Shown here one piece after another: positions 1-64,000 of a stretch of DNA of 64,000 nt (the stretch's first letter is position 1; each line of letters opens with the position of its first letter). A program made the position numbers and the translations under genes. The DNA is from an uncultured Gemmatimonadales bacterium (GTDB lineage Bacteria > Gemmatimonadota > Gemmatimonadetes > Longimicrobiales > RSA9): assembly GCA_963816355.1 (NCBI GenBank), contig CAWFKH010000004.1:366625-430624 (forward strand). Reading direction: 5' to 3'. A model generated the notes under the pieces. That model was not told where the DNA came from. It saw nothing but the letters and a program-made list of their open reading frames with translations, and made no database searches.

Positions 1-1065
1 TTCACGCGCCTCTACCTGGCCGGTGGCGTGACGTCGCTGCGGACGGCGGGGAACATGAACGGCTACGGCGAGCTGGGCGTGGCCGCGGCGATCGCGAGGG
101 GAGAGAAGCCGGGGCCGTGGATCGACGCGACGGCGCCGTACCTCGAGGGGCCGGGACTGCCGCTGCCGCAGGTGCACGCGCTGAAGGACGCGGCGGACGC
201 GCGGCGGATGGTCGAGTTCTGGGCGGACGCGGGGGCGACGTCGTTCAAGGCGTACATGCACATCACGCGCGCGGAGCTGGGCGCGGCCGTCGACGCCGCA
301 CACGCGCGCGGGATGAGGATCACCGGCCACCTCTGCTCGGTCACGTACCGGGAGGCGGCGGAGCTGGGCATCGACGACCTCGAGCACGGCTTCCTCGTTT
401 CCACCGACTTCGTGAAGGGGAAGGAGCCGGACGTCTGCCCGGGACAGAGGGAGGGGCAGGAGGCGCTGGCGGGGGTCGACACGAGCGACGCGGCGTTCCG
501 CTCGCTCGTCGCGGAGCTGGTGCGGCGGCACGTGGCGGTGACCTCGACGCCGACGGTCTTCGAGACGTTCGTCCCGGGGCGGCCGCTGCCGCCCGGGCTG
601 GACGTGCTCGATCCGATCCTGCGCGAGGACTTCGAGCGACGCCACGCAGCGCTGGCGAAGATGGGGCCGTCGCTCTACACGACGCTCTTCCCGAGGAACG
701 GCGCGATGGAGCTGGCGTTCGCGCACGCGGGCGGGCTGCTCCTGGTGGGGACGGACCCGACGGGCGCCGGCGGCGTGGTGCCCGGCTATTCGAATCAGCG
801 GGCGCTGGAGCTGCTGGTCGAGGAGGGGTTCACGCCGCTCGAGGCGATCCGCATCGGCACGCTGAACGGCGCGACGTATCTCGGCCGCGCCGACCGCGTC
901 GGGACGATCGCGCCGGGGAAGCAGGCGGACCTCGTCGTGATCGCCGGCGATCCGTCGGCGCGCATCGGCGACATCCGCAAGGTGGAGATGGTCTTCAGGC
1001 AGGGCGTCGGATACGACCCCCGGAAGCTGATCGACTCCGTGAAGGGCCGCGTCGGCCTCTTCTAG
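1..1065 (+). CDS. Amidohydrolase family protein (5' truncated by the window edge)
   Basis: Frame open from base 1. Carries the FKAY, ITGHL, LEHG and VGTD metal-site motifs and the C-terminal GTIAPGKQADLVVI typical of Amidohydro_1 proteins. Confidence 0.85.
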   Translation, partial: FTRLYLAGGVTSLRTAGNMNGYGELGVAAAIARGEKPGPWIDATAPYLEGPGLPLPQVHALKDAADARRMVEFWADAGATSFKAYMHITRAELGAAVDAAHARGMRITGHLCSVTYREAAELGIDDLEHGFLVSTDFVKGKEPDVCPGQREGQEALAGVDTSDAAFRSLVAELVRRHVAVTSTPTVFETFVPGRPLPPGLDVLDPILREDFERRHAALAKMGPSLYTTLFPRNGAMELAFAHAGGLLLVGTDPTGAGGVVPGYSNQRALELLVEEGFTPLEAIRIGTLNGATYLGRADRVGTIAPGKQADLVVIAGDPSARIGDIRKVEMVFRQGVGYDPRKLIDSVKGRVGLF

Positions 1066-1079
1066 CGGCGCGTCGAACG

Positions 1080-2009
1080 GTGTCCGAGGAAGCGCTCGCC
1101 AACTATCTGCGCAGCCGCATCGTGGCGGGGCTGCACGTCGGCCACCTGCGTCCGGGCAGCCGCCTGCCCAGCCTGCGCGAAGTGGCGCGCGAGACCGGCG
1201 CGGACCATCGCGTGGCGGCCGCGGCGTACCGCAGACTGGAGGCGGAGGGCCTCGTCGACGTGCGGCCCCGCTCCGGCGTCTACCTCGCCGAGCAGGAAAA
1301 GCTGAACGAGAAGGTGATGGCGGAGAGCGCCCGCTGGCTGGCGGGCGTGTTCACGGACGCGTGGGTGCGCCGCATCGCGCTGCCGGAGTTCGTCGACTTC
1401 GTCCGCCTGTGCACGACGCGCGTCTATCTCGGCTGCGCCGTGGTCGAGTCGAACGAGGACCAGCGGACGGGGCTGGTGCGCGAGCTCGCCGTAGACTTCG
1501 GTCTGGACGCCTACGGCGTGGAGATCCCCGACCGACCCGAGGAGCCGCTTCCGCCCGAAACCGCCGAGGCGATCGAGGCGGCCGACCTGCTCGTCACCAG
1601 CTCCTTCCATGCTCAGCAGCTCGACGCGCTCCCCGGCAGGATGGACCGGCCGCTCGTCGTCGCGCACCTCAACCCCGGCTACGTCTCGGCGGTCGAGAGC
1701 GCGCTGGCCGACGGCGCCGCCACCTTCCTCGTCGCCGATCCGCGCTTCGCCGACCGCCTGCGCGTCCTCTTCCCGGACGCCGGACGCCGCCTCCACGTCG
1801 TCTTCGCCGACGACGCGGAGGCGGTCGAGGCGCTCTCCGCCGACGAGCCCATCTTCCTGACCCGCGCGGCGCGCGAGCGCATAGGCGAGCGGCCGCTCCG
1901 CCTCGCGTTTCCCCACTCGCCCTCGATCTCGCCCGAGGCGGCGCGCGAGATCTGCGCCTGGATCATCCGCCTCAACACCACCCGCTCCGCCCGCAAGATG
2001 AGACGCTGA
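1080..2009 (+). CDS. GntR-family transcriptional regulator with extended C-terminal domain
   Basis: GTG at 1080; N-terminal wHTH LRPGSRLPSLREVA...VAAAYRRLEAEGLVDVRPRSGVYL. Confidence 0.85.
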   Translation: MSEEALANYLRSRIVAGLHVGHLRPGSRLPSLREVARETGADHRVAAAAYRRLEAEGLVDVRPRSGVYLAEQEKLNEKVMAESARWLAGVFTDAWVRRIALPEFVDFVRLCTTRVYLGCAVVESNEDQRTGLVRELAVDFGLDAYGVEIPDRPEEPLPPETAEAIEAADLLVTSSFHAQQLDALPGRMDRPLVVAHLNPGYVSAVESALADGAATFLVADPRFADRLRVLFPDAGRRLHVVFADDAEAVEALSADEPIFLTRAARERIGERPLRLAFPHSPSISPEAAREICAWIIRLNTTRSARKMRR

Positions 2010-2048
2010 GCGCGGCCCCTCCGCGCGCGGGCGCCGGGCGCGCGAGCG

Positions 2049-3693
2049 CTACCGCTTCGCGACGCTCGGATTGCCGGCCTCGCCCAAGCGCTTGCAGGCG
2101 GCCTCGCCGTGGCAGACCACCCACAGCTTGCCGGTGCCCGGCTGGATCAGGTTCAGACCCGGCTCGAAGACGCCGAAGTCGACGACGAACATCGCGTCGT
2201 TGCGGAACTTCACGTCGATCGGCTTGTTGAAGCCGTCCGGCTCGAAGATCGTCGCGGCCGACGTGCCGGTGTTGGTGATGAAGTCCGTCACGCCGCCCGA
2301 GCGATTCACGCGCACCACCTTGAAGCCGGTGAACTCGGTGGCGCCGGTCACCGGCACGAAAGAGCCCGTCTCGGCGACGAACGCGTCGCCGTCCGCTTTA
2401 AAGCTCGCGTCCGTCGAGAAGTCGAACTTGTTCGCCGACGTGTGGTAGCCGAGCTCCGTGAAGGCGTCCTCCACGTGCAGCGAGCTGCGGTACGTCGCGT
2501 CGAGCACAAAGTCCGGACACGTCTCGAGCTCCTCGCAGAACTCCTCGTCGTTCACCGCCAGGACCTCGCCGTCGTCCGGATCGTGGAAGAAGTCCGGGAA
2601 GCCGAAGAACTCCTCCGCTCCGCCGATGCGCAGCGTGAAGAAGTCGTCGAACTCCTCGTCGATCGGCCGCGACTCGACGATCTGCAGCTCGTCCTCGTCC
2701 ACCGGAACGCTGGTCTCACCGGTCACGCCGCGCGTGTCCGCGCCATTGTTCGTCACGAACAGCACACCCGGATCCATCGGGTCGAGGCCGATGCCGTACG
2801 GATTGCGGAACCCCCACGCCTCCAGCCGCAGGCTCGACGTCGCGTCCGCCGCGCTCGCGTCGAACGAGTAGACCGCGCCGTTGCCGGCGACGATGCCGTC
2901 GCGCGGAACGCCCGCGATCTCCATCCCCGGCGACGCCGGCGTGCCGAACGGCAGGAACGGCCCCGTCACCTCGCTCGCCGTCTGATCGAGCGCGAACGGC
3001 ACCGCCGTCGTGAAGCTCGCGCCGTTGAGCACGATGTCCTTCGCGGGGTAGTCGTGGAAGCCGGCGGTGGACTCGTTCAGCCAGCCCGTGATCAGCGCGT
3101 TGTCCGCCCCCACCACACTCGAATTCGTCGCCGTGCCCTGCGCGAAATAGCCGCGGCCGGCGTCGTCGAACACCACCTCCTCCGTGTAGTGGTCACCCGC
3201 CGACGGCAGGTTCGTCAGCACCGTCGTGAACGTCCCCATCGGGTCGTCCGGACGGAACTTCGAGATCGCGCCCACCGGCCAGCCGTTCACCCCCGTCTGC
3301 CGGTGCGTGATCCACAACCAGCCGTCGTGGAACGTCACGTCCGTCAGCGGTCCCAGCAGCCGGCTCCCCATCGCCGAACCATCCAGAATGGTCGTCGCCG
3401 TCCCGTCTTCGTCGATGCGCTTCACCTTCGGCGGCAGCCCCGCCATCACCCCCGCTTCCGCCACCCAGATCCGGTCGCCCGACATCGCCACCGCCGTCGG
3501 GAAGTCCAGCCCGCGCGCCGCCGGCACCAGGAAGTAGCCGGGCGGCACGCTCGCGTTCGCCACCGCACCGACGCCGCTCGAGCCGGACCGATCCGCCGAA
3601 ACCGGTCCGGTCGGCGTCTGCGACTGCTCGGCACACGCCGCCAGTAACGACACCGCGCCCAGGAACGTGATCAGAATGGATGGACCTCCGCAT
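2049..3693 (-). pseudogene. Beta-propeller lipoprotein, PQQ/glucose-sorbosone dehydrogenase-like; frameshift in the signal peptide
   Basis: ORF 2049-3653 has the LPSAGDHY, AWGFRNPYG and KPIDVKF propeller motifs. The ATG at 3693 (preceded by GGAGG) is out of frame; removing one TGGA of the TGGATGGA at 3677-3684 restores MRRSILITFLGAVSLLAAC (lipobox). Confidence 0.65.
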
Positions 3694-3769
3694 GTGAACC
3701 TCCGGGAAGGGGATACAGGGAAGAATACCTCGACATCGAGGGGACGGTGAGGCGGGCAAGGACCGTTCC

Positions 3770-3792
3770 ACTGATACGGGGACGGTATCAGT
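3770..3792. promoter_or_regulatory. Candidate operator palindrome ACTGATAC-N7-GTATCAGT
   Basis: Perfect 8-bp AT-rich inverted repeat about 80 nt upstream of the propeller gene start. Confidence 0.55.
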
Positions 3793-4026
3793 TCAGGAAC
3801 AGCGGGGCCGCTTGATACGCCGCGGCGGGTGGAGGGTCGGTCGGCGGCGGAGCGGGCGCGGGGGAGCGCGGCTGGCGGCGCCGCCGCCCCCCCGGCGCGT
3901 CAGCCGCGGCCGCGCATCATCCGCTTGAGCACAGGCGTGACGAGGAGGAGACAGATGCCGGACGCGGGGAGATCGAAGCGGCGCTCCCGCCCGTGCGGAC
4001 TCCGCGATAAGGCGGCCGCGATAGGG

Positions 4027-5106
4027 TCAGCCGCCGAGCCAGCCGAGCGCCGCCATCGCGGCGGTGCTGTTCGGCTGCAGCTCCAGCTCCTTCCGGTAGC
4101 TCGCCGCGGCCGCTTCCGTCCGCCCCGCCGCGAGCTGCGCCTCGCCGAGGCTGTCGAACGCGTTGGCGGACTCCGGGTGCGCCGCGGTGACGAGCTTCAT
4201 GACCTCGACGGCGTCGGCCGCGCGGCCGCGCTCCATCAGTCGGTAGCCGAGCAGGACGAGCTGCGTCTCGCCCATGTCGTAGTCGGCGGCATGCGCGTCG
4301 GCGATCTCGTGGTAGCGGCGCACGGCCGCGGCGACGCCGTCGCGAGCGACGACGGAGTCGAGGACGGCGCCGATCGACGGCTTCGGCCCGCTCGAGTAGG
4401 GGAAGTTGCGGACGGAGATGCGGCGCGCGAACACGTTGAGCGTGATGTCGATGCTGTCGCCCAGGGCGACGGCGGCGAGGTTGAAGCCGGGGTTGAAGCG
4501 GTTGCCGCCGACGACGCCGAAGTCGTTGCGGTCGAGCGTAACCTGCCCGACCCACGCCATCGAGACGTTGCCGCCGGAGCCGACGGTGCGCGGCATGAGC
4601 TGCACGAACGGGATCGACACATCGCGCGTCACGCCGTGGATCGTGAGCGGCCCCTTCGCCACGAAGCCGTCGTCCTGCCGCTCCACGCTGCGGCTGCGGA
4701 AGACGATCGTCGGGTACTTGTCGACGTCGAAGAAGTCGGGCGACTTCAGGTGATGGTCGCGGGGGTCGTTGTCGGTGTCCAGGCTGGCGGTCTCGATCAC
4801 CGCGGCGACCGCGGAGCGCGTGGGGTCGGCGGTGTCGTAGGCGATCGTCGCCTGCACCCGATGGAAGCGGCCCGGCACCCGCACGACGCGCATGAAGCGG
4901 CTGGTGAACTGCACCGACGAGTGCGCCGCCTGCCACTGCAGCAGCTCGGGCGGCGCCGCGTCCGCGGGCCGCGCGGAGGCGGCTGGGGCCTGCGCCAGCG
5001 CGGGCGAGGGAGCGGCCACGACTGCCAGCGCGGGGCAAAGGCCCGCGGCGACGGCGAGGGCGGCGGCGGCGAGGAGCCGCGAGCGGACTGGTCTCCGGAA
5101 GCGCAT
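4027..5106 (-). CDS. Secreted YceI-family protein with C-terminal TPR domain
   Basis: Signal peptide; YceI motifs HSSVQF, RDHHLKSPDFFDVDKYPTIVF, LTIHGVTR; TPR SANAFDSLGEAQLAAG...YRKELELQP. Confidence 0.85.
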   Translation of the reverse strand: MRFRRPVRSRLLAAAALAVAAGLCPALAVVAAPSPALAQAPAASARPADAAPPELLQWQAAHSSVQFTSRFMRVVRVPGRFHRVQATIAYDTADPTRSAVAAVIETASLDTDNDPRDHHLKSPDFFDVDKYPTIVFRSRSVERQDDGFVAKGPLTIHGVTRDVSIPFVQLMPRTVGSGGNVSMAWVGQVTLDRNDFGVVGGNRFNPGFNLAAVALGDSIDITLNVFARRISVRNFPYSSGPKPSIGAVLDSVVARDGVAAAVRRYHEIADAHAADYDMGETQLVLLGYRLMERGRAADAVEVMKLVTAAHPESANAFDSLGEAQLAAGRTEAAAASYRKELELQPNSTAAMAALGWLGG

Positions 5107-5313
5107 GCTGGCGTTGCTCTCCGTGTTCTGAGGTCGGGATTCCGGGTGCATCCATTGAACGCTTAGAGCGCTGCCGGCGTTCCGCCCGTGGTCCCGGGTA
5201 GCGCACGGTTCGTCCCGCGCCCGGCGCCACCGTCCCGAACCGACGCGTATCTTCCCGGCGCGGTGCGCCCGCCGCCACGGCGGGCGGCCCGACTCGGAAC
5301 GCACGAGGAGCGC

Positions 5314-5949
5314 ATGCAGCCACACGAGGGACGTCCGGTGCTCACGCGAGGCCCCGCGCCGGAGGCGGCGCGCGCCGCGCTGATTCTGGTCCACGGCCGC
5401 AACGCCGACCCGTCGGGGATCCTGCCGCTGGCGGACGCGTTCGGCGTCGACGGCGTCGCGTGTCTCGCGCCCGCGGCGGCGGATGGGACCTGGTACCCGT
5501 ACGGCTTCATGAGCCCGACGGAGCGGAACGAGCCGGGCATCTCGTCGGGCCTCGGCGTGCTCGACGGGCTGGTCTCGGAGCTCGAATCGCGCGGCGTGCC
5601 TCCAGCACGCGTCGTGCTGCTCGGCTTCTCGCAGGGTGCGTGTCTGGTGTCGGAATACGCGGTGCGCCACGCCCGTCGCTATGGCGGCGTCGTCGCGTAC
5701 AGCGGCGGCCTGATCGGGCCGCAGGGGACGGCGTGGGAGTATCCGGGCGCGTTCGACGGCACGCCGGTCTTCCTGGGATGCAGCGACGTCGATCCGCACA
5801 TTCCGCGCGAGCGCGTGGCGGAGAGCGCGGCGGTCTTCGCGCGCATGGGGGCGGACGTGGCGGAGCGGATCTATCCGGGGATGGGGCACCTGGTGAACGA
5901 GGACGAGGTCGCCTGGACGCGCGAGCTGCTGCGGGGGTTGACGGCGTGA
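5314..5949 (+). CDS. Phospholipase/carboxylesterase (alpha/beta hydrolase)
   Basis: ILVHGR, nucleophile motif GFSQG, DPHIP, YPGMGH; GAGGAG RBS before the ATG. Confidence 0.85.
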   Translation: MQPHEGRPVLTRGPAPEAARAALILVHGRNADPSGILPLADAFGVDGVACLAPAAADGTWYPYGFMSPTERNEPGISSGLGVLDGLVSELESRGVPPARVVLLGFSQGACLVSEYAVRHARRYGGVVAYSGGLIGPQGTAWEYPGAFDGTPVFLGCSDVDPHIPRERVAESAAVFARMGADVAERIYPGMGHLVNEDEVAWTRELLRGLTA

Positions 5950-5983
5950 GCGCGGGCGGCCGGGCGGGGGGAGGGGGCGGCGC

Positions 5984-6832
5984 GTGGCGGAGGTGACGTC
6001 GCTGCGCGAGGCGGTCGCCGAATGGGTCCACGACGGCGACGCCGTCGCGCTCGAGGGCTTCACGCACCTGATTCCGCACGCCGCCGGCCACGAGCTGATC
6101 CGCCAGGGCCGGCGCGACCTCACGCTGATTCGCATGACGCCGGACGTGGTCTACGACCAGCTCATCGGCGTCGGCGCGGCGCGGCGGCTCGTCTTCTCCT
6201 GGGGCGGCAATCCGGGCGTCGGCTCCCTGCACCGCTTCCGCGACGCGGTCGAGAACGCGTGGCCGGCGCCGCTCGAGCTGGTCGAGCTGAGCCACGCGAT
6301 GATGGCGGCTGCGTACGTGGCCGGCGCCTCGAGTCTACCGTTCGGCACGCTGCGCGACGCGGGCGGCGAGATCCCTGCGCACACGGACGCCGTGCGGCCG
6401 ATCGCGTGCCCGTTCACCGGCGAGCCGCTGCTCGCGGTGGCGGCGCACCGGCCGGACGTCGCGATCATCCACGCGCAACGCGCCGACCGCGATGGCAACG
6501 TGCAGATCTGGGGGATCGTCGGCGTGCAGAAAGAGGCGGCGCTCGCCGCGCGCCACGCGATCGCGACGGTCGAGGAAGTGGTCGAGCGCCTCGAGCGCGT
6601 GAGCGGCGACGTCGTCATCCCGCACTTCGCGTTCGCCGCCGTCTGCCCCGCGCCGGGCGGCGCGCACCCCTCCTACGCGCAGGGCTACACGCGGCGCGAC
6701 AACGCCTTCTACCGGAGGTGGGACGCGATCTCGCGCGACCGCGCGGCGTTCGAGGCGTGGATCGAGCGGCACGTGCGCGGGACGGACGACGTCGCCGCCT
6801 ACCATCGCAGCCTGGCGGAAGCGGCGTCGTGA
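5984..6832 (+). CDS. CoA-transferase subunit A (glutaconate/3-oxoadipate CoA-transferase type)
   Basis: EGFTHLIPHAAGHELIRQ and FSWGGNPGVGSLHRFRDAVE motifs of the GctA/CatI family. Confidence 0.85.
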   Translation: MAEVTSLREAVAEWVHDGDAVALEGFTHLIPHAAGHELIRQGRRDLTLIRMTPDVVYDQLIGVGAARRLVFSWGGNPGVGSLHRFRDAVENAWPAPLELVELSHAMMAAAYVAGASSLPFGTLRDAGGEIPAHTDAVRPIACPFTGEPLLAVAAHRPDVAIIHAQRADRDGNVQIWGIVGVQKEAALAARHAIATVEEVVERLERVSGDVVIPHFAFAAVCPAPGGAHPSYAQGYTRRDNAFYRRWDAISRDRAAFEAWIERHVRGTDDVAAYHRSLAEAAS

Positions 6833-7578
6833 CGCCGGCGACGCGCGAGGAAACGATGACGGTCGCGGCCGCGCGCGAGCTGAGCGACGGCGCGGTGTGC
6901 TTCGTCGGGATCGGCCTGCCGAGCGCCGCGGCGAACCTGGCGCGCCGACTCCACGCGCCGCGCCTCGTGCTCGTGTACGAGTCCGGAACGATCGGCTCGA
7001 AGCCGGACGTGCTGCCGCTGTCGATCGGCGATGGCGAGCTCGCCGAGAGCGCCGACGCCGTGGTGCCGGTGCCGGAGATCTTCGCCTACTGGCTGCAGGG
7101 CGGCCGCATCGACGTCGGCTTCCTCGGCGCCGCGCAGATCGACCGCTTCGGCAACCTGAACACGACGACGATCGGGCCGTGGGCCGCGCCCCGCGTGCGG
7201 CTGCCCGGCGCCGGCGGCGCGCCCGAGATCGCGGCGTGGGCCGGCCGCGTGATCGTCGTGCTGCCGCACCGGCGCCGCGCCTTCGTCGAGCGACTCGGCT
7301 ACGTCACCACCGCCGGCTTCCTCGCCGGAGGCGACGCCCGCGCGCGCGCCGGCCTGCGCGGCGCCGGCCCCACGCGCGTGATCACCGACCTCGGCGTGCT
7401 CGAGCCGGACCCGGAGAGGGGGGAGCTGGTGCTCAGCGCCGTCCACCCCGGCGTCAGCGCCGAGCAGGCCCGCGCGGAGACCGGGTGGCCGCTGCGCGTC
7501 GCATCCCCGCTCCGCACCACCCCACCGCCCACCGGCGAGGAGGTGAGGGCGCTGAGGGCGCTGAAGGGGCGGAGGTAG
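6829..7578 (+). CDS. CoA-transferase subunit B
   Basis: GTGA overlap with subunit A; FVGIGLP, catalytic VYESG, GAAQIDRFGNLN, RLPGAGGAPEIA. Confidence 0.85.
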   Translation: MTPATREETMTVAAARELSDGAVCFVGIGLPSAAANLARRLHAPRLVLVYESGTIGSKPDVLPLSIGDGELAESADAVVPVPEIFAYWLQGGRIDVGFLGAAQIDRFGNLNTTTIGPWAAPRVRLPGAGGAPEIAAWAGRVIVVLPHRRRAFVERLGYVTTAGFLAGGDARARAGLRGAGPTRVITDLGVLEPDPERGELVLSAVHPGVSAEQARAETGWPLRVASPLRTTPPPTGEEVRALRALKGRR

Positions 7579-7722
7579 CGCGGTGCGAGGGAGGGCGCGG
7601 AGATAGCGCGGTGGGGCCGGCCGGCGAGTCGGCCGCGCCGCGCGCCATCGGAAACGCGTTCGCGCAATCGCGGCCGGAGCCGTCCCTCCGTTCCCTCCAT
7701 GCCCCCCGTTCCCTCCAACCCA

Positions 7723-8238
7723 TCAGAGCGGGAGCCGGTAGGCCTTGACGTGCTCGCCGTCGCCGGGCCGGAAGTCGTGCTCGGGCGCGCGCGCGAAGCC
7801 CATCCGCTCGTACATGCCGATCGCGACGCGCATCGTCTTCGAGGTGTGGAGGCCGAGAGCGGGTGCGCCCATCGCCCGCGCGCGCGCCACGCACGCATCG
7901 ACGAGCGCGCGGCCGACGCCGTGGCCGCGCGCTTCGGGCGCCACGGCGAGGAGCCGCAGCTCCGGGCACGACAGCGGCGCCGTGGCTCCGTGGTAGGCGT
8001 CGGAGGCGGTCGGGAAGATGGCGACGCTGCCCACCACCTCGCCGGCGCGCTCCGCGACGAGCCACGCGGCGTCGGCCTCGTGCTCGAGCGCCCTGTGCAC
8101 CGCACCCTCCAGACCGTGCCACGCGCCGGCGGTCATCGTCGCGGCGTACTCGGCGTACGCGGCCAGCGTCACGCGGCGGATCGCATCGCGGTCGGCCGCG
8201 CCGGCCGGACGCACGACGAGCTCACCGCCGTCGCTCAC
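7723..8238 (-). CDS. GNAT family N-acetyltransferase
   Basis: LRLLAVAPEARGHGVGRALV acetyl-CoA motif and MYERMGF; GTG start overlaps the aquaporin stop. Confidence 0.85.
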   Translation of the reverse strand: MSDGGELVVRPAGAADRDAIRRVTLAAYAEYAATMTAGAWHGLEGAVHRALEHEADAAWLVAERAGEVVGSVAIFPTASDAYHGATAPLSCPELRLLAVAPEARGHGVGRALVDACVARARAMGAPALGLHTSKTMRVAIGMYERMGFARAPEHDFRPGDGEHVKAYRLPL

Positions 8239-8920
8239 CGGCCGGGCGGCTCCGGCACCGCTTCCGGCGCGCCGCGGGCTGCCATCTCGTCCGGATGCAT
8301 CAGGCGGAATACGGCGGCCGCGAGCGCGCCGCCCGCGAGCGGCGCGACGAGATAGAGCAGCCACACGTGCGCGATCGAACCTGCGCCGTAGATCGCGAAG
8401 ACGAACGCGGGGCCGAGGCCGACGGCGGGGTTGAAGGCGCCGCCGCTGATGTCGCCCACGGCGAACGCGCCGACCATGACGGTGAAGCCGATGGCGAGGC
8501 CGAAGTAGCTGTTGCCCTCGGCCACTTCGGTGGTCGCGACGTTGAGCACGACGAGCGCGAGGAAGAAGGTGAAGACGAGCTCCGCGACGAAGGCGCCGCC
8601 GGTGGAGGCGGCGGCGCCGGGCGCCGCCACGAACGGCCCGCGCAGCGACGCGGCGAGGAGCGCGGCGAGGAAGGCGCCGGCGAGCTGCGCGGCGACGTAG
8701 GGCACGAACTCCGCGGCGGGCAGCTTGCCGCGCAGCATCACGGCGAGCGAAACGGCCGGATTGAAGTGTCCGCCGGAAACCGGACCGCCCATGTAGACCG
8801 CGATCATGAGCGCGGAGCCGATGGCGAGCGGCGCGAAGGTGTGCCGGCGGTCACCGTAAGCGCGACGGTGATCACGAGGAGGAACGTGCCGACGAGCTCG
8901 GTCACGAGCTTGCGCGTCAT
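8235..8920 (-). pseudogene. Aquaporin (MIP family), split by a 1-nt frameshift near 8842
   Basis: The N-terminus MTRKLVTELVGTFLLV is in one frame; FAPLAIG...SGGHFNPAVS...SGGAFNPAVG is in another. Span 686 nt = 3n+2. Confidence 0.8.
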
Positions 8921-9097
8921 GGCGGCCTCGGGGTCGGGGGAGGAAGGGTCCCGTTCGGCGGACAATATCGGTGTTCGCACGCGGCCGGGGAAGGCGCCGA
9001 GTCCGGCGGCCCGTGAACCCCGCACGGGGCGGTTGCAGTAGAAGGGCGGGTACGCCTACGTTTTCGCGGCCGTTCACCTTTCCGGAGCCATCGCACC

Positions 9098-11299
9098 ATG
9101 CCCGCACCATCGTTGCGCCGCGTCGTCGCGGCCCTCTTCGGTCCCGCCCGGGGCGTGGCCGCTCGTCCCGCCCGGGGCGTGGCCGCTCGACCCGCTCGGC
9201 CCGCGAACCCCGCGAACCTCGCGAACCTCGCCACGCTCGCGAGCCTCGCCGTCGCCGCGCTCGCCGCGCCGCTCGCGCTGCCGGCGGCGGTGGCGGCGCA
9301 GGCGACGCCGGGCGGCGACGTCGCATTCCGGCCGTTGAAGGTGGTGGATCCGGCGTTCGTCGACACGACGGCGGACGCGTGCCACGACTTCGACGCCTTC
9401 GCGAACGGCGGCTGGCTCGCGCACGACACGATTCCGCCGGCGTACTCCTCTTCCGGCGTCGGGCGCGACATGCAGGACCGCAACGAAGCGGTGGTGCGCT
9501 CGGTGCTGGAGGAAGCGGCGCGGCGCGCGCCGACGCTTCCCGAGGGTGAGACGGAGCGTAAGCTCGGCACCTTCTACGGCACGTGCATGGACTCGGCGGC
9601 GGTGGAGCGCGCGGGCGCCGGGCCGGTGCGGCCGCTGCTGGCGGCGATCGACTCCGTCGCCACGCGGGCCGCGCTCGTCTCGACGATCGCGGAGCTGCAG
9701 CGGCGCGGCGTGCGGGTGGGCTTCGGCTACCGCGCCGAGGCCGACGCGCACGACGCGGCGCACTACATCGCGACGATCAACCAGGGCGGCCTGGGGCTGC
9801 CGGACCGCGACTACTACACGAAGACGGACGCGCGCTCGGACTCGCTCCGCGACGCCTACGTCGACCACGTGGCGCGCCTGCTCGCGCTCGCCGGCGAGGA
9901 TGCCGCGGCGGCGCGCGCCGACGCGGGTCGCGTGCTCGCGCTGGAGACGGAGCTCGCGAAGGCGTCGCTCACGCGCGTCGCGCTGCGCGATCCGGCGGCC
10001 ACGGACCACCCGATGACGCCGGAGCGGCTACGCGCGCTCGCGCCGGACGTCGACTGGAACGCCTACTTCGATGCGATCGGCGTCAGCACGCCCGTCGCTC
10101 GCATCAACGTCGCGGAGCCAGCCTTCTTCCGCGCGCTGAACCGTCTCGTGACGACGTCGCCGCTCGCCGACTGGCGCGCCTACCTGCGCTATCACGCGCT
10201 CTCGGCCGCGGCGCCGTGGCTGAGCACCCCGTTCGTGAATGAGGACTTCGCCTTCTCGTCGCGCTTCAGCGGCGCGCGGGCGCTGCTGCCGCGCTGGAAG
10301 CGGTGCCTCTCCGTCACCGACCGGATGATGGGCGAAGCGCTGGGGGAGGCGTACGTGCAGCGGACGTTCACACCGGCGGCCCGGGCGAAGGCGAAGTCGA
10401 TCATCGACGACATCCGCGCGAGCTTCGCGGAGCGGCTGCGTCGCCTGGAGTGGATGTCGGACGCGACGCGCGCGCAGGCGCTCGGCAAGCTCGCGAAGAT
10501 GCACGAGAAGATCGGCTACCCGGACCGGTGGCGCGACTACGCCCGGCTGCGCGTCGAGAAGGGGCCGTTCGCGGCGAACGTGCAGCGCGCGGCCGCGTTC
10601 GAGTGGGACCGCGTCGCCGACCGCCCCGGACAGCCCGTCGACACGACCGAGTGGGGCATGACCGTGCCCACGGTGAACGCCTACTACGATCCGTCGAAGA
10701 ACGAGATGGTCTTCCCCGCCGGCGCGCTGGCGCCGCAGACGTTCGACGCGGCAGCCGACGCCGCCGCCAACTACGGCTCGCTGGGCGGGAGCTGGGCCGG
10801 CCACGAGCTGACGCACGGCTTCGACGACGAGGGCCGCCACTTCGACGCGCACGGCAACCTGCGCGACTGGTGGACGCCCCAGGACTCCGCGCACTTCTCG
10901 CGCGAGGCCGCGCTCGTCGCGCGCCAGTTCGACAGCTACGTCGGCGTCGACACCGTGCACGTGAACGGCCGGCTCACGCTGGGAGAGAACATCGCGGACT
11001 ACGGCGGCCTTCTCACCGCCTACGACGCGCTCGAGCGCGCCCTCGCGCGCGACGGGCGGCCCGGCCTCATCGACGGCTACACGCCGGAGCAGCGCTTCTT
11101 CATCGCGTACGCGCAGAGCTGGCGCAGCCACATCCGGCCGGAGTCGCTGCGCAGCCGACTCGCCGTCGATCCGCACGCGCCGGCGCACTGGAGGGTCGAC
11201 GGGCCGCTCTCCAACATGCCCGCGTTCGCGAAGGCGTTCGGCTGCGAGCCGGGCGACGCGATGGTGCGCCCGGACTCGCTCGTCGCGCACATCTGGTAA
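9098..11299 (+). CDS. M13 family (neprilysin/PepO-like) secreted metallopeptidase
   Basis: CHDFDAFANGGW, VNAYY, HELTHGFD zinc motif, GENIAD. Confidence 0.92.
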   Translation: MPAPSLRRVVAALFGPARGVAARPARGVAARPARPANPANLANLATLASLAVAALAAPLALPAAVAAQATPGGDVAFRPLKVVDPAFVDTTADACHDFDAFANGGWLAHDTIPPAYSSSGVGRDMQDRNEAVVRSVLEEAARRAPTLPEGETERKLGTFYGTCMDSAAVERAGAGPVRPLLAAIDSVATRAALVSTIAELQRRGVRVGFGYRAEADAHDAAHYIATINQGGLGLPDRDYYTKTDARSDSLRDAYVDHVARLLALAGEDAAAARADAGRVLALETELAKASLTRVALRDPAATDHPMTPERLRALAPDVDWNAYFDAIGVSTPVARINVAEPAFFRALNRLVTTSPLADWRAYLRYHALSAAAPWLSTPFVNEDFAFSSRFSGARALLPRWKRCLSVTDRMMGEALGEAYVQRTFTPAARAKAKSIIDDIRASFAERLRRLEWMSDATRAQALGKLAKMHEKIGYPDRWRDYARLRVEKGPFAANVQRAAAFEWDRVADRPGQPVDTTEWGMTVPTVNAYYDPSKNEMVFPAGALAPQTFDAAADAAANYGSLGGSWAGHELTHGFDDEGRHFDAHGNLRDWWTPQDSAHFSREAALVARQFDSYVGVDTVHVNGRLTLGENIADYGGLLTAYDALERALARDGRPGLIDGYTPEQRFFIAYAQSWRSHIRPESLRSRLAVDPHAPAHWRVDGPLSNMPAFAKAFGCEPGDAMVRPDSLVAHIW

Positions 11300-11330
11300 G
11301 GCGAGCGCGGCGCGCGGCCACCGCGCCAGT

Positions 11331-12239
11331 TCAGCGCGAGGGCGCGCCTCCCATCTTCTCCCGCAGCGCGTGGCGGACGAAGGCGGCCGGCGGATTGTGG
11401 GCGCCGGCGAGGTCGTACGCCTTCGCGTAGAGCGCCTGCGCCTCCTCGTTCCGGCCCATGCGGTCGTAGGTCATCGCGAGGAGCCAGTGCATGAAGGGGT
11501 CGCGGTCGTTGCCGCGCAGCGCGAGCGCCTTCGTCAGCTCCGCCTCCGCCCTGGCGACGTCTCCGGTGTAGAGCGCGACGTAGCCCACGAGGTAGGGGAA
11601 GAAGCGCTCCTGCTGCGCCGCCATGGCGGAGTCGCCGTCCAGGATGGCGCGCGCCCGTGCCACCTGCCGCTGCGCCTCGGGCGCGTCGCCGCGGCGCGCG
11701 GCGATGCGGCCGAGCGCGTGCGCGAGGCGGTAGTCCCAGAGGCTCTGCGCGTGCGTGCGCGGCTCCGGCTCCTTCAGACCCAGCTCGTGGCCCTTGCGGT
11801 ACCACGCCTCGCCGGCGTCGAGGTCGCCCGCGTCGACGCACACGCGCGCGCCCTCGTCGGCCATCTCCCCCTCCTGATAGAACGCGTTCTGCGGCTCCGC
11901 CGCCTCGCGCGTCTTCCAGTAGTCGATCACCATCTGCTCGTACTTCAACGTGCCGGCGCAGTCGCCGTCGAACGCGTACGACATCGCCATCGCGCGCCGC
12001 GCCGCCGCTTTCGCCGCCGGATCGGACGCGGAGTCGATCACCGTCCGGATCAGCGCGCGCGCGGCGGAGGTCGAGCCCTCGAGGTCGAGCCGCGCGGCGC
12101 GCCGCAGCGGGGTGTCGGCGTCGTCGCCGGGGCGCTGCGCGCGGGCGGCGGCCGGCGCGAGCGCCGTCCCGGCGAAGGCGCCCGCCAGCGCGGCGATCGT
12201 GAAGAGGCGCGTCGGATGGAGCGGAGCGGTTCTGGCCAT
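11331..12239 (-). CDS. Secreted TPR-like helical protein
   Basis: Signal peptide (…AAARAQ); helical repeats such as [23 protein letters not shown]. Confidence 0.7.
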
Positions 12240-12434
12240 CGGGTCCCCCGTTTCGGATCCGCGGATGGGTGCCGGCGTCGCCGGCGGGCGGCCGACGACG
12301 TGCGCTGCGCGACGACGATGCACGATCGGTCCCCGGCTGGCCCCCGGTCAAGCCTGGAGCGCAGAGCGAAAGCATTTCACGCAGAGGGCGCCGGGGACGC
12401 AGAGGCCCGATCGGCGCGGGGAGGATCCTCCCGG

Positions 12435-12463
12435 TTTACGCGGGTGCGCCCCCGCGCTATCAT
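12435..12463 (+). promoter_or_regulatory. Sigma70-type promoter of msrB (probably leaderless)
   Basis: TTTACG-N17-TATCAT, ending 6 nt before the ATG at 12470; no SD sequence. Confidence 0.6.
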
Positions 12464-12469
12464 CCGGCC

Positions 12470-12886
12470 ATGGCAAAGGTTACGAAGTCCGACGAGGAGT
12501 GGCGTCGCGAGCTGACGCCGGAGCAGTACCGTGTCCTCCGCCAGAAGGGGACGGAGGCGCCGTTCACGGGGGAATACGACCCCGTGTTCGAGCCGGGGAC
12601 GTACCGCTGCGCGGGGTGCGGCGCGGAGCTGTTCGCGTCCGACGCGAAGTACGATTCCGGCTGCGGCTGGCCGGCCTTCTCCGAGCCCGCATCCGGCGAA
12701 GCGATCGACGAGCGGAAGGACCTCGGCCACGGAATGGTGCGCACGGAGGTCCTCTGCTCGCGCTGCGGCGGCCATCTCGGCCACGTCTTCCCCGACGGCC
12801 CGCGCCCGGCAGGGCTGCGCTACTGCATCAACTCCGCCGCGCTGCGGCTGGAGCGGCAGGCGGACGGATCGTCGCCGGACGAATAG
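12470..12886 (+). CDS. msrB: Peptide-methionine (R)-S-oxide reductase
   Basis: GTEAPFTG, two CxxC zinc pairs, [24 protein letters not shown]. Confidence 0.95.
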
Positions 12887-12953
12887 GGCTCAGGGCCCGC
12901 CGAGGCGAGCGGCTGACGCGGACGCGACGCGGCTGACGCGGACGCGACGCGGC

Positions 12954-13667
12954 TTACTTCGAGGACGCCGTCTCCGCGCTCCACTCCACCGGCCGCTCCC
13001 GCCACAGCGCCGGGAACTCCCGCTTCAACGCCTCCACCTTGGGGATGTCGTTGATGACGATGTAGGGCTGGTGGGGGTGGTGGATCAGGTAGTCCTGGTG
13101 GTAGCGCTCGGCCGCGAAGAAGCCGTGCAGCGGATTCACCTCGGTCACGATCGGGCGGGAGAAGGTGCCCGCCTTCGTGAGCTGCCGGATGTACGCCTTC
13201 GCGGCGCGCGCCTGCGCGTCCGTCGTGTACCAGATCGCCGAGCGGTACTGCGTGCCGTGGTCCGGACCCTGGCGGTTGAGCTGCGTCGGGTCGTGCACGA
13301 CGGAGAAGAACACCTGCAGCAGATCCGCGAAGGAGACCTGCGCGGGATCGTACACGACGCGCACCGACTCCGCGTGGCCGGTCTCGCCGGTGCTCACCTC
13401 CGGGTACGTCGCCGTGGCGCCGCCGCCGCCCGCGTAACCGGCCGTCGCGCCGAGCACGCCCTCCACGTGCTCGAAGACCGCCTGCACGCCCCAGAAGCAG
13501 CCGCCCGAGAAGACGACCGTCTCCTGACCCCCGGACGACGTCGCATCCGCCAGCGGCGCCGGCGCAGCGGCCGCCCGGCCTGCCGCGCCGCTCGCGCCGC
13601 CGAGGAACAGCGCCGCCGCCACCGCGCCCGCGAGCGCGCCGTCCACAGCCAATCGCTTCGTCGTCAT
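12954..13667 (-). CDS. msrA: Peptide-methionine (S)-S-oxide reductase, exported, single Cys
   Basis: GGCFWG, GHAESV, NRQGPD.GTQYRS, AERYHQDY; N-terminal signal-like segment. Confidence 0.93.
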   Translation of the reverse strand: MTTKRLAVDGALAGAVAAALFLGGASGAAGRAAAAPAPLADATSSGGQETVVFSGGCFWGVQAVFEHVEGVLGATAGYAGGGGATATYPEVSTGETGHAESVRVVYDPAQVSFADLLQVFFSVVHDPTQLNRQGPDHGTQYRSAIWYTTDAQARAAKAYIRQLTKAGTFSRPIVTEVNPLHGFFAAERYHQDYLIHHPHQPYIVINDIPKVEALKREFPALWRERPVEWSAETASSK

Positions 13668-13797
13668 CCGTACCGCCTCCGCTGGGGATTCCCACGGTTG
13701 GTACGGCGCCCCCTCCGCGCGTGTTCCGCCGCGCGCCCGGGGCGCGTGTTCGCCTCGCGCTCTCGCGGCCGCCGCGCGCCTACGCCCCGGCGGCCGC

Positions 13798-14358
13798 CTA
13801 CGCCCCGGTGGCCGCGGGCAGCCGCGTCCACGCGTCGACGGCGATGCGCCAGACGCCGTCGTCGCCCCGCACCCACACGATCACGTACTTGCCGCGGAAC
13901 GGATCGAGCGGCACCCCGCCACGGGCGGCCTGCCCCTCGTAATAGCCCCAGTCGTACGCCTGGTCGCCCGATACGCGGATCTCGACCGGCGTGGACACGT
14001 GCCGCAGGACGGTTCGACCCGCCGGCAGCACCCAGAGCGAGTCCAACGCGGGCCGGCCGCGAACGAAGTCGCGCTCGCCCGGCGCCGCGACCGCGCCGGG
14101 AGCGTAGATCGCCAGCAGCGCCGCCGTGTCGCCCCGCACGTATGCGTCCGAGAATCGCCGCGACTGGCGCCGGATCGCGGCCTCCGCCGACGACGCGTCC
14201 GCCGTGTCGGGCGCGGCGCCGGCCGCGGCCGACGAGGCGCCGGGAGCGTCGCCGCGCGCGCACCCGGCGGCGGCGGCCAGCACGATCGGCAGGAGGAGGC
14301 GGTGCGCCGTCCGGGGCGTCGCGCGGCGGCGCGGGCGTGAGGGTGAAGACGGTCCCAT
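13798..14358 (-). CDS. NTF2-like (DUF4440/YybH) lipoprotein
   Basis: LAAAAGC lipobox; AYDWGYY and GKYVIVWVR…WRI NTF2-fold motifs. Start position uncertain. Confidence 0.75.
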   Translation of the reverse strand: MGPSSPSRPRRRATPRTAHRLLLPIVLAAAAGCARGDAPGASSAAAGAAPDTADASSAEAAIRRQSRRFSDAYVRGDTAALLAIYAPGAVAAPGERDFVRGRPALDSLWVLPAGRTVLRHVSTPVEIRVSGDQAYDWGYYEGQAARGGVPLDPFRGKYVIVWVRGDDGVWRIAVDAWTRLPAATGA

Positions 14359-14461
14359 GCGGAAACCTCGCGGGCTCGATCGGGAGTGAAGGCGCGCGAC
14401 GGACGCGCCGACGAAAGGGTCGCACGGTAACCGGCCGCGCGCCCCCGCGCCATGCGCGCCC

Positions 14462-14824
14462 CTACTCCGACCGCAGCGCCTCGGTGGCCTCCACCGCGAG
14501 CGCGCGTCGAGCCGGGATCCACCCGGCGACGATCGCGACCGCCACGAGCGTCGCCGCCACGCCGCCGAAGACGAGCGGATCGTAGGCGGCCGTCTGGAAG
14601 AGAAACGGACGGAGCCAGTGCACGCCGAGCGCCGCGGCGGCGACCCCGATCGCGACGCCGGCCAGGGCCAGCACCGCGCCGCCCCGGATCACCATCCGCC
14701 GGATCTGGACGTCCGTGGCGCCGATCGCCCTGCGGATCCCGATCTCGCGCCGCCGCCAGGCGACCATGTACGCCATCAGCCCGAAAACGGGGTCTTGCCA
14801 CCCCGGCCGCGGCCCCAGCCTCAT
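14462..14824 (-). pseudogene. Internally deleted ADOP/MacB-FtsX type ABC permease (only the extreme N-terminus and the last FtsX domain remain)
   Basis: ATGA-coupled to padR. After 12 residues it jumps to VFGLMAYMV…RRREIGIRRAIGA…PARRA…EALRSE. 120 aa. Confidence 0.7.
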
Positions 14825-15168
14825 CCGCGGCCCGCCTCGGGCGCCTGCGTCAGCAGATCCGTCATCAGCTCGCCGTAGCGCAGCCACCAGCTCGTCTGCT
14901 CCGCCAGTCGCGCCCGCCCCTCCGCCGTGATCCGGTAGTAGCGCGCCCGCCGATTCTCCGCCGTCATCCCCCACTCCGCCTCCACCCAGCCTCGCTTCTC
15001 CATCCGGTACAGCGCCTGGTACAGCGCCGCATCCTCCAGCGCCAGACGACGTCCCGAGCGCTCCTCCAGCCACCGCGTGACCTCGAACCCGTGCATCGCC
15101 TGCCACGTCAGCGCCTTCAGCACCAGCACGTCCAACGTCCCCTTCACCACCGACAGCGGCTCCTCCAT
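14821..15168 (-). CDS. PadR family transcriptional regulator (Acidobacterial-type)
   Basis: KGTLDVLVLKAL…MHGFEV…LYQALYRME…WGMTAENRRARYY. Confidence 0.9.
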   Translation of the reverse strand: MEEPLSVVKGTLDVLVLKALTWQAMHGFEVTRWLEERSGRRLALEDAALYQALYRMEKRGWVEAEWGMTAENRRARYYRITAEGRARLAEQTSWWLRYGELMTDLLTQAPEAGRG

Positions 15169-15188
15169 GGCCTCGCTCCTCGTCATTC

Positions 15189-15205
15189 ATCTAAGACTCT
15201 TGGAT
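15189..15205. promoter_or_regulatory. Candidate PadR operator ATCTAAGA-C-TCTTGGAT
   Basis: AT-rich palindrome (1 mismatch) 20 nt upstream of padR. Confidence 0.55.
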
Positions 15206-15485
15206 AAGGCGAACGGTTGGAATCCGCCAGGGGGACGAGCGGAAGAGAGGCGCCGGCATGGCGCCGGCGGGGGGCGAGCGGCAAGTCTGGGCGCCGGCTC
15301 GAGCGGTCGGGGCGCCCTTGCCCGGGGCATCGAGGGACGCGCATCTTTCGGTGTCGACATCTCCCCCCCGTGGTCGCGTCCCGAGCGACGCCTCGCCGGA
15401 GCGGTTGCATGGCTTCACCCCCGAGGTGGCCGAGCCCTCCTGTCCGGCTTCCGGACCGGCCGGCCGCGCCATCGGCGGGACCGGG

Positions 15486-17261
15486 ATGAGAGGGCCGTCG
15501 TCCGCGCTCGATCGATTCCTGCACGAGGTCTATCGACGTCGCCTGCTGTCGGCCGCCGGCACCTACACGATCGTCTGCTGGTTCCTCGTCCAGGTCGCGG
15601 CGACGGCGGTGCCGCTCTTCGGGCTGCCGGAGTGGACGGTGCGCGCGGGGCTCGCGCTCACCGTGCTCGGTCTGCCGATCGTGCTGGGCGCGGCGTGGCT
15701 GGTCAACGCGCACGCGCCTGCGGCGGGAGGGGACGGACCGCTCGCGGCAGGGGGGAGCGAGGAAGGGGGCGGGGCGGCGCCGCGGGTGAGCCGCGGCTTC
15801 TTCACGGTGCTGGTCGCGCTGGTCCTGCTCGGCGCCATCGCGTGGATCTATCGCGTGAAGGTTCCGCTGTCGGGTGGCGGGGGCGCGCAGGACGCGCCGG
15901 CGTCGCCGCGCACGGTCGCGGTGCTCCCGTTCGCGACGCTGAGCGAGAGCCGCGACGACGCCTACTTCAGCGACGGCGTGACCGAGGAGATCATGAACGC
16001 GGTCGCGCAGATTCCGGGCGTGAGCGTCGTTGCACGGAGCGCGTCCTTCGCGTTCCGCGAGCGGCCGGACCTGGACGAGATCCGGGCGCAGACGGGGGCG
16101 GGGAGCGCGCTCGAGGGCAGCGTGCGGCGCGCCGGCGACCGCGTCCGCGTGGACGTCGCGCTGGTGGACACGCGCACGCACCGGCGGGTGTGGGCCGCGG
16201 ACTACGATCGACGGCTGCGGGACATCTTCGCGCTCGAGGATGAGATCGCGCGTGCGGTCGCGAGCGCGCTCGCGGTGGAGCTGACGACGCCGGCGGCGCG
16301 CTCGATCGGGACGCAGAACGTGCCGGCGCACGACCTCTACCTGCTCGGCCTCTACCACTGGAACCGGCGTACCGGGCCGGAGATCCGGCAGGCCGTCGAC
16401 TATTTCGAGCGGGCGGTCGAGGCCGATTCGTCCTTCGCGCTCGCCTACGCCGGTCTCGCCGCCGCGAACGTGCTGCTGCCGCTGTACGCGGACGTGCCGG
16501 GCGACGACGCCTATCCGCGCGCCCGCGACGCCGCCGAAAGGGCGCTCGCGCTGGACGACCGGCTCGCCGAGGCGCACACGGCGCTCGCCAACGTGCTCAT
16601 GATCTACCGCTGGGACTGGGAAGCCGCGGACGCGGAGTTCCGCCGCGCCATCGCGCTCGACTCGACCTACGCCACGGCGCACGAGTGGCGGGGTCTGTTG
16701 CTGGACGGGATCGGACGCCACGAGGAGGCGGCGGCGGAGTTCCGGCGCGCGCGCGCCGCCGACCCGGCGTCGCTGATCATCGTGGTCGCGGGCGGTCTGC
16801 ACGAGGCGATCGTCGCCCGCCAGGACTCGGCTGCGGCGGCCTACCGGCGGGCGCTCGATCGGCAGCCGGATTTCCCCGTCGCGCTCTCGCTTCTCGCGGA
16901 ATCCGAAGCGATCACGGGCAACGTGGACGCCGCGCGCGCCGCGCTCGAGCGGTGGGCCGCGCTGCGGCGCGTGGATCCGGCGGTGGCGGTGGCGCTGGCG
17001 GCCGGGATCGGCGACCCGGCCGCGCTGGCGGCGGGGCGGAAGGCGCTCGCGAGCGCCGCGCTGCGCAGCCGCATGAAGCCGTTCGACATCGCGGTATGGG
17101 CGTCGCTGCTGGGCGACACGGCGGGCGCGCTGTCCGCGCTCGAGCGCGGCGCCGTCGAACACGACTACCTCTCCTTCAGCGCCGCCGTGCACCCCGCGTT
17201 CCAGGCGCTGCGCGGCTCGCCCCGCTACCGGGCGCTGCTCGCCCGCATGCACCTGCACTGA
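15486..17261 (+). CDS. Membrane-anchored TolB-like domain / TPR protein
   Basis: Three N-terminal TM segments; VAVLPF…AYFSDGVTEEIMNAVAQIPGVSVVARSASF; TPR repeats. Confidence 0.8.
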   Translation: MRGPSSALDRFLHEVYRRRLLSAAGTYTIVCWFLVQVAATAVPLFGLPEWTVRAGLALTVLGLPIVLGAAWLVNAHAPAAGGDGPLAAGGSEEGGGAAPRVSRGFFTVLVALVLLGAIAWIYRVKVPLSGGGGAQDAPASPRTVAVLPFATLSESRDDAYFSDGVTEEIMNAVAQIPGVSVVARSASFAFRERPDLDEIRAQTGAGSALEGSVRRAGDRVRVDVALVDTRTHRRVWAADYDRRLRDIFALEDEIARAVASALAVELTTPAARSIGTQNVPAHDLYLLGLYHWNRRTGPEIRQAVDYFERAVEADSSFALAYAGLAAANVLLPLYADVPGDDAYPRARDAAERALALDDRLAEAHTALANVLMIYRWDWEAADAEFRRAIALDSTYATAHEWRGLLLDGIGRHEEAAAEFRRARAADPASLIIVVAGGLHEAIVARQDSAAAAYRRALDRQPDFPVALSLLAESEAITGNVDAARAALERWAALRRVDPAVAVALAAGIGDPAALAAGRKALASAALRSRMKPFDIAVWASLLGDTAGALSALERGAVEHDYLSFSAAVHPAFQALRGSPRYRALLARMHLH

Positions 17262-17306
17262 TCCGGAGCGGCGTTCTCGCGACGGCGGCTGCCCCGGGCG
17301 CGGGCG

Positions 17307-18980
17307 CTACGGATCCACGTGGAGGACGGTCATCATGCCGGATCCGAGGTGCTCGGCGATGTGGCAGTGCAGCATCCAGGCGCCGGGGTTGGACGCGTCG
17401 ATCAGCAGGTCGACGGTCGAGCCGACCGGGATGATCGCGGTGTCCTTCCACACCAGGTTGGCCGTGGGCACGCCGTCGCGCGAGATGACGAGCATGCGCT
17501 GGCCGTGCAGGTGGATGGGGTGCTGCATCGGGTGGAAGGAGTGCGGGTCGTTGTAGAGCTGCAGCTTGACGACCGAGCCTCGCTTGACGTGCCAGTCGAT
17601 GTCCATGTTCTCGGCGCCGGTCTCGTCGCGCAGGATCCAGCGCACCTGTTTGCTCGTCGACAGCCAGTTCATCAGCGGCATGCCGTCGACCCACTCCACC
17701 GGCGCGTAGTAGGCGGTGTCGACGCTCATGAACTGCACCGACGCCAGCGGCAGTCCGCTCGTCGCGACGGTGAGCGTGATCCGCTTGTCCGGCGGCCGCT
17801 CGAAGTACTTCCGGTAGCGGTCGATCTCGCGGCGGACGGCGTCGTTCGCGCGCAACGCCCGGAACTGGCGTGCGTAGTCCGGCGACGCCGCGGTGTCCGC
17901 CACCGTGACGACGCCGAGCGTGTCGACGCGCGCCTCGAACTCGCCGCGGTAGTGGTCGACCGCCTGCACCGCGTTGACGAGGGGAACCGTGCCGGCGCGG
18001 TCGAAGCGGACCTCGACGACGTAGCGCTCCGCCGGCGCGAGCACGACGCTGCCGACGCGCTCCTCGCGCTCGAAGCGGCTGACGTCGGAGGCGACGACCT
18101 TCATCGGCGCACCGCCGAAGGCGACGTTGTAGGTGCGGGAGCTGGACACGTTGGTCAGGTAGAAGCGCACCACTTCGCCCTTCTTCACCCGCATGGACCA
18201 GTCCGGCTCGCCGTTGACGAGCAGCACGTTGCCGACGCGGCCCATCAGCGCGAAGTCGGGGCCCTCCTTGCCGAACGGGATCAGCGTGTCGCCGTTCATC
18301 AGCAGGTCGCTCAGCACCAGCGCCTGCTCGCGGTTGGCCGGCGAGTAGTAGTCCGGGTCGGGCGCGTCGACCAGCATGTTGCCGGCCAGCCCCATCGCCT
18401 GCTCGATGTCCTCACGCACGTGCGGGTGGTACCAGTAGATGCCGGCGTCCGGAAAGTGGACGCGGTAGACGTAGTCGCCGCCCGGCGGGACCGGGTCCTG
18501 CGTCAGGCCAGGCACGCCGTCGCTGCGGTTGTCCAGCCGCACGCCGTGCCAGTGCACCGTGCTCGGCAGGTCGATCCGGTTGTGGAAGCGGACGACGATC
18601 GTCGCGTTCTGCGGTACCCGGATCATCGGCCCCGGCACCTGGCCGTTGAAGCCGTACATCGCGAACGCGTGACCGCGGATCGTGCGCCGCACCAGCGTCG
18701 CCGAGAGGTCGAGCGTGTCGCCGTCGGCGAGCGCGACGATCCGCGACGGCCGCGCCGCCGGCAGCGTCGCCGGATCGACGCCGCCGCCCGGCAGGAACGG
18801 CGTGATCGGCGGGTCGATCCCCATCAGGCCGGGGAGCATCGGCATGTTCGCGGGCATCGGGATCGGCATCGGCCGCCCGTGCTTCATGCCCGGCATCCCC
18901 TGCCCCGCCGCGCCGCCCGCGAGCGCGGAGACGGCCAGCAGCGCGCGCAGGAGCGCGGCCGGGACCCGCCCGCTGGACAT
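17307..18980 (-). CDS. Multicopper oxidase, three-domain, exported, Met-rich N-terminus
   Basis: Complete copper motifs: HWHG, WYHPH, HPIHLHG, HCHIAEHLGSGMM. TGATG-coupled to the upstream gene. Confidence 0.92.
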   Translation of the reverse strand: MSSGRVPAALLRALLAVSALAGGAAGQGMPGMKHGRPMPIPMPANMPMLPGLMGIDPPITPFLPGGGVDPATLPAARPSRIVALADGDTLDLSATLVRRTIRGHAFAMYGFNGQVPGPMIRVPQNATIVVRFHNRIDLPSTVHWHGVRLDNRSDGVPGLTQDPVPPGGDYVYRVHFPDAGIYWYHPHVREDIEQAMGLAGNMLVDAPDPDYYSPANREQALVLSDLLMNGDTLIPFGKEGPDFALMGRVGNVLLVNGEPDWSMRVKKGEVVRFYLTNVSSSRTYNVAFGGAPMKVVASDVSRFEREERVGSVVLAPAERYVVEVRFDRAGTVPLVNAVQAVDHYRGEFEARVDTLGVVTVADTAASPDYARQFRALRANDAVRREIDRYRKYFERPPDKRITLTVATSGLPLASVQFMSVDTAYYAPVEWVDGMPLMNWLSTSKQVRWILRDETGAENMDIDWHVKRGSVVKLQLYNDPHSFHPMQHPIHLHGQRMLVISRDGVPTANLVWKDTAIIPVGSTVDLLIDASNPGAWMLHCHIAEHLGSGMMTVLHVDP

Positions 18981-19615
18981 CACCATACGCCGCGGAACAT
19001 CGGATGGGAGAGGAACGACTGGAGCCACGTGCTCGGCGAGGCGCCGTGCAGGACGGTGGGGCCGGCGTGCGCCGCGGGGGTGGCCGTCGCCTCCGCCGTG
19101 ATCACCAGCAGGAACTTGTTGAAGTCGACCGGGCCCACGGTGGTGGTGTCGTTCCCCACCTCCCCCAGCCGCGACCACGTGCTCAGGTCCGGCGTCACCG
19201 CCCACGCCACGTAGGCGGCGTACGCCCCCAGCGCCGACGGCGCCGGCAGGCCCGCCGCCGTCACGCGGACGTCATAGCGCGCGCGCCCCTCGGGCGTCAC
19301 GGCGACGCCGAAGGGCGACGCCGCGTAGACGAGCCGGCCGGCGCCCGTCGCGTGCGGCGCCGCGGGCGCCGCGAAGAGCGGGATGTCGTAGGGCCCGATG
19401 CGCCCCGCCACGGTCTGCGCGGCGGCGGGAGGGGCGGGCGCGGCCTGGGCGCGCGCCGGCGCGGCCCCCCAGGCGAAGGCCAGCGCGGCGAGCGCGGCGG
19501 CCGGCGCGCCGCTCCGCGCGAGGCGGGCAGGTAGCCGGCGGCCGCGGCGGCCGGCGCCGCCGGCGCGGCGCGCCCGCGGACGCCGGAACGTGGCGGCGTC
19601 GACCTCGCCGTTCAT
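18980..19615 (-). CDS. Exported hypothetical protein, co-transcribed with the multicopper oxidase
   Basis: ATGA and TGATG overlaps on both sides; signal peptide (…APARAQ); beta-rich domain YVAWAVTPDL…NKFLLVITAE. Confidence 0.7.
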   Translation of the reverse strand: MNGEVDAATFRRPRARRAGGAGRRGRRLPARLARSGAPAAALAALAFAWGAAPARAQAAPAPPAAAQTVAGRIGPYDIPLFAAPAAPHATGAGRLVYAASPFGVAVTPEGRARYDVRVTAAGLPAPSALGAYAAYVAWAVTPDLSTWSRLGEVGNDTTTVGPVDFNKFLLVITAEATATPAAHAGPTVLHGASPSTWLQSFLSHPMFRGVW

Positions 19616-21009
19616 CGGCTGTCGTTTGCGTCGTCGGAAGTGGCGGCGTGGCGCGGCGCCCCCTCGGGGCCGTGGTCGAAGTCCTGAACGCTCGAGATGT
19701 TGGGCATGCCGAAGTCGTGGCCGTTCCAGCCCTTGAAGCCGTCGAGCCGGAAGAGCCACAGGCCGCTGCGCATGTCGGAGAGCACGATGAGGCCGTCGGA
19801 GTTGCGCACGTCGACGCCAAAAGCGCCCTGCTCGACGCTGTTGGTGCTCTCGTAGCCCTGCTCGGGCCGACCGCCGAAGCCGTGCTCGTGGACGCACGCG
19901 CAGGTGAAGTAGCCGCCGACCGTCTTCGGGTTCTTCGGGTCCTTCATGTCGAAGATCTGGAGCCCGTCCTCGTAGGCGGACACGAAGACGTACGGCCAGC
20001 GGACCTCGTGATTGTGGGAGAGGTCGCGCCAGTCGGCGGTCCAGCCGCCGATCGGCAGGTCGATGTTCTGGACCTTGCCCTCCTGCCCCGGCGTGAGGTC
20101 CCAGATGCGCAGCGGCGTGTACTGGTACTCCGTCTCCGTGACGGCGTACTTGCCGTCCGGCGAGGGCGTGAAGGTGTGGGCGATGTCGAGGCCGAGACCG
20201 GTGATCGTGAACACCCGCGTCGGCGCCTCCGGGTGCGTCACGTTCCAAACCGAGTAGCCGCCGAGCCCCGCGCCGTAGAACTTGTCCTGGTGCGTCGCCG
20301 GGTCGTACGCCACGTAGAAGTCGTGGTAGCTGCCGGTGCCGAGCTGGCTCGACGGCGTCGGGTTCGGCACCTCGCCGACCAGCCACGTGCTCGGGTCCGC
20401 GCCGGAGACGACGCGGTTCATGTCGTAGACGAGCGCGACCGGGTCGCGCACCGTCGCGAAGAGAAGCACCCGCCCGTCCGAGTGCTTGTAGGCGAAGATG
20501 TTGTGGAAGCCGCCCGGCGCCTTCGGATAGCGCAGCCGCGCCACGACCTTCACCTTCGCGGGATCCGGCAATCCGGTCACGTCGAAGATCACCGCCCCCA
20601 GGTCCTCGTCCGGGCTCCCCTGCGTGAACTGGTACGACTGCGCGTAGTAGTAGCGGTCGCCGATCTTGAAGTACTTCCCGTCCATCGCGCCGATGCCGCG
20701 GTGCAGCTCCGGGTTCTCGATCGTCCAGTCGACCACCTTCTTCGGATGCGCGAGGTCGCGGATGTCGTAGATCTGGGCGTCGAAGTTGACGAAGCCGGAG
20801 ATGTAGACGTAGGGCCGCCCCGGATCCTGCTCGATCTCGATGTCGGCCGCCTTCCAGGCGCCGGGGTGCGTCACCACGTGGGCGACCTCGTGGACCTTCG
20901 GGGTGCCGCCCTTCTTCTGGTCGAACGGCCGGACCGCTGTGCCCGGATCCTGCGCCTGCGCCGCCGTGGCCAGGCCGAACACCGCCAGCATGACGAAGTA
21001 CCCGCGCAT
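19612..21009 (-). CDS. Secreted LVIVD-repeat beta-propeller protein
   Basis: Signal peptide; repeats QIYDIRDLAHPK, VIFDVTGLPDP, LQIFDMKDPKNPKTVG. Confidence 0.8.
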   Translation of the reverse strand: MRGYFVMLAVFGLATAAQAQDPGTAVRPFDQKKGGTPKVHEVAHVVTHPGAWKAADIEIEQDPGRPYVYISGFVNFDAQIYDIRDLAHPKKVVDWTIENPELHRGIGAMDGKYFKIGDRYYYAQSYQFTQGSPDEDLGAVIFDVTGLPDPAKVKVVARLRYPKAPGGFHNIFAYKHSDGRVLLFATVRDPVALVYDMNRVVSGADPSTWLVGEVPNPTPSSQLGTGSYHDFYVAYDPATHQDKFYGAGLGGYSVWNVTHPEAPTRVFTITGLGLDIAHTFTPSPDGKYAVTETEYQYTPLRIWDLTPGQEGKVQNIDLPIGGWTADWRDLSHNHEVRWPYVFVSAYEDGLQIFDMKDPKNPKTVGGYFTCACVHEHGFGGRPEQGYESTNSVEQGAFGVDVRNSDGLIVLSDMRSGLWLFRLDGFKGWNGHDFGMPNISSVQDFDHGPEGAPRHAATSDDANDSR

Positions 21010-21202
21010 CGAGAATCCTCCGGTGATTGGGGAGGCGCAAAGTAGGGGGTAGGCCGAGCGACGGGCAACGGTGGCGTTCCGATACGCGACGGTGACCGAC
21101 CGATCACGAAACCGCAGTCGTCCACCGTCTACGATTACGCGCGTGGCCGGCCACGGCTCCCCCCGCGGCCAGGCAGGAGGCTCTCCAGCCGGGGTTCACC
21201 GC

Positions 21203-24010
21203 ATGAGAAGAGGCTTTCGCTCCGTTCCCGCCATCGTGCTCGCGACGCTGCTCGTCGCCGCGCCGGCGCTGGGTCAGGATCTCGCCGCGGCGCGCGAGCG
21301 CGGCGGCACCGGGCGCATCGTGGGCCGCGTCGTGGACGCGGAGACCGGCGATCCGGTGGCGGGCGCCCAGATCGCGGTCCTGGGCACGGGCGTCGGCACG
21401 CTCTCGGGCGTGGACGGCCGCTTTCTCCTGCTGGGCGTCCCCGCCGGGGACCAGGCCGTTCAAGTCACCTACGTGGGCTACGCAGCGAAGACGGTCGAGG
21501 GAATCGACGTGCCGAGCGACGGCGCCGTCGTGCAGAACCTCGCACTGAAGTCGGCGGCGATCGCGATCGCGGGGATCACGGTCTCGGCGGAGCGAGAGCG
21601 GGGCACCGTGAGCGCGGCGCTCAACGCGCAGCGCACGGCGGTCGGCGTGACGAGCGCCACCACGGCGGAGCAGATCGCGCGCAGCCCGGATGGCGACGCC
21701 GCGCAGGCGGTGCAGCGGGTGAGCGGCGTCACCGTGAGGGACGGCAAGTACGTCTTCGTGCGCGGTCTCGGAGAGCGCTACACGACCACCTCCCTCGACG
21801 GCGCGCGGGTGCCGAGTCCGGAGCCGGAGAAGAAGGTGGTGCCGCTCGACCTCTTCCCCACCAGCCTGCTGGAAGCAATCACGACGTCGAAGAGCTTCAC
21901 GCCCGATCAGCCCGGCGACTTCAGCGGCGCGCAGGTGAACCTGCGGACGCGTTCCTTCCCCGCTCGCGGCCTGCTACAGATCTCCCTCTCGAGCGGCTAC
22001 AACACGCTGGCGAGCCGTGCCGGCAACCTGCAGCCGACGACGACCGGCGGGGAGTGGCTCGGCGTCGCCGCCTCCGAGCGCCGCCTGCCCGCCAGCCTGC
22101 TCGGCGCGACCGATTTCTCGCGCCTTTCGCGCAGCGACGTCAACGGCCTGATCCGCTCGCTGCCGCGCGACTGGACGGCCGGCAGCGGCGGCGGCTCCCC
22201 GAACCTCTCCGGCAGCCTCGCCTTCGGCGGCGAGAACCCGCTCCTCGGCCACACCTTCGGCTACATCGGATCGCTCTCGTACAGCCGCACGGATCAGGTG
22301 CGCGACGGCGAGGTGAGGGCGCGCGCGGTGCCCGGCGACTCGCTCGGCACGCCGGCGCCGTACAACGTCTTCGTCGGCAGCACCGGCCGGACGAGCGTGC
22401 TGTGGGGCGGGCTCCTCAACCTGAGCACGTACCTCGGCTCGAGCACCAAGCTGGAGCTGAACAACACGTACAACCGGACGGCGGACAACGAGGCTCACCT
22501 CGACTGGGGCACGCTCGAGGAGTTCACCCAGGTGGACAGCGTCCGCCGGACTTCGCTCCAGTACATCGAGCGCACCGTCCGCTCCGACCAGCTCCGCGGC
22601 GAGCACCGCATCGGCGATCGCAACCGCGTCACCTGGTCGCTCACCTCCTCCGCCGTCTCCCGCGTCGAGCCCGACCGCGCCGACCTCGCCTACGGCTACG
22701 AGACCGCGCCCACCGGCGAGCGCCTGCCCCTCGCATGGCTCGGCTTCATTCCGGAGGCGGCCAAGCGCACCTCGAGCGATCTGCACGAGGCGGTCTACGC
22801 GGGCGCCCTCGACTACGCCCTCTCCGTGGGGCGCGCGGAGCGGGAGACGACGCTCAAGGTGGGCGCCGCCTACCGCCACACCCACCGCGACTCCCGCACC
22901 GTCTCCTACAACCTGCGCGCCCTCGGCCTCAGCGCCGACCAGCGCGCCGCCTCGCCGGATCAGCTCTTCTACGGCGCCTTCACCGAGGGCGACGCCGCGA
23001 AGATCGTCCTCGAGCCGAACGCCAGCGGCGGAACGTACGCGGCCGACGACGTCGTCTCCGCCGGCTACGCGATGGCGGAAGTGCCGCTCGGCGCCCGCCT
23101 GCGCCTGATCGGCGGCGCGCGCGTGGAGCGGTGGAAGCTCGGCATGGACGCCGAGCCGACCGGTCGCGGCCTCGTCCGCATCGACCGCACCGACACGGAT
23201 CTGCTGCCGTCCCTCGCGCTGAACGCGCGGCTGAGCGCGAACCAGACGCTGCGGCTCTCGGCGTCGCAGACGCTGGCGCGGCCGGAGTACCGCGAGCTCG
23301 CGCCGATCAGCTACCGCGACATGCTCGGCGAGCGCGAGGTCTTCGGCGACTCCAGCCTGGTGCGCACGTTGGTGCAGAACTACGACGTGCGCTGGGAGTG
23401 GTATCCGGGCTTCGACCAGGTGGTCAGCGTGGGCGTCTTCGCCAAGCGTTTCGACCATCCGATCGAGCAGATCGACGTCGCCACCTCCGGCGTCTCGCAG
23501 CTCAGCTTCATCAACGCCGCCTCCGCGTTCGACTACGGCGTCGAGCTGGAGCTGCGCAAGCGCCTCGGCTTCCTCGCGCCCGCGCTCGACCCGCTCTCGC
23601 TTTTCACCAACGTCACGCTGATGAAGAGCCGCATCAACACGAGCAACAGCACCCTCTCGGCGCTCACCAACGACGAGCGCCCGATGGTGGGGCAGGCACC
23701 CTACGTCGTCAACGCCGGGCTCGGCTACAGCCGCGCCACCGGCGCCTTCAGCGCGACGCTGCTCTACAACGTCGTCGGCAAGCGCATCACGTCCGCGGCC
23801 GTGACTCCGATCCGCGTCGACACCTACGAGCAGCCGCGGCAGCTCCTCGACTTCTCGATGCGCTTCCCGCTCCACGGCGGGCTGAGCGCCAGGCTCGACG
23901 CGAAGAACCTGCTCGACGCGCCGTACGAGGAGCGCCAGGGCGACGTGATCCGTTACCGCTACACGACCGGTCCCACCTTCGGCCTCGGCGTGAGCTGGAA
24001 CGGTCGCTGA
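21203..24010 (+). CDS. TonB-dependent outer membrane receptor with N-terminal carboxypeptidase-regulatory-like domain
   Basis: GRIVGRVVDAETG; plug motifs VFVRGLGERY and PLDLFP; beta-barrel ending GVSW. Confidence 0.92.
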   Translation: MRRGFRSVPAIVLATLLVAAPALGQDLAAARERGGTGRIVGRVVDAETGDPVAGAQIAVLGTGVGTLSGVDGRFLLLGVPAGDQAVQVTYVGYAAKTVEGIDVPSDGAVVQNLALKSAAIAIAGITVSAERERGTVSAALNAQRTAVGVTSATTAEQIARSPDGDAAQAVQRVSGVTVRDGKYVFVRGLGERYTTTSLDGARVPSPEPEKKVVPLDLFPTSLLEAITTSKSFTPDQPGDFSGAQVNLRTRSFPARGLLQISLSSGYNTLASRAGNLQPTTTGGEWLGVAASERRLPASLLGATDFSRLSRSDVNGLIRSLPRDWTAGSGGGSPNLSGSLAFGGENPLLGHTFGYIGSLSYSRTDQVRDGEVRARAVPGDSLGTPAPYNVFVGSTGRTSVLWGGLLNLSTYLGSSTKLELNNTYNRTADNEAHLDWGTLEEFTQVDSVRRTSLQYIERTVRSDQLRGEHRIGDRNRVTWSLTSSAVSRVEPDRADLAYGYETAPTGERLPLAWLGFIPEAAKRTSSDLHEAVYAGALDYALSVGRAERETTLKVGAAYRHTHRDSRTVSYNLRALGLSADQRAASPDQLFYGAFTEGDAAKIVLEPNASGGTYAADDVVSAGYAMAEVPLGARLRLIGGARVERWKLGMDAEPTGRGLVRIDRTDTDLLPSLALNARLSANQTLRLSASQTLARPEYRELAPISYRDMLGEREVFGDSSLVRTLVQNYDVRWEWYPGFDQVVSVGVFAKRFDHPIEQIDVATSGVSQLSFINAASAFDYGVELELRKRLGFLAPALDPLSLFTNVTLMKSRINTSNSTLSALTNDERPMVGQAPYVVNAGLGYSRATGAFSATLLYNVVGKRITSAAVTPIRVDTYEQPRQLLDFSMRFPLHGGLSARLDAKNLLDAPYEERQGDVIRYRYTTGPTFGLGVSWNGR

Positions 24011-24105
24011 CGCCCTCGTTACCGGGGGCGGGAATCGCCGTGACAACCGCCGCCTATCCTCTCTCTCGACCGACCGCTTACCCCAGCAACGGAGCACAGC
24101 GAACC

Positions 24106-25812
24106 ATGCGATCCTCCCCCCGTACGTGGCTCACTCTCGCGTGCGCGGTGCTGCTCGCCGGCGCCCTCGGCGCCTGCGACAGCAACGGCACCAGCGTCGA
24201 GCCGACGCCGCTCGCCGCGCCCATCGGCCTCGACGCCGTCGCCACCTCCGCCACGACCGTGCGCGTGACCTGGAACCAGGTGGCGGGCGCCGACACGTAC
24301 CAGCTCGACCGCGCCGAAGGCAGTGGCGCGTTCACCAACCTGAGGAGCGGCCTCGGCAGCACGTTCTTCGAAGACGACGGCCTCCAGGAAAACACGCAGT
24401 ACCGTTACCAGGTGCGTGCCGTGAAGGGGTCGGCGCAGAGCCCGAACAGCGCAGCGGTCACGGTGACCACCAGCAGCACCGGCCCGAAGGTGGCGCGGGT
24501 CACCGGCATCACGCTCGACCGCACGTTCTTCTCCGACACGACCTACGTGCTGAGCGGCTTCGTCAAGGTGAGCAACGGCGCCACGCTCACCGTCCAGCCC
24601 GGCACGACCATCGTGGGCGACACCCTCGTGCCCGGCAGCTCCCTGTGGATCCTGCGCGGCTCGAAGATCATCGCCGAGGGCACCGCCGGCGCCCCGATCG
24701 TCTTCACCTCCCAGCGAGCCCCCGGCAGCCGCGCCCCGGGCGACTGGGGCGGTATCATCATCGTCGGCAACGGCCTGATCAACCGCACCGCCAACCCGAT
24801 CTTCACCGAGGGGCCGGTCGGCGCCGCGGAGAACTACGCCGGCGGCACGAACTTCAACGACAGCTCCGGCTCCCTCAAGTACGTGCGCGTCGAGTTCGCC
24901 GGCTTCGACGTCTCCAACGGCGGCGGCCAGGAGCTCAACTCCGTCTCCAGCTACGCCGTCGGCCGGGGCACCACGTACGACTTCGTGGAGACGATCGCCG
25001 GCCTCGACGACGGCTTCGAGTCCTTCGGCGGCGCCCAGGACATGCGCCACATCATCTCCTTCGAAACCGGTGACGACCACTTCGACTGGACGGAGGGTTT
25101 CCGCGGCCGCGCCCAGTTCCTCATCGCGCTCCAGACGACGGTGCTTGCGCCGCGGCCCGGCACCGGCACCGTCTCCAGCGACCCGCGTGGCTTCGAGGGC
25201 GACGGCTGCGAGATCGACAAGGCCGGCTGCACCTTCGCCAACACGCCCTACTCGATGCCGATCTGGGCCAACTTCACCGTCATCGGCCCGGGCCCCGGCG
25301 TCTTCTCCACCACCGACGGCAACGGCGCCGTCGTGCGGCGGGGCGCCGCGGCCAACTTCGTCAACGGCATCATCGCCCGCTGGCCCGGCGTCGGCCTCAG
25401 CATCCGCGACGCCGAGAGCAAGGCGCTCCTCGACAAGGATTCGCTCTACGTCCGCAACGTCATCCTCTCCGACAACGGCAGCAACTTCGAGCCCGCCGGC
25501 ACGAACTTCGGCTCCATCGTCAGCGACAACGCGACCGCCTGGAACGTCACCACGCCCCCGATGAACGACCTCTTCGCCGGCGCGATTCCGACCAGCGCGA
25601 CCACCGTCACCGACGCCAACCTCGGCATCGAGCTGAAGAGCGGCGCCGCTGCCGCCGCCGGCGGACTGAACAGCTTCGCCGGAACGCCGCTCAACGCGCG
25701 CGTGCAGGACTTCTTCGGCGGTGCGATGCCCGCCACCAGCTACGTCGGTGCCGTGGATCCGTCCGCCGCCACACCCTGGTACCAGGGCTGGACCCGCTGG
25801 TACCGCAACTGA
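24106..25812 (+). CDS. Lipoprotein with fibronectin type III domain and beta-helix-like domain
   Basis: LGAC lipobox; FN3 LQENTQYRYQVRAV; APIVFTS, GDWGGIII, SSGSLKYVRVEFAG, DDGFESFGG, GDDHFDW; ends WYQGWT. Confidence 0.8.
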   Translation: MRSSPRTWLTLACAVLLAGALGACDSNGTSVEPTPLAAPIGLDAVATSATTVRVTWNQVAGADTYQLDRAEGSGAFTNLRSGLGSTFFEDDGLQENTQYRYQVRAVKGSAQSPNSAAVTVTTSSTGPKVARVTGITLDRTFFSDTTYVLSGFVKVSNGATLTVQPGTTIVGDTLVPGSSLWILRGSKIIAEGTAGAPIVFTSQRAPGSRAPGDWGGIIIVGNGLINRTANPIFTEGPVGAAENYAGGTNFNDSSGSLKYVRVEFAGFDVSNGGGQELNSVSSYAVGRGTTYDFVETIAGLDDGFESFGGAQDMRHIISFETGDDHFDWTEGFRGRAQFLIALQTTVLAPRPGTGTVSSDPRGFEGDGCEIDKAGCTFANTPYSMPIWANFTVIGPGPGVFSTTDGNGAVVRRGAAANFVNGIIARWPGVGLSIRDAESKALLDKDSLYVRNVILSDNGSNFEPAGTNFGSIVSDNATAWNVTTPPMNDLFAGAIPTSATTVTDANLGIELKSGAAAAAGGLNSFAGTPLNARVQDFFGGAMPATSYVGAVDPSAATPWYQGWTRWYRN

Positions 25813-25826
25813 ATCCACACGTCTTC

Positions 25827-25856
25827 GCGCCCGGGGGCGTTCCCGCCCCCGGGCGC
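25827..25856. terminator. Strong hairpin after the lipoprotein gene (terminator or mRNA stabiliser)
   Basis: Perfect 13-bp stem GCGCCCGGGGGCG-TTCC-CGCCCCCGGGCGC; no clear U-tract. Confidence 0.5.
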
Positions 25857-25897
25857 CGCGGGCGAGGCGCGAAGAAATCCCGCTACACGGAGTACCG

Positions 25898-26584
25898 ATG
25901 AGAAGCACCCGCGCCAGCACGGTCCTCCCCCCGATTCTCGCCCCGGTCCTGAGCGCCCTCCTCGCGTCGCTCGCGGCGTGCGGCAGTCCGGAACCCCGGA
26001 CGGCGCGGGCCGCGGAGCCGACTCGAGCCGCGGCGCCGACCGGAAACCTGCCAGCGGCGCGCGCGTCGGCGACTCCCCGCGTCGTGGTCGACAGCGTCCT
26101 GCCCATGTCGGTGCAGCTCGCGCGCTTCCGCCGCGGCCTCCCCCGCCCGGCACGCCTCACTCATGGCGCCACCAGCCGCGACGCCCTCGTGCGGAGCGTC
26201 GTGCGCGCCCTCGCAACGAGCGACACCCTCGCGTTCCAGCCGCTCGCCATCGACCGCGCCGAGTTCGCCTGGCTCTACTTCCCCACTACCGCGATCGCGC
26301 ATCCTCCCTACGAGCTCCCGCCTGGACTGGCCTGGTTCCGCCTTCAGGAGGACGACCGCAAGGGCGTCTTCCGGGCCCTGCGCGAGATCTCCGCCCACCA
26401 TCCGCGCTACCTCGGCTATCACTGCGATCCGCGGCCGCGCATCGAAGGAGAGAACCGCATCTGGACCGGCTGTCGCGTCGCCCTCGCCCGCGACGACGCC
26501 CCGCCCTCGGACATCCGCCTCTTCAGCGGGATCCTCGAGCGCGATGGCCGCTTCGCCGTTCTCAGCTACGACAACGACTTCTGA
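25898..26584 (+). CDS. Hypothetical lipoprotein
   Basis: GGAG RBS, LAAC lipobox, globular C-terminal domain ending SYDNDF. Confidence 0.7.
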   Translation: MRSTRASTVLPPILAPVLSALLASLAACGSPEPRTARAAEPTRAAAPTGNLPAARASATPRVVVDSVLPMSVQLARFRRGLPRPARLTHGATSRDALVRSVVRALATSDTLAFQPLAIDRAEFAWLYFPTTAIAHPPYELPPGLAWFRLQEDDRKGVFRALREISAHHPRYLGYHCDPRPRIEGENRIWTGCRVALARDDAPPSDIRLFSGILERDGRFAVLSYDNDF

Positions 26585-26588
26585 GTCT

Positions 26589-27440
26589 TCACGCCCGCCC
26601 TGCCTCACCGCCCTCGTCCGCGCCGCCCCGCTCCGCGTTCGCCCGGATCGCGGCGGCGGTGAACGCGGCCAGACCCCTGGCGCGCTCCTCGTAGTGCGCC
26701 GCGAAGCGCGGATCCGACTCGTACATGGCGGCGAGACCGGCGTGCATGCGGCGGCTGCACGGATAGAACCAGCGGTCAATGTGCAGCCGCGCCCGCTCCG
26801 CCACATCCATCGCCGCGGTGCCGGCCGCATCCGCGCCCGCCGCGAGCAGCGCCGCCATCGCTGCGTCGATCGCCTCCGCTTCCTCCCGGATGCGCCCCCA
26901 GTCCTCCTTGGCGTAGCCGCGCGTCCGGCGCATCGATTCCCGGTACGCCTCGGTGTCCGCCCACCGCTCCTTCACTTCCCGATCATGCCGCGCCTGGTGC
27001 TCGCGCACCGCCTCCGGCGCGTCGAGCGCCTCGAAGCCCTCGAACCTCTCCTCGGCCGACATCGTCTCCCCCCTCTCGATCGATTCCAGCGCGCGGTCGA
27101 CTGCGCGAATCAACGACTCCGTCCTTCGCATTCTCCGCTGCAGCAGATCCCGCTGCGCCCGCAGCGCCCCGCGCCGCTCCAGCCCCGGCTCCGCGAGCAT
27201 CGCCGCGATCGCCTCCAGCGTGAACCCCAGCTCGCGGTAGAGCAGGATGCGGTGCAGCCGCTCCAGATCCTGCGCATCGTACAGACGGTAGCCGGCGCGG
27301 TTGCGCCCCGACGGCACCAGCAGCCCGATCTCGTCGTAGTGGTGCAGCGTCCGCACGGTCACGTGCGCCAGCCGCGCCACTTCGCTCACCCGCCACCGCT
27401 TCGCCACCGCCACCGTCTCCGCGTTCGTGCCCGTCTCCAT
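26589..27440 (-). CDS. MerR family regulator with TipAS antibiotic-recognition domain (TipA/Mta-like)
   Basis: VRTLHHYDEIGLL…GYRLY HTH; TipAS motif WFYPCS…MYESDPRF. Confidence 0.9.
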   Translation of the reverse strand: METGTNAETVAVAKRWRVSEVARLAHVTVRTLHHYDEIGLLVPSGRNRAGYRLYDAQDLERLHRILLYRELGFTLEAIAAMLAEPGLERRGALRAQRDLLQRRMRRTESLIRAVDRALESIERGETMSAEERFEGFEALDAPEAVREHQARHDREVKERWADTEAYRESMRRTRGYAKEDWGRIREEAEAIDAAMAALLAAGADAAGTAAMDVAERARLHIDRWFYPCSRRMHAGLAAMYESDPRFAAHYEERARGLAAFTAAAIRANAERGGADEGGEAGRA

Positions 27441-27484
27441 AGCTCGTGCTCGCGCGCATGCTCGTGCCCGCACCCTCGAATCGA

Positions 27485-27515
27485 ACGGTAAGGTATGACG
27501 TAGCGGGAGGGTCAA
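27485..27515 (-). promoter_or_regulatory. MerR-type promoter with 19-bp spacer
   Basis: TTGACC-CTCCCGCTACGTCATACCT(19 nt)-TACCGT upstream of the MerR gene. Confidence 0.75.
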
Positions 27516-27602
27516 GGACGGACGCGCAGCTTCGCTCTGATCATGGACGTTCCGGACGCGCCGGACCCCTCCGCCCGCGTTCGCGGCGGGGCCGGCTCCG
27601 AT

Positions 27603-27796
27603 GTTTCACGCGGAGGGCGCGGGGGACGCGGAGGGCGGAGCGGCGCCACGCCGCTTCACTGCACGGCGCGCATCTTCTTCTGGTTTGGTTTCCGGCCGCG
27701 AACGTGCGGCGCGCGACCAAGCCCGCAGCCAATCCGTTCGCGAAGTCTGCCCCGCGGGGAACGACCTCCGCGCCCTCCGCGACCTCCGCGTGAAAC
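27603..27796. repeat. REP-like inverted-repeat element
   Basis: 32-bp arms GTTTCACGCGGAGGGCGCGGGGGACGCGGAGG / CCTCCGCGCCCTCCGCGACCTCCGCGTGAAAC; a related single arm lies at 12375-12405. Confidence 0.75.
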
Positions 27797-27835
27797 CGCT
27801 TCCGGCGCGTCGGCCGCGCCGGAGCGTACGGCGCG

Positions 27836-28390
27836 CTAGCCGCAGCTCTGGCGCGCGTCGTCCACCAGCACGGTGAGCGTGCCGTTCGCGTTCACGGTGA
27901 AGTGGAACGTCGTGTGGACCCGCATGTTCGGCACCTTCCCCTGGCCGATCAGTTCCAGCGCCTCGTTCGAGCCGCCCACCGCGCGGCCCGGTCCGCTGCG
28001 GTGCATCGTGGTCTCGAAGACGTCCGTCCAGCGATACGACGCCCCGCTCTGCGACCCCACACCCGTCCCCCTCGCGTTCGCGTGCAGCGCCGTCACCGTG
28101 TCCGCGCGCGCCGAGATCGTCTCGATCGTCAGCAGGTGCAGGTCCCCCGCGACCGTCACGTCCTCCTCGCACCCCGACACCACGAACGAGAAGGGCAGGT
28201 GCACATCGTTCGCCACGACCGCGTACAGCGGCGCGCCCGGTGCCGCCGCGACCGCCGCCGGCGCCGTCGCACTCTCGCACCCGGACAGGAGCAGCACCGC
28301 CAGAAGCGGCGCGAGGAAGCAGAATCCCGCGAGCGGAAACGCCACGGGGAGGGTTGCCGCGGCTTCGCGCCCGCTTCGGCTGTTCGTCAT
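27836..28390 (-). CDS. Hypothetical lipoprotein
   Basis: GAGGAG RBS, LLSGC lipobox, beta-rich mature domain. Confidence 0.65.
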   Translation of the reverse strand: MTNSRSGREAAATLPVAFPLAGFCFLAPLLAVLLLSGCESATAPAAVAAAPGAPLYAVVANDVHLPFSFVVSGCEEDVTVAGDLHLLTIETISARADTVTALHANARGTGVGSQSGASYRWTDVFETTMHRSGPGRAVGGSNEALELIGQGKVPNMRVHTTFHFTVNANGTLTVLVDDARQSCG

Positions 28391-28509
28391 CGGGATCTCC
28401 TCGTCTCGGAAGTCATCTCCAAGAATGCACGCGAAGCGAAACGCCCGGCAAGGAGGACGCACCGACGCCCGCGCCGCGCCCCCGCCGCGCCACCCCCCGT
28501 CCGACGCCG

Positions 28510-28588
28510 CACCCCCCGTGTCGACGCGCACCCCCGTGTCGACCCGCACGCCCATGTTGACACGCACGCCCATGTTGACACGCACGCC
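28510..28588 (+). repeat. 18-bp tandem repeat x4 containing the blaI -35 box
   Basis: CACCCCCGTGTCGACGCG / …GACCCG / CACGCCCATGTTGACACG x2. Confidence 0.85.
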
Positions 28589-28595
28589 CGATAGA

Positions 28596-28630
28596 TGCTA
28601 GCCTATTGACACAGTGTCAACCGACTAGCA
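28596..28630. promoter_or_regulatory. BlaI-family operator palindrome overlapping the promoter
   Basis: TGCTAG-N4-TTGACAC-A-GTGTCAA-N4-CTAGCA; promoter TTGACA(28575)-N18-TAGCCT. Confidence 0.75.
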
Positions 28631-28647
28631 CTCCACGGGAGCGGGCG

Positions 28648-29049
28648 ATGCGGACGAACCCCCTTGGTCAGCTCGGGCGTCGCGAGCGGCAGATCATGGA
28701 CGTCGTCTTCCGGCTCGGGCGGGCGACGGCGGCGGAGGTACAGGCGGAGCTGCCGAACCCGCCGAGCTACTCGGCGGTGCGCGGGATGCTGCGGCTGCTG
28801 GAGGAGAAGGGGCACCTGCGGCACGAGCAGGAGGGGCCGCGCTACGTGTACCGGCCGACGGCGGATCCGGCGCAGGTAAGCCGGGGCGCGCTGCGCCACG
28901 TGGTGCGGACGTTCTTCGACAACTCGGCGGCGTCGGCGATGGCGGCGATGCTGGGTGACGAGGGCCGATCGTTGAGCGACCAGGAGCTGAGCCGGCTCGA
29001 GCGCCTGCTGGAACAGGCGCGGCGCGGGCGTGAGGGAGGTGCGCGATGA
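28648..29049 (+). CDS. BlaI/MecI/CopY family repressor
   Basis: RRERQIMDVV…SYSAVRGMLRLLEEKGHL…GPRYVY…FFDNS. Confidence 0.92.
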   Translation: MRTNPLGQLGRRERQIMDVVFRLGRATAAEVQAELPNPPSYSAVRGMLRLLEEKGHLRHEQEGPRYVYRPTADPAQVSRGALRHVVRTFFDNSAASAMAAMLGDEGRSLSDQELSRLERLLEQARRGREGGAR

Positions 29050-31547
29050 GCGGCGTGGTGGCGATCACGATCGTTGTGAAGGCGACGTCGCTGCTCGCGC
29101 TCGCGGGCGTCGTCGCGGCGTCGCTGCGGCGCGCTCCGGCGGCGGCACGGCACCTGGTGTGGGCGCTGGCGCTGGGCGCGACGGTGGCGGTGCCGGTGGT
29201 GGAGATGGCGGGGCCGCGTCTGGATGTGCGGGCGCCGTGGCCGTGGGTGGGGGCCACGGCGGCGGCAGCGGACGCCGGGCTGGACGCCGGGCTGGATGCC
29301 GTGCGCGAGGACGGCGCCCTGCCGCCCGGAGCCTCGTCGCGTCGCGCGACGCTGCCGGTCCCGGGTCGTGGCGCGCGTCCGGGGACGGAGGCGGCGAAGC
29401 GAGCGGCGGCGGGCGCGGCGAGCGGCGCGGCGAGCGAGCGCGCGGCAGCCGGCTCGCGGCTCGCGGTGAGGCGTTCCGGGGCGGCCGCGCTGGTCGCGGC
29501 GGCGGCCCGCGCGGCGCCGCTGCTGTGGGCGGCGGGCGCGCTCGCGGTGCTGCTGCGGCTGCTGGTGGGGCGCCTCGCGCTGGCGCGGCTGGCGCGGCGC
29601 GGGGCGGCGGTGGAAGGCGACGTCGCCGCAATGGCGGCGGAGGCGGCGCGCGCGCTCGGCGTGCGTCGTCGCGTGCGGCTGGTCGCGTCGCCCGCGGCGG
29701 GGACGCCGTTGGCCTTCGGCGCGTTCCGTCCGGTGGTCGTGCTTCCGGCGGCGGCGGCGGCGTGGCCGCGTGCGCGGCTGCGCTCGGCGCTGCTGCACGA
29801 GGTCGCACACGTGGCGCGTCGCGACGCGCTCACGCAGCTCCTCGCGGGGATCGCGTGCGCGCTCTACTGGTTCCACCCGGGTGCGTGGGCGGCGGCGCGG
29901 CGCCAGCGCGCGGAGCGGGAGCGCGCGTGCGACGACCGCGTGATCGCGGCCGGGACGTCCGGCACCGACTACGCGGCGCATCTGCTGCAGGTGGCGCGCT
30001 CGGCGCACGTAGCCGGGGCCCACGCCATGGTCGCGGTGGCGATGGCCCGGCCGTCGCAGCTCGAGGGCCGGCTGCTCGCCGCGCTCGATGCGGTCCGCCC
30101 CCGCGGCGCCGTCGGGCGGACGACGACGCTCTGCGCTTCGGCCGCCGCGATCCTCGTCGCACTCGGCGTGGGCTCCCTGCGCCCGGCGCGAGCGCAGCAG
30201 CCGGCCGCGAAGCCGACGCCGGCCGCGACGCCGGCGCTGACCGCGACGCCCACGCCGGCCGCGAAGCCGACGCCGGCCGCGAAGCCGGCGCTGACCGCGA
30301 CGCCGGCGCTGACCGCGACGCCCACGCCGGCCGCCGCGGTTCCCGCCACGCGACGGGCGCAGCAGCCGATCGTCGAGGGACGGCTTCCCGCGCGCCCGGG
30401 CGAGCGGATCCGCTTCGACCTCCCGACCGGGGGCACGATCGAGGTGCAGCCGTGGGACCGCGACAGCGTGCGGGTGGTGGCGCACCTCGGCGGTCCGGAC
30501 GCCGCGAACACGAACGTCGCGATCCGGCGCGACGGGAGCGGCGTCGTCGTCGTCTCCAGCTTCGACCGGCCGAAGCAGCGGCAGAGCACCGAGCACCACT
30601 TCGAAGCGCGGGTGCCGCGCCGCTTCGACGTGGAGATCCGCTCGGCGGGCGGCGAGGTGGACATCGACGGCCTCTCCGGCGAGATCACCGGCAGCACCGG
30701 CGGCGGCGAGCTCCGCCTGGCGCACATCGACGGGCGTGTCGATCTGTCGACGGGGGGCGGCGACGTGCTGGTGGAGGATTCCCGCGCCTCGGGCCGCGTC
30801 TCGACCGGCGGCGGCGTGGTCACGCTCGACCACGTGGAGGGCAGCCTCGTCGGCTACTCGGGCAGCGGCGGCTCGGTGCGCGCGAGCGGAGCGGGCGCGG
30901 ACGCGCCCGGGGCGGCGAGCTCTTCGACGGTCGTCACCACGGGCGGCTCCGGGAGCGGCGCCGCGGGCGCCGCGTCGAGCGCCTCCGGTGTGGCGGTGGG
31001 GACGTCGGCCGCCTCCGGGGCTGGCGGCGCCGGCTCGCCGGTCCGGATCCAGAAGGCGGGCGGCGGCATCACCGTGGGCCGGGCGCCGCTGGGTGCGCAC
31101 CTGGTGACCGGCGGCGGCGACGTGGTCGTCGGCGCCTCCGGCGGCGAGGTGAGCGTCTGGACTGGCGGGGGCAGCGTGCGGCTCGACGGGGTGTCCGGCT
31201 CGGCGGCCGTCGGCACCGGCGCCGGCGACGTCGAGGTGAGCGTCGTCGGCGCAGGCGCGCACTCGCTCGACATCCGCTCCGGCAACGGCCGCGTGGTGCT
31301 CACGCTACCGCCCGGGCTGGATGCCCGGCTCGAGATCGAGACGGCGTACACGAACAACCTTGGCCACCGCACGCGCATCGAGAGCGATTTTCCGCTCGAC
31401 GTCCGGGAGACCGAGCGCTGGGACGACACTCACGGAACGCCTCGCCGCTACGTCCGCGGTCGCGCCGTCCTCGGCCGGGGCGAGGGACGGATCCGCGTCG
31501 TGACGGTGAACGGCGACGTCGTCATCCGCCGCGGCGGCGACGAGTGA
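29046..31547 (+). CDS. M56 (BlaR1-type) membrane peptidase fused to DUF4097-like beta-strand repeats
   Basis: ATGA coupling; LLHEVAHVARRD, YWFHP, ERERACDDRV; Pro/Ala/Thr repeat linker; repeated TGGG.V motifs. Confidence 0.88.
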   Translation: MSGVVAITIVVKATSLLALAGVVAASLRRAPAAARHLVWALALGATVAVPVVEMAGPRLDVRAPWPWVGATAAAADAGLDAGLDAVREDGALPPGASSRRATLPVPGRGARPGTEAAKRAAAGAASGAASERAAAGSRLAVRRSGAAALVAAAARAAPLLWAAGALAVLLRLLVGRLALARLARRGAAVEGDVAAMAAEAARALGVRRRVRLVASPAAGTPLAFGAFRPVVVLPAAAAAWPRARLRSALLHEVAHVARRDALTQLLAGIACALYWFHPGAWAAARRQRAERERACDDRVIAAGTSGTDYAAHLLQVARSAHVAGAHAMVAVAMARPSQLEGRLLAALDAVRPRGAVGRTTTLCASAAAILVALGVGSLRPARAQQPAAKPTPAATPALTATPTPAAKPTPAAKPALTATPALTATPTPAAAVPATRRAQQPIVEGRLPARPGERIRFDLPTGGTIEVQPWDRDSVRVVAHLGGPDAANTNVAIRRDGSGVVVVSSFDRPKQRQSTEHHFEARVPRRFDVEIRSAGGEVDIDGLSGEITGSTGGGELRLAHIDGRVDLSTGGGDVLVEDSRASGRVSTGGGVVTLDHVEGSLVGYSGSGGSVRASGAGADAPGAASSSTVVTTGGSGSGAAGAASSASGVAVGTSAASGAGGAGSPVRIQKAGGGITVGRAPLGAHLVTGGGDVVVGASGGEVSVWTGGGSVRLDGVSGSAAVGTGAGDVEVSVVGAGAHSLDIRSGNGRVVLTLPPGLDARLEIETAYTNNLGHRTRIESDFPLDVRETERWDDTHGTPRRYVRGRAVLGRGEGRIRVVTVNGDVVIRRGGDE

Positions 31548-32949
31548 AGCGCTCGCGCCGCCTGCCGCCGCCCGCGCCCTCGCGGCGGCCGGCGGCGCCG
31601 CCCTCACGCCGGCCGGAGCCGCTCGGCGCCTCGCCTCGCGTCTGCGAAGCTTGCGGCTGCGCCGGCCGCTCCGCCTTTGCGCGCGTGCGCGCCCGTTCCT
31701 CCGCCCTGCGGCCGCGAATCTCGGCGATCCGCTCGCCGATCGGCACTTCGAAGCGGCCGTCGGGCTGCTGTGCGTAGTCGAAGCCGTCGAGGGTGCGCCG
31801 CTCGATCGTGCGGCCGAGCGTGCGCTCGATGGCGCGCAGGTCCCTCTCCTCTTCCGGCGACACGAAGGTGTACGCCTCGCCGGTGGCTTCGGCGCGCGCC
31901 GTGCGGCCAACGCGGTGTATGTAGTCCTCGGGAGCGGCCGGCAGGTCGAAGTTGACGACGTGGTCGAGCGCCTCGACGTCGATGCCCCGCGCGACGATGT
32001 CGGTCGCGGCGAGCACCTGGTAGCGCCCCTCCTTGAAGCCGGCCAGGGCGTCGGTGCGCTGCGACTGGCTGCGGTTGCCGTGGATGCGGGCCACCGAAAC
32101 GCCGTGCTTGGCGAGCTTCTGGGCCAGTCGGTTCGCCCGATGCTTGGTGCGGCAGAAGGCGATGACGCTGCCGATCTCGCGGCGCCGGATCAGCTCCACC
32201 AGCAGGGCCACCTTGAGGGCGGCGGGCACCGGATACAGCGCGTGCGTGATGCCGTGCGCCGGCGCCTGCTTCTTCTGCACCTGGATGGTCGCGGGCGCGC
32301 GCAGCATCTCCTGCGACAGCGTCGCGATCTCCGGCGGCATGGTGGCGGAGAAGAAGAGCGTCTGGCGCTCGCCCTGCGGCAGGTGGCGCAGGACGCGACG
32401 GATGTCCGGAAGGAATCCCATGTCGAGCATGCGGTCCGCTTCGTCGAGCACCAGCACCTCGATCTGCGGAAGCCGCGCGTAGTCGTGCCGGAAATGGTCG
32501 AGCAGGCGGCCCGGCGTCGCGACGATCACCTCCACGCCGCGGCGAAACGCCTGCTCCTGCGGCGCGATGCCAACGCCGCCGTACACCGCCGCCGCGCGCA
32601 GCCCCGTGCCGGCCGCCAGGTCGTGGAAATGGTCGACGATCTGGGCCGCGAGCTCGCGGGTGGGTGTGATCACGAGCGCCCGCGTCGCGCCCCGCGGGCG
32701 CGTCCGCAGCCGCTGCAGGATCGGCAGCAGGAACGCCGCCGTCTTGCCGCTCCCCGTCATCGCCGACGCCAGAACGTCACGCCCCGCGATCGCGACCGGG
32801 ATCGCCTGCTGCTGCACCGGCGTCGGCCGCGTGAAGCCGAGCGCGGCGACGGTGCGAAGCAGATCTTCGTGCAGCCCGAGGCCGGCGAAGCCGGAATCGG
32901 TGGGTGCGTCGCCGCCCGCGGGCGCCGACGTCGTCATCGTATCCTTCAT
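31522..32949 (-). CDS. rhlE: DEAD-box RNA helicase (RhlE-like)
   Basis: Q-motif PTPVQ, TGSGKT, PTRELA, DEAD, SAT, ARGID, HRVGRTAR. Confidence 0.9.
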   Translation of the reverse strand: MKDTMTTSAPAGGDAPTDSGFAGLGLHEDLLRTVAALGFTRPTPVQQQAIPVAIAGRDVLASAMTGSGKTAAFLLPILQRLRTRPRGATRALVITPTRELAAQIVDHFHDLAAGTGLRAAAVYGGVGIAPQEQAFRRGVEVIVATPGRLLDHFRHDYARLPQIEVLVLDEADRMLDMGFLPDIRRVLRHLPQGERQTLFFSATMPPEIATLSQEMLRAPATIQVQKKQAPAHGITHALYPVPAALKVALLVELIRRREIGSVIAFCRTKHRANRLAQKLAKHGVSVARIHGNRSQSQRTDALAGFKEGRYQVLAATDIVARGIDVEALDHVVNFDLPAAPEDYIHRVGRTARAEATGEAYTFVSPEEERDLRAIERTLGRTIERRTLDGFDYAQQPDGRFEVPIGERIAEIRGRRAEERARTRAKAERPAQPQASQTRGEAPSGSGRREGGAAGRREGAGGGRRRERFTRRRRGG

Positions 32950-33005
32950 TCCATCTCTCTTCCACACAGCGGGATGCCGGCTCCCCGCCGGCGGGTCGAG
33001 CGCGC

Positions 33006-33041
33006 AAAAAAAGAGGGCCCCGGGCCGAACCCGAGTCCCTC
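33006..33041 (-). terminator. Intrinsic terminator about 57 nt upstream of the helicase start
   Basis: Minus strand GAGGGACTCGGG-TTCGG-CCCGGGGCCCTC-TTTTTTT. Confidence 0.8.
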
Positions 33042-33210
33042 GCGCGTCTCGGTGCCGGCGGAACGCCGGCGGTCTAGCTCATACAAGATAGCGGAACGCG
33101 CCCTACCGCGCTACACGGAGGAGATAGCGGAGGGGGTGCGAAGGGACTGCGGAGGGATGGGGAGATCGCGGAGGGGCGCGGAGGGATGCCCGGTCCCGCG
33201 CGCTCCCTCC

Positions 33211-33414
33211 CTACGCACGCCGTTCGCAGCCGGGGAACCCGACGCGGCCGAGGAGGCGCTCGAGCGGACAGAAGTCCGTCACGCTCGACTGCAGCAGGTT
33301 CAGCCCGACGAAGGCGGTGAACGCCAGCCAGGCCGGGTGGACGAAGAACGCGAGCGCCACGGAGAGAAGCACGAACGCGCCGGCGAAGCGGCGGATGATC
33401 CTGTCTTCACACAC
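33211..33414 (-). CDS. DUF2892 / YgaP-like small membrane protein
   Basis: RIIRRFAG…FTAFVGLNLLQSSVTDFCPL. Confidence 0.85.
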   Translation of the reverse strand: MCEDRIIRRFAGAFVLLSVALAFFVHPAWLAFTAFVGLNLLQSSVTDFCPLERLLGRVGFPGCERRA

Positions 33415-33462
33415 GGTATCCCCCGGAGTTGCGGAGTCGCGAATCGCCCTCGAGAGAGCGGT

Positions 33463-33753
33463 TCAGAAGAAGGTCTCGATCGGCATCACGGCGACGTGGA
33501 GCCGTTCGTCGCCGTCGAGCGCTTCCGCCTCGGCGCGCAGCGCATCGACGAGCTCGTCGACGCGCTCGTCCGGCACGGCGCTGAAGAGCACCTCGGACTC
33601 GCCCGGCCACGCGCGCGTCCCGGCGCGCCGGCCGGTGGCGCCGGCGCCGTGCGCGTGGTCCATCTCGGTGTAGCCGCCCACGCGGTGCTCCTCGAGGAGG
33701 TCCTGCACGAGGTTCCTGCGGCTGCCGCTGTAGACGATGAGGAGCAGCTTCAC
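33463..33753 (-). CDS. PII-like transporter-associated protein
   Basis: 96 aa; MKLLLIVY…GYTE…HGAGATG…GTRAWPG, ferredoxin-like PII pattern; GTGA overlap with the RND gene. Confidence 0.7.
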   Translation of the reverse strand: MKLLLIVYSGSRRNLVQDLLEEHRVGGYTEMDHAHGAGATGRRAGTRAWPGESEVLFSAVPDERVDELVDALRAEAEALDGDERLHVAVMPIETFF

Positions 33754-36700
33754 GCGTCACCTTCCTCCCCGTTCGAGGGCTCCGCCGCCGGAGCCGTGAA
33801 GGCCGCCGCCGGTGCGGTGAAGGCCGCCGCCGGTGCGGTGAAAGCCGCCGCCGGTGCGGTGAGGACCGGAGCGGCCGCGGCGTGCCGCGCCTGCCGGGAT
33901 CGCAGCTCCCAGTAGAGCAGGGGGACGACGACCATGGTGAGGGCCGTCGCGACGACGGCGCCGCTCATGAGCGACACGGCGAGCCCCTGGAAGATCGGGT
34001 CGAGCACGATGACCACGGCGCCGACCACGACGGCGGCGGCGGTGAGCGCGATGGGGCGGAATCGCACGGCGCCCGCCTCGAGGACCGCCTCGTGGAGGGT
34101 GCGGCCGCGCGCCTCGGCGAGCTGGATGAAGTCGACCAGCAGGATCGAGTTGCGCACGATGATGCCCGCCAGCGCGATCATGCCGATCATCGACGTCGCC
34201 GTGAAGAAGGCGCCGAACGCGGCGTGGCCGGGCAGGATCCCGACGAGCGTGAGCGGGATCGGCGCCATGATGACGAGCGGGATCGTGAAGCTCTCGAACC
34301 AGCCGACGACGAGGACGTAGATCAGGAGCAGCGCGCCGAGGAAGGCGAGCCCGAGGTCGCGGAAGACCTCGATGGTGACCTGCCACTCGCCGTCCCACTT
34401 CACGGCGGCTTCGTCGAGGCGGTCCGGCTGCGTCGCGTTGTAGCGGCCAACGGCCTGCCCGCCGATGCGGAGCCGGTCCAGCGCCCGGTTCATGCCGAGG
34501 ATCGCGTACACCGGAGACTCGATGGTGCCCGCGACGTCGCCGGTGACGTAGATCACGGGCCGCAGGTTCTTGCGGAAGCGGGAGCGCTCGCGCGTCGCGT
34601 TCTCGACGCGCACGAAGCGGCCGAGCGGCTGCGGCCCGGTCGCGGTGGCGACGGGGATCGTGAGCAGCGCCTCGACGGAGGAGCGGTCGGCGATGTCGAG
34701 CCGCGGCACGATCGCGATCCCTTCACGCGCCGTCGGCGACGCGGCGAACGTGGCGGACGCGCCCGAGAGCGCCATCGCGAGCGTCCGCACGACCGCCTCG
34801 ACCCCCGCCCCCGCGGCCGCCGCGCGCACCCGGTCGACGCGGAAGTTGCGCTCGTGCTGCGGCGCCTCGACCGTCCAGTCCACGTCGACGACGCCCGCCG
34901 TGCGCTCGAAGATGCGCCGCACCCGTTGCGCCACCTCGAGGCGCGTCGCATCGTCGCCGGCGTACACCTCGGCGACCATCGTGGAGAGCACCGGCGGCCC
35001 CGGCGGGATTTCGGCCACCTTCACGCTCGCGCCGTAGAGCCGGGCGATCGAATCGACGCCGGGCCGCACGGCGACCGCGATCGCGTGGCTCTGGCGGTGG
35101 CGCTCGCCCTTGGGGAGCAGGTTCACCTGGACGTCCGCCACGTTCGCGCCGCGGCGCATGAAATAGTGGCGCACGAGGCCGTTGAAGTTGAACGGCGCCG
35201 CCGTCCCCGCGTACGTCTGCGTGCTTTCGACCTCCTGGACCCGGCGCAGGTAGGCCGCCACCTCCTGCGCGGCGGCCGCGCTCGTCTCCAGCGTGGCGCC
35301 CTCCGGCAGGTCGAGCACCACCTGGAACTCACTCTTGTTGTCGAACGGCAGCATCTTCACCTGCACCGCGCGCACGGCGACCAGTCCGACCGACAGCGCG
35401 AGCAGCGCGAGGACGGCGGCGTAGAAGCCGAGGCGCAGGCGGCGACGCTCCATCAGCGGCGTCATGATGCGCGCGTAGAGGCGGGCGAAGCGCCCCTCCT
35501 CCTCCGGCTCGTGGCTGCGGTCGCGGCCCGCTGCGGGCGCGGCCTCCGCGACGTGGCCGCGCAGCAGCCGCACCGTCAGCCACGGCGTCACGACGAACGC
35601 GACGCCGAGCGAGAAGAGCATCGCGACCGACGCGCCGACCGGAATCGGCCGCATGTACGGCCCCATCATCCCCGACACCACCGCCATCGGCAGGATCGCC
35701 GCGATCACCGTGAACGTCGCCAGGATCGTCGGATTTCCCACCTCGTCGACCGCCTCCACCGCCGCGGCCTCCGCCTCGCGGTCGCCCCGCTTCAGGTGCC
35801 GGTAGATGTTCTCCACCACGACGATCGCGTCGTCGACCAGGATGCCGATCGAGAAGATCAGCGCGAAGAGCGTGATCCGGTTCAGCGTGTAGCCGAGCGC
35901 GTAGTAGACGAAGAGCGTGAGCGCCAGCGTGACCGGCACGGCCACGAGCACGACCATCGCCTCGCGCCAGCCGAGGAAGACGCCGATCAGCAGCGTCACC
36001 GCCAGCGTCGCCAGGCCCAGGTGCAGCATCAGCTCGCGCGCCTTCTCCGCCGCCGTCTCGCCGTAGTCACGCGTGATCGAGACGCCGACGTCGCGCGGCA
36101 CGATCCGGCCCCGCGCCGCGTCCACCCGCTCCAGCACGCGCCGCGCGACCGCCGTCGCGTTCGCCCCCCGCCTCTTCGCGACCGAAAGCGTCACCGCGCG
36201 CTCCGGCGCGCCGCCGCGCTCCGCGTGCGCGACGTAGCTCACGGGATCGCCGAAGCTCTCCTCGAGGCGCGCGACGTCCCGCACGCGGACCGGACCGGCG
36301 CCCCGCGCGCTCACCACCACGGCGCCCACGTCCTCGGCGGTGACCAGCGGCGCGCCCACGTCGACGCGATAGACGACGTCGCCCGCGGCGTACTCGCCCG
36401 CCTGCAGCCGCACGTTCGCCGCCGCCAGCGCGGCCGCCACCTCTCCGGGCGACACGCCGCTGGCGGCGAGCCGGGCGGGCTCGAGCGTGACGCGGATCTC
36501 CGGCGCTCTGCCGCCGATCACCTCGGTCTCCGAGACGTCCGGGACGGTGCGGACCTCCGCCTCCAGGTGCTTCGCGATGCGCCGCAGCTCGTTCGAGCCA
36601 TACGCCCGCGAGTGCAGCGTGAGCGCCAGGATCGGCACCTCGTCGATCGAGTGCGGCACGACCAGCGGCGGCGGCGCGCCGGGCGGCGCGACGTTCAGCG

Positions 36701-37049
36701 CGGCGAGCTTCGCGTGGACCTTCGTCACGCTCCGCTCCTGGTCCTCTCCGACGCGAAAGCGCACCGTCACCAGCGCGCGTCCCTCGTCCGCCGTCGAGTA
36801 CACGTACTCGACGCCAGGGATCTCCCACATCGCGCGCTCGATCGGACGGACCAGCACGTTCTCCACCTCCCGCGGCCGCGCCCCCGGCAGCGCGCCGACG
36901 ACGTCGATCATCGGGACGGAGATCTGCGGCTCCTCCTCGCGCGGCGTCAGCACGATCGCGATCGCGCCCACCGCCAGCGCCGCGAACGTGACGAGCGGCG
37001 TCAGCTTCGAATGCAGGAAGGCCTTCGCGATGCGGCCGGAGGCGCCCAC
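33750..37049 (-). CDS. RND efflux transporter permease
   Basis: TPREEEPQI, GILVDDAIVVVENI, GIIVRNSILLVDF, RFRPIALT; C-terminal 21-bp tandem repeat. Confidence 0.92.
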   Translation of the reverse strand: MGASGRIAKAFLHSKLTPLVTFAALAVGAIAIVLTPREEEPQISVPMIDVVGALPGARPREVENVLVRPIERAMWEIPGVEYVYSTADEGRALVTVRFRVGEDQERSVTKVHAKLAALNVAPPGAPPPLVVPHSIDEVPILALTLHSRAYGSNELRRIAKHLEAEVRTVPDVSETEVIGGRAPEIRVTLEPARLAASGVSPGEVAAALAAANVRLQAGEYAAGDVVYRVDVGAPLVTAEDVGAVVVSARGAGPVRVRDVARLEESFGDPVSYVAHAERGGAPERAVTLSVAKRRGANATAVARRVLERVDAARGRIVPRDVGVSITRDYGETAAEKARELMLHLGLATLAVTLLIGVFLGWREAMVVLVAVPVTLALTLFVYYALGYTLNRITLFALIFSIGILVDDAIVVVENIYRHLKRGDREAEAAAVEAVDEVGNPTILATFTVIAAILPMAVVSGMMGPYMRPIPVGASVAMLFSLGVAFVVTPWLTVRLLRGHVAEAAPAAGRDRSHEPEEEGRFARLYARIMTPLMERRRLRLGFYAAVLALLALSVGLVAVRAVQVKMLPFDNKSEFQVVLDLPEGATLETSAAAAQEVAAYLRRVQEVESTQTYAGTAAPFNFNGLVRHYFMRRGANVADVQVNLLPKGERHRQSHAIAVAVRPGVDSIARLYGASVKVAEIPPGPPVLSTMVAEVYAGDDATRLEVAQRVRRIFERTAGVVDVDWTVEAPQHERNFRVDRVRAAAAGAGVEAVVRTLAMALSGASATFAASPTAREGIAIVPRLDIADRSSVEALLTIPVATATGPQPLGRFVRVENATRERSRFRKNLRPVIYVTGDVAGTIESPVYAILGMNRALDRLRIGGQAVGRYNATQPDRLDEAAVKWDGEWQVTIEVFRDLGLAFLGALLLIYVLVVGWFESFTIPLVIMAPIPLTLVGILPGHAAFGAFFTATSMIGMIALAGIIVRNSILLVDFIQLAEARGRTLHEAVLEAGAVRFRPIALTAAAVVVGAVVIVLDPIFQGLAVSLMSGAVVATALTMVVVPLLYWELRSRQARHAAAAPVLTAPAAAFTAPAAAFTAPAAAFTAPAAEPSNGEEGDA

Positions 37050-37050
37050 G

Positions 37051-38124
37051 TCACGCGCCTCCCGCCGCCGCAACCGGCAGCAGCACGCGGTCCCCGGCGC
37101 GCAGCCCCGAGACGACCTCGACCATGCCGTCGTGCGCGCGGCCGAGCCGCACCCAGCGCAGCTCCTCGCCGTCCGCTCCCCACAGACGCACCCCCGTCAG
37201 GTCGCCCTCGCGCACGACCGCCACCGCCGGCACCAGGACCGCCGCGCGCCGCCCCTGCCGCAGCGCGAGCGTCGCCGCGCTCCCCGGCAGGAAGCGCCCC
37301 TCCGCGTTGCCGATGAGCGCGTTCACCCGGTACAGGTTGCCGCCCGGCGCCGGTACCACCCCCTCGACGATCGCGCGGGCGGTGTCGCCCTCGAGCGTCG
37401 CCGTGATCGTGTCGCCGCGGGCGAGCCGCCGCACCGCATCCGGAGGACTCGTGACCGCGATCCGCAGCCGACTCGGGTCCTGCACCGTCACCAGCGGAGC
37501 CCCGGGCGCCGCGAACGCGCCCTCGTCCACGTAGCGCGCCGTCACCACGCCGCCGAACGGCGCCCGGATCGTCGCGTACGCCTCCACCGCGGCGAGCTCC
37601 CCCTCCCGCGCCCTCGCCGCCCGCACCCCCGACTCCGCCCGCTCGAGCGCGCTCTCCGCCGCCTCGAGCTGCGCCTTCGGCGCCGCGGAGTCGGCATACA
37701 GCGCCCTCAGCCGCACCGCGTGGCGCGACGCCTCCCCCCGCATCGACTCCGCTTCCTCGATCGCCGCCCCCACCGCGGCCCGCTTCGCCCGCAGCTCGCG
37801 CGCGTCGATCCGCACGAGCGGCTCACCCGCCGTGACCCGGTCCCCCTCCCGCACCAGCACCGCCTCCACGCTCCCCATCAGCTTCGTGCTCAGCGTCGCC
37901 TCCGCCACCGCGTTCGCTACGCCCGCCGCGTCCACCACGGCCTCCACGACGGTGTCCCTCACCGTGTAGACCGCGGCCGGGGGAGGTGCCCCGTCGCCTT
38001 CCGCTCCCGCCGCCGCCACGGCGTCCCCACCCCCGCAGGCCGCCACGAGCAAGAGCCCCGCGACGACCGAGAGCCCCGCGACCGACAACGCCGTGATCGA
38101 CCTCATCTCGACTGCCCTCCTCAT
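37051..38124 (-). CDS. RND periplasmic adaptor (membrane fusion protein)
   Basis: VAAC lipobox; VREGDRV…GEPL lipoyl-like half; IRAPFGGVV; GLRAGDRV. Confidence 0.9.
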   Translation of the reverse strand: MRRAVEMRSITALSVAGLSVVAGLLLVAACGGGDAVAAAGAEGDGAPPPAAVYTVRDTVVEAVVDAAGVANAVAEATLSTKLMGSVEAVLVREGDRVTAGEPLVRIDARELRAKRAAVGAAIEEAESMRGEASRHAVRLRALYADSAAPKAQLEAAESALERAESGVRAARAREGELAAVEAYATIRAPFGGVVTARYVDEGAFAAPGAPLVTVQDPSRLRIAVTSPPDAVRRLARGDTITATLEGDTARAIVEGVVPAPGGNLYRVNALIGNAEGRFLPGSAATLALRQGRRAAVLVPAVAVVREGDLTGVRLWGADGEELRWVRLGRAHDGMVEVVSGLRAGDRVLLPVAAAGGA

Positions 38125-39857
38125 GGCATCTCCCCCCTGTCCGCCTCGCTCCACGACTCCAGCCCCGCCAGCTCGCCCGGGTCGCGGCCCAGCGCGCGCA
38201 GCCGCTCCGCACCCGCCGAGATCGCCGCGTACGCCGCCGCCGACCGCGCCAGCCGCGCGCGCGTCTCCGCCGCCGCGGCGTCGAGCAGCTCCACCACCGT
38301 CGCCAGGCCGCCGTCATACTTGCGGGCCACGATCCGATGCGCCTCCGCCGCCTGCGCGACGCCGCGCTCCGCGATCTCCAGCCTCCGCAACGCGACGCGC
38401 ACGTCGCTCCCCGTCCGCTCCCGCTCCAACGCCGCTCCCGCGGCCGCTGCGTCCGCCCGCGCCTCCGCCGCCTCCGCCCTGCCCCGCGCCCGCCGCAGCG
38501 CCGCCGCCTGCGCACCCCCCGCCAGCGGCGTCCACGTCACCAACACCCCCGCCGTCCAGCTCTCCGGGCCCGCGAACACGCCCCTCGCCGAGTACCAGTC
38601 GTAGCGACCGAACGCGTTCACGCGGGGCAGCCACTGCGCCCGCGCGCGACGCACGTCGAGCCGCGCCGAGGAAGCCCCCAGCCGCGCCGCCCGGACGTCC
38701 GCCCGCGCCCCCGCTTCCGCCGCCGTTCGCGCCGCCGCGTCCGCCGCCGCGTCCGCCGCCGCGTCCACTGCGTCCGCCGCCGCGTCCACTGCCGCGTCCA
38801 CCGCCGCGTCTGCCGCGTCCGCCGCCGCCGTCTCCGCCACCAGTCCCGCCACGCGCCCGCGCACCGCCGCGCCACTCGGCAGAGCCGCCGGCAACGCGTA
38901 CGACGACGCCGGCTCTCCCAACAGCGTCGCGAGCCCGCGCCGCGCCAGCGCCGCGTCGCTCGCCGCCGCGATCGCCTCAGCGTCGACCTCCCCCGCCTTC
39001 ACCGACGCCAGCAGCGCGTCCGAACGCGTCACCAGGCCCTGCTCCACCAGCGACTCCGCCTGCCCCACGTGCCGGTGCGCCGCGCGCGCCGCCGCGTCCA
39101 GCGTGCCGACCTTCTCTTCCGCCAGCAGAACGCCGAAGTAAGCCCGCACCACCTCCGCCCGCGTCGAGAGCCGCGCCCACGCCTCCGAATTCCGCGCCGC
39201 CTCCACCGCCCGCGACGCCGCCGCACGGCCCAGCCAGACGTCTGCGTTCACCACCGGCTGCTCCACCACCACCGCCCCCGCGTAGCCCGGCGTCGCCTCC
39301 GGGTGGTTCAGCCGCGCCGGGTCGAACGCCGCCTCCGTGACCGACCGCTGCCGCAGCAGCGTGCCGAAGACGCCGATCGGATCCGTCGTCCGCACGTAGC
39401 CGCCCTCCACCCGCACGGCCGGCAGCATCCCCCGCAGCGCCTCCACCGCATCCGCCGACCGCTCCACCGTCGCCCCCGCCGCGATCCGGTTGCCGTACGC
39501 ACCCGCCTCCGCACGCCGCAACGCTTCCTCCAGCCCCAGCCGCTCCGCGACCCCGGCGCGTGCCCGCGACACCGCCGCCGCCGCAGCCGCCGCCGCACCC
39601 GCAGCCGGCGCCGCACCCATTACTGTCGGCGCACCCGCCACCGCAGACGGCTCCGCCGCCGCCGGCTCCTGCGCCGCCGCCCGCTCCACCGTCATCAGGC
39701 ACAGCGCCGCTACCGCGCTCGCAACGATCGCCGCTCCAGCTCGCACCGCGATCACCGCCCCGGCTCCCGGCACGATCGCCGCCCCCGCTCTCGCCGCGAT
39801 CACCGTCCCCGCTCCCGCTCCCGCGGCATTCGCCGCCTCCGCCTGTCGCTGCCGCAT
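38121..39857 (-). CDS. TolC family outer membrane protein
   Basis: LEEALRRA, VVRAYF, WLPRVN, YDGGLATVVELLDA; contains Ala-rich tandem repeats. Start position uncertain. Confidence 0.85.
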   Translation of the reverse strand: MRQRQAEAANAAGAGAGTVIAARAGAAIVPGAGAVIAVRAGAAIVASAVAALCLMTVERAAAQEPAAAEPSAVAGAPTVMGAAPAAGAAAAAAAAVSRARAGVAERLGLEEALRRAEAGAYGNRIAAGATVERSADAVEALRGMLPAVRVEGGYVRTTDPIGVFGTLLRQRSVTEAAFDPARLNHPEATPGYAGAVVVEQPVVNADVWLGRAAASRAVEAARNSEAWARLSTRAEVVRAYFGVLLAEEKVGTLDAAARAAHRHVGQAESLVEQGLVTRSDALLASVKAGEVDAEAIAAASDAALARRGLATLLGEPASSYALPAALPSGAAVRGRVAGLVAETAAADAADAAVDAAVDAAADAVDAAADAAADAAARTAAEAGARADVRAARLGASSARLDVRRARAQWLPRVNAFGRYDWYSARGVFAGPESWTAGVLVTWTPLAGGAQAAALRRARGRAEAAEARADAAAAGAALERERTGSDVRVALRRLEIAERGVAQAAEAHRIVARKYDGGLATVVELLDAAAAETRARLARSAAAYAAISAGAERLRALGRDPGELAGLESWSEADRGEMP

Positions 39858-39903
39858 CGCGTTCCGTCCGCTCCGGTTCCGGTTCGAGTCCCGCGCATGA
39901 AAT

Positions 39904-39931
39904 AACTACATGGTTATGTAGTTGAGGTCAA
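39904..39931 (-). promoter_or_regulatory. Operator palindrome AACTACAT-GGTT-ATGTAGTT within the efflux operon promoter
   Basis: Perfect 8-bp inverted repeat at 39904-39923, immediately downstream of a minus-strand TTGACC (-35) at 39926-39931. Confidence 0.7.
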
Positions 39932-40297
39932 GGGCCGGGCAGGGAGGTCTCGGAGGGGACGGAGGTCTCGGAGGGTGGAGGGGGCGGAGGTCGCGGAGGG
40001 ACTGCGTGTCACGGAGGGGGTCGGAGGGGCGGAGAACGCGGAGGCCTGCGCTGGGGGACTGCGAGTGGGGGCGGCGGGGGCGCGGGCGGAGGACGGGCGG
40101 TCGCCGGCCATCGTGCCGGGCGGGTCGGGGGTCGCCGGGGGTGGGGCGCGTCGGGGCCTGCCGGTGGGTGGGGGCGGCCTCCCCGGTGGGCGGGGCCGGC
40201 CTCCCCGGTGGCGGGGCGAGGCGGCCTCCCCGGAGGTGGGGGCGGAGCGGCCTCGCGCCCGGCCACGCCTCCACTCAGTCCTTCCTCGCTTCACGCC

Positions 40298-41503
40298 TCA
40301 ACCGGTTCTCCGCGCCCTCCGACGCTCCGTGCCTTCCGTGACGAGCCGTTCCTCCGTGCTCTCCGCGCTCTCGCGCCGGACCTCGCTCCGCTGCTCGGCC
40401 CGCTCCGACGCCTCGCTCCGCGTCCTCGTCCGGACGGCGCGCGCCACGCGTTCGGCGTCGCGGCCCACGCCGTGGATCATGCCGGAGGACAGCGCGTGCA
40501 GGAAGTGGAGGCCGACGAAGAAGAGGCCGGGCCGGGCGTCGACGATGCCGCTGCGGTGGTCCGGATCGCCGTCGCGGAAGACGGGCAGGTCGATCCAGTC
40601 GAAGCCGGGTCGGAAGCCGGTGCACCACACGATGTTGGCGACGTCGAGCGCGCGTCCGTCCTCGAGCAGGGGCCGGCCGTCGCGCGCCCCGCCGGTGCGC
40701 GGCACGCGGCGCACGCCGGAACGGACGAGGTCCCGCTTCTTCACGCGGATCAGGGGGCCGCCCTTGTGGAGGATGGAGGGGCGCGCCTTGCGACCCAGCG
40801 GCGTTTTGACGGTGAGGACGCGATGGAAGAGGCCGCGCAGCACGAGCCGGACGAGGATGAGCCGCCCCGCGACGCCCTCGACGCGGAACGGGATCTCGCC
40901 GGTGTCGCGGCCGGACATCCAGACGTCGTGGAGCGGCGCCAGCTCGGTCGCGATCTCGGAGCCGGAGTTGCCGGCGCCGACGATCAGGACGGGCCCTTCG
41001 CGGAGCTGGCGCGGATTGCGGTAGTCGATCGAGTGGATCTGGACGATCGAGGGATCCAGCTCCGCGGCGAACGCGGGCACGTGCGGCTTCTGGAAGTCGG
41101 CCATGGCGACGACGACGTTCCCGGCCTCGATGCGGCGGCCGCCGGCGTCGACGACGAACGCGCCGCCGTCGTGCGTCAGCCGATCGACGCGCACGCCGGT
41201 GCGCACCGGCAGGTCGAAGCGCGCGGCGTACGCCTCGAGGTAGTCGGCCATCTCGTCCTTCGTGGCGAAATGGTGCGGCCGCGCGGGGAACGGCATGCCG
41301 TCCAGGCCGCTGAAGCGCGCGGGCGTGAAGAGCCGCAGCGAGTCCCACCGCTCCCGCCACACGTCGCCCACCCGCTCCCTGGCCTCGAGGATCACGAAGC
41401 GCACGCCCAGGCGGGAAAGATGGTAGCCGACCGAGAGGCCGGCCTGCCCGCCGCCGATCACCACCGCGTCGAATCGCTCCGCTCCCCGTACGCCGCTCGC
41501 CAT
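40298..41503 (-). CDS. Flavin-containing monooxygenase-like FAD/NAD(P)H oxidoreductase (CzcO-like)
   Basis: VIGGGQAG, WDSLRLFTP, HSIDYRNP, VGAGNSG, WCTGF; AAGGAGG RBS. Confidence 0.88.
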   Translation of the reverse strand: MASGVRGAERFDAVVIGGGQAGLSVGYHLSRLGVRFVILEARERVGDVWRERWDSLRLFTPARFSGLDGMPFPARPHHFATKDEMADYLEAYAARFDLPVRTGVRVDRLTHDGGAFVVDAGGRRIEAGNVVVAMADFQKPHVPAFAAELDPSIVQIHSIDYRNPRQLREGPVLIVGAGNSGSEIATELAPLHDVWMSGRDTGEIPFRVEGVAGRLILVRLVLRGLFHRVLTVKTPLGRKARPSILHKGGPLIRVKKRDLVRSGVRRVPRTGGARDGRPLLEDGRALDVANIVWCTGFRPGFDWIDLPVFRDGDPDHRSGIVDARPGLFFVGLHFLHALSSGMIHGVGRDAERVARAVRTRTRSEASERAEQRSEVRRESAESTEERLVTEGTERRRARRTG

Positions 41504-41623
41504 GTCCAGCCTCCTTCGCGTTCCGGTCTCCGCATCCTCCGAGGTCCGCCCGGCCGGGGCGCTGCGCCCTCGGCCCCTTCCGTACCTCAAAGATGCACGC
41601 TGCCCGCGCTCCCCGCTTCGGGC

Positions 41624-41664
41624 GAATCAACCAAATCCGCGGCGAGGCGCGGCGTGGGTGATTC
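41624..41664. promoter_or_regulatory. Candidate LuxR-family operator GAATCAACCA-N21-TGGGTGATTC
   Basis: 10-bp inverted repeat (1 mismatch) between the LuxR stop and the monooxygenase start. Confidence 0.5.
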
Positions 41665-43322
41665 TATGCAGGCGGGTGCTGGAGGTCGTGCTCGTAGGCG
41701 AACGCGGTGGCGGCGGCGCGCGAGGAGAGCCCGAGCTTGCCGAAGATGTTGGCGACGTGGCGGGCGACGGTCTTCTCGCTGATCGAGAGCACATCGGCGA
41801 TCGCGCGGTTCGTCTTCCCGGTCGCGACGAGCGCCAGCACCTCGCGCTCGCGCGGGGTCAGGCCGTGGCGGTCGCGACGCGGAGCGCGGCCGAGCGCCGC
41901 GTCGAGACGCGCGAGGTCGGGCGCGGCGCCGAGGCGCTCGAACGCCGCGCGCGCCGCTTCGACCTCGAGCGCGGCGCCGTCGTCGTCGCCCAGCTCGCGG
42001 CAGGCGCGGGCGATGAGCGAGCGCACGCGCGCGACGTCGTGCCGCGCGTCGAGCGCCTCCCACTCCCGGCACGCGCGGCGCAGCGGGGCGAGCGCGCCGG
42101 CCGCATCGCCCGCCGCCAGCGCGATCGCACCGGTCGCCTGCGCGACGACGGCGTCGAGCACGGCGCTCGCGCAGGAACGCGCCACGTCCGCCAGCTCCGC
42201 GCGCGCACGGCGTGCCTCCTCGACGTCGCCGACGGCGAGCATGATCTCGACGTGGGCGGGGAGCAGCCGCACGCGCTTCAGGCGCTCGGTCGTCTCCGCG
42301 AGCGCGCGGCGGCTGGCGGCCGCGGCCGCGTCGTCGTCGCCCTGCGCCAGCCGCAGCAGCGCGAGCCCGGGCTGCGGCTCGTGGCCCGCTCGGCTCGCGG
42401 CGCGGTACGCCTCCTCGGCGGCCGCGAGCTCGCCGCGCAGCCGGTGCACCTCGGCCTGGAGGTAGAGGGCGATGCCGACGGCGCGCGGATCGGCGGCGAC
42501 AGCGAGACGCTCCGCGGCGCGCTCCGCCTCCTCCAGGGCACCACTCCATTCGCCGCGAAGACGCAGGATCTCCGCGCGGTAGACGCGGCACTCGCCGGTG
42601 TAGGCGACCATGTCCGGCCGCCGCTCGCACCACTCGCTCAGGGCGGCCGTCCACTCGTGCGCCCGTCCGAAGGCCCACACCTCGCGGCACGCGCTGATCA
42701 CGCTGCAGTAGACGAGGCCGGTGACCTGCGGCGACAACTCGTCCGACATCACGCCGACCATCGCCTCGTCCAGCAACGCGAGACCCGCGCTCACGTTACC
42801 CTGGCGCAACAACGCGCGCCCGTGCAGGTGCAGCGCGAGCGCGACCAGCTCGCGCTCGCCGAAGCGCTGGCCGATCGCGGCCGCTTCCGCGGCCAGCCGC
42901 GACGCCGCCTCGGTGTCGCCCGCCGCCAGCTGCTGCTGCCCCTCCGGCAACAACAGATAGCCGCGTTCCGCACACTCCCCCGCCTCACCTTCAAGCACCC
43001 GCGCCGCGCGGCCGAACCAGCCGCTCGCCTGCGCCATCTCCCCCCGCACCGCCAGGTGCAGCCCCAGCCAGAACGCGCACCGCGCCGCCGCCACCGCCTC
43101 ACCCGCATCGAGTCGCGCCTGATGGCACTGCTGCGCCGCCCGCACGAACTCCCCTTCGCGGCCGATCAGGTACGACGCGAGCGCCAGACGCCAGAAGTCC
43201 TCCGGCTCGAGCGACGCGGCCGCGCGCTCGCGCGCTTCCGCCAACGCCGCGTGCGCGCGCGCCCAGGCCCGGCCCTCGAACGCCTCGCGACCTTGCTGCA
43301 ACACGGACCGGATCGAATCCAT
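41664..43322 (-). CDS. LuxR-family regulator with helical (MalT-like TPR) N-terminal region
   Basis: C-terminal GLTPREREVLALVATGKTNRAIADVLSISEKTVARHVANIFGKLG. Confidence 0.9.
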   Translation of the reverse strand: MDSIRSVLQQGREAFEGRAWARAHAALAEARERAAASLEPEDFWRLALASYLIGREGEFVRAAQQCHQARLDAGEAVAAARCAFWLGLHLAVRGEMAQASGWFGRAARVLEGEAGECAERGYLLLPEGQQQLAAGDTEAASRLAAEAAAIGQRFGERELVALALHLHGRALLRQGNVSAGLALLDEAMVGVMSDELSPQVTGLVYCSVISACREVWAFGRAHEWTAALSEWCERRPDMVAYTGECRVYRAEILRLRGEWSGALEEAERAAERLAVAADPRAVGIALYLQAEVHRLRGELAAAEEAYRAASRAGHEPQPGLALLRLAQGDDDAAAAASRRALAETTERLKRVRLLPAHVEIMLAVGDVEEARRARAELADVARSCASAVLDAVVAQATGAIALAAGDAAGALAPLRRACREWEALDARHDVARVRSLIARACRELGDDDGAALEVEAARAAFERLGAAPDLARLDAALGRAPRRDRHGLTPREREVLALVATGKTNRAIADVLSISEKTVARHVANIFGKLGLSSRAAATAFAYEHDLQHPPA

Positions 43323-43415
43323 CGGGGCTCCGGCGGAGGAGGGATCGGAGTATGGACGATACGGGGGCGGCGAGGGGCGGAGCAACCTGGGGCCGGGGGA
43401 GGAGGGGGCGGAGGG

Positions 43416-43514
43416 CGGAGGGAGGAGGGGGCGGAGGATCGGAGGGAGGAGGGGGCGGAGGATCGGAGGGAGGAGGCGGCGGAGGATCGGAGGGAGGAGG
43501 GGCGGAGGATCGGA
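43416..43514 (+). repeat. 24-bp purine-rich tandem repeat, about 4 copies
   Basis: CGGAGGGAGGAGGGGGCGGAGGAT units, followed by a REP-like arm at 43525-43560. Confidence 0.85.
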
Positions 43515-43875
43515 GAGACTACTGGTCACGGAGGGAACGGAGGGTCGGAGGGCACGGAGGGATCCATTGCGCTCCTCGGTGTTCTGCGTGGGTCCAACCG
43601 GCGCGGGGAACGTCAACGCGCTCCCTCGCCGGACCCATCCGGCCGTGGGGCACGCTGGACCGCGCGCAGAGCGGTCCACTCCGCCCCTCGCCCGAAGCCG
43701 CACCCGCGCGGGGCCATTGCGACCGCGTCTCGGGCGGTCCGATCTGCCCCGGATCGGAAATGGCGGCGGGCGGGGGTGAGTTGACGGCGATTGCGGACGG
43801 CGCGGAGCGGCCGGCGATCTCCTTGCGTTCGCCGGCGCACCCGGAGCAACTTGCGTCCTCCCTGCAAGGAGGCGA

Positions 43876-44445
43876 ATGAGTACGCGACTCCCCGTGCGGC
43901 TGAGGGTCAACGGCGTCGAGCGCGAAGCGACGGTCGAGCCCCGCCTGCTCCTGAGTGACTTCCTGCGCGTCGAGCTGGGTCTGACCGGCACCCACGTCGG
44001 CTGCGAACACGGCGTCTGTGGCGCGTGCACGGTCCTGCTCGATGGCGAGGCGGTTCGCTCGTGCCTTCTGTTCGCGGTGCAGGCGGCGGGACACGACGTC
44101 GCGACCGTCGAGGGGCTCGCGCCCGGCGGTGAGGCGGCGCTGCACCCGCTCCAGGCGGCGTTCCGCGAGGCGCACGCGCTCCAGTGCGGCTTCTGCACGC
44201 CCGGCATCCTCATGACGGTCCTGCCGTTCCTGCGCGAGAACCCCGATCCGACGCCGGCCGAGATCCGCGCCGCGCTCTCCGGCAACCTCTGCCGCTGCAC
44301 CGGCTACAACAACATCGTCGAGGCGGTGGCGCTCGCCGCGCGTACGGCGCGAGGCGAGGAAGCCGCGCCCGCCGCGGATGCGTCCGCCGCGGATGCGTCC
44401 GCCGGCAGCGCGAGCGCGTGGCCGAACGCGGCGGGCGCCGCGTGA
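43876..44445 (+). CDS. Molybdenum hydroxylase small subunit (2x[2Fe-2S], CoxS-like)
   Basis: GCEHGVCGACTV…SC and QCGFC…CRCTGY; AAGGAGG RBS. Confidence 0.93.
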   Translation: MSTRLPVRLRVNGVEREATVEPRLLLSDFLRVELGLTGTHVGCEHGVCGACTVLLDGEAVRSCLLFAVQAAGHDVATVEGLAPGGEAALHPLQAAFREAHALQCGFCTPGILMTVLPFLRENPDPTPAEIRAALSGNLCRCTGYNNIVEAVALAARTARGEEAAPAADASAADASAGSASAWPNAAGAA

Positions 44446-46850
44446 GCGAGCGCTACTTCGGCCGTCGCGTCCTGCGCAACGAGGACCCGCGGCTGCTGAC
44501 GGGCGGCGCGCTCTTCGTGGACGACGTGCGGCTGCCCGGCATGCTGCACGTCGCCTTCGTGCGGAGCACGCATGCGCACGCGCGCCTCCGCGGCATCGAC
44601 ACGGCCGCCGCCGCGCGCCGGCCGGGCGTCGTGGGGGTCTTCGCGGCCGGGGACCTGGGCGACTTCTGCAGGCCGGGCCCGCTGCTCGTGCACCCGCCGC
44701 CGGTCGCGGACCACGTCTTCCACGCGCGCACCCAGACGCCGCTCGCGCACGGCAAGGTGCGGCACGTCGGCGAGGCGATCGCGATGGTGGTGGCGGAGAG
44801 CCGCTACCTGGCGGAGGACGCGGCGGAGGACGTCCACGTCGACTACGAGCCGCTGGCCGCGGTGGTCGACATCGAGCGCGCGCTGGAGCCGGGGACGCCC
44901 CTCGTCCACGAGGACCTCGCGTCGAACCTCGCGGCGCACGTGCGGCAGACGAAGGGGGACTACGACGCCGCGCGCGCGGAGGCGGACGTCGTCATCGCGC
45001 GTCGCCTGCGCTACGACCGCGGCTGTTCGGCGGCGATCGAGAACCGCGCCGTCGTCGCCCAGTGGGACGCGAGCCAGCGGGAGCTGACGGTGTGGGACAC
45101 GACGCAGGCGCCGATCCCGATCCGCAACGGCCTCGCCCGCATGCTCGCTCTGTCGGAGTCGGAGGTGCGCGTCGTCGCGCCGTTCGTGGGCGGCGGCTTC
45201 GGTCCGAAGATCATGATGTTCTACCCGGAGGAGCAGCTGGTGCCGTGGCTCGCGCTGCGCCTGGGGCGGCCGGTGAAGTGGGCGGAGGACCGCTCGGAGA
45301 ATTTCTTCGCGACGACGCAGGAGCGGGGGCAGACGCACGACGCCGAGATCGCGCTGGCGAGCGACGGCCGGATCCTGGGCGTGCGCGACCGTTTCCTCCA
45401 CGACACCGGCGCCTACGACCCGTACGGCCTCACCGTCCCGATCAACAGCCAGTGCACGCTTCTGGGGCCGTACGAGGTGCCCAGCTACGACAGCGAGTTC
45501 CGCGTCGTCTTCACGAACAAGACGCTCGTCACGCCGGTGCGCGGCGCCGGCCGCCAGCACGGCGTGTTCGTCATGGAGCGGCTGCTCGACCTCGCGGCGC
45601 GCGAGCTGGCGCTCGACCCCCTCGAGATCCGCCGCCGCAACTTCCTGCCGCCGGCCGCGTTCCCCGTCGACCACGGCATCCTCTACCAGGACAGCGCGCC
45701 GCTCTACTACGACAGCGGCGACTACGAGCCGGCGCTCGCGCGCGCGGCCGAGATGATCGACTACGACGGCTTCGTGAAGGAGGAGCGGCCGCGGGCGCGC
45801 GCCGCCGGCCGCCACGTCGGCGTCGGCGTCGTCTCCTACATCGAGGGGACGGGCATCGGGCCGTACGAGGGCGCGCGCGTGCGGGTGGAGAGCGACGGCC
45901 GCGTCTCCGTGACGACGGGCGTCGGGACGCAGGGGCAGGGGCACTTCACCAGTTTCGCGCAGATCGTCGCCGACCAGGTGGGCGTGCGCGTCGAGGACGT
46001 GCGCGTCGTCACGGGCGACACGCGCGCGTTCGACTGGGGGACGGGCACCTTCGCCAGCCGCGGCGCGGTCGTGGCCGGCAACGCGTGCCACGCCGCGGCG
46101 ATCGCGGTGCGCGAGAAGATCCTCCGGCTGGCGTCGCAGGTGCTCGAAGCGGCCCCGGAGGACCTCGAACTGGCGCACGGGCGCGTGGCCGTGCGGGGCG
46201 CGCCGGCGCGCTCGCTCGAGCTCGCCGAGCTCGCCGTGCGCGCCAACCCGCTGCGCGGCGCGGTGACGCCCGGCACCGAGCCGGGGCTCGAGGCGACCGC
46301 CTACTTCGGCCCGGCGCGCGGCGCGACCGCGAGCGGCGTGCACGCGATGATCGTCGAGGTCGACGCGGAGACCGCGACGCTCGCGATCCGCCGCTACGTG
46401 GTGGTGCACGACTGCGGCCGCGTCATCAACCCGATGATCGTCGAGGGTCAGATCCACGGCGGCGTCGCGCACGGCATCGGCAACGCGTTCTACGAGCAGC
46501 TCGTCTACGACGACAACGGCCAGCTCCTCACCGCCTCGTTCATGGACTACCTGCTGCCGACTTCGCTCGACGTGCCGCCGATCGAGACGGCGCACATCGA
46601 GACCCCCTCGCCGCTCAACCCGCTGGGCACGAAGGGCGTCGGCGAGGCGGGCGCGATCCCGGTCGGCGCACTGTTCGCGCAGGCGATCGAGGACGCGCTC
46701 GCCATCGACGGGCTCGAGATCCTCGAAATGCCGCTCTCGCCCGGCCGCCTCTTCGAGCTGATCCGCGAGGCGCGCCGGCGCGGCGAGGCGGCGACGTCGC
46801 TCGAAGCGGACGGCGCGGCCGCGCCCGACGCGGCGCCGACGCCGCCGTGA
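44442..46850 (+). CDS. Molybdenum hydroxylase large (molybdopterin) subunit, xanthine dehydrogenase family
   Basis: RNEDPRLLTG, VGGGFGPK, PVRGAGR loop, GQGHFT, GTFASR, VEGQIHGG, KGVGEAG. Confidence 0.93.
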   Translation: MSERYFGRRVLRNEDPRLLTGGALFVDDVRLPGMLHVAFVRSTHAHARLRGIDTAAAARRPGVVGVFAAGDLGDFCRPGPLLVHPPPVADHVFHARTQTPLAHGKVRHVGEAIAMVVAESRYLAEDAAEDVHVDYEPLAAVVDIERALEPGTPLVHEDLASNLAAHVRQTKGDYDAARAEADVVIARRLRYDRGCSAAIENRAVVAQWDASQRELTVWDTTQAPIPIRNGLARMLALSESEVRVVAPFVGGGFGPKIMMFYPEEQLVPWLALRLGRPVKWAEDRSENFFATTQERGQTHDAEIALASDGRILGVRDRFLHDTGAYDPYGLTVPINSQCTLLGPYEVPSYDSEFRVVFTNKTLVTPVRGAGRQHGVFVMERLLDLAARELALDPLEIRRRNFLPPAAFPVDHGILYQDSAPLYYDSGDYEPALARAAEMIDYDGFVKEERPRARAAGRHVGVGVVSYIEGTGIGPYEGARVRVESDGRVSVTTGVGTQGQGHFTSFAQIVADQVGVRVEDVRVVTGDTRAFDWGTGTFASRGAVVAGNACHAAAIAVREKILRLASQVLEAAPEDLELAHGRVAVRGAPARSLELAELAVRANPLRGAVTPGTEPGLEATAYFGPARGATASGVHAMIVEVDAETATLAIRRYVVVHDCGRVINPMIVEGQIHGGVAHGIGNAFYEQLVYDDNGQLLTASFMDYLLPTSLDVPPIETAHIETPSPLNPLGTKGVGEAGAIPVGALFAQAIEDALAIDGLEILEMPLSPGRLFELIREARRRGEAATSLEADGAAAPDAAPTPP

Positions 46851-47749
46851 AGCCGCCGCCGTTCGAGTATTTCGCGCCCGCCACGCTCGAGGAGGCGCTG
46901 GCGCTGCTCGCCGAGCACGGCGACGACGCCCGTCCGCTCGCCGGCGGTCAGAGCCTCGTGCCGCTGATGAACTTCCGCCTCGCCCGGCCGGCGGTCCTGG
47001 TCGACCTCAACCGCGTCGCCGGCCTCGACGGCATCGAGGCCGCGGGCGAAGGTCTGCGGATCGGCGCGCTCGCGCGGCAGCGCGCCGCCGAGCGCAGCGA
47101 CCTCGTCGCCGAGCGCGCGCCGCTGCTCGCCGAGGCGCTGCCGCACGTCGCCCACCCGCAGATCCGCAACCGCGGCACCGTCGGCGGCAGCATCGCGCAC
47201 GCCGACCCCGCCGCGGAGCTGCCCGCCGTCGCGCTCGCGCTCGAGGCGACGCTGCGGCTGCGGAGCGCGGCGGCCGAGCGCGGCGTCGTCGCGCGCGACT
47301 TCTTCACCGGCCTCTTCGCCACCGCCCTCGAGCCGGGCGAGCTGCTGGTCGCCATGGAGGTGCCGGCACTGCCCGAAGGCGCCGGCTGCGCCTTCGACGA
47401 GGTCGCGCGCCGCCACGGCGATTACGCGCTCCTCGGCGTCGCGGCCGTCGTCGCGCTCGACGCCGCGGGCGCCTGCCAGCAGGCGCGCCTCGCCTACGTC
47501 AACGCCGGCCGCGGACCGCTGCGCGCGCCGCGAGCCGAAGCCGCGCTGGTGGGCGAGCGGCTGCGGCCCGCCGTCCTGCGCGCGGCGGCGGAGACCGCGG
47601 CCGGCGAGCTGCGTCCCGGCGCCGACGTGCACGCCTCCGCCGAGTACCGCCGCCACCTGGCGCGCGTGCTGACGGAGCGCGTTCTGGCGCGCGCCGTCGA
47701 GCGGGCGCGCGCCGTCGAGCGGGCGCGCGAGCCGGGAGCGCCGCGATGA
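46847..47749 (+). CDS. Molybdenum hydroxylase FAD subunit (CoxM-like)
   Basis: KPPPFEY, LAGGQSLVP, QIRNRGTVGGSIAHADPAAE, ASAEYRRHL. Confidence 0.93.
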   Translation: MKPPPFEYFAPATLEEALALLAEHGDDARPLAGGQSLVPLMNFRLARPAVLVDLNRVAGLDGIEAAGEGLRIGALARQRAAERSDLVAERAPLLAEALPHVAHPQIRNRGTVGGSIAHADPAAELPAVALALEATLRLRSAAAERGVVARDFFTGLFATALEPGELLVAMEVPALPEGAGCAFDEVARRHGDYALLGVAAVVALDAAGACQQARLAYVNAGRGPLRAPRAEAALVGERLRPAVLRAAAETAAGELRPGADVHASAEYRRHLARVLTERVLARAVERARAVERAREPGAPR

Positions 47750-49374
47750 AGCAAGGCCGCACCGCGCCCGGCCGGTCCGCCGCGAACGCGCCGGACGCCC
47801 CGCATTCCGGCGGCGCGCTGCATTCCGGCGGGGCCCCGCATTCCGGCAGCGCCCCGCATTCCGGCGGGGCGCTGAGCAACGCGGACCTCGCGCCGGTGCC
47901 GCCGGAGCGGCGCACGTGGGGGCTGTGGAACATCGCGTCGCTGTGGGTGGGGATGAGCGTATGCATCCCCACCTACATGCTCGCGGCGAGCATGATCGAC
48001 GCGGGCCTCTCGTGGTGGGAGAGCCTGCTCGCGATCCTGCTCGGCAACGCGATCGTGCTCGTGCCGCTCGTGCTGAACGCGCACGCCGGCACGCGCTACG
48101 GCATCCCGTTCCCCGTCTTCGCGCGCGCCTCCTTCGGCACCCGCGGCGCGCACGTCCCGTCGCTGCTGCGCTCGCTCGTCGCGTGCGGCTGGTTCGGCAT
48201 CCAGACGTGGATCGGCGGCCTCGCGATCCACGCGCTGCTCTCGATCGTGTGGCCGGCGTGGGCCGGCCTCGGCGGCGGCTGGCGGCTGATGGGGCAGTCG
48301 CTCCCGCTCTACCTCGGCTTCCTCGCCTTCTGGGCGATCAACATGTACTTCGTGTGGGCGGGGACCGAGTCGATCAAGTGGATGGAGACGCTCGCCGCGC
48401 CGTTCCTCATCGGCGGCGGCCTGCTGCTGCTCGCGTGGGCCGCCGCGCGCGTCGGCGGCTTCGGCCCGATGCTGCGCGGCTCCGAGCGGCTGGCGAGCCC
48501 CGCCCGCGGCGGCGCCGGCACGCTCCGCCTTTTCGTGCCGTGGCTCACCGCCATGGTCGGCTACTGGGCGACGCTCTCGCTCAACATCCCGGACTTCACC
48601 CGCTACGCGCGGAGCCAGAAGGACCAGGCCGTCGGCCAGGCGATCGGCCTCCTCACCACGATGCCGCTCTTCTCCTTCATCGGCGTCGCCGTCACGAGCG
48701 CGACCGTGCTCGTCTACGGCCAGGCGATCTGGAACCCGGTCGACCTGCTGGCCCGCCTCACGCGCGAGCGCGGCAGCCCCCTGCTCGGCGTGGCCGCGAT
48801 GCTCGTCCTGATCGTGGCGACGCTGAGCACCAACATCGCCGCCAACGTCGTCGCGCCCGCCAACAGCTTCTCCAACCTCGCGCCGCGCCGCATTTCCTTC
48901 CGCACCGGCGGCCTCGTGGCCGGCCTGATCGGCATCGCCATCCTGCCGTGGCGGCTGCTCGACATGTACCAGACGTGGCTGATCGGCTACTCCGGCCTGC
49001 TCGGCGCCGTGGGCGGCGTGCTGATCTGCGACTACGTCATCCTGCGCCGCGGCGCCCTCTCCGTCGACGACCTGTACGACGAGGCGGGCGCCTACGCCTA
49101 CCGCCGCGGCGTCAACCCGTCCGCCATGATCGCCCTCGCGGCGGGCATCGCCGTCGCGCTCGCGGGCCGCCTCGATCCGCGCCTCCGCTTCCTCTTCGAC
49201 GGCGCCTGGTTCTCCGCCGCGCTCGTTTCGCTCGCCATCTACTGGGCGCTCATGCGCGGCCGCATCGCCCGCGCCCCCGCGCCCGCCCGCGCCTCCGCTG
49301 CCGCTGGCGCCCCCGCTGCCGCCGGCGCGTCCGCTCCCGCGGCGGCGGCGCGCACCGCCGGCGGCGCGGCGTGA
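47746..49374 (+). CDS. NCS1 nucleobase:cation symporter
   Basis: LWVGMSVCIPTY, RYGIPFPVFARASFG, GWFGIQTW, WATLSLNIPDFTRY, NIAANVVAP; N-terminal 18-bp repeat x4 at 47797-47868. Confidence 0.93.
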   Translation: MKQGRTAPGRSAANAPDAPHSGGALHSGGAPHSGSAPHSGGALSNADLAPVPPERRTWGLWNIASLWVGMSVCIPTYMLAASMIDAGLSWWESLLAILLGNAIVLVPLVLNAHAGTRYGIPFPVFARASFGTRGAHVPSLLRSLVACGWFGIQTWIGGLAIHALLSIVWPAWAGLGGGWRLMGQSLPLYLGFLAFWAINMYFVWAGTESIKWMETLAAPFLIGGGLLLLAWAAARVGGFGPMLRGSERLASPARGGAGTLRLFVPWLTAMVGYWATLSLNIPDFTRYARSQKDQAVGQAIGLLTTMPLFSFIGVAVTSATVLVYGQAIWNPVDLLARLTRERGSPLLGVAAMLVLIVATLSTNIAANVVAPANSFSNLAPRRISFRTGGLVAGLIGIAILPWRLLDMYQTWLIGYSGLLGAVGGVLICDYVILRRGALSVDDLYDEAGAYAYRRGVNPSAMIALAAGIAVALAGRLDPRLRFLFDGAWFSAALVSLAIYWALMRGRIARAPAPARASAAAGAPAAAGASAPAAAARTAGGAA

Positions 49375-50924
49375 GCATCGACCTGATCGAGCGCGCCGCG
49401 CGTCACGGCGGCCGCGTCGCCCTGGCCGACGACGCTGGCGAGCACACCTACGACGACCTGCTCGCCGCGTCCGCCCGCGTCGCCGCGCTGCTCGCCGCGC
49501 ACGGCGGCGGCGCCGACCTCGGCGAGGCGCGCGTCGCGTTCATGGCGGAGCCGGGTCTCGACTACGTCGCCGCGCAGTGGGGAATCTGGCGCGCGGGCGG
49601 CGTCGCCGTCCCGCTCTGCGTCAGCCATCCGGCGCCCGAGCTGGAGTACGTGCTCGGCGACACCGGCGCCGCCACGGTCCTCGCCGGCGACGCTTTCGAG
49701 GCGCGCCTGCGCCCGCTCGCCGGCGCGCGCGGCGCCGCGCTGGTGAGGCTGCGCGACGCGCTGGCGGCGGGGGGCGACGTCGCCACGCTCCCCTCCATCG
49801 ATCCGGCGCGCCGCGCGATGATCCTCTACACGAGCGGCACGACGAGCCGGCCGAAGGGCGTCGTCAGCACGCACGCGAACCTGCGCGCTCAGATCGGGTG
49901 CCTGATCGAGGCGTGGGGCTGGAGCGCCGACGACCGCATCCTGCACGTGCTGCCGCTGCACCACACGCACGGCATCGTGAACGTGCTGCTCTGCGCGCTG
50001 CGCGCCGGCGCCGCGTGCGAGATGCAGCCCGGCTTCGACGCGGAGCGCGCGTGGCGCCGCCTCGCCGCGGGCGGTATCACGCTGTTCATGGCGGTGCCGA
50101 CGATCTACGTGAAGCTGATCGCGGCGTGGGAGGCGGCGGCGCCGGAGGCGCGCGCTCGCATGTCGGAGGCGTGCCGTCGTCTGCGGCTGATGGTGTCCGG
50201 CTCCGCCGCGCTGCCGGTCACGACGTTCGAGCGGTGGCGCGAGATCGCCGGCCACGCGCTGCTCGAGCGCTACGGCATGACGGAGATCGGCATGGCGCTC
50301 TCGAACCCGCTGGACGGCGAGCGCCGGCCCGGCACGGTCGGCCGGCCGCTGCCGAGCGTCGACGTGCGCCTGGTCGACGACGGCGGCCGCGTGGTGGAGG
50401 GCGAGGACGCCGGGGGCGAGATCCAGGTGCGCGGGCCGAGCGTCTTCCTCGAGTACTGGGGCCGGCCGGACGCGACGCGCGAGGCGTTCGTCGACGGCTG
50501 GTTCCGCACCGGCGACGTCGCGCTCCGCGAGCGCGGCTACTACCGCATCCTCGGGCGCAGCAGCGTCGACATCGTGAAGACCGGCGGCTACAAGGTCTCC
50601 GCGCTCGAGATCGAGGAAGTGCTGCGCGCGCACCCCGCCGTGCGCGACTGCGCGGTGGTGGGCGTGGAGGACCCGGAGTGGGGCGAGCGCGTGTGCGCCG
50701 CCGTGGTGCCGGTCGAGGGCGCGGAGGCCGACGCCGATCCCGACGCCCTGCGCGCGTGGGTGGAGGCGCGGCTCGCGCCGTACAAGGTGCCGCGGCGGTG
50801 GGCGCTGCTCGAGGCGCTGCCCCGCAACGTGATGGGCAAGGTGACCAAGCCGGCGGTCAGGGACGCGTTCGCAACGGAGCGGACCCGGCCGACACCCGCC
50901 GAACCCGCACCGGAGAACCGATGA
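49371..50924 (+). CDS. Acyl-CoA synthetase, malonyl/methylmalonyl-CoA synthetase (MatB/ACSF3) type
   Basis: YTSGTTSRPKG, LPLHHTHG, FMAVPTIY, SGSAAL, ERYGMTE, DIVKTGGYKVSALEIE, PRNVMGKV. Confidence 0.85.
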   Translation: MSIDLIERAARHGGRVALADDAGEHTYDDLLAASARVAALLAAHGGGADLGEARVAFMAEPGLDYVAAQWGIWRAGGVAVPLCVSHPAPELEYVLGDTGAATVLAGDAFEARLRPLAGARGAALVRLRDALAAGGDVATLPSIDPARRAMILYTSGTTSRPKGVVSTHANLRAQIGCLIEAWGWSADDRILHVLPLHHTHGIVNVLLCALRAGAACEMQPGFDAERAWRRLAAGGITLFMAVPTIYVKLIAAWEAAAPEARARMSEACRRLRLMVSGSAALPVTTFERWREIAGHALLERYGMTEIGMALSNPLDGERRPGTVGRPLPSVDVRLVDDGGRVVEGEDAGGEIQVRGPSVFLEYWGRPDATREAFVDGWFRTGDVALRERGYYRILGRSSVDIVKTGGYKVSALEIEEVLRAHPAVRDCAVVGVEDPEWGERVCAAVVPVEGAEADADPDALRAWVEARLAPYKVPRRWALLEALPRNVMGKVTKPAVRDAFATERTRPTPAEPAPENR

Positions 50925-51706
50925 AGCTCTACGACCTGTCGCAGCCGCTGAACCAGGAGTGCTCCTTCTGGCCCTACTACCCGCCGTTCGAGGTGAAGTA
51001 CATCAAGCGCAAGGCGGAGCACGGCGTGAACGCGCAGTACATCCAGACGTCCAACCACATGGGCACGCACCTGGACGCGCCGCGCCACTTCGTCACCAAC
51101 GGCATGACGATCGACGAGATCCCGCTCGAGTGGCTCTACGGCCCAGGCGTGATCGTCGACCTGCGCGCCGAGATGGACGACCTCGCCATCTATTCGCCGG
51201 AGATGATCGAGAGCCGCGTCGAGGTGCGGGACGGCGACATCGTGATCCTGCACACCGGCTGGGAGCGCTACGGCCAGTTCGGCGAGGAGGCCGACGAGGA
51301 GCGCTACATCCACCGCCACCCCGGGCCGCACCCGGACATGGTGCCGTGGCTGCTCGAGAAGAAGGTCCACATCTGGGGCCTCGACGCGATCTCGACCGAC
51401 CACCCGATGAACCTTCCGATCGGCCGCTTCCTCGGCAAAGGCATGCACGGCCACTGCGACCGCGTGCGCGCGCTGGCCGAGGAGAAGTTCGGCAAGGAGG
51501 GCGTCGCGAAGCTCTTCCCCGAGGAGGACTACCAGCTCACGCACAACGCGCTCTTCCCCCACGACTGCATCCACATCGAGAACCTCGGCGGCGAGATCGC
51601 GGCGCCGGAGCTGCAGAACCGGCGCCTGACCATCGGCTGCTTCCCGTGGAAGTTCAAGGGCGGCGAGGCCGCCTTCGCTCGCACCGTCGCGTTCGTCGAG
51701 GAGTAG
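50921..51706 (+). CDS. Cyclase-family (kynurenine formamidase-like) metal-dependent hydrolase
   Basis: YDLSQ, HMGTHLDAPRH, LHTGW, GLDAISTDH, IHIENL. Confidence 0.9.
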   Translation: MKLYDLSQPLNQECSFWPYYPPFEVKYIKRKAEHGVNAQYIQTSNHMGTHLDAPRHFVTNGMTIDEIPLEWLYGPGVIVDLRAEMDDLAIYSPEMIESRVEVRDGDIVILHTGWERYGQFGEEADEERYIHRHPGPHPDMVPWLLEKKVHIWGLDAISTDHPMNLPIGRFLGKGMHGHCDRVRALAEEKFGKEGVAKLFPEEDYQLTHNALFPHDCIHIENLGGEIAAPELQNRRLTIGCFPWKFKGGEAAFARTVAFVEE

Positions 51707-51758
51707 GCGCCGCGGGCCGCCTTCGCGCGCACCGTCGCGTTCGTCGAGGAGTAGGCGC
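51667..51758 (+). repeat. 48-bp-period duplication of the cyclase 3' end, including the stop codon
   Basis: GGCCGCCTTCGC(T/G)CGCACCGTCGCGTTCGTCGAGGAGTAGGCGC present twice, 1 mismatch. Confidence 0.9.
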
Positions 51759-51800
51759 GGCGCGCCAGGCGGCACGATCCGGAACCACGAAAGGAGCCGC

Positions 51801-53195
51801 ATGTCGGAAGAGATCGCCGGCCTCTCCGCCAGCGAGCTGCGCGCGCGCATCAGCCGCCGCGAGCTCGCCGCGGTGGACGTCGTCGAAGCGGCGCTGGCGG
51901 CGGTGGGTCGCTGGAACGAGCGCATCAACGCGGTCGTCACGCTGAACGAGCGTGCGCTCGACGACGCGCGCGCGCTGGACGCGCGGCGCGCCGCCGGCGA
52001 GGAGCCGGGCCCGCTCTTCGGCCTGCCCGTCGGCATCAAGGACGTCACCCCGGTCGCCGACCTGCGCACGACGTACGGCTCGCCGCTCTACCGCGACCAC
52101 GTCCCCGCCGAGGACGCGCTCGTCGTGCGCCGCGTGCGCGACGCGGGCGGGATCATCCTCGGCAAGACGAACACGCCGGAATTCGCCGCGGGCGGCAACA
52201 CGTTCAACGAGGTGTTCGGCCGCACGCGCAACCCCTGGGACCCGAGCCGCAGCGCCGGCGGCTCGACCGGCGGCGGCGCGGCCGCGCTGGCGACCGGCAT
52301 GATCGCGCTCGCGGAGGGGACCGACCTCGGCGGCTCACTGCGCATCCCCGCCTCCTTCTGCGGCGTCGTCGGGCTCCGCCCCTCGCCCGGCCTCGTCCCG
52401 ACCCACCCCTCCGACTACGTGTGGGACACGCTCCAGGTGACCGGCCCGATGGCGCGCCGAGCGGAGGACGTCGCGCTGATGCTGCAGGCCGTGTGCGGCC
52501 CCGATCCGCTCGCGCCGCTCGCGCAGCCCGTCGCCGGCCGCGACTTCGTCGGCGCCGTCCGCAACGGCATCCGGCCCGGCCTGCGGCTCGCCTACTGCGC
52601 CGACATCGCCGGCATCGGCGTCGACGCGGACGTCGAGCGCGTCTGCCGCGACGCCGCCTTCGCGCTGCGCGACGCCGGCGCCGCCGTCGAGGAGATCGAG
52701 CTCGACCTCTCCGAGGCGCGCGCGGCGTTCCTCGCGCTGCGCGGCTACTGGATGGTCGCGCAGCAGTACACGCGTCTCGACCGCACGGACGACTTCGGCG
52801 CCAACGTCGCCGGCAACGTGCGCGCCGGCCTCGCCACGACCACGCTCCAGTACGGCGAGGCGGAGCACGTGCGCGGCCGCCTCTGGCACCGCTTCCGCAC
52901 GCTGCTCTCCCGCTACGACCACCTGCTCACGCCGTGCATGGCCGTGCCACCCTTCCCCGTCGAGCGCAACTATCCGGAGAGCGTCGCCGGCCGCACGATG
53001 GAGACGTACGTCGACTGGCTCGCCCCCACCTTCGTGCTCAGCCTCACCGGCCTGCCCGTGGCGTCCGTCCCCGCCGGCCTGGATTCCTCCGGGCTGCCCG
53101 CGGGACTCCAGATCGTCGGCCGCCCGCAGGGCGAGGAGGCGGTCCTCGCCCTCGCCGCCGCCGTCCAGGCCGCCCGCCCGATCGGGGGGCCGTAG
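51801..53195 (+). CDS. Amidase signature family protein
   Basis: GLPVGIKD (Lys), GGSTGG, GTDLGGSLRIPASFCG (Ser-cisSer-Lys triad); AAGGAG RBS. Confidence 0.92.
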   Translation: MSEEIAGLSASELRARISRRELAAVDVVEAALAAVGRWNERINAVVTLNERALDDARALDARRAAGEEPGPLFGLPVGIKDVTPVADLRTTYGSPLYRDHVPAEDALVVRRVRDAGGIILGKTNTPEFAAGGNTFNEVFGRTRNPWDPSRSAGGSTGGGAAALATGMIALAEGTDLGGSLRIPASFCGVVGLRPSPGLVPTHPSDYVWDTLQVTGPMARRAEDVALMLQAVCGPDPLAPLAQPVAGRDFVGAVRNGIRPGLRLAYCADIAGIGVDADVERVCRDAAFALRDAGAAVEEIELDLSEARAAFLALRGYWMVAQQYTRLDRTDDFGANVAGNVRAGLATTTLQYGEAEHVRGRLWHRFRTLLSRYDHLLTPCMAVPPFPVERNYPESVAGRTMETYVDWLAPTFVLSLTGLPVASVPAGLDSSGLPAGLQIVGRPQGEEAVLALAAAVQAARPIGGP

Positions 53196-53203
53196 CCGGC
53201 CGA

Positions 53204-53408
53204 GGGCGCGGAGGAGGGCGCGGAGGAACGGCGGAGGACGCGGAGTAACGGCGGAGGGCGCGGAGTAACGGCGGAGGACGTGCGCGGAAGATGCGTCGCG
53301 CGCCGAGGCTCCCCGGCTCGGCCCGCTTCGACCGCCGTCGTTCTCCGTGATCTCCGACTCTTCGTGCTCTCCGTGACACGCTGTTCCTCCGCGCCCTCCT
53401 CCGCGCCC
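53204..53408. repeat. Perfect 26-bp inverted repeat enclosing a REP-like arm
   Basis: GGGCGCGGAGGAGGGCGCGGAGGAAC (53204-53229) and its complement (53383-53408); internal arm CTCCGTG…CTCCGTGAC at 53343-53377. Confidence 0.8.
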
Positions 53409-53419
53409 GCCTCCGCGCG

Positions 53420-53449
53420 TTGACATCGCGCCCCGAACCTCCGTACGGT
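53420..53449 (+). promoter_or_regulatory. Sigma70-type promoter
   Basis: TTGACA-N18-TACGGT upstream of the gene at 53508. Confidence 0.55.
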
Positions 53450-53507
53450 GGGACGATCGGCCTTCGTCGCGACACGGGACGATTTCCCCCCTCACGAGGA
53501 GCGTGCC

Positions 53508-54482
53508 ATGAGGATCACTCGCTTCACGCCCATCCTGCTCTCGCTGCTGGCGCTCGGTCCCGCGATCGGCTGCGCCGGGGGCGACGCTGGCGACGCCGAC
53601 GGCTCCGACGCCGCGAGCACCGGGGGCGCCGCGGCGCCGGCCGGCGCGCCGTCGGATGCCGCTTCGGGCGACGTCGTCGAAGTGACCGCGCACGATTTCG
53701 CGTTCCAGGCGCCGGACACGATCGCGCCCGGGTGGACGACGTTCCGCTTCCACAACGAAGGCGCGCAGACGCACTTCTTCGTGCTCGATCACCTGCCGGA
53801 CGGCAGGAAGCTCGCCGATTTCGGGGCCGCGGTCGCGGCGCCGTTCGACAGGGCGTGGTCCGGGCTGCAGGCGGGGACGCTGAAGAAGTCCGAGGTCCCG
53901 GCGCTGCTCGGCAGCATGCTGCCGCCGTGGTTCGGCGGCGTCGAGCAGACCGGCGGCGTGGGTCTGGTGGCGCCGGGCGGCACCGGCCAGGCGACGGTGC
54001 GTCTCGAGCCAGGCACGTACGTGATCGAGTGCTACGTCAAGACACCCGACGGGCAGTTCCACACCTCGCTCGGCATGGCACGCCAGCTCGACGTCGCCGG
54101 CGAGCCGGCAATGGCCGCCGCGCCATCCGCCGACGCCGAGATCACGTTCGCGAACGGCGCGATGCAGGCACCCGCCGAGCTGAGCGCCGGCCGCCACACC
54201 GTCGCCGTCCACTACCAGGACAAGGCCGCCGGCATCCTCGCCAACGATGTCCACGTGGCGCGGCTCAACGAGGGACAGAACGCGCGGGATCTGGCGCCGT
54301 GGATGGACTGGATGAACGTGCAGGGTCTGCGCGCGCCGGCGCCCGCCACCTTCCTCGGCGGCGTGCAGGAGGTGCCCACCGGCGGCACCGCCTACTTCAC
54401 CGTCGACCTCGAGGCGGGCCGCTACACCTGGATCTCGGAGAACGCCGAGCAAGGCATGGTGCAGGCGTTCACCGTGCGCTGA
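53508..54482 (+). CDS. Lipoprotein with two cupredoxin-like domains
   Basis: AIGC lipobox; domain 1 has H…C-x9-H-x4-M (QTHF…ECYVKTPDGQFHTSLGM); domain 2 lacks the Cys/His ligands. Confidence 0.65.
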   Translation: MRITRFTPILLSLLALGPAIGCAGGDAGDADGSDAASTGGAAAPAGAPSDAASGDVVEVTAHDFAFQAPDTIAPGWTTFRFHNEGAQTHFFVLDHLPDGRKLADFGAAVAAPFDRAWSGLQAGTLKKSEVPALLGSMLPPWFGGVEQTGGVGLVAPGGTGQATVRLEPGTYVIECYVKTPDGQFHTSLGMARQLDVAGEPAMAAAPSADAEITFANGAMQAPAELSAGRHTVAVHYQDKAAGILANDVHVARLNEGQNARDLAPWMDWMNVQGLRAPAPATFLGGVQEVPTGGTAYFTVDLEAGRYTWISENAEQGMVQAFTVR

Positions 54483-54546
54483 GACGCGGGCGCGGGGTGA
54501 GCTCGACCCACCCCGCGCCCGGCCGTCGTCTTCGTGAGGGTCAGCG

Positions 54547-54610
54547 CCGCAACCGGCGCGCGATCCGCCGCAACCGGCGCGCGATCCGCCGCAACCGGCG
54601 CGCGATCCGC
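54547..54610 (+). repeat. 21-bp tandem repeat x3
   Basis: CCGCAACCGGCGCGCGATCCG units. Confidence 0.85.
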
Positions 54611-54615
54611 GAGAA

Positions 54616-54784
54616 CAATCTCGTAATCGACGCACGCCCGACCATCGCCATCCGGGTTTTGCTCGGAAAGCGGGAAGAATCTCGTAGCGGATGCGCCGGA
54701 GCCGTGCCGGTTACGAGATTTGTCTCGGTTTCCGAGACAAATCCGGATGGCGATGGTGGAGACGACGTCCATTACGAGAAATTG
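54616..54784. repeat. ~170-bp imperfect palindrome with nested palindromes
   Basis: Arms of about 75 nt (54616-54690 / 54707-54784) align as reverse complements; perfect inner ATTTGTCTCGG-TTT-CCGAGACAAAT at 54718-54742. Confidence 0.85.
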
Positions 54785-54987
54785 ATCGCCCCGCGGGAGC
54801 CCCACCGGCGCCGCACCCTTTCGGGCCGCGCGCCCCCGCGCGAGCCCCGCGGCGTCGGCGGCTGTCCGGCCGCCCGCCCCCGCGCGAGCCCCGCCCCGCG
54901 CCGGCTGCATTGCGTTTCTCCCCTGTCCCACGAATGTTCGGCAACCGATCCGGTTCAACGCCGAACGCGCCCCCAACCCGCCGACCC

Positions 54988-56031
54988 ATGATCCATCGAC
55001 TGTGGCACGGCTGGACGACGCCCGCGAACGCCGACGCCTACGAGACTCTGCTCCGCACGGAGGTCCTGCCCGGCATCGCCGCCCGCGGCATTCCCGGCTA
55101 TCACGGCGCGACGCTCCAGCGCCGCGACGTCGCCGGCGAAGTCGAGTTCATGACGACGCTGCGCTTCGCGTCGCTCGACGCCGTGCGCGCCTTCGTCGGC
55201 GACGACGCGACCGTCTCGTACGTGCCGCCGCCCGCGCGCGCGCTGCTCTCCCGCTACGACGGGCGCGCCACGCACTACGACGTCGTGCTCGAGCAGCAGA
55301 GCGCCGATCGGGTGGCCGCGCGTGAGACCGTCGCGGCCGCGCATGAGCCCATCCCGCCCGTGGGCGAGCCCATCGCGGCCGCGCATGAGCCCATCCCGCC
55401 CGGGGGTGAGCCCATCGCGGCCGCGCATGAGTCCGCCGCGCCGGCGCGTGAGCCCACACCCGCCACACCCGCCGCGCCCGCCACACCCGCCGCGCCCGCC
55501 ACACCCGCCACACCCGCCACACCCGCCACACCCGCCGCGCCCGCCACACCCGCCACCGCCGGCGCCGCGATCGCCGCCGCCATCCGCGCGTCGATCACCG
55601 GGCCGATGTGGCACGGCCCCACGCTGCACGACGCGGTCGAAGGCGTGAGCGCGGAAGACGCCGCCGCGCACCCGATCACCGGCGCGCACTCGATCTGGGA
55701 GCTCGCCGCCCACGTCGCCGCCTGGGCCGACATCGCGCGCGAGCGCATCGGCGGGCGCGCCGTCGAGGTCACGCCGGAGCGCAACTTCCCGCCGATCCCG
55801 GAGGTCCGCGAGTCCGCGTGGGCCGAGACGATCCGCGACATGGAGGCCCGCTACGACGCTCTCGCCGTCGCCGTCGAATCGCTGGACGACGTCGCCCTGC
55901 GCCGCAGCGCCGGCCAGGGACAGCCCACCGTCGAGGCGATGGCGCGCGGCGTCGTCGAGCACGGCGTCTACCACGCCGGCCAGATGTCGCTGCTGCGGCG
56001 CGCGCTCGGAGGCGCGCCTCCGGCGAGCTGA
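54988..56031 (+). CDS. Fusion protein: ABM-like dimeric alpha/beta barrel domain + repeat linker + DinB-family domain
   Basis: MIHRLWHGWT…FASLDAVRAFVG…HY; 39-bp and 9/18-bp repeat linker; WHGP…HSIWELAAHV…EHGVYHAGQM. Confidence 0.8.
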   Translation: MIHRLWHGWTTPANADAYETLLRTEVLPGIAARGIPGYHGATLQRRDVAGEVEFMTTLRFASLDAVRAFVGDDATVSYVPPPARALLSRYDGRATHYDVVLEQQSADRVAARETVAAAHEPIPPVGEPIAAAHEPIPPGGEPIAAAHESAAPAREPTPATPAAPATPAAPATPATPATPATPAAPATPATAGAAIAAAIRASITGPMWHGPTLHDAVEGVSAEDAAAHPITGAHSIWELAAHVAAWADIARERIGGRAVEVTPERNFPPIPEVRESAWAETIRDMEARYDALAVAVESLDDVALRRSAGQGQPTVEAMARGVVEHGVYHAGQMSLLRRALGGAPPAS

Positions 56032-56105
56032 GGGCGCGGAGGGACGGCTGAGGGCGCGGGGGCTCGCCTCCGGCGAGCTGAGGGCGCGGAGGGACGGCTG
56101 AGGGC

Positions 56106-56329
56106 GCGGAGAAACAGCTCCTCACGGAGGGGTCGGAGGGGCGGAGGACACGGAGCCGGCGCGGGCGACGACGCGGCGGGGCGAGCCGGCTCCACAACGT
56201 CTTTTTGTTGGGTGGCAGGGCCCGGGAGGCGCGTTGCGCGGGCGAGGATCACCGGCCCTGCATGATTCGACGGCGCCTCCCCCGTGCCCTCCGACCCTCC
56301 GACCCCTCCGTGCCAGGCTGTTTCTCCGC
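56106..56329. repeat. REP-like element with ~48-bp inverted arms, adjacent to the GxxExxY gene
   Basis: GCGGAGAAACAGC-N4-CACGGAGGGGTCGGAGGG… and …CCCTCCGACCCCTCCGTG-N4-GCTGTTTCTCCGC. Confidence 0.8.
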
Positions 56330-56444
56330 TATCTCCGTCCCTCCGTTCCCTCGCCGCCCGTGTGGCCATTCCGGCGCCCCGCGGATGGGCGCACCTTGGC
56401 GGGCGCGCGACGGCAGGGCCCCGCAACGCCGGAGACACGGAAGG

Positions 56445-57302
56445 GTGGGAGAGTTCTTGCAGGATGACCGTCTCAATGCGCTCACGGGCCGCATCATCGG
56501 CGCGGCGATCGAAGTGCACCGGCGGCTCGGGCCCGGTCTCCTCGAATCGACCTACGACGCGTGCCTCGGCGCGGAGCTCCGGCACGTCGGCCTCCGCTAC
56601 GATCGCCAGGTGGCGCTCCCCCTCACCTACCGCGACATCCGGCTCGACCGCAGCTACCGCATCGACCTGCTCGTCGAAGCCGAGGTGATCGTCGAGATCG
56701 AGGTCGCCGCCGCGCTCACCCCGCTGCACGTCTCGCAGATCCTCACCCACCTCCGCCTCGCCGGCCTCGGTACCGGTCTGCTCCTCAACTTCAACGTCGC
56801 GACGCTCTCGCGCGGGGGTATTCGCCGCGTCCTGCAGGGCCACTCCCTCGCGACGCGAACGCCGGCGAATGCGGCGCAGGCAGCGAAGCGGCGACGTCGG
56901 CGCAGGCTCATCCGCCTCGCCGCTCCACCGCCCGCCGCGGGTGACCGGGTACGCGCGGAGGGGCCTGGTCGTGGCTTCGCCTTCCCTCAGATCCTGAACT
57001 CGAGGAAGCGGTCGAAGAGCGGAGTCTTGCGGTACTCGACGGTGCGGAGGCCACCTCGTCGTCCTGGCGAGTCGCGGCACTCGGCGAGGCCGAACTCGAC
57101 CAGGGGCCAGAGCACCCGCACGTCGACCAGCCATTCGGGCGTGTCGAAATACCGGGGCAGGTCGTCCAGGGCGGCGGGGAGAACGATCCTCTCCGTGAGC
57201 CACTGCGCCGAGCGCCACTCGCCGGCCAACGCGCCGAAGCGGTTCAGCGTGAACGGGAGCTGGTACTGGAGCCCCGGCCAGTCGGGCCCCCACCCGCCGT
57301 AG
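56445..57302 (+). CDS. GxxExxY protein (PD-(D/E)XK-like), probably degenerate; domain ends near 56835
   Basis: IIGAAIEVHRRLGPGLLESTY…RIDLLVE…GLLLNFN. The E-x-K position reads EIE, and the ORF runs 316 nt into the convergent gene. Confidence 0.75.
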   Translation: MGEFLQDDRLNALTGRIIGAAIEVHRRLGPGLLESTYDACLGAELRHVGLRYDRQVALPLTYRDIRLDRSYRIDLLVEAEVIVEIEVAAALTPLHVSQILTHLRLAGLGTGLLLNFNVATLSRGGIRRVLQGHSLATRTPANAAQAAKRRRRRRLIRLAAPPPAAGDRVRAEGPGRGFAFPQILNSRKRSKSGVLRYSTVRRPPRRPGESRHSARPNSTRGQSTRTSTSHSGVSKYRGRSSRAAGRTILSVSHCAERHSPANAPKRFSVNGSWYWSPGQSGPHPP

Positions 57303-58990
57303 GCGATGTTCATGTCGTGGAAGCGCGTGCGGAAGACGAGCGCGAACAGCTCGCCGGCGCTGTCGTCGCCGAGCAGCTCGCGGGCGCGGCGAGTGGCCTC
57401 GAGCCGCCCCTTCCGCTTGCGCGCGAGCCCCGCGGATTTCGCCGTGACGTGGGCCATGTGCAGCGGCCACACGTCGCCCTCGATGAGCCGGCCGCCGGTC
57501 TCCACAAAGGGGCGGAAGCGCTCCCGGGAGGCCATTTCCTCGACCAGCTCCCGCACCACCTTCACCTTGAGGTTGCCCTTGTCGGTCAGGGGCAGCCCAC
57601 CTTCGGCGGCGGCGCGAGCGACGAGCGTGCGGATTGCGGCGACGGCGTCGGATCGGGCGACGTCGCCCGGCGACGGATCCCGGCGCAGCACGAAGGCCCC
57701 GGCGTCGTCCCACTTCGACTGAAGAAGTGCCTGCACCTGCGCCGGCGAAAGGCCGCCGAGCGCGGCCTGCGGCCTGCTGTTGTACTCGTGCATGGAGCGG
57801 GACAGCCGTTCGTTGACGGCGGCCTGGAACGCGGACTCGTCGGCATCGGGGCCGAGCGCCGCCGCCACCTCCGCCACCGCGTCGCGGATCTCGCGGCCGA
57901 GATCCTGGTCGCCGAACGGAGAATCCGTCTCGGTGCCCGCGGCGCCCGCGTAGCGGAACTCGGCGCCGCCCGCCTCGTCGCGCCAGGCGAAGACGGTCGG
58001 CTCACCCGACTCCGATTCGTGGCGCAGGGGCTCCTCGTTCGCCGCCGCGAAGGCGGGCGTCGCACGCAGCAGCGTCGCGAGATCGGCCGCGTCGGAGCGC
58101 GACACGCCGCCGCCAAGGGTGTTGATCGTGAACAGGACCGGCACGACGTCCTTGCGATCCCATCCGGCCCGCAGCACGTCGCGGACGTGGCGCGCAGGGA
58201 GCTCGCGGGCGTCGTCGAACGTGAACGAAAGCACGCGTCCCCTCACCCCGACGATGCCGCTGCCCGGCTCGGCGCGCAGGGTGCGCTCCAGGTCGCCCGC
58301 AGCGGAGTAGAGCGCGAGCCCGAACACCTCGCCGCCGGCGCCGAGCACGGACACCGTCCACTCGTTGCCCGACGCCATGCGCACGCGAGGTGCCTGTTCG
58401 TTGTCCATCACATCCCAGGGAGACGCGCTCCGGAACGCCACGGCCGCCTTCATGAGGTCGCGGCTCAGCTCGTCCGGCAGGCCCCAGCCGCGCCACGACC
58501 GCGGACAGCACACGGGCGGCCACGTCGCCTCGCCGGCGAGGTGCTCGATGAGAGCGCGCGCGGCCTCTTCGAGGTCCGGCAGGTCCGGCCTCGTCTCGAT
58601 CGCCACGTCGCGCGATTCGAGGATCGGGGCGAGCGCCTCGGCGATCTCCGCCTGGCGCACCTGCACGACGGCCGGCCAGCCCCCCGTCTTCCGGGCCGCG
58701 CCGCCGATCGCCCGCTCGAGCGCCGACGCGATGTCGTCCACTTCGCCGCCCAGGCGCGCCCGCATCTCCGATTGGAGGACGACCCCGCCGGCGGTGACGA
58801 GCACCGCGACCGGGCGCGCATCGGGCTCGCTGTCGATGCCGATCTGGACGGGCACGGCCTCGACTTCCCACGGCTCCTCCGCCCGTGCGGCACGATCACC
58901 GATCCCTGCCGCGAGGTCGTTCTTCTGGCAGCAGTTCTTGTATTTCTTACCGGACCCGCAGGGGCACGGGTCGTTGCGTCCGGGCTTCAT
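56987..58990 (-). CDS. SEC-C motif-containing protein
   Basis: N-terminal GRNDPCPCGSGKKYKNCC; GAGGAG RBS; remainder not assignable. Confidence 0.8.
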   Translation of the reverse strand: MKPGRNDPCPCGSGKKYKNCCQKNDLAAGIGDRAARAEEPWEVEAVPVQIGIDSEPDARPVAVLVTAGGVVLQSEMRARLGGEVDDIASALERAIGGAARKTGGWPAVVQVRQAEIAEALAPILESRDVAIETRPDLPDLEEAARALIEHLAGEATWPPVCCPRSWRGWGLPDELSRDLMKAAVAFRSASPWDVMDNEQAPRVRMASGNEWTVSVLGAGGEVFGLALYSAAGDLERTLRAEPGSGIVGVRGRVLSFTFDDARELPARHVRDVLRAGWDRKDVVPVLFTINTLGGGVSRSDAADLATLLRATPAFAAANEEPLRHESESGEPTVFAWRDEAGGAEFRYAGAAGTETDSPFGDQDLGREIRDAVAEVAAALGPDADESAFQAAVNERLSRSMHEYNSRPQAALGGLSPAQVQALLQSKWDDAGAFVLRRDPSPGDVARSDAVAAIRTLVARAAAEGGLPLTDKGNLKVKVVRELVEEMASRERFRPFVETGGRLIEGDVWPLHMAHVTAKSAGLARKRKGRLEATRRARELLGDDSAGELFALVFRTRFHDMNIAYGGWGPDWPGLQYQLPFTLNRFGALAGEWRSAQWLTERIVLPAALDDLPRYFDTPEWLVDVRVLWPLVEFGLAECRDSPGRRGGLRTVEYRKTPLFDRFLEFRI

Positions 58991-59214
58991 GGACTCCTCT
59001 TTGTCAGAGATGCCACTTGAAGTCATCGGTGCTTGCGCGCCACACGTCAAGTCGCGCTCCGCGCTGCTGCGGCAAATGCTCGACGTCCGCTCCCGGCAGC
59101 AGAACGCGCGGCGCGGCCCGTTCCGCCGTCCGATCTCCCCGCGTCGGAAACCAACCCCACCCCTCGCGGGTAAACCCGCCCGCGAACGCAGCCGAGCCGC
59201 CGGACCCCGGACCC

Positions 59215-59311
59215 GGAACGCCGGAACGCCGGAACGCCGGACGCCAGACCCGAACGCCGGACGCCAGACCCGAACGCCGGACGCCAGACCCGAACGCCGG
59301 ACGCCAGACCC
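59215..59311 (+). repeat. 8-bp x3 and 20-bp x4 tandem repeats upstream of the ABC-F gene
   Basis: GGAACGCC x3, then GAACGCCGGACGCCAGACCC x4. Confidence 0.85.
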
Positions 59312-59397
59312 AGACCCCGGACCCCGGACCGAGAACGCCGCGCCGGACCCGGGACTTCCGGCCGCTCCGATCCTCAGACACCCGAGACCGCAGCCCC

Positions 59398-61458
59398 TTG
59401 ATCTCCGTCTCCAACCTCGAAAAGACGTTCGGCGACCGCACGCTCTTCCGTGGCGCGAGCTTCCAGCTCAACGCCGGCTCCCGCTACGGCCTGGTCGGCG
59501 CGAACGGCTCCGGCAAGACGACGTTGCTCGGCATCCTGACGGGCGAGGTCGAGGCGTCGGACGGCGTCGTCGCCATCCCGTCCCGCGCGCGGCTCGGCGT
59601 GCTGCGGCAGGACCAGTTCCTCTACGAGGAGGAGCCGATCATCGGCGTCGTGATGATGGGCAACCCCGAGCTGTGGCGGGCGCTGGTCGAGCGCGACGAG
59701 GTGCTCGCGCGCGCCGCGGACCACTTCGACGCCGAACGCTACGGGCGCCTCGAGGAGACGATCGAGCGGCACGACGGCTACGCCGCGGAGGCGCGGGCGG
59801 CGGAGATCCTGGAGGGGCTCGGCATCGCGGCCGACGCGCACCACCGTCCGCTGCGCACGCTGTCGGGCGGCTTCAAGCTGCGCGTCCTGCTGGCGCGCGC
59901 GCTCGCCGGCGCGCCGGACGCGCTGCTGCTCGACGAGCCCACGAACCACCTCGACATCCTCTCGATCCGCTGGCTCGAGCGCTTCCTGCGCGGCTTCGCC
60001 GGGCCGGTCGTCGTGATCTCGCACGACCACCGCTTCCTCGACAACGTCGCCACGCACATCCTCGACGTCGACTACGAGACGGTCACGCTCTACACCGGCG
60101 ACTACGGCGCCTTCGCGGCGCAGAAGGCCGCGGAGCGGGAGCGTCGCGAGAAGGAGATCGAGAGCCGCGAGAAGGAGATCGCGCACCACCAGAAGTTCGT
60201 CGACCGTTTCCGCGCCAAGGCGAGCAAGGCGCGCCAGGCGCAGAGCAAGCTGCGCCTGATCGAGAAGAAGGCGGACGCGCTGGAGCCGCTCGCGCCGTCG
60301 TCGCGACGCTGGCCCACGTTCCGTTTCCGCGAGCGGCGCCACAGCGGGCGCGAGGTGCTCGACCTGCGCGGCGTCCGCAAGTCGTTCGCCGGCCGCGAGG
60401 TCCTCCACGGCGTCGACCTCCAGGTGCGGCGCGGCGACCGGCTCGCCATCATCGGGCCCAACGGCATCGGCAAGTCGACGCTGCTGAAGATCGCCGTCGG
60501 CGAGCTGGAGGCGGACGCCGGCGAGACGGCGTGGGGCTACGCCGCCGAAGTCGGCTACTTCGCGCAGGACCACAAGGAGCGCTTCGAGGACGCGGCCGGC
60601 ACCGTCGAGACGCACGTCATGGAGCTCGACGGCGTCACGCGCGCCACCGCCCGCGGCTCGCTCGGCGCCGTCCTCTTCAGCGGCGACGACGCCGAGAAGC
60701 CGCTCACCGCGCTCTCCGGCGGCGAGGCGGCGCGGCTGGAGTTTTGCCGCCTGGCGCTGCAGCGGCCGAACGTCCTCGTGCTCGACGAGCCCACCAACCA
60801 CCTCGACCTCGAGTCCATCGAGGCGCTCGTCGAGGCGCTCGAACGCTACGACGGCACGCTGATCCTCGTCTCGCACGACCGCTGGTTCGTCGGCCGCCTC
60901 GCGAATCGCATCGTCGAGATCCGCGCCGACGGCATCCGCGACTATCCCGGCACCTACGACGAGTACGTCCACGCCTGCGGCGACGACCACCTGGACGTCG
61001 ACCGCGCGCTCGAGGTGGCGAAGGGTGACGACGACGCCGGAGCGGCGACGAAGAGCGCCCGTGATGCCGGAGCGGCGACGAAGGGCGGCGGCGACCGCGC
61101 GCGCGCCGCGACCGCGTCCGGCGATGGCGCGTCGCGGGGGCCCGGCGCGTCGGCAGGCCGCCGTGGACGCTCCGCAGACTCCCGCCGCTCCCCGCGCGCC
61201 GCAGGTTCGAACGGCGGCGATCCGAACCGGGCGCGCAAGCTCGAGGCGCGGCGCGACGCGCTGCTCGACGAGGTCGGCGGCGCCGAGGCGCGGATCGCCG
61301 CGATCGAGGCGCTCTTCTGCGACGCCTCGATCTACGACGCCGACCGGCTCGACGAGGTCCGCGCGCTGGAGGCGGAGCGCGGCGAGCTGCGCGCGCGCGT
61401 CCACGGGCTGCTGCGCGAATGGGAGTCGATCGAGAGGGAGCTGGCGGCGGCGCGCTGA
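59398..61458 (+). CDS. ABC-F family ATP-binding protein
   Basis: Two NBDs (GANGSGKT, LSGG, LLLDEPTNHLD; GPNGIGKS, LSGGE, DEPTNHLD), inter-domain helical linker, C-terminal coiled coil; TTG start. Confidence 0.92.
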   Translation: MISVSNLEKTFGDRTLFRGASFQLNAGSRYGLVGANGSGKTTLLGILTGEVEASDGVVAIPSRARLGVLRQDQFLYEEEPIIGVVMMGNPELWRALVERDEVLARAADHFDAERYGRLEETIERHDGYAAEARAAEILEGLGIAADAHHRPLRTLSGGFKLRVLLARALAGAPDALLLDEPTNHLDILSIRWLERFLRGFAGPVVVISHDHRFLDNVATHILDVDYETVTLYTGDYGAFAAQKAAERERREKEIESREKEIAHHQKFVDRFRAKASKARQAQSKLRLIEKKADALEPLAPSSRRWPTFRFRERRHSGREVLDLRGVRKSFAGREVLHGVDLQVRRGDRLAIIGPNGIGKSTLLKIAVGELEADAGETAWGYAAEVGYFAQDHKERFEDAAGTVETHVMELDGVTRATARGSLGAVLFSGDDAEKPLTALSGGEAARLEFCRLALQRPNVLVLDEPTNHLDLESIEALVEALERYDGTLILVSHDRWFVGRLANRIVEIRADGIRDYPGTYDEYVHACGDDHLDVDRALEVAKGDDDAGAATKSARDAGAATKGGGDRARAATASGDGASRGPGASAGRRGRSADSRRSPRAAGSNGGDPNRARKLEARRDALLDEVGGAEARIAAIEALFCDASIYDADRLDEVRALEAERGELRARVHGLLREWESIERELAAAR

Positions 61459-61474
61459 GCGTCGCCCGCCTCGC

Positions 61475-62488
61475 TCACGACGCGGCCGCGCCCGGCCGGA
61501 CGAAACCCATCCGCTCGTACATCGTCGCGAGCGTCGGCCGGGCGGCGTCGCGCGCCTTCGCCGCGCCGAGCGCGAGAAGGCGCCGCAGCTCCGTCTCGTC
61601 GGCGCGCAGCGCCTCGTAGCGCTCGCGCACCGGCTCGAGCAGGGCGACGACGGCCTCCGCCACCTCCTTCTTGAACGCGCCGTAGCCGGAGCCGGCGAAG
61701 CGCGTCTCCAGGTCCGGGATCGACTCCCCACTGGCGACGCTCATGATCTCGAGCAGGTTCGAGATGCCGGGCTTCGCGGCGGGGTCGTAGCGCACGTCGC
61801 GGCCCGAGTCGGTGACCGCCGAGCGGACCTTCTTCCGGATCGCGGCCGGCGTGTCCACGATGTAGACCGCGCCCTGCTCGCTGGACGTCGTCGTCGACAT
61901 CTTGCGCGTCGGTTCCTGCAGGTCCATGACCCGGCCGCCCACCTCGGGGAAGATGCCTTCGGGGACGCGGAACGTCTCGCCGAAGCGGTGGTTGAAGCGG
62001 CCCGCGACGTCGCGCGCGAGCTCGAGGTGCTGGCGCTGGTCGTCCCCGATCGGGACGAGGTCCGCCCGGTAGAGCAGGATGTCGGCCGCCATCAGCACCG
62101 GGTACGTGAAGAGGCCGGCCGAGATGAATTCGCGACCCTCCGACTTCTCCTTGAACTGCGTCATCCGGCCGAGCTGGCCATAGCCGGTCACCGCGGCGAG
62201 GAGCCACGCCGCCTCCGCGTGCGCGCCGACGTGACTCTGGCAGAAGACCGTCGAGCGCTCCGCGTCGAGTCCACTCGCGAAGAGCAGCGCCGCCAGGTCG
62301 AGCGTCGCGGCGCGCAGCTCCGCGGGGTCGTAGCCGACCGTGATCGAATGCAGGTCGACGATGCAGAAGAACGCCTCGCCGCGCTCCTGCGTGCGCACGT
62401 ACTGCCGCAGCCCGCCGCTGTAGTTGCCCAGCGTCTTCCGACCGGTGGGCTGGATGCCCGAAAAGATGCGGGGTCGCCCGTCGCTCAT
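61475..62488 (-). CDS. trpS: Tryptophan--tRNA ligase
   Basis: FSGIQPTG, TLGNY, YPVLMAADILLY, VPIGDDQRQHLE, KMSTT. Confidence 0.95.
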   Translation of the reverse strand: MSDGRPRIFSGIQPTGRKTLGNYSGGLRQYVRTQERGEAFFCIVDLHSITVGYDPAELRAATLDLAALLFASGLDAERSTVFCQSHVGAHAEAAWLLAAVTGYGQLGRMTQFKEKSEGREFISAGLFTYPVLMAADILLYRADLVPIGDDQRQHLELARDVAGRFNHRFGETFRVPEGIFPEVGGRVMDLQEPTRKMSTTTSSEQGAVYIVDTPAAIRKKVRSAVTDSGRDVRYDPAAKPGISNLLEIMSVASGESIPDLETRFAGSGYGAFKKEVAEAVVALLEPVRERYEALRADETELRRLLALGAAKARDAARPTLATMYERMGFVRPGAAAS

Positions 62489-62624
62489 GCGTAACCCTGG
62501 AATCGTCGAGGAGAAGGTCGCGTGCCCCGGGCCGTGCGGGCCGTGGGAGCGGGCGTGCGAAGCGTGGGTCAAGGGTGGGGAAGGAGGAGGGGATACGCCA
62601 GGCCGGTCTGGGGTCTGCGGAGGC

Positions 62625-62760
62625 GGTCTGCGGGGGGTCTGGGGGACGGGGTCTGCGGGGGGTCTGGGGGACGGGGTCTGCGGGGGGTCTGGGGGACGGG
62701 GTCTGCGGGGGGTCTGGGGGACGGGGTCTGCGGGGGTCTGGGGGACGGGGTCTGCGGGGG
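62625..62760 (+). repeat. 25-bp G-rich tandem repeat, about 5.5 copies
   Basis: GGTCTGCGGGGGGTCTGGGGGACGG units. Confidence 0.9.
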
Positions 62761-62762
62761 GG

Positions 62763-63316
62763 GCGGCGGCCGTCGCAGGGCTTTGCCTCTGGCCCCCACC
62801 CGAAGCGGAGGCGGCGAGGCCCTCGAAGGCCCGAGGTTGTTCGAGCGCGGGTGGGGCGGGGGCCGTCGGCGGCGGCGCGCGAGTTCCGCAGGGCCGCCGA
62901 GGGCCTCGCCGCCGGAGCGCCCGCGCGAGTTCCGCAGGGCCGCCGAGGGCCTCGCCGCCGGAGCGGCGGCGGCCGTCCCGGGCTTTGCCTCTGGCCCCCA
63001 CCCGAAGCGGAGGCGGCGAGGCCCTCGAAGGCCCGAGGTTGTTCGAGCGCGGGTGGGGCGGGGGCCGTCGGCGGCGGCGCGCGAGTTCCGCAGGGCCGCC
63101 GAGGGCCTCGCCGCCGGAGCGCCCGCGCGAGTTCCGCAGGGCCGCCGAGGGCCTCGCCGCCGGAGCGGCGGCGGCCGTCCCGGGCTTTGCCTCTGGCCCC
63201 CACCCGAAGCGGAGGCGGCGAGGCCCTCGAAGGCCCGAGGTTGTTCGAGCGCGGGTGGGGCGGGGGCCGTCGGCGGCGGCGCGCGAGCTCCGCAGGGCCG
63301 CCGAGGGCCTCGCCGT
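62763..63316. repeat. 202-bp tandem repeat, about 2.7 copies, internally palindromic
   Basis: GGGCTTTGCCTCTGG at 62778, 62980 and 63182; internal 46-bp duplication; 16-bp inverted repeat 62810-62825 / 62898-62913. Confidence 0.92.
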
Positions 63317-63323
63317 CGCAGCG

Positions 63324-64000
63324 CTACCCTCCCATCAGCGCCTTCACCGCGGCCTCGATCTGCTGGTCGCGGCCGGCGGTCCGGACGGCGGGCTCGTTCG
63401 GCACGCGGATGTCGGGCTCGAGCTGCGTGCCCTCGCCGAAGCGGCCGTCCGGCATGCGCCAGCCGCCCATCGGGATGCCGAAGACGAGGGTCGGGTCGAT
63501 CTGGCGCTCCCACCAGACGAAGGTGCCGGTCCCGGGCACCGGCATGCCGAGCGTCTGGCCGATCCCCTTCAGCTTGTAGGCGAGCGGGAAGAGGTGCGCG
63601 TCGGAGTAGTCGGACTCGTTGATCAGCACGATCGACGGCTTCGTCCACTTGTCGAACGGCTCGGCGGCGACCTGCTGGCCGTGCGGGATGACGTCGAAGT
63701 ACTTCTTGCCGCTGAGGAAGTCCGAAAGCTGCTCGTGGATGTTGCCGCCACCGTTGAAACGGGTGTCGACGACGACCGCCTTCTTGCCCCAGCCGCGGCC
63801 GAGCACCTCCTCGAAGACCGTGCGCATGCTGGCGTCGTTCATCGCGCGCACGTGGACGTAGGCGAGCGTGCCGCCGGAGAGCGAGTCGACCTCGGCGCGG
63901 CGGCGTCGCACCCAGCGCTGGTAGAGCAGCTCGCTCTCGGCGCGGCCGTCGATCGGCTTCACCGCCTCGTCCCAGCGCCGGCCGGTGCGGGGATCGAGGA
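63324..64000 (-). CDS. S41 family peptidase (tricorn-like), C-terminal part; 5' end lies beyond the window
   Basis: AYVHVRAM, VVDTRFNGGG, SDYSDAHLF, EPDIRV, DQQIEAAV. Confidence 0.88.
   Translation of the reverse strand, partial: LDPRTGRRWDEAVKPIDGRAESELLYQRWVRRRRAEVDSLSGGTLAYVHVRAMNDASMRTVFEEVLGRGWGKKAVVVDTRFNGGGNIHEQLSDFLSGKKYFDVIPHGQQVAAEPFDKWTKPSIVLINESDYSDAHLFPLAYKLKGIGQTLGMPVPGTGTFVWWERQIDPTLVFGIPMGGWRMPDGRFGEGTQLEPDIRVPNEPAVRTAGRDQQIEAAVKALMGG

Follow-up and report, generated by a model that had tools for sequence, protein, structure and literature searches.

A conserved operon likely encoding oxidative pyrimidine catabolism, with a cyclase-family hydrolase as candidate replacement for barbiturase

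Known pathways and the conserved operon

Uracil/thymine dehydrogenase (EC 1.17.99.4) and ureidomalonase (EC 3.5.1.95) are enzymes of oxidative pyrimidine catabolism. PMC3758960 sets out the pathway as these two enzymes plus barbiturase (EC 3.5.2.1) and reports AtzD/Bar homologues in 3% of 6,423 genomes; because the pathway is scored by barbiturase, it has been counted as rare. According to PMC6117287 and PMC6214936, ring-openers of family PF04199 include isatin hydrolase, KynB, HpoH of Rhodococcus rhodochrous PY11, and PKC of pAO1, and HpoH and PKC are proposed to open an oxidized nitrogen-containing ring ahead of an amidase.

The operon described here lies on the plus strand of the window, the whole 64,000-nucleotide stretch of DNA analysed. 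As an earlier note on this DNA had described, it comprises seven co-oriented genes, the first six joined by 4-nt GTGA/ATGA overlaps (at 44442, 46847, 47746, 49371, and 50921) and the last starting 94 nt after the sixth; all seven reading frames are free of internal stops, and Pfam agrees with the families named in the note. Most of the 94-nt gap is filled by a tandem duplication of the last codons of the sixth gene, stop codon included (51668..51758, + strand; period 48, 42/43 bases identical). A promoter and terminator scan of the operon gave no signal above chance.

The seven genes are one conserved operon. Among the best 80 loci carrying the sixth gene, a PF04199 "cyclase", scored for homologues of the window genes, the amidase was found in 62, the medium (M), large (L), and small (S) subunits of a molybdenum hydroxylase in 60, 55, and 50, a MatB-type ligase in 36 (with a CoA-transferase in its place in eight others), an NCS1 permease in 27, and CoxG in 26; the composition-based gene caller missed some small genes in these loci. 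Since all seven genes occur together in 9/80 loci and the S/L/M-cyclase-amidase core is kept in most of the long ones, the grouping exceeds chance, and the synteny that the earlier note suggested checking holds, with gene order reshuffled among many uncultured bacteria. A Pfam scan of 81 neighboring proteins outside the core, covering most of 123 listed ones and a few others, detected AllG and AllH as the only additional pathway genes. A literature search of openly accessible main texts returned no paper on this gene set.

Hydroxylase, permease, and ligase

The three-subunit hydroxylase is related to the enzyme linked to barbiturase in the classical pathway. Its S subunit (43876..44445, + strand; 189 aa) has the Fer2 and Fer2_2 domains of a 2x[2Fe-2S] protein, and its M subunit (46847..47749, + strand; 300 aa) has FAD_binding_5 and CO_deh_flav_C. 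The L subunit (44442..46850, + strand; 802 aa), a predicted uracil/thymine dehydrogenase large subunit, retains the catalytic GEAG, reads VTPVRGAGR, and is 48-51% identical to barbiturase-linked L subunits. Among 1,104 records of a plasmid collection, its top two matches are from Nonomuraea (50%) and Embleya (49%), and of 132 records these two alone contain a barbiturase match of at least 60%; the Embleya barbiturase, which scores 594 bits to barbiturase 5HWE versus 324 to cyanuric acid hydrolase, lies 7.6 kb from its L gene. In a quick tree with few outgroups, the window clade joins the barbiturase-linked clade and one Serratia sequence (SH-aLRT 94); Serratia (45%) and Variovorax (46%) enzymes whose surroundings show no link to pyrimidines also branch within or next to this group, and our trees contain no characterized Kdh, Ndh, or PKC. 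The window and barbiturase-linked clades are about 50% identical and differ in pocket-region motifs (GPKIMMFYPE versus GVKIVHPWPE), and among 12 L subunits from barbiturase loci, 6 belong to an unrelated type (32-33%). The kinship of L to barbiturase-linked enzymes nonetheless supports a role in oxidative pyrimidine catabolism.

The permease (47746..49374, + strand; 542 aa) scores 373.5 bits to TIGR00800 (cut-off 353.1) and is a putative nucleobase importer. It shares 47-54% identity with permeases from reductive uracil/thymine operons, namely NCS1 proteins in 8/20 fetched dihydropyrimidinase loci (48-54%) and the Leisingera and Burkholderia permeases encoded next to hydA/preA (47-48%), compared with 32% to the Escherichia coli allantoin permease AllW, and it falls below the cut-off of the allantoin permease family PRK11375 (294.6 versus 620 bits). 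The comparison rests on identities because the NCS1 tree, with a single long outgroup, has an unreliable root. This kinship supports pyrimidine catabolism, although the classical oxidative pathway uses RutG/UraA-like NCS2 permeases rather than NCS1.

The ligase (49371..50924, + strand; 517 aa) is probably a MatB/ACSF3-type (methyl)malonyl-CoA synthetase. Such enzymes are at least its top four PDB matches, led by the malonyl-CoA ligases 3NYQ (299 bits) and 4FUQ (276), with oxalate-CoA ligase at 204, and it shares their malonate motif ERYGMTE (residues 299-305). Unlike MatB proper, it lies below the PRK07514 cut-off (391.1 versus 558 bits) and is tied to a heterocycle operon rather than to a malonate transporter. 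Classical oxidative loci also appear to activate the diacid with CoA, through MatB or CaiB; in locus L151, MatB comes after barbiturase. A malonyl-type product is also favored by locus L205, where a related L is joined by a malonamidase-E2-like amidase and a separate MatB. Methylmalonyl-CoA mutase is present in the genome, and a malonyl-CoA decarboxylase search, run without a positive control, was blank there. CaiB was rejected as a discriminator between locus types, with cyclase- and barbiturase-locus copies 38-46% alike and an unrelated genome copy at 41%. Comparative evidence from the hydroxylase, transporter, and ligase thus supports the earlier proposal of pyrimidine catabolism ending in malonyl-CoA; the part of that proposal that made the amidase a non-canonical hydrolase was not supported.

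The two hydrolases

The cyclase (50921..51706, + strand; 261 aa), a predicted barbiturate ring-opener, has the PF04199 metal motif HxG[T/A]HxDxPxH in the form HxGTHxDxPxH (residues 46-56), DHPMN at 160, and HIEN at 218. Its predicted swivelling fold matches isatin hydrolase and KynB (Foldseek E 1e-10), in an AlphaFold model whose pLDDT is under 50 over residues 12-55, metal motif region included. With the known PF04199 ring-openers it shares this motif, the KynB-like IE(N) glutamate, and the fold, but structural identity to solved members is 17-21%. It scores 61.5 bits to the kynurenine formamidase KynB family TIGR03035 (cut-off 223) and has HIEN rather than the isatin hydrolase signature GLQC/GLAS given in PMC6117287. 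As proposed for HpoH and PKC, it would be placed as a nitrogen-ring opener before an amidase. The protein is 79-88% identical across at least seven phyla and forms its own tight subfamily, with full-length matches at 65% or more followed by a gap down to 47% or less. Haloarchaeal cyclases (40-41%) occur together with an L of low identity (33%) and with a permease above the xanthine-permease (PbuX) cut-off, so the cyclase subfamily is not bound to one substrate.

The amidase (51801..53195, + strand; 464 aa; Pfam Amidase), a predicted ureidomalonase, has the Lys-cisSer-Ser triad (K80, S155, S179), and its best NCBIfam match is PRK07486, at 420.6 bits and thus below the 465 cut-off. In locus L140, where barbiturase is identical to the solved 5HWE at 366/368 positions, the next gene encodes an amidase-signature enzyme with the same best family (712.8 bits) and 34% identity to ours, and in a sparse tree the window amidase groups with barbiturase-adjacent amidases. 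The earlier note had proposed two hydrolases from non-canonical families; the cyclase, as candidate ring-opener, fits this description, but novelty of the amidase is unsupported because a PRK07486 amidase follows a near-identical barbiturase in L140. Of the two hydrolases, only the ring-opener looks new. We likewise could not uphold a scheme of precisely two hydrolyses that set urea free: in a 97.5% complete genome, neither urease nor urea carboxylase exceeded the cut-off, so released urea would go unused, and sister loci carry AllF/AllG and a malonamidase-like enzyme.

Predicted route, alternatives, and distribution

We observed how the genes are built and arranged, which families and catalytic motifs their proteins have, that the set is conserved together, and that the hydroxylase, permease, and amidase are related to known pyrimidine-pathway genes; from these we infer every substrate and every reaction. 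Uracil and thymine would be imported by NCS1 and hydroxylated at C6 by the molybdenum enzyme, likely yielding barbiturate and 5-methylbarbiturate; the cyclase-family metal hydrolase would open the barbiturate ring to ureidomalonate, likely in place of barbiturase; the amidase would likely release (methyl)malonate and urea; and for the ligase we predict conversion of this acid to (methyl)malonyl-CoA. We give this explanation as a whole a probability of about 0.52. Conversion of a uracil-type pyrimidine to a malonyl skeleton is probable, while the exact assignment of steps is an even call. The operon is likely a variant of the known oxidative pathway, with a PF04199 hydrolase instead of AtzD/barbiturase, a related L, a pyrimidine-type permease, and an amidase that shares its best family with the one following barbiturase, but without the PucR regulator, carbamate kinase, and hydantoinase/oxoprolinase of classical loci, which occur in different phyla. 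We also slightly favor a broader reading in which the operon is the core of an undescribed, barbiturase-independent uracil/thymine route that spans at least seven phyla. In this reading PF04199 supplies another barbiturase of unrelated origin, uracil/thymine dehydrogenases make up the "group 5 CO dehydrogenase" family together with its sister clade, and the lower pathway is modular, using either a PRK07486 ureidomalonase or AllFGH phosphorolysis to carbamoyl phosphate plus malonamidase, then MatB or CaiB.

Alternatively, the cyclase may act like HpoH or PKC on a different ring, either that of a modified or partially hydroxylated pyrimidine (2- or 4-hydroxypyrimidine, cytosine, or a uracil with a 5-substituent) or that of a compound of the pyridine/glutarimide type. 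Among solved structures, L is nearest to quinoline 2-oxidoreductase (529 bits) and Kdh (500), a 34%-identical Rhodococcus cyclase that shares DHPMN sits beside a Rieske dioxygenase and a nitrilase, and the alternative CaiB best matches succinate-glutarate CoA-transferase. However, CaiB from barbiturase loci matches that family best as well, the malonate-type ligase and malonamidase-like amidase imply a three-carbon rather than a C5 diacid, and the permease resembles those of reductive uracil operons, making a different ring unlikely. Slightly less likely again is the same uracil/thymine pathway with nitrogen leaving as ammonia, either because the cyclase cuts next to C2 to give N-carboxymalonamide and then malonamide and CO2, or because the amidase takes the terminal ureido nitrogen and then works as a malonamidase. 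Besides the missing urea-degrading enzymes, this would fit AllF/AllG sister loci with a malonamidase-E2-like amidase, which make malonamate a plausible intermediate; one of them, L205, combines a 69%-identical L, a separate MatB, and an amidase whose top eight PDB matches are all malonamidase E2. In malonamidase E2, an Arg located three positions past the nucleophile (GGSVIRP) has a role; the L205 amidase has it, but the window amidase reads GGSLRIP and matches E2 weakly (115 bits), and AllF/AllG beside the cyclase (L009, L015) requires a ureide product.

A purine-derived route, from xanthine or urate through oxalurate and oxamate to oxalyl-CoA, would account for AllF/AllG homologues in L009, L015, L203, and L205, oxalurate being their substrate in E. 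coli according to PMC11326118, and for NCS2 permeases above the PbuX cut-off in L003 and L203. We consider it improbable: loci with a true barbiturase likewise contain AllF/AllG and carbamate kinase, the ligase resembles MatB rather than oxalate-CoA ligase, the genome has no uricase, and L scores 241-431 bits to xanthine dehydrogenase large-subunit families (cut-offs 780-916) and lacks the pocket motifs of xanthine dehydrogenase. Very improbable is a form II-like CO dehydrogenase with incidental neighbors, although the best family of L is NF040766, "aerobic carbon-monoxide dehydrogenase large subunit" (CODH_aero_grp5; 926.7 bits, just under the 950 cut-off that some relatives exceed), L has the RGAGR motif, and CoxG recurs among the cyclase loci. 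The full members from Embleya (1541.6 bits) and Nonomuraea (1363.3) sit in barbiturase clusters, S/L/M are tightly linked to hydrolases and permeases, and L scores 558 bits to TIGR02416 (cut-off 991). Moreover, the form I CO dehydrogenase motif VAYRCSFR is absent from L and present in a separate CoxL elsewhere in the genome. Despite the family's label, these contexts point to nucleobase hydroxylation.

Returning to the predicted uracil/thymine route, the cyclase likely stands in for barbiturase. AtzD-family barbiturase (PF09663) had no match in the locus or genome, with a working positive control in Embleya. The anti-correlation anticipated in the earlier note appeared at locus level, with barbiturase in 0/80 cyclase loci and the cyclase in 0/80 barbiturase loci, although both sets contain CaiB, FdrA/AllG, CoxG, amidase, and MatB genes. 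It did not appear at genome level, which is uninformative because both phyla searched lack barbiturase whether or not a genome has the cyclase (0/251 and 0/251 genomes; positive control worked). The reductive pathway is excluded only weakly. Neither dihydropyrimidinase nor RutA exceeded the cut-off in the genome, and dihydropyrimidinase occurred in 1/28 cyclase genomes versus 54/223 others (p 0.013) at a threshold picked after viewing scores; at the curated cut-off (3/28 versus 54/223) p was 0.15, or 0.45 within one family, so the anti-correlation was not significant once kinship was allowed for. This tally includes unpublished genomes G155 and G180, with at most six candidates scored per genome.

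If the cyclase performs the barbiturase step, the route would extend to the 28/251 and 14/251 cyclase-bearing genomes of these two barbiturase-free phyla. An 80%-conserved PF04199 subfamily currently annotated "kynurenine formamidase" would gain a new reaction, PRK07486-type amidases would become a candidate ureidomalonase family, and the molybdenum enzymes labeled CO dehydrogenase would probably cause CO oxidation to be called wrongly in metagenomes. The window cyclase had no match in 3 of the 11 Acidobacteriota genomes that carry a close L; all 17 genomes with the window L type in the first of the two phyla also carry the cyclase.

Operon anatomy and conservation

The operon is real and conserved. 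Seven intact, co-oriented open reading frames lie on the + strand at 43876-53195, as the earlier note had described, and both the 4-nt overlaps it placed at 44442, 46847, 47746, 49371, and 50921 and its 94-nt gap ahead of the amidase were borne out. By Pfam, these genes belong to families of Mo-hydroxylase S, L, and M subunits, an NCS1 permease, an AMP-binding ligase, a PF04199 cyclase, and an amidase; at this identity, the window's genome (97.5% complete) holds one copy of each. The amidase is not overlap-coupled because a tandem duplication of the cyclase's last codons, stop included, intervenes at 51668-51758 (period 48, 42/43 identical) and fills most of the gap.

Upstream lie a divergent LuxR-type regulator (41664-43352, - strand) and a flavin monooxygenase-like gene (40298-41590, - strand), both probably unrelated to the operon since they are absent from the recurring neighbours in related loci. 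Degenerate short repeats border the operon (43380-43520 and 53196-53290) and pad the NCS1 N-terminus (47790-47870); comparable low-complexity runs also occur in other window genes. No CoxG gene was found in the operon (L-M junction, 46850) or, using Embleya CoxG as the query, in the genome.

A GTDB scan with the cyclase as query confirmed at least 238 relatives, of which the best 80 (79-88% identity) were kept: 49 from Gemmatimonadota, 11 from Acidobacteriota, 3 from Bacteroidota, one from each of five other phyla, and 12 without a phylum label, KSB1 among them. The labels of those 49 among the 80 nearest loci are the sole basis for placing the host, with probability, in Gemmatimonadota. The gene set whose synteny the earlier note proposed to test recurs in these loci: L was present in 55/80, S in 50/80, M in 60/80, amidase in 62/80, ligase in 36/80, NCS1 in 27/80, CoxG in 26/80, NCS2 in 10/80, CaiB CoA-transferase in 8/80, and FdrA/AllG in 2/80, with the complete seven-gene set in 9. 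Many of the 80 are short contigs; among the 35 reaching at least 20 kb, L occurred in 30, amidase in 32, and ligase or CoA-transferase in 27. Genome-wide, 28/251 genomes of the host's own phylum carry the cyclase, and these include all 17 with L of the NF040766 type (labelled aerobic CO dehydrogenase large subunit) at E<=1e-200, L being undercounted because only three candidates per genome were scored. In the second phylum searched, the cyclase was present in 14/251 genomes, including 8 of the 11 with L at 836 bits or more.

Proposed ring opening and amide hydrolysis

The operon most likely encodes an oxidative uracil/thymine route that does without barbiturase and includes a single new enzyme, not two. 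It would work like the classical oxidative pathway, as outlined in PMC3758960, but without the barbiturase that defines it. No paper on this gene set was found in the literature searched, although subscription journals may hold a description.

The simplest reading of the sequence data is that the cyclase would fill barbiturase's slot, since the two share neighbours but no locus among those compared, and no barbiturase was found in the window's genome or in 251 + 251 genomes of the two phyla (positive control, Embleya). The anticorrelation anticipated earlier holds at the locus level: the cyclase was present in 0/80 barbiturase loci and barbiturase in 0/80 best cyclase loci. Several neighbours are common to barbiturase and best-80 cyclase loci: CaiB 20 versus 8, FdrA 9 versus 2, amidase 6 versus 62, MatB 1 versus 36, and CoxG 5 versus 26. 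Ring opening followed by an amidase has a precedent in HpoH/PKC, according to PMC6214936.

The cyclase retains HxGTHxDxPxH and a glutamate like that of KynB. Isatin hydrolases and KynB, at 14-21% identity, are matches to its structural model (pLDDT 75, with residues 12-55 poorly modelled), but it does not reach the KynB cut-off and the isatin hydrolase signature is absent. The partners of haloarchaeal relatives (40-41%) are another hydroxylase (33%) and a permease of PbuX level, which calls for caution in reading the substrate. Two such plasmid loci (L083 and L084, from Natrinema and Halorussus) hold S/L/M, CoxG, XdhC, the 40-41% cyclase, NCS2 permeases, an amidohydrolase, and a CocE/NonD hydrolase, with CaiB in one of them; the hydroxylase of both falls in a different clade from the window's. 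Elsewhere, a 557-aa double-domain cyclase (L203:3794-5464 in genome G382 and L212:7219-8850 in genome G260; 76% between the two) is 36-39% identical per half to the window's. Both genomes have the window's L clade, and in G382 the gene is directly 3' of FdrA-AllG. This protein has no clean HxGTHxD and so may either serve as another ring-opener or lack catalytic activity.

The earlier note had proposed two non-canonical hydrolases; the cyclase stands as a putative new ring-opener, but the amidase (triad K80-S155-S179 intact) is probably of a kind already used by the classical pathway, because its best family, PRK07486 (420.6 bits), is common to barbiturase-linked amidases. Locus L140 encodes a barbiturase that agrees with 5HWE, the Rhodococcus erythropolis enzyme, at 366/368 residues; its gene lies between upp and an amidase-signature gene, and CaiB, a carboxyltransferase, and a permease of the uracil type are nearby. 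This amidase (L140:11287-12708), directly 3' of the barbiturase, scores 712.8 bits on PRK07486, is 34% identical to the window's, and is a candidate ureidomalonase gene. The barbiturase-linked amidases of L108 and L122 also pass PRK07486, and window and barbiturase-linked amidases group at 99, a weak test since the tree held just eight further amidases.

No urease or urea carboxylase exceeded its cut-off in the 97.5% complete genome, which bears on whether urea or ammonia is released. In the barbiturase loci (L086-L165), neighbouring carbamate kinase (47/80), hydantoinase/oxoprolinase (23/80), carboxyltransferase (17/80), and FdrA (9/80) genes hint that Actinomycetota-type clusters may cleave ureidomalonate by phosphorolysis with a yield of ATP.

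Predicted activation of the carbon product

Among solved relatives of the ligase, malonyl-CoA ligases rank on top (299 and 276 bits), with oxalate-CoA ligase at 204. The window ligase and all 28 cluster homologues examined contain ERYGMTE, a motif reported for malonyl-CoA synthetases in PMC12476969 and PMC7232532. Ligase and CoA-transferase co-occur in none of the best 80 cyclase loci, and this mutual exclusion suggests two alternative ways of activating one acid. At locus L205, an L 69% identical to the window's is accompanied by FdrA, AllG, a MatB of a second lineage (40% to the window ligase; 488 bits on the MatB family PRK07514), and an amidase for which malonamidase E2 takes the first eight places among PDB hits, a combination that independently supports a malonate-type ligase and carbon product. 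The amidase-FdrA-AllG arrangement recurs at L203/L213, and MatB is directly 3' of barbiturase at L151. Methylmalonyl-CoA mutase, present in the window's genome, would take the thymine-derived product.

Hydroxylase, transporter, and other pyrimidine routes

The window's L scores 926.7 bits on NF040766 (cut-off 950) and far under the cut-offs of xanthine dehydrogenases and form I CoxL. Its closest matches in 1,104 plasmid-collection records are from Nonomuraea (50%) and Embleya (49%). When 132 records were queried with the barbiturase-family protein of Embleya, no others gave a match of at least 60% (Embleya being a self-hit). This protein is a barbiturase, since it scores 594 bits to 5HWE, whereas the highest-scoring cyanuric acid hydrolase gives 324. 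Barbiturase and L are ~30 kb apart in Nonomuraea and 7.6 kb apart in Embleya, where they are accompanied by carbamate kinase, FdrA, AllG, a RutG-like permease, and a nitrilase. L was visible in 12/80 metagenome barbiturase loci, six at 48-51% to the window's and six of an unrelated type at 32-33%. In a quick IQ-TREE analysis (41 rows, 16 chosen cyclase loci, few outgroups; fragments and stop-containing rows, L123 and L134 among these, were excluded), the window clade (100), the 48-51% barbiturase-linked clade, and one Serratia sequence join at 94, and a Variovorax sequence joins at 98. Pocket-region motifs differ between the two clades; the tree is evidence of kinship between the window and barbiturase-linked L rather than of orthology.

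The unrelated type (L109, L125, L130, L144, L154, and L155) carries GTAYRGFGH, has FdrA/AllG in five of its six loci, and is possibly a convergent uracil dehydrogenase. The window's genome also encodes a separate CoxMSL (G000:C4:173860-177576) that carries VAYRCSFR, the motif of form I, and has XdhC and MoxR-type genes nearby; this XdhC could also mature the window Mo-hydroxylase.

No dihydropyrimidinase or RutA exceeded its cut-off in the window's genome, and uricase was not found there. Across the host's phylum, dihydropyrimidinase occurred in 1/28 genomes with versus 54/223 without the cyclase (p 0.013 at a post hoc 428-bit threshold; unpublished genomes G155 and G180 included), an exclusion that is suggestive at best, given p 0.15 at the curated cut-off and p 0.45 within family f4.

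Compared with the NCS1 genes of 8/20 sampled dihydropyrimidinase loci of the same phylum, several of which look like complete reductive operons, the window NCS1 shows 48-54% identity, and it is 47-48% identical to a Leisingera NCS1 adjoining hydA and a Burkholderia NCS1 between preA and hydA, versus 32% for E. coli allantoin permease. However, NCS2 genes above the xanthine-permease cut-off in some loci (L003, L203) are counter-evidence on the transporter. A CaiB CoA-transferase 49% identical to the cyclase-linked CaiB also lies within a reductive pyrimidine operon (L184:14306-15472), alongside NCS1, a nitrilase-family hydrolase, an aminotransferase, an aldehyde dehydrogenase, and dihydropyrimidinase.
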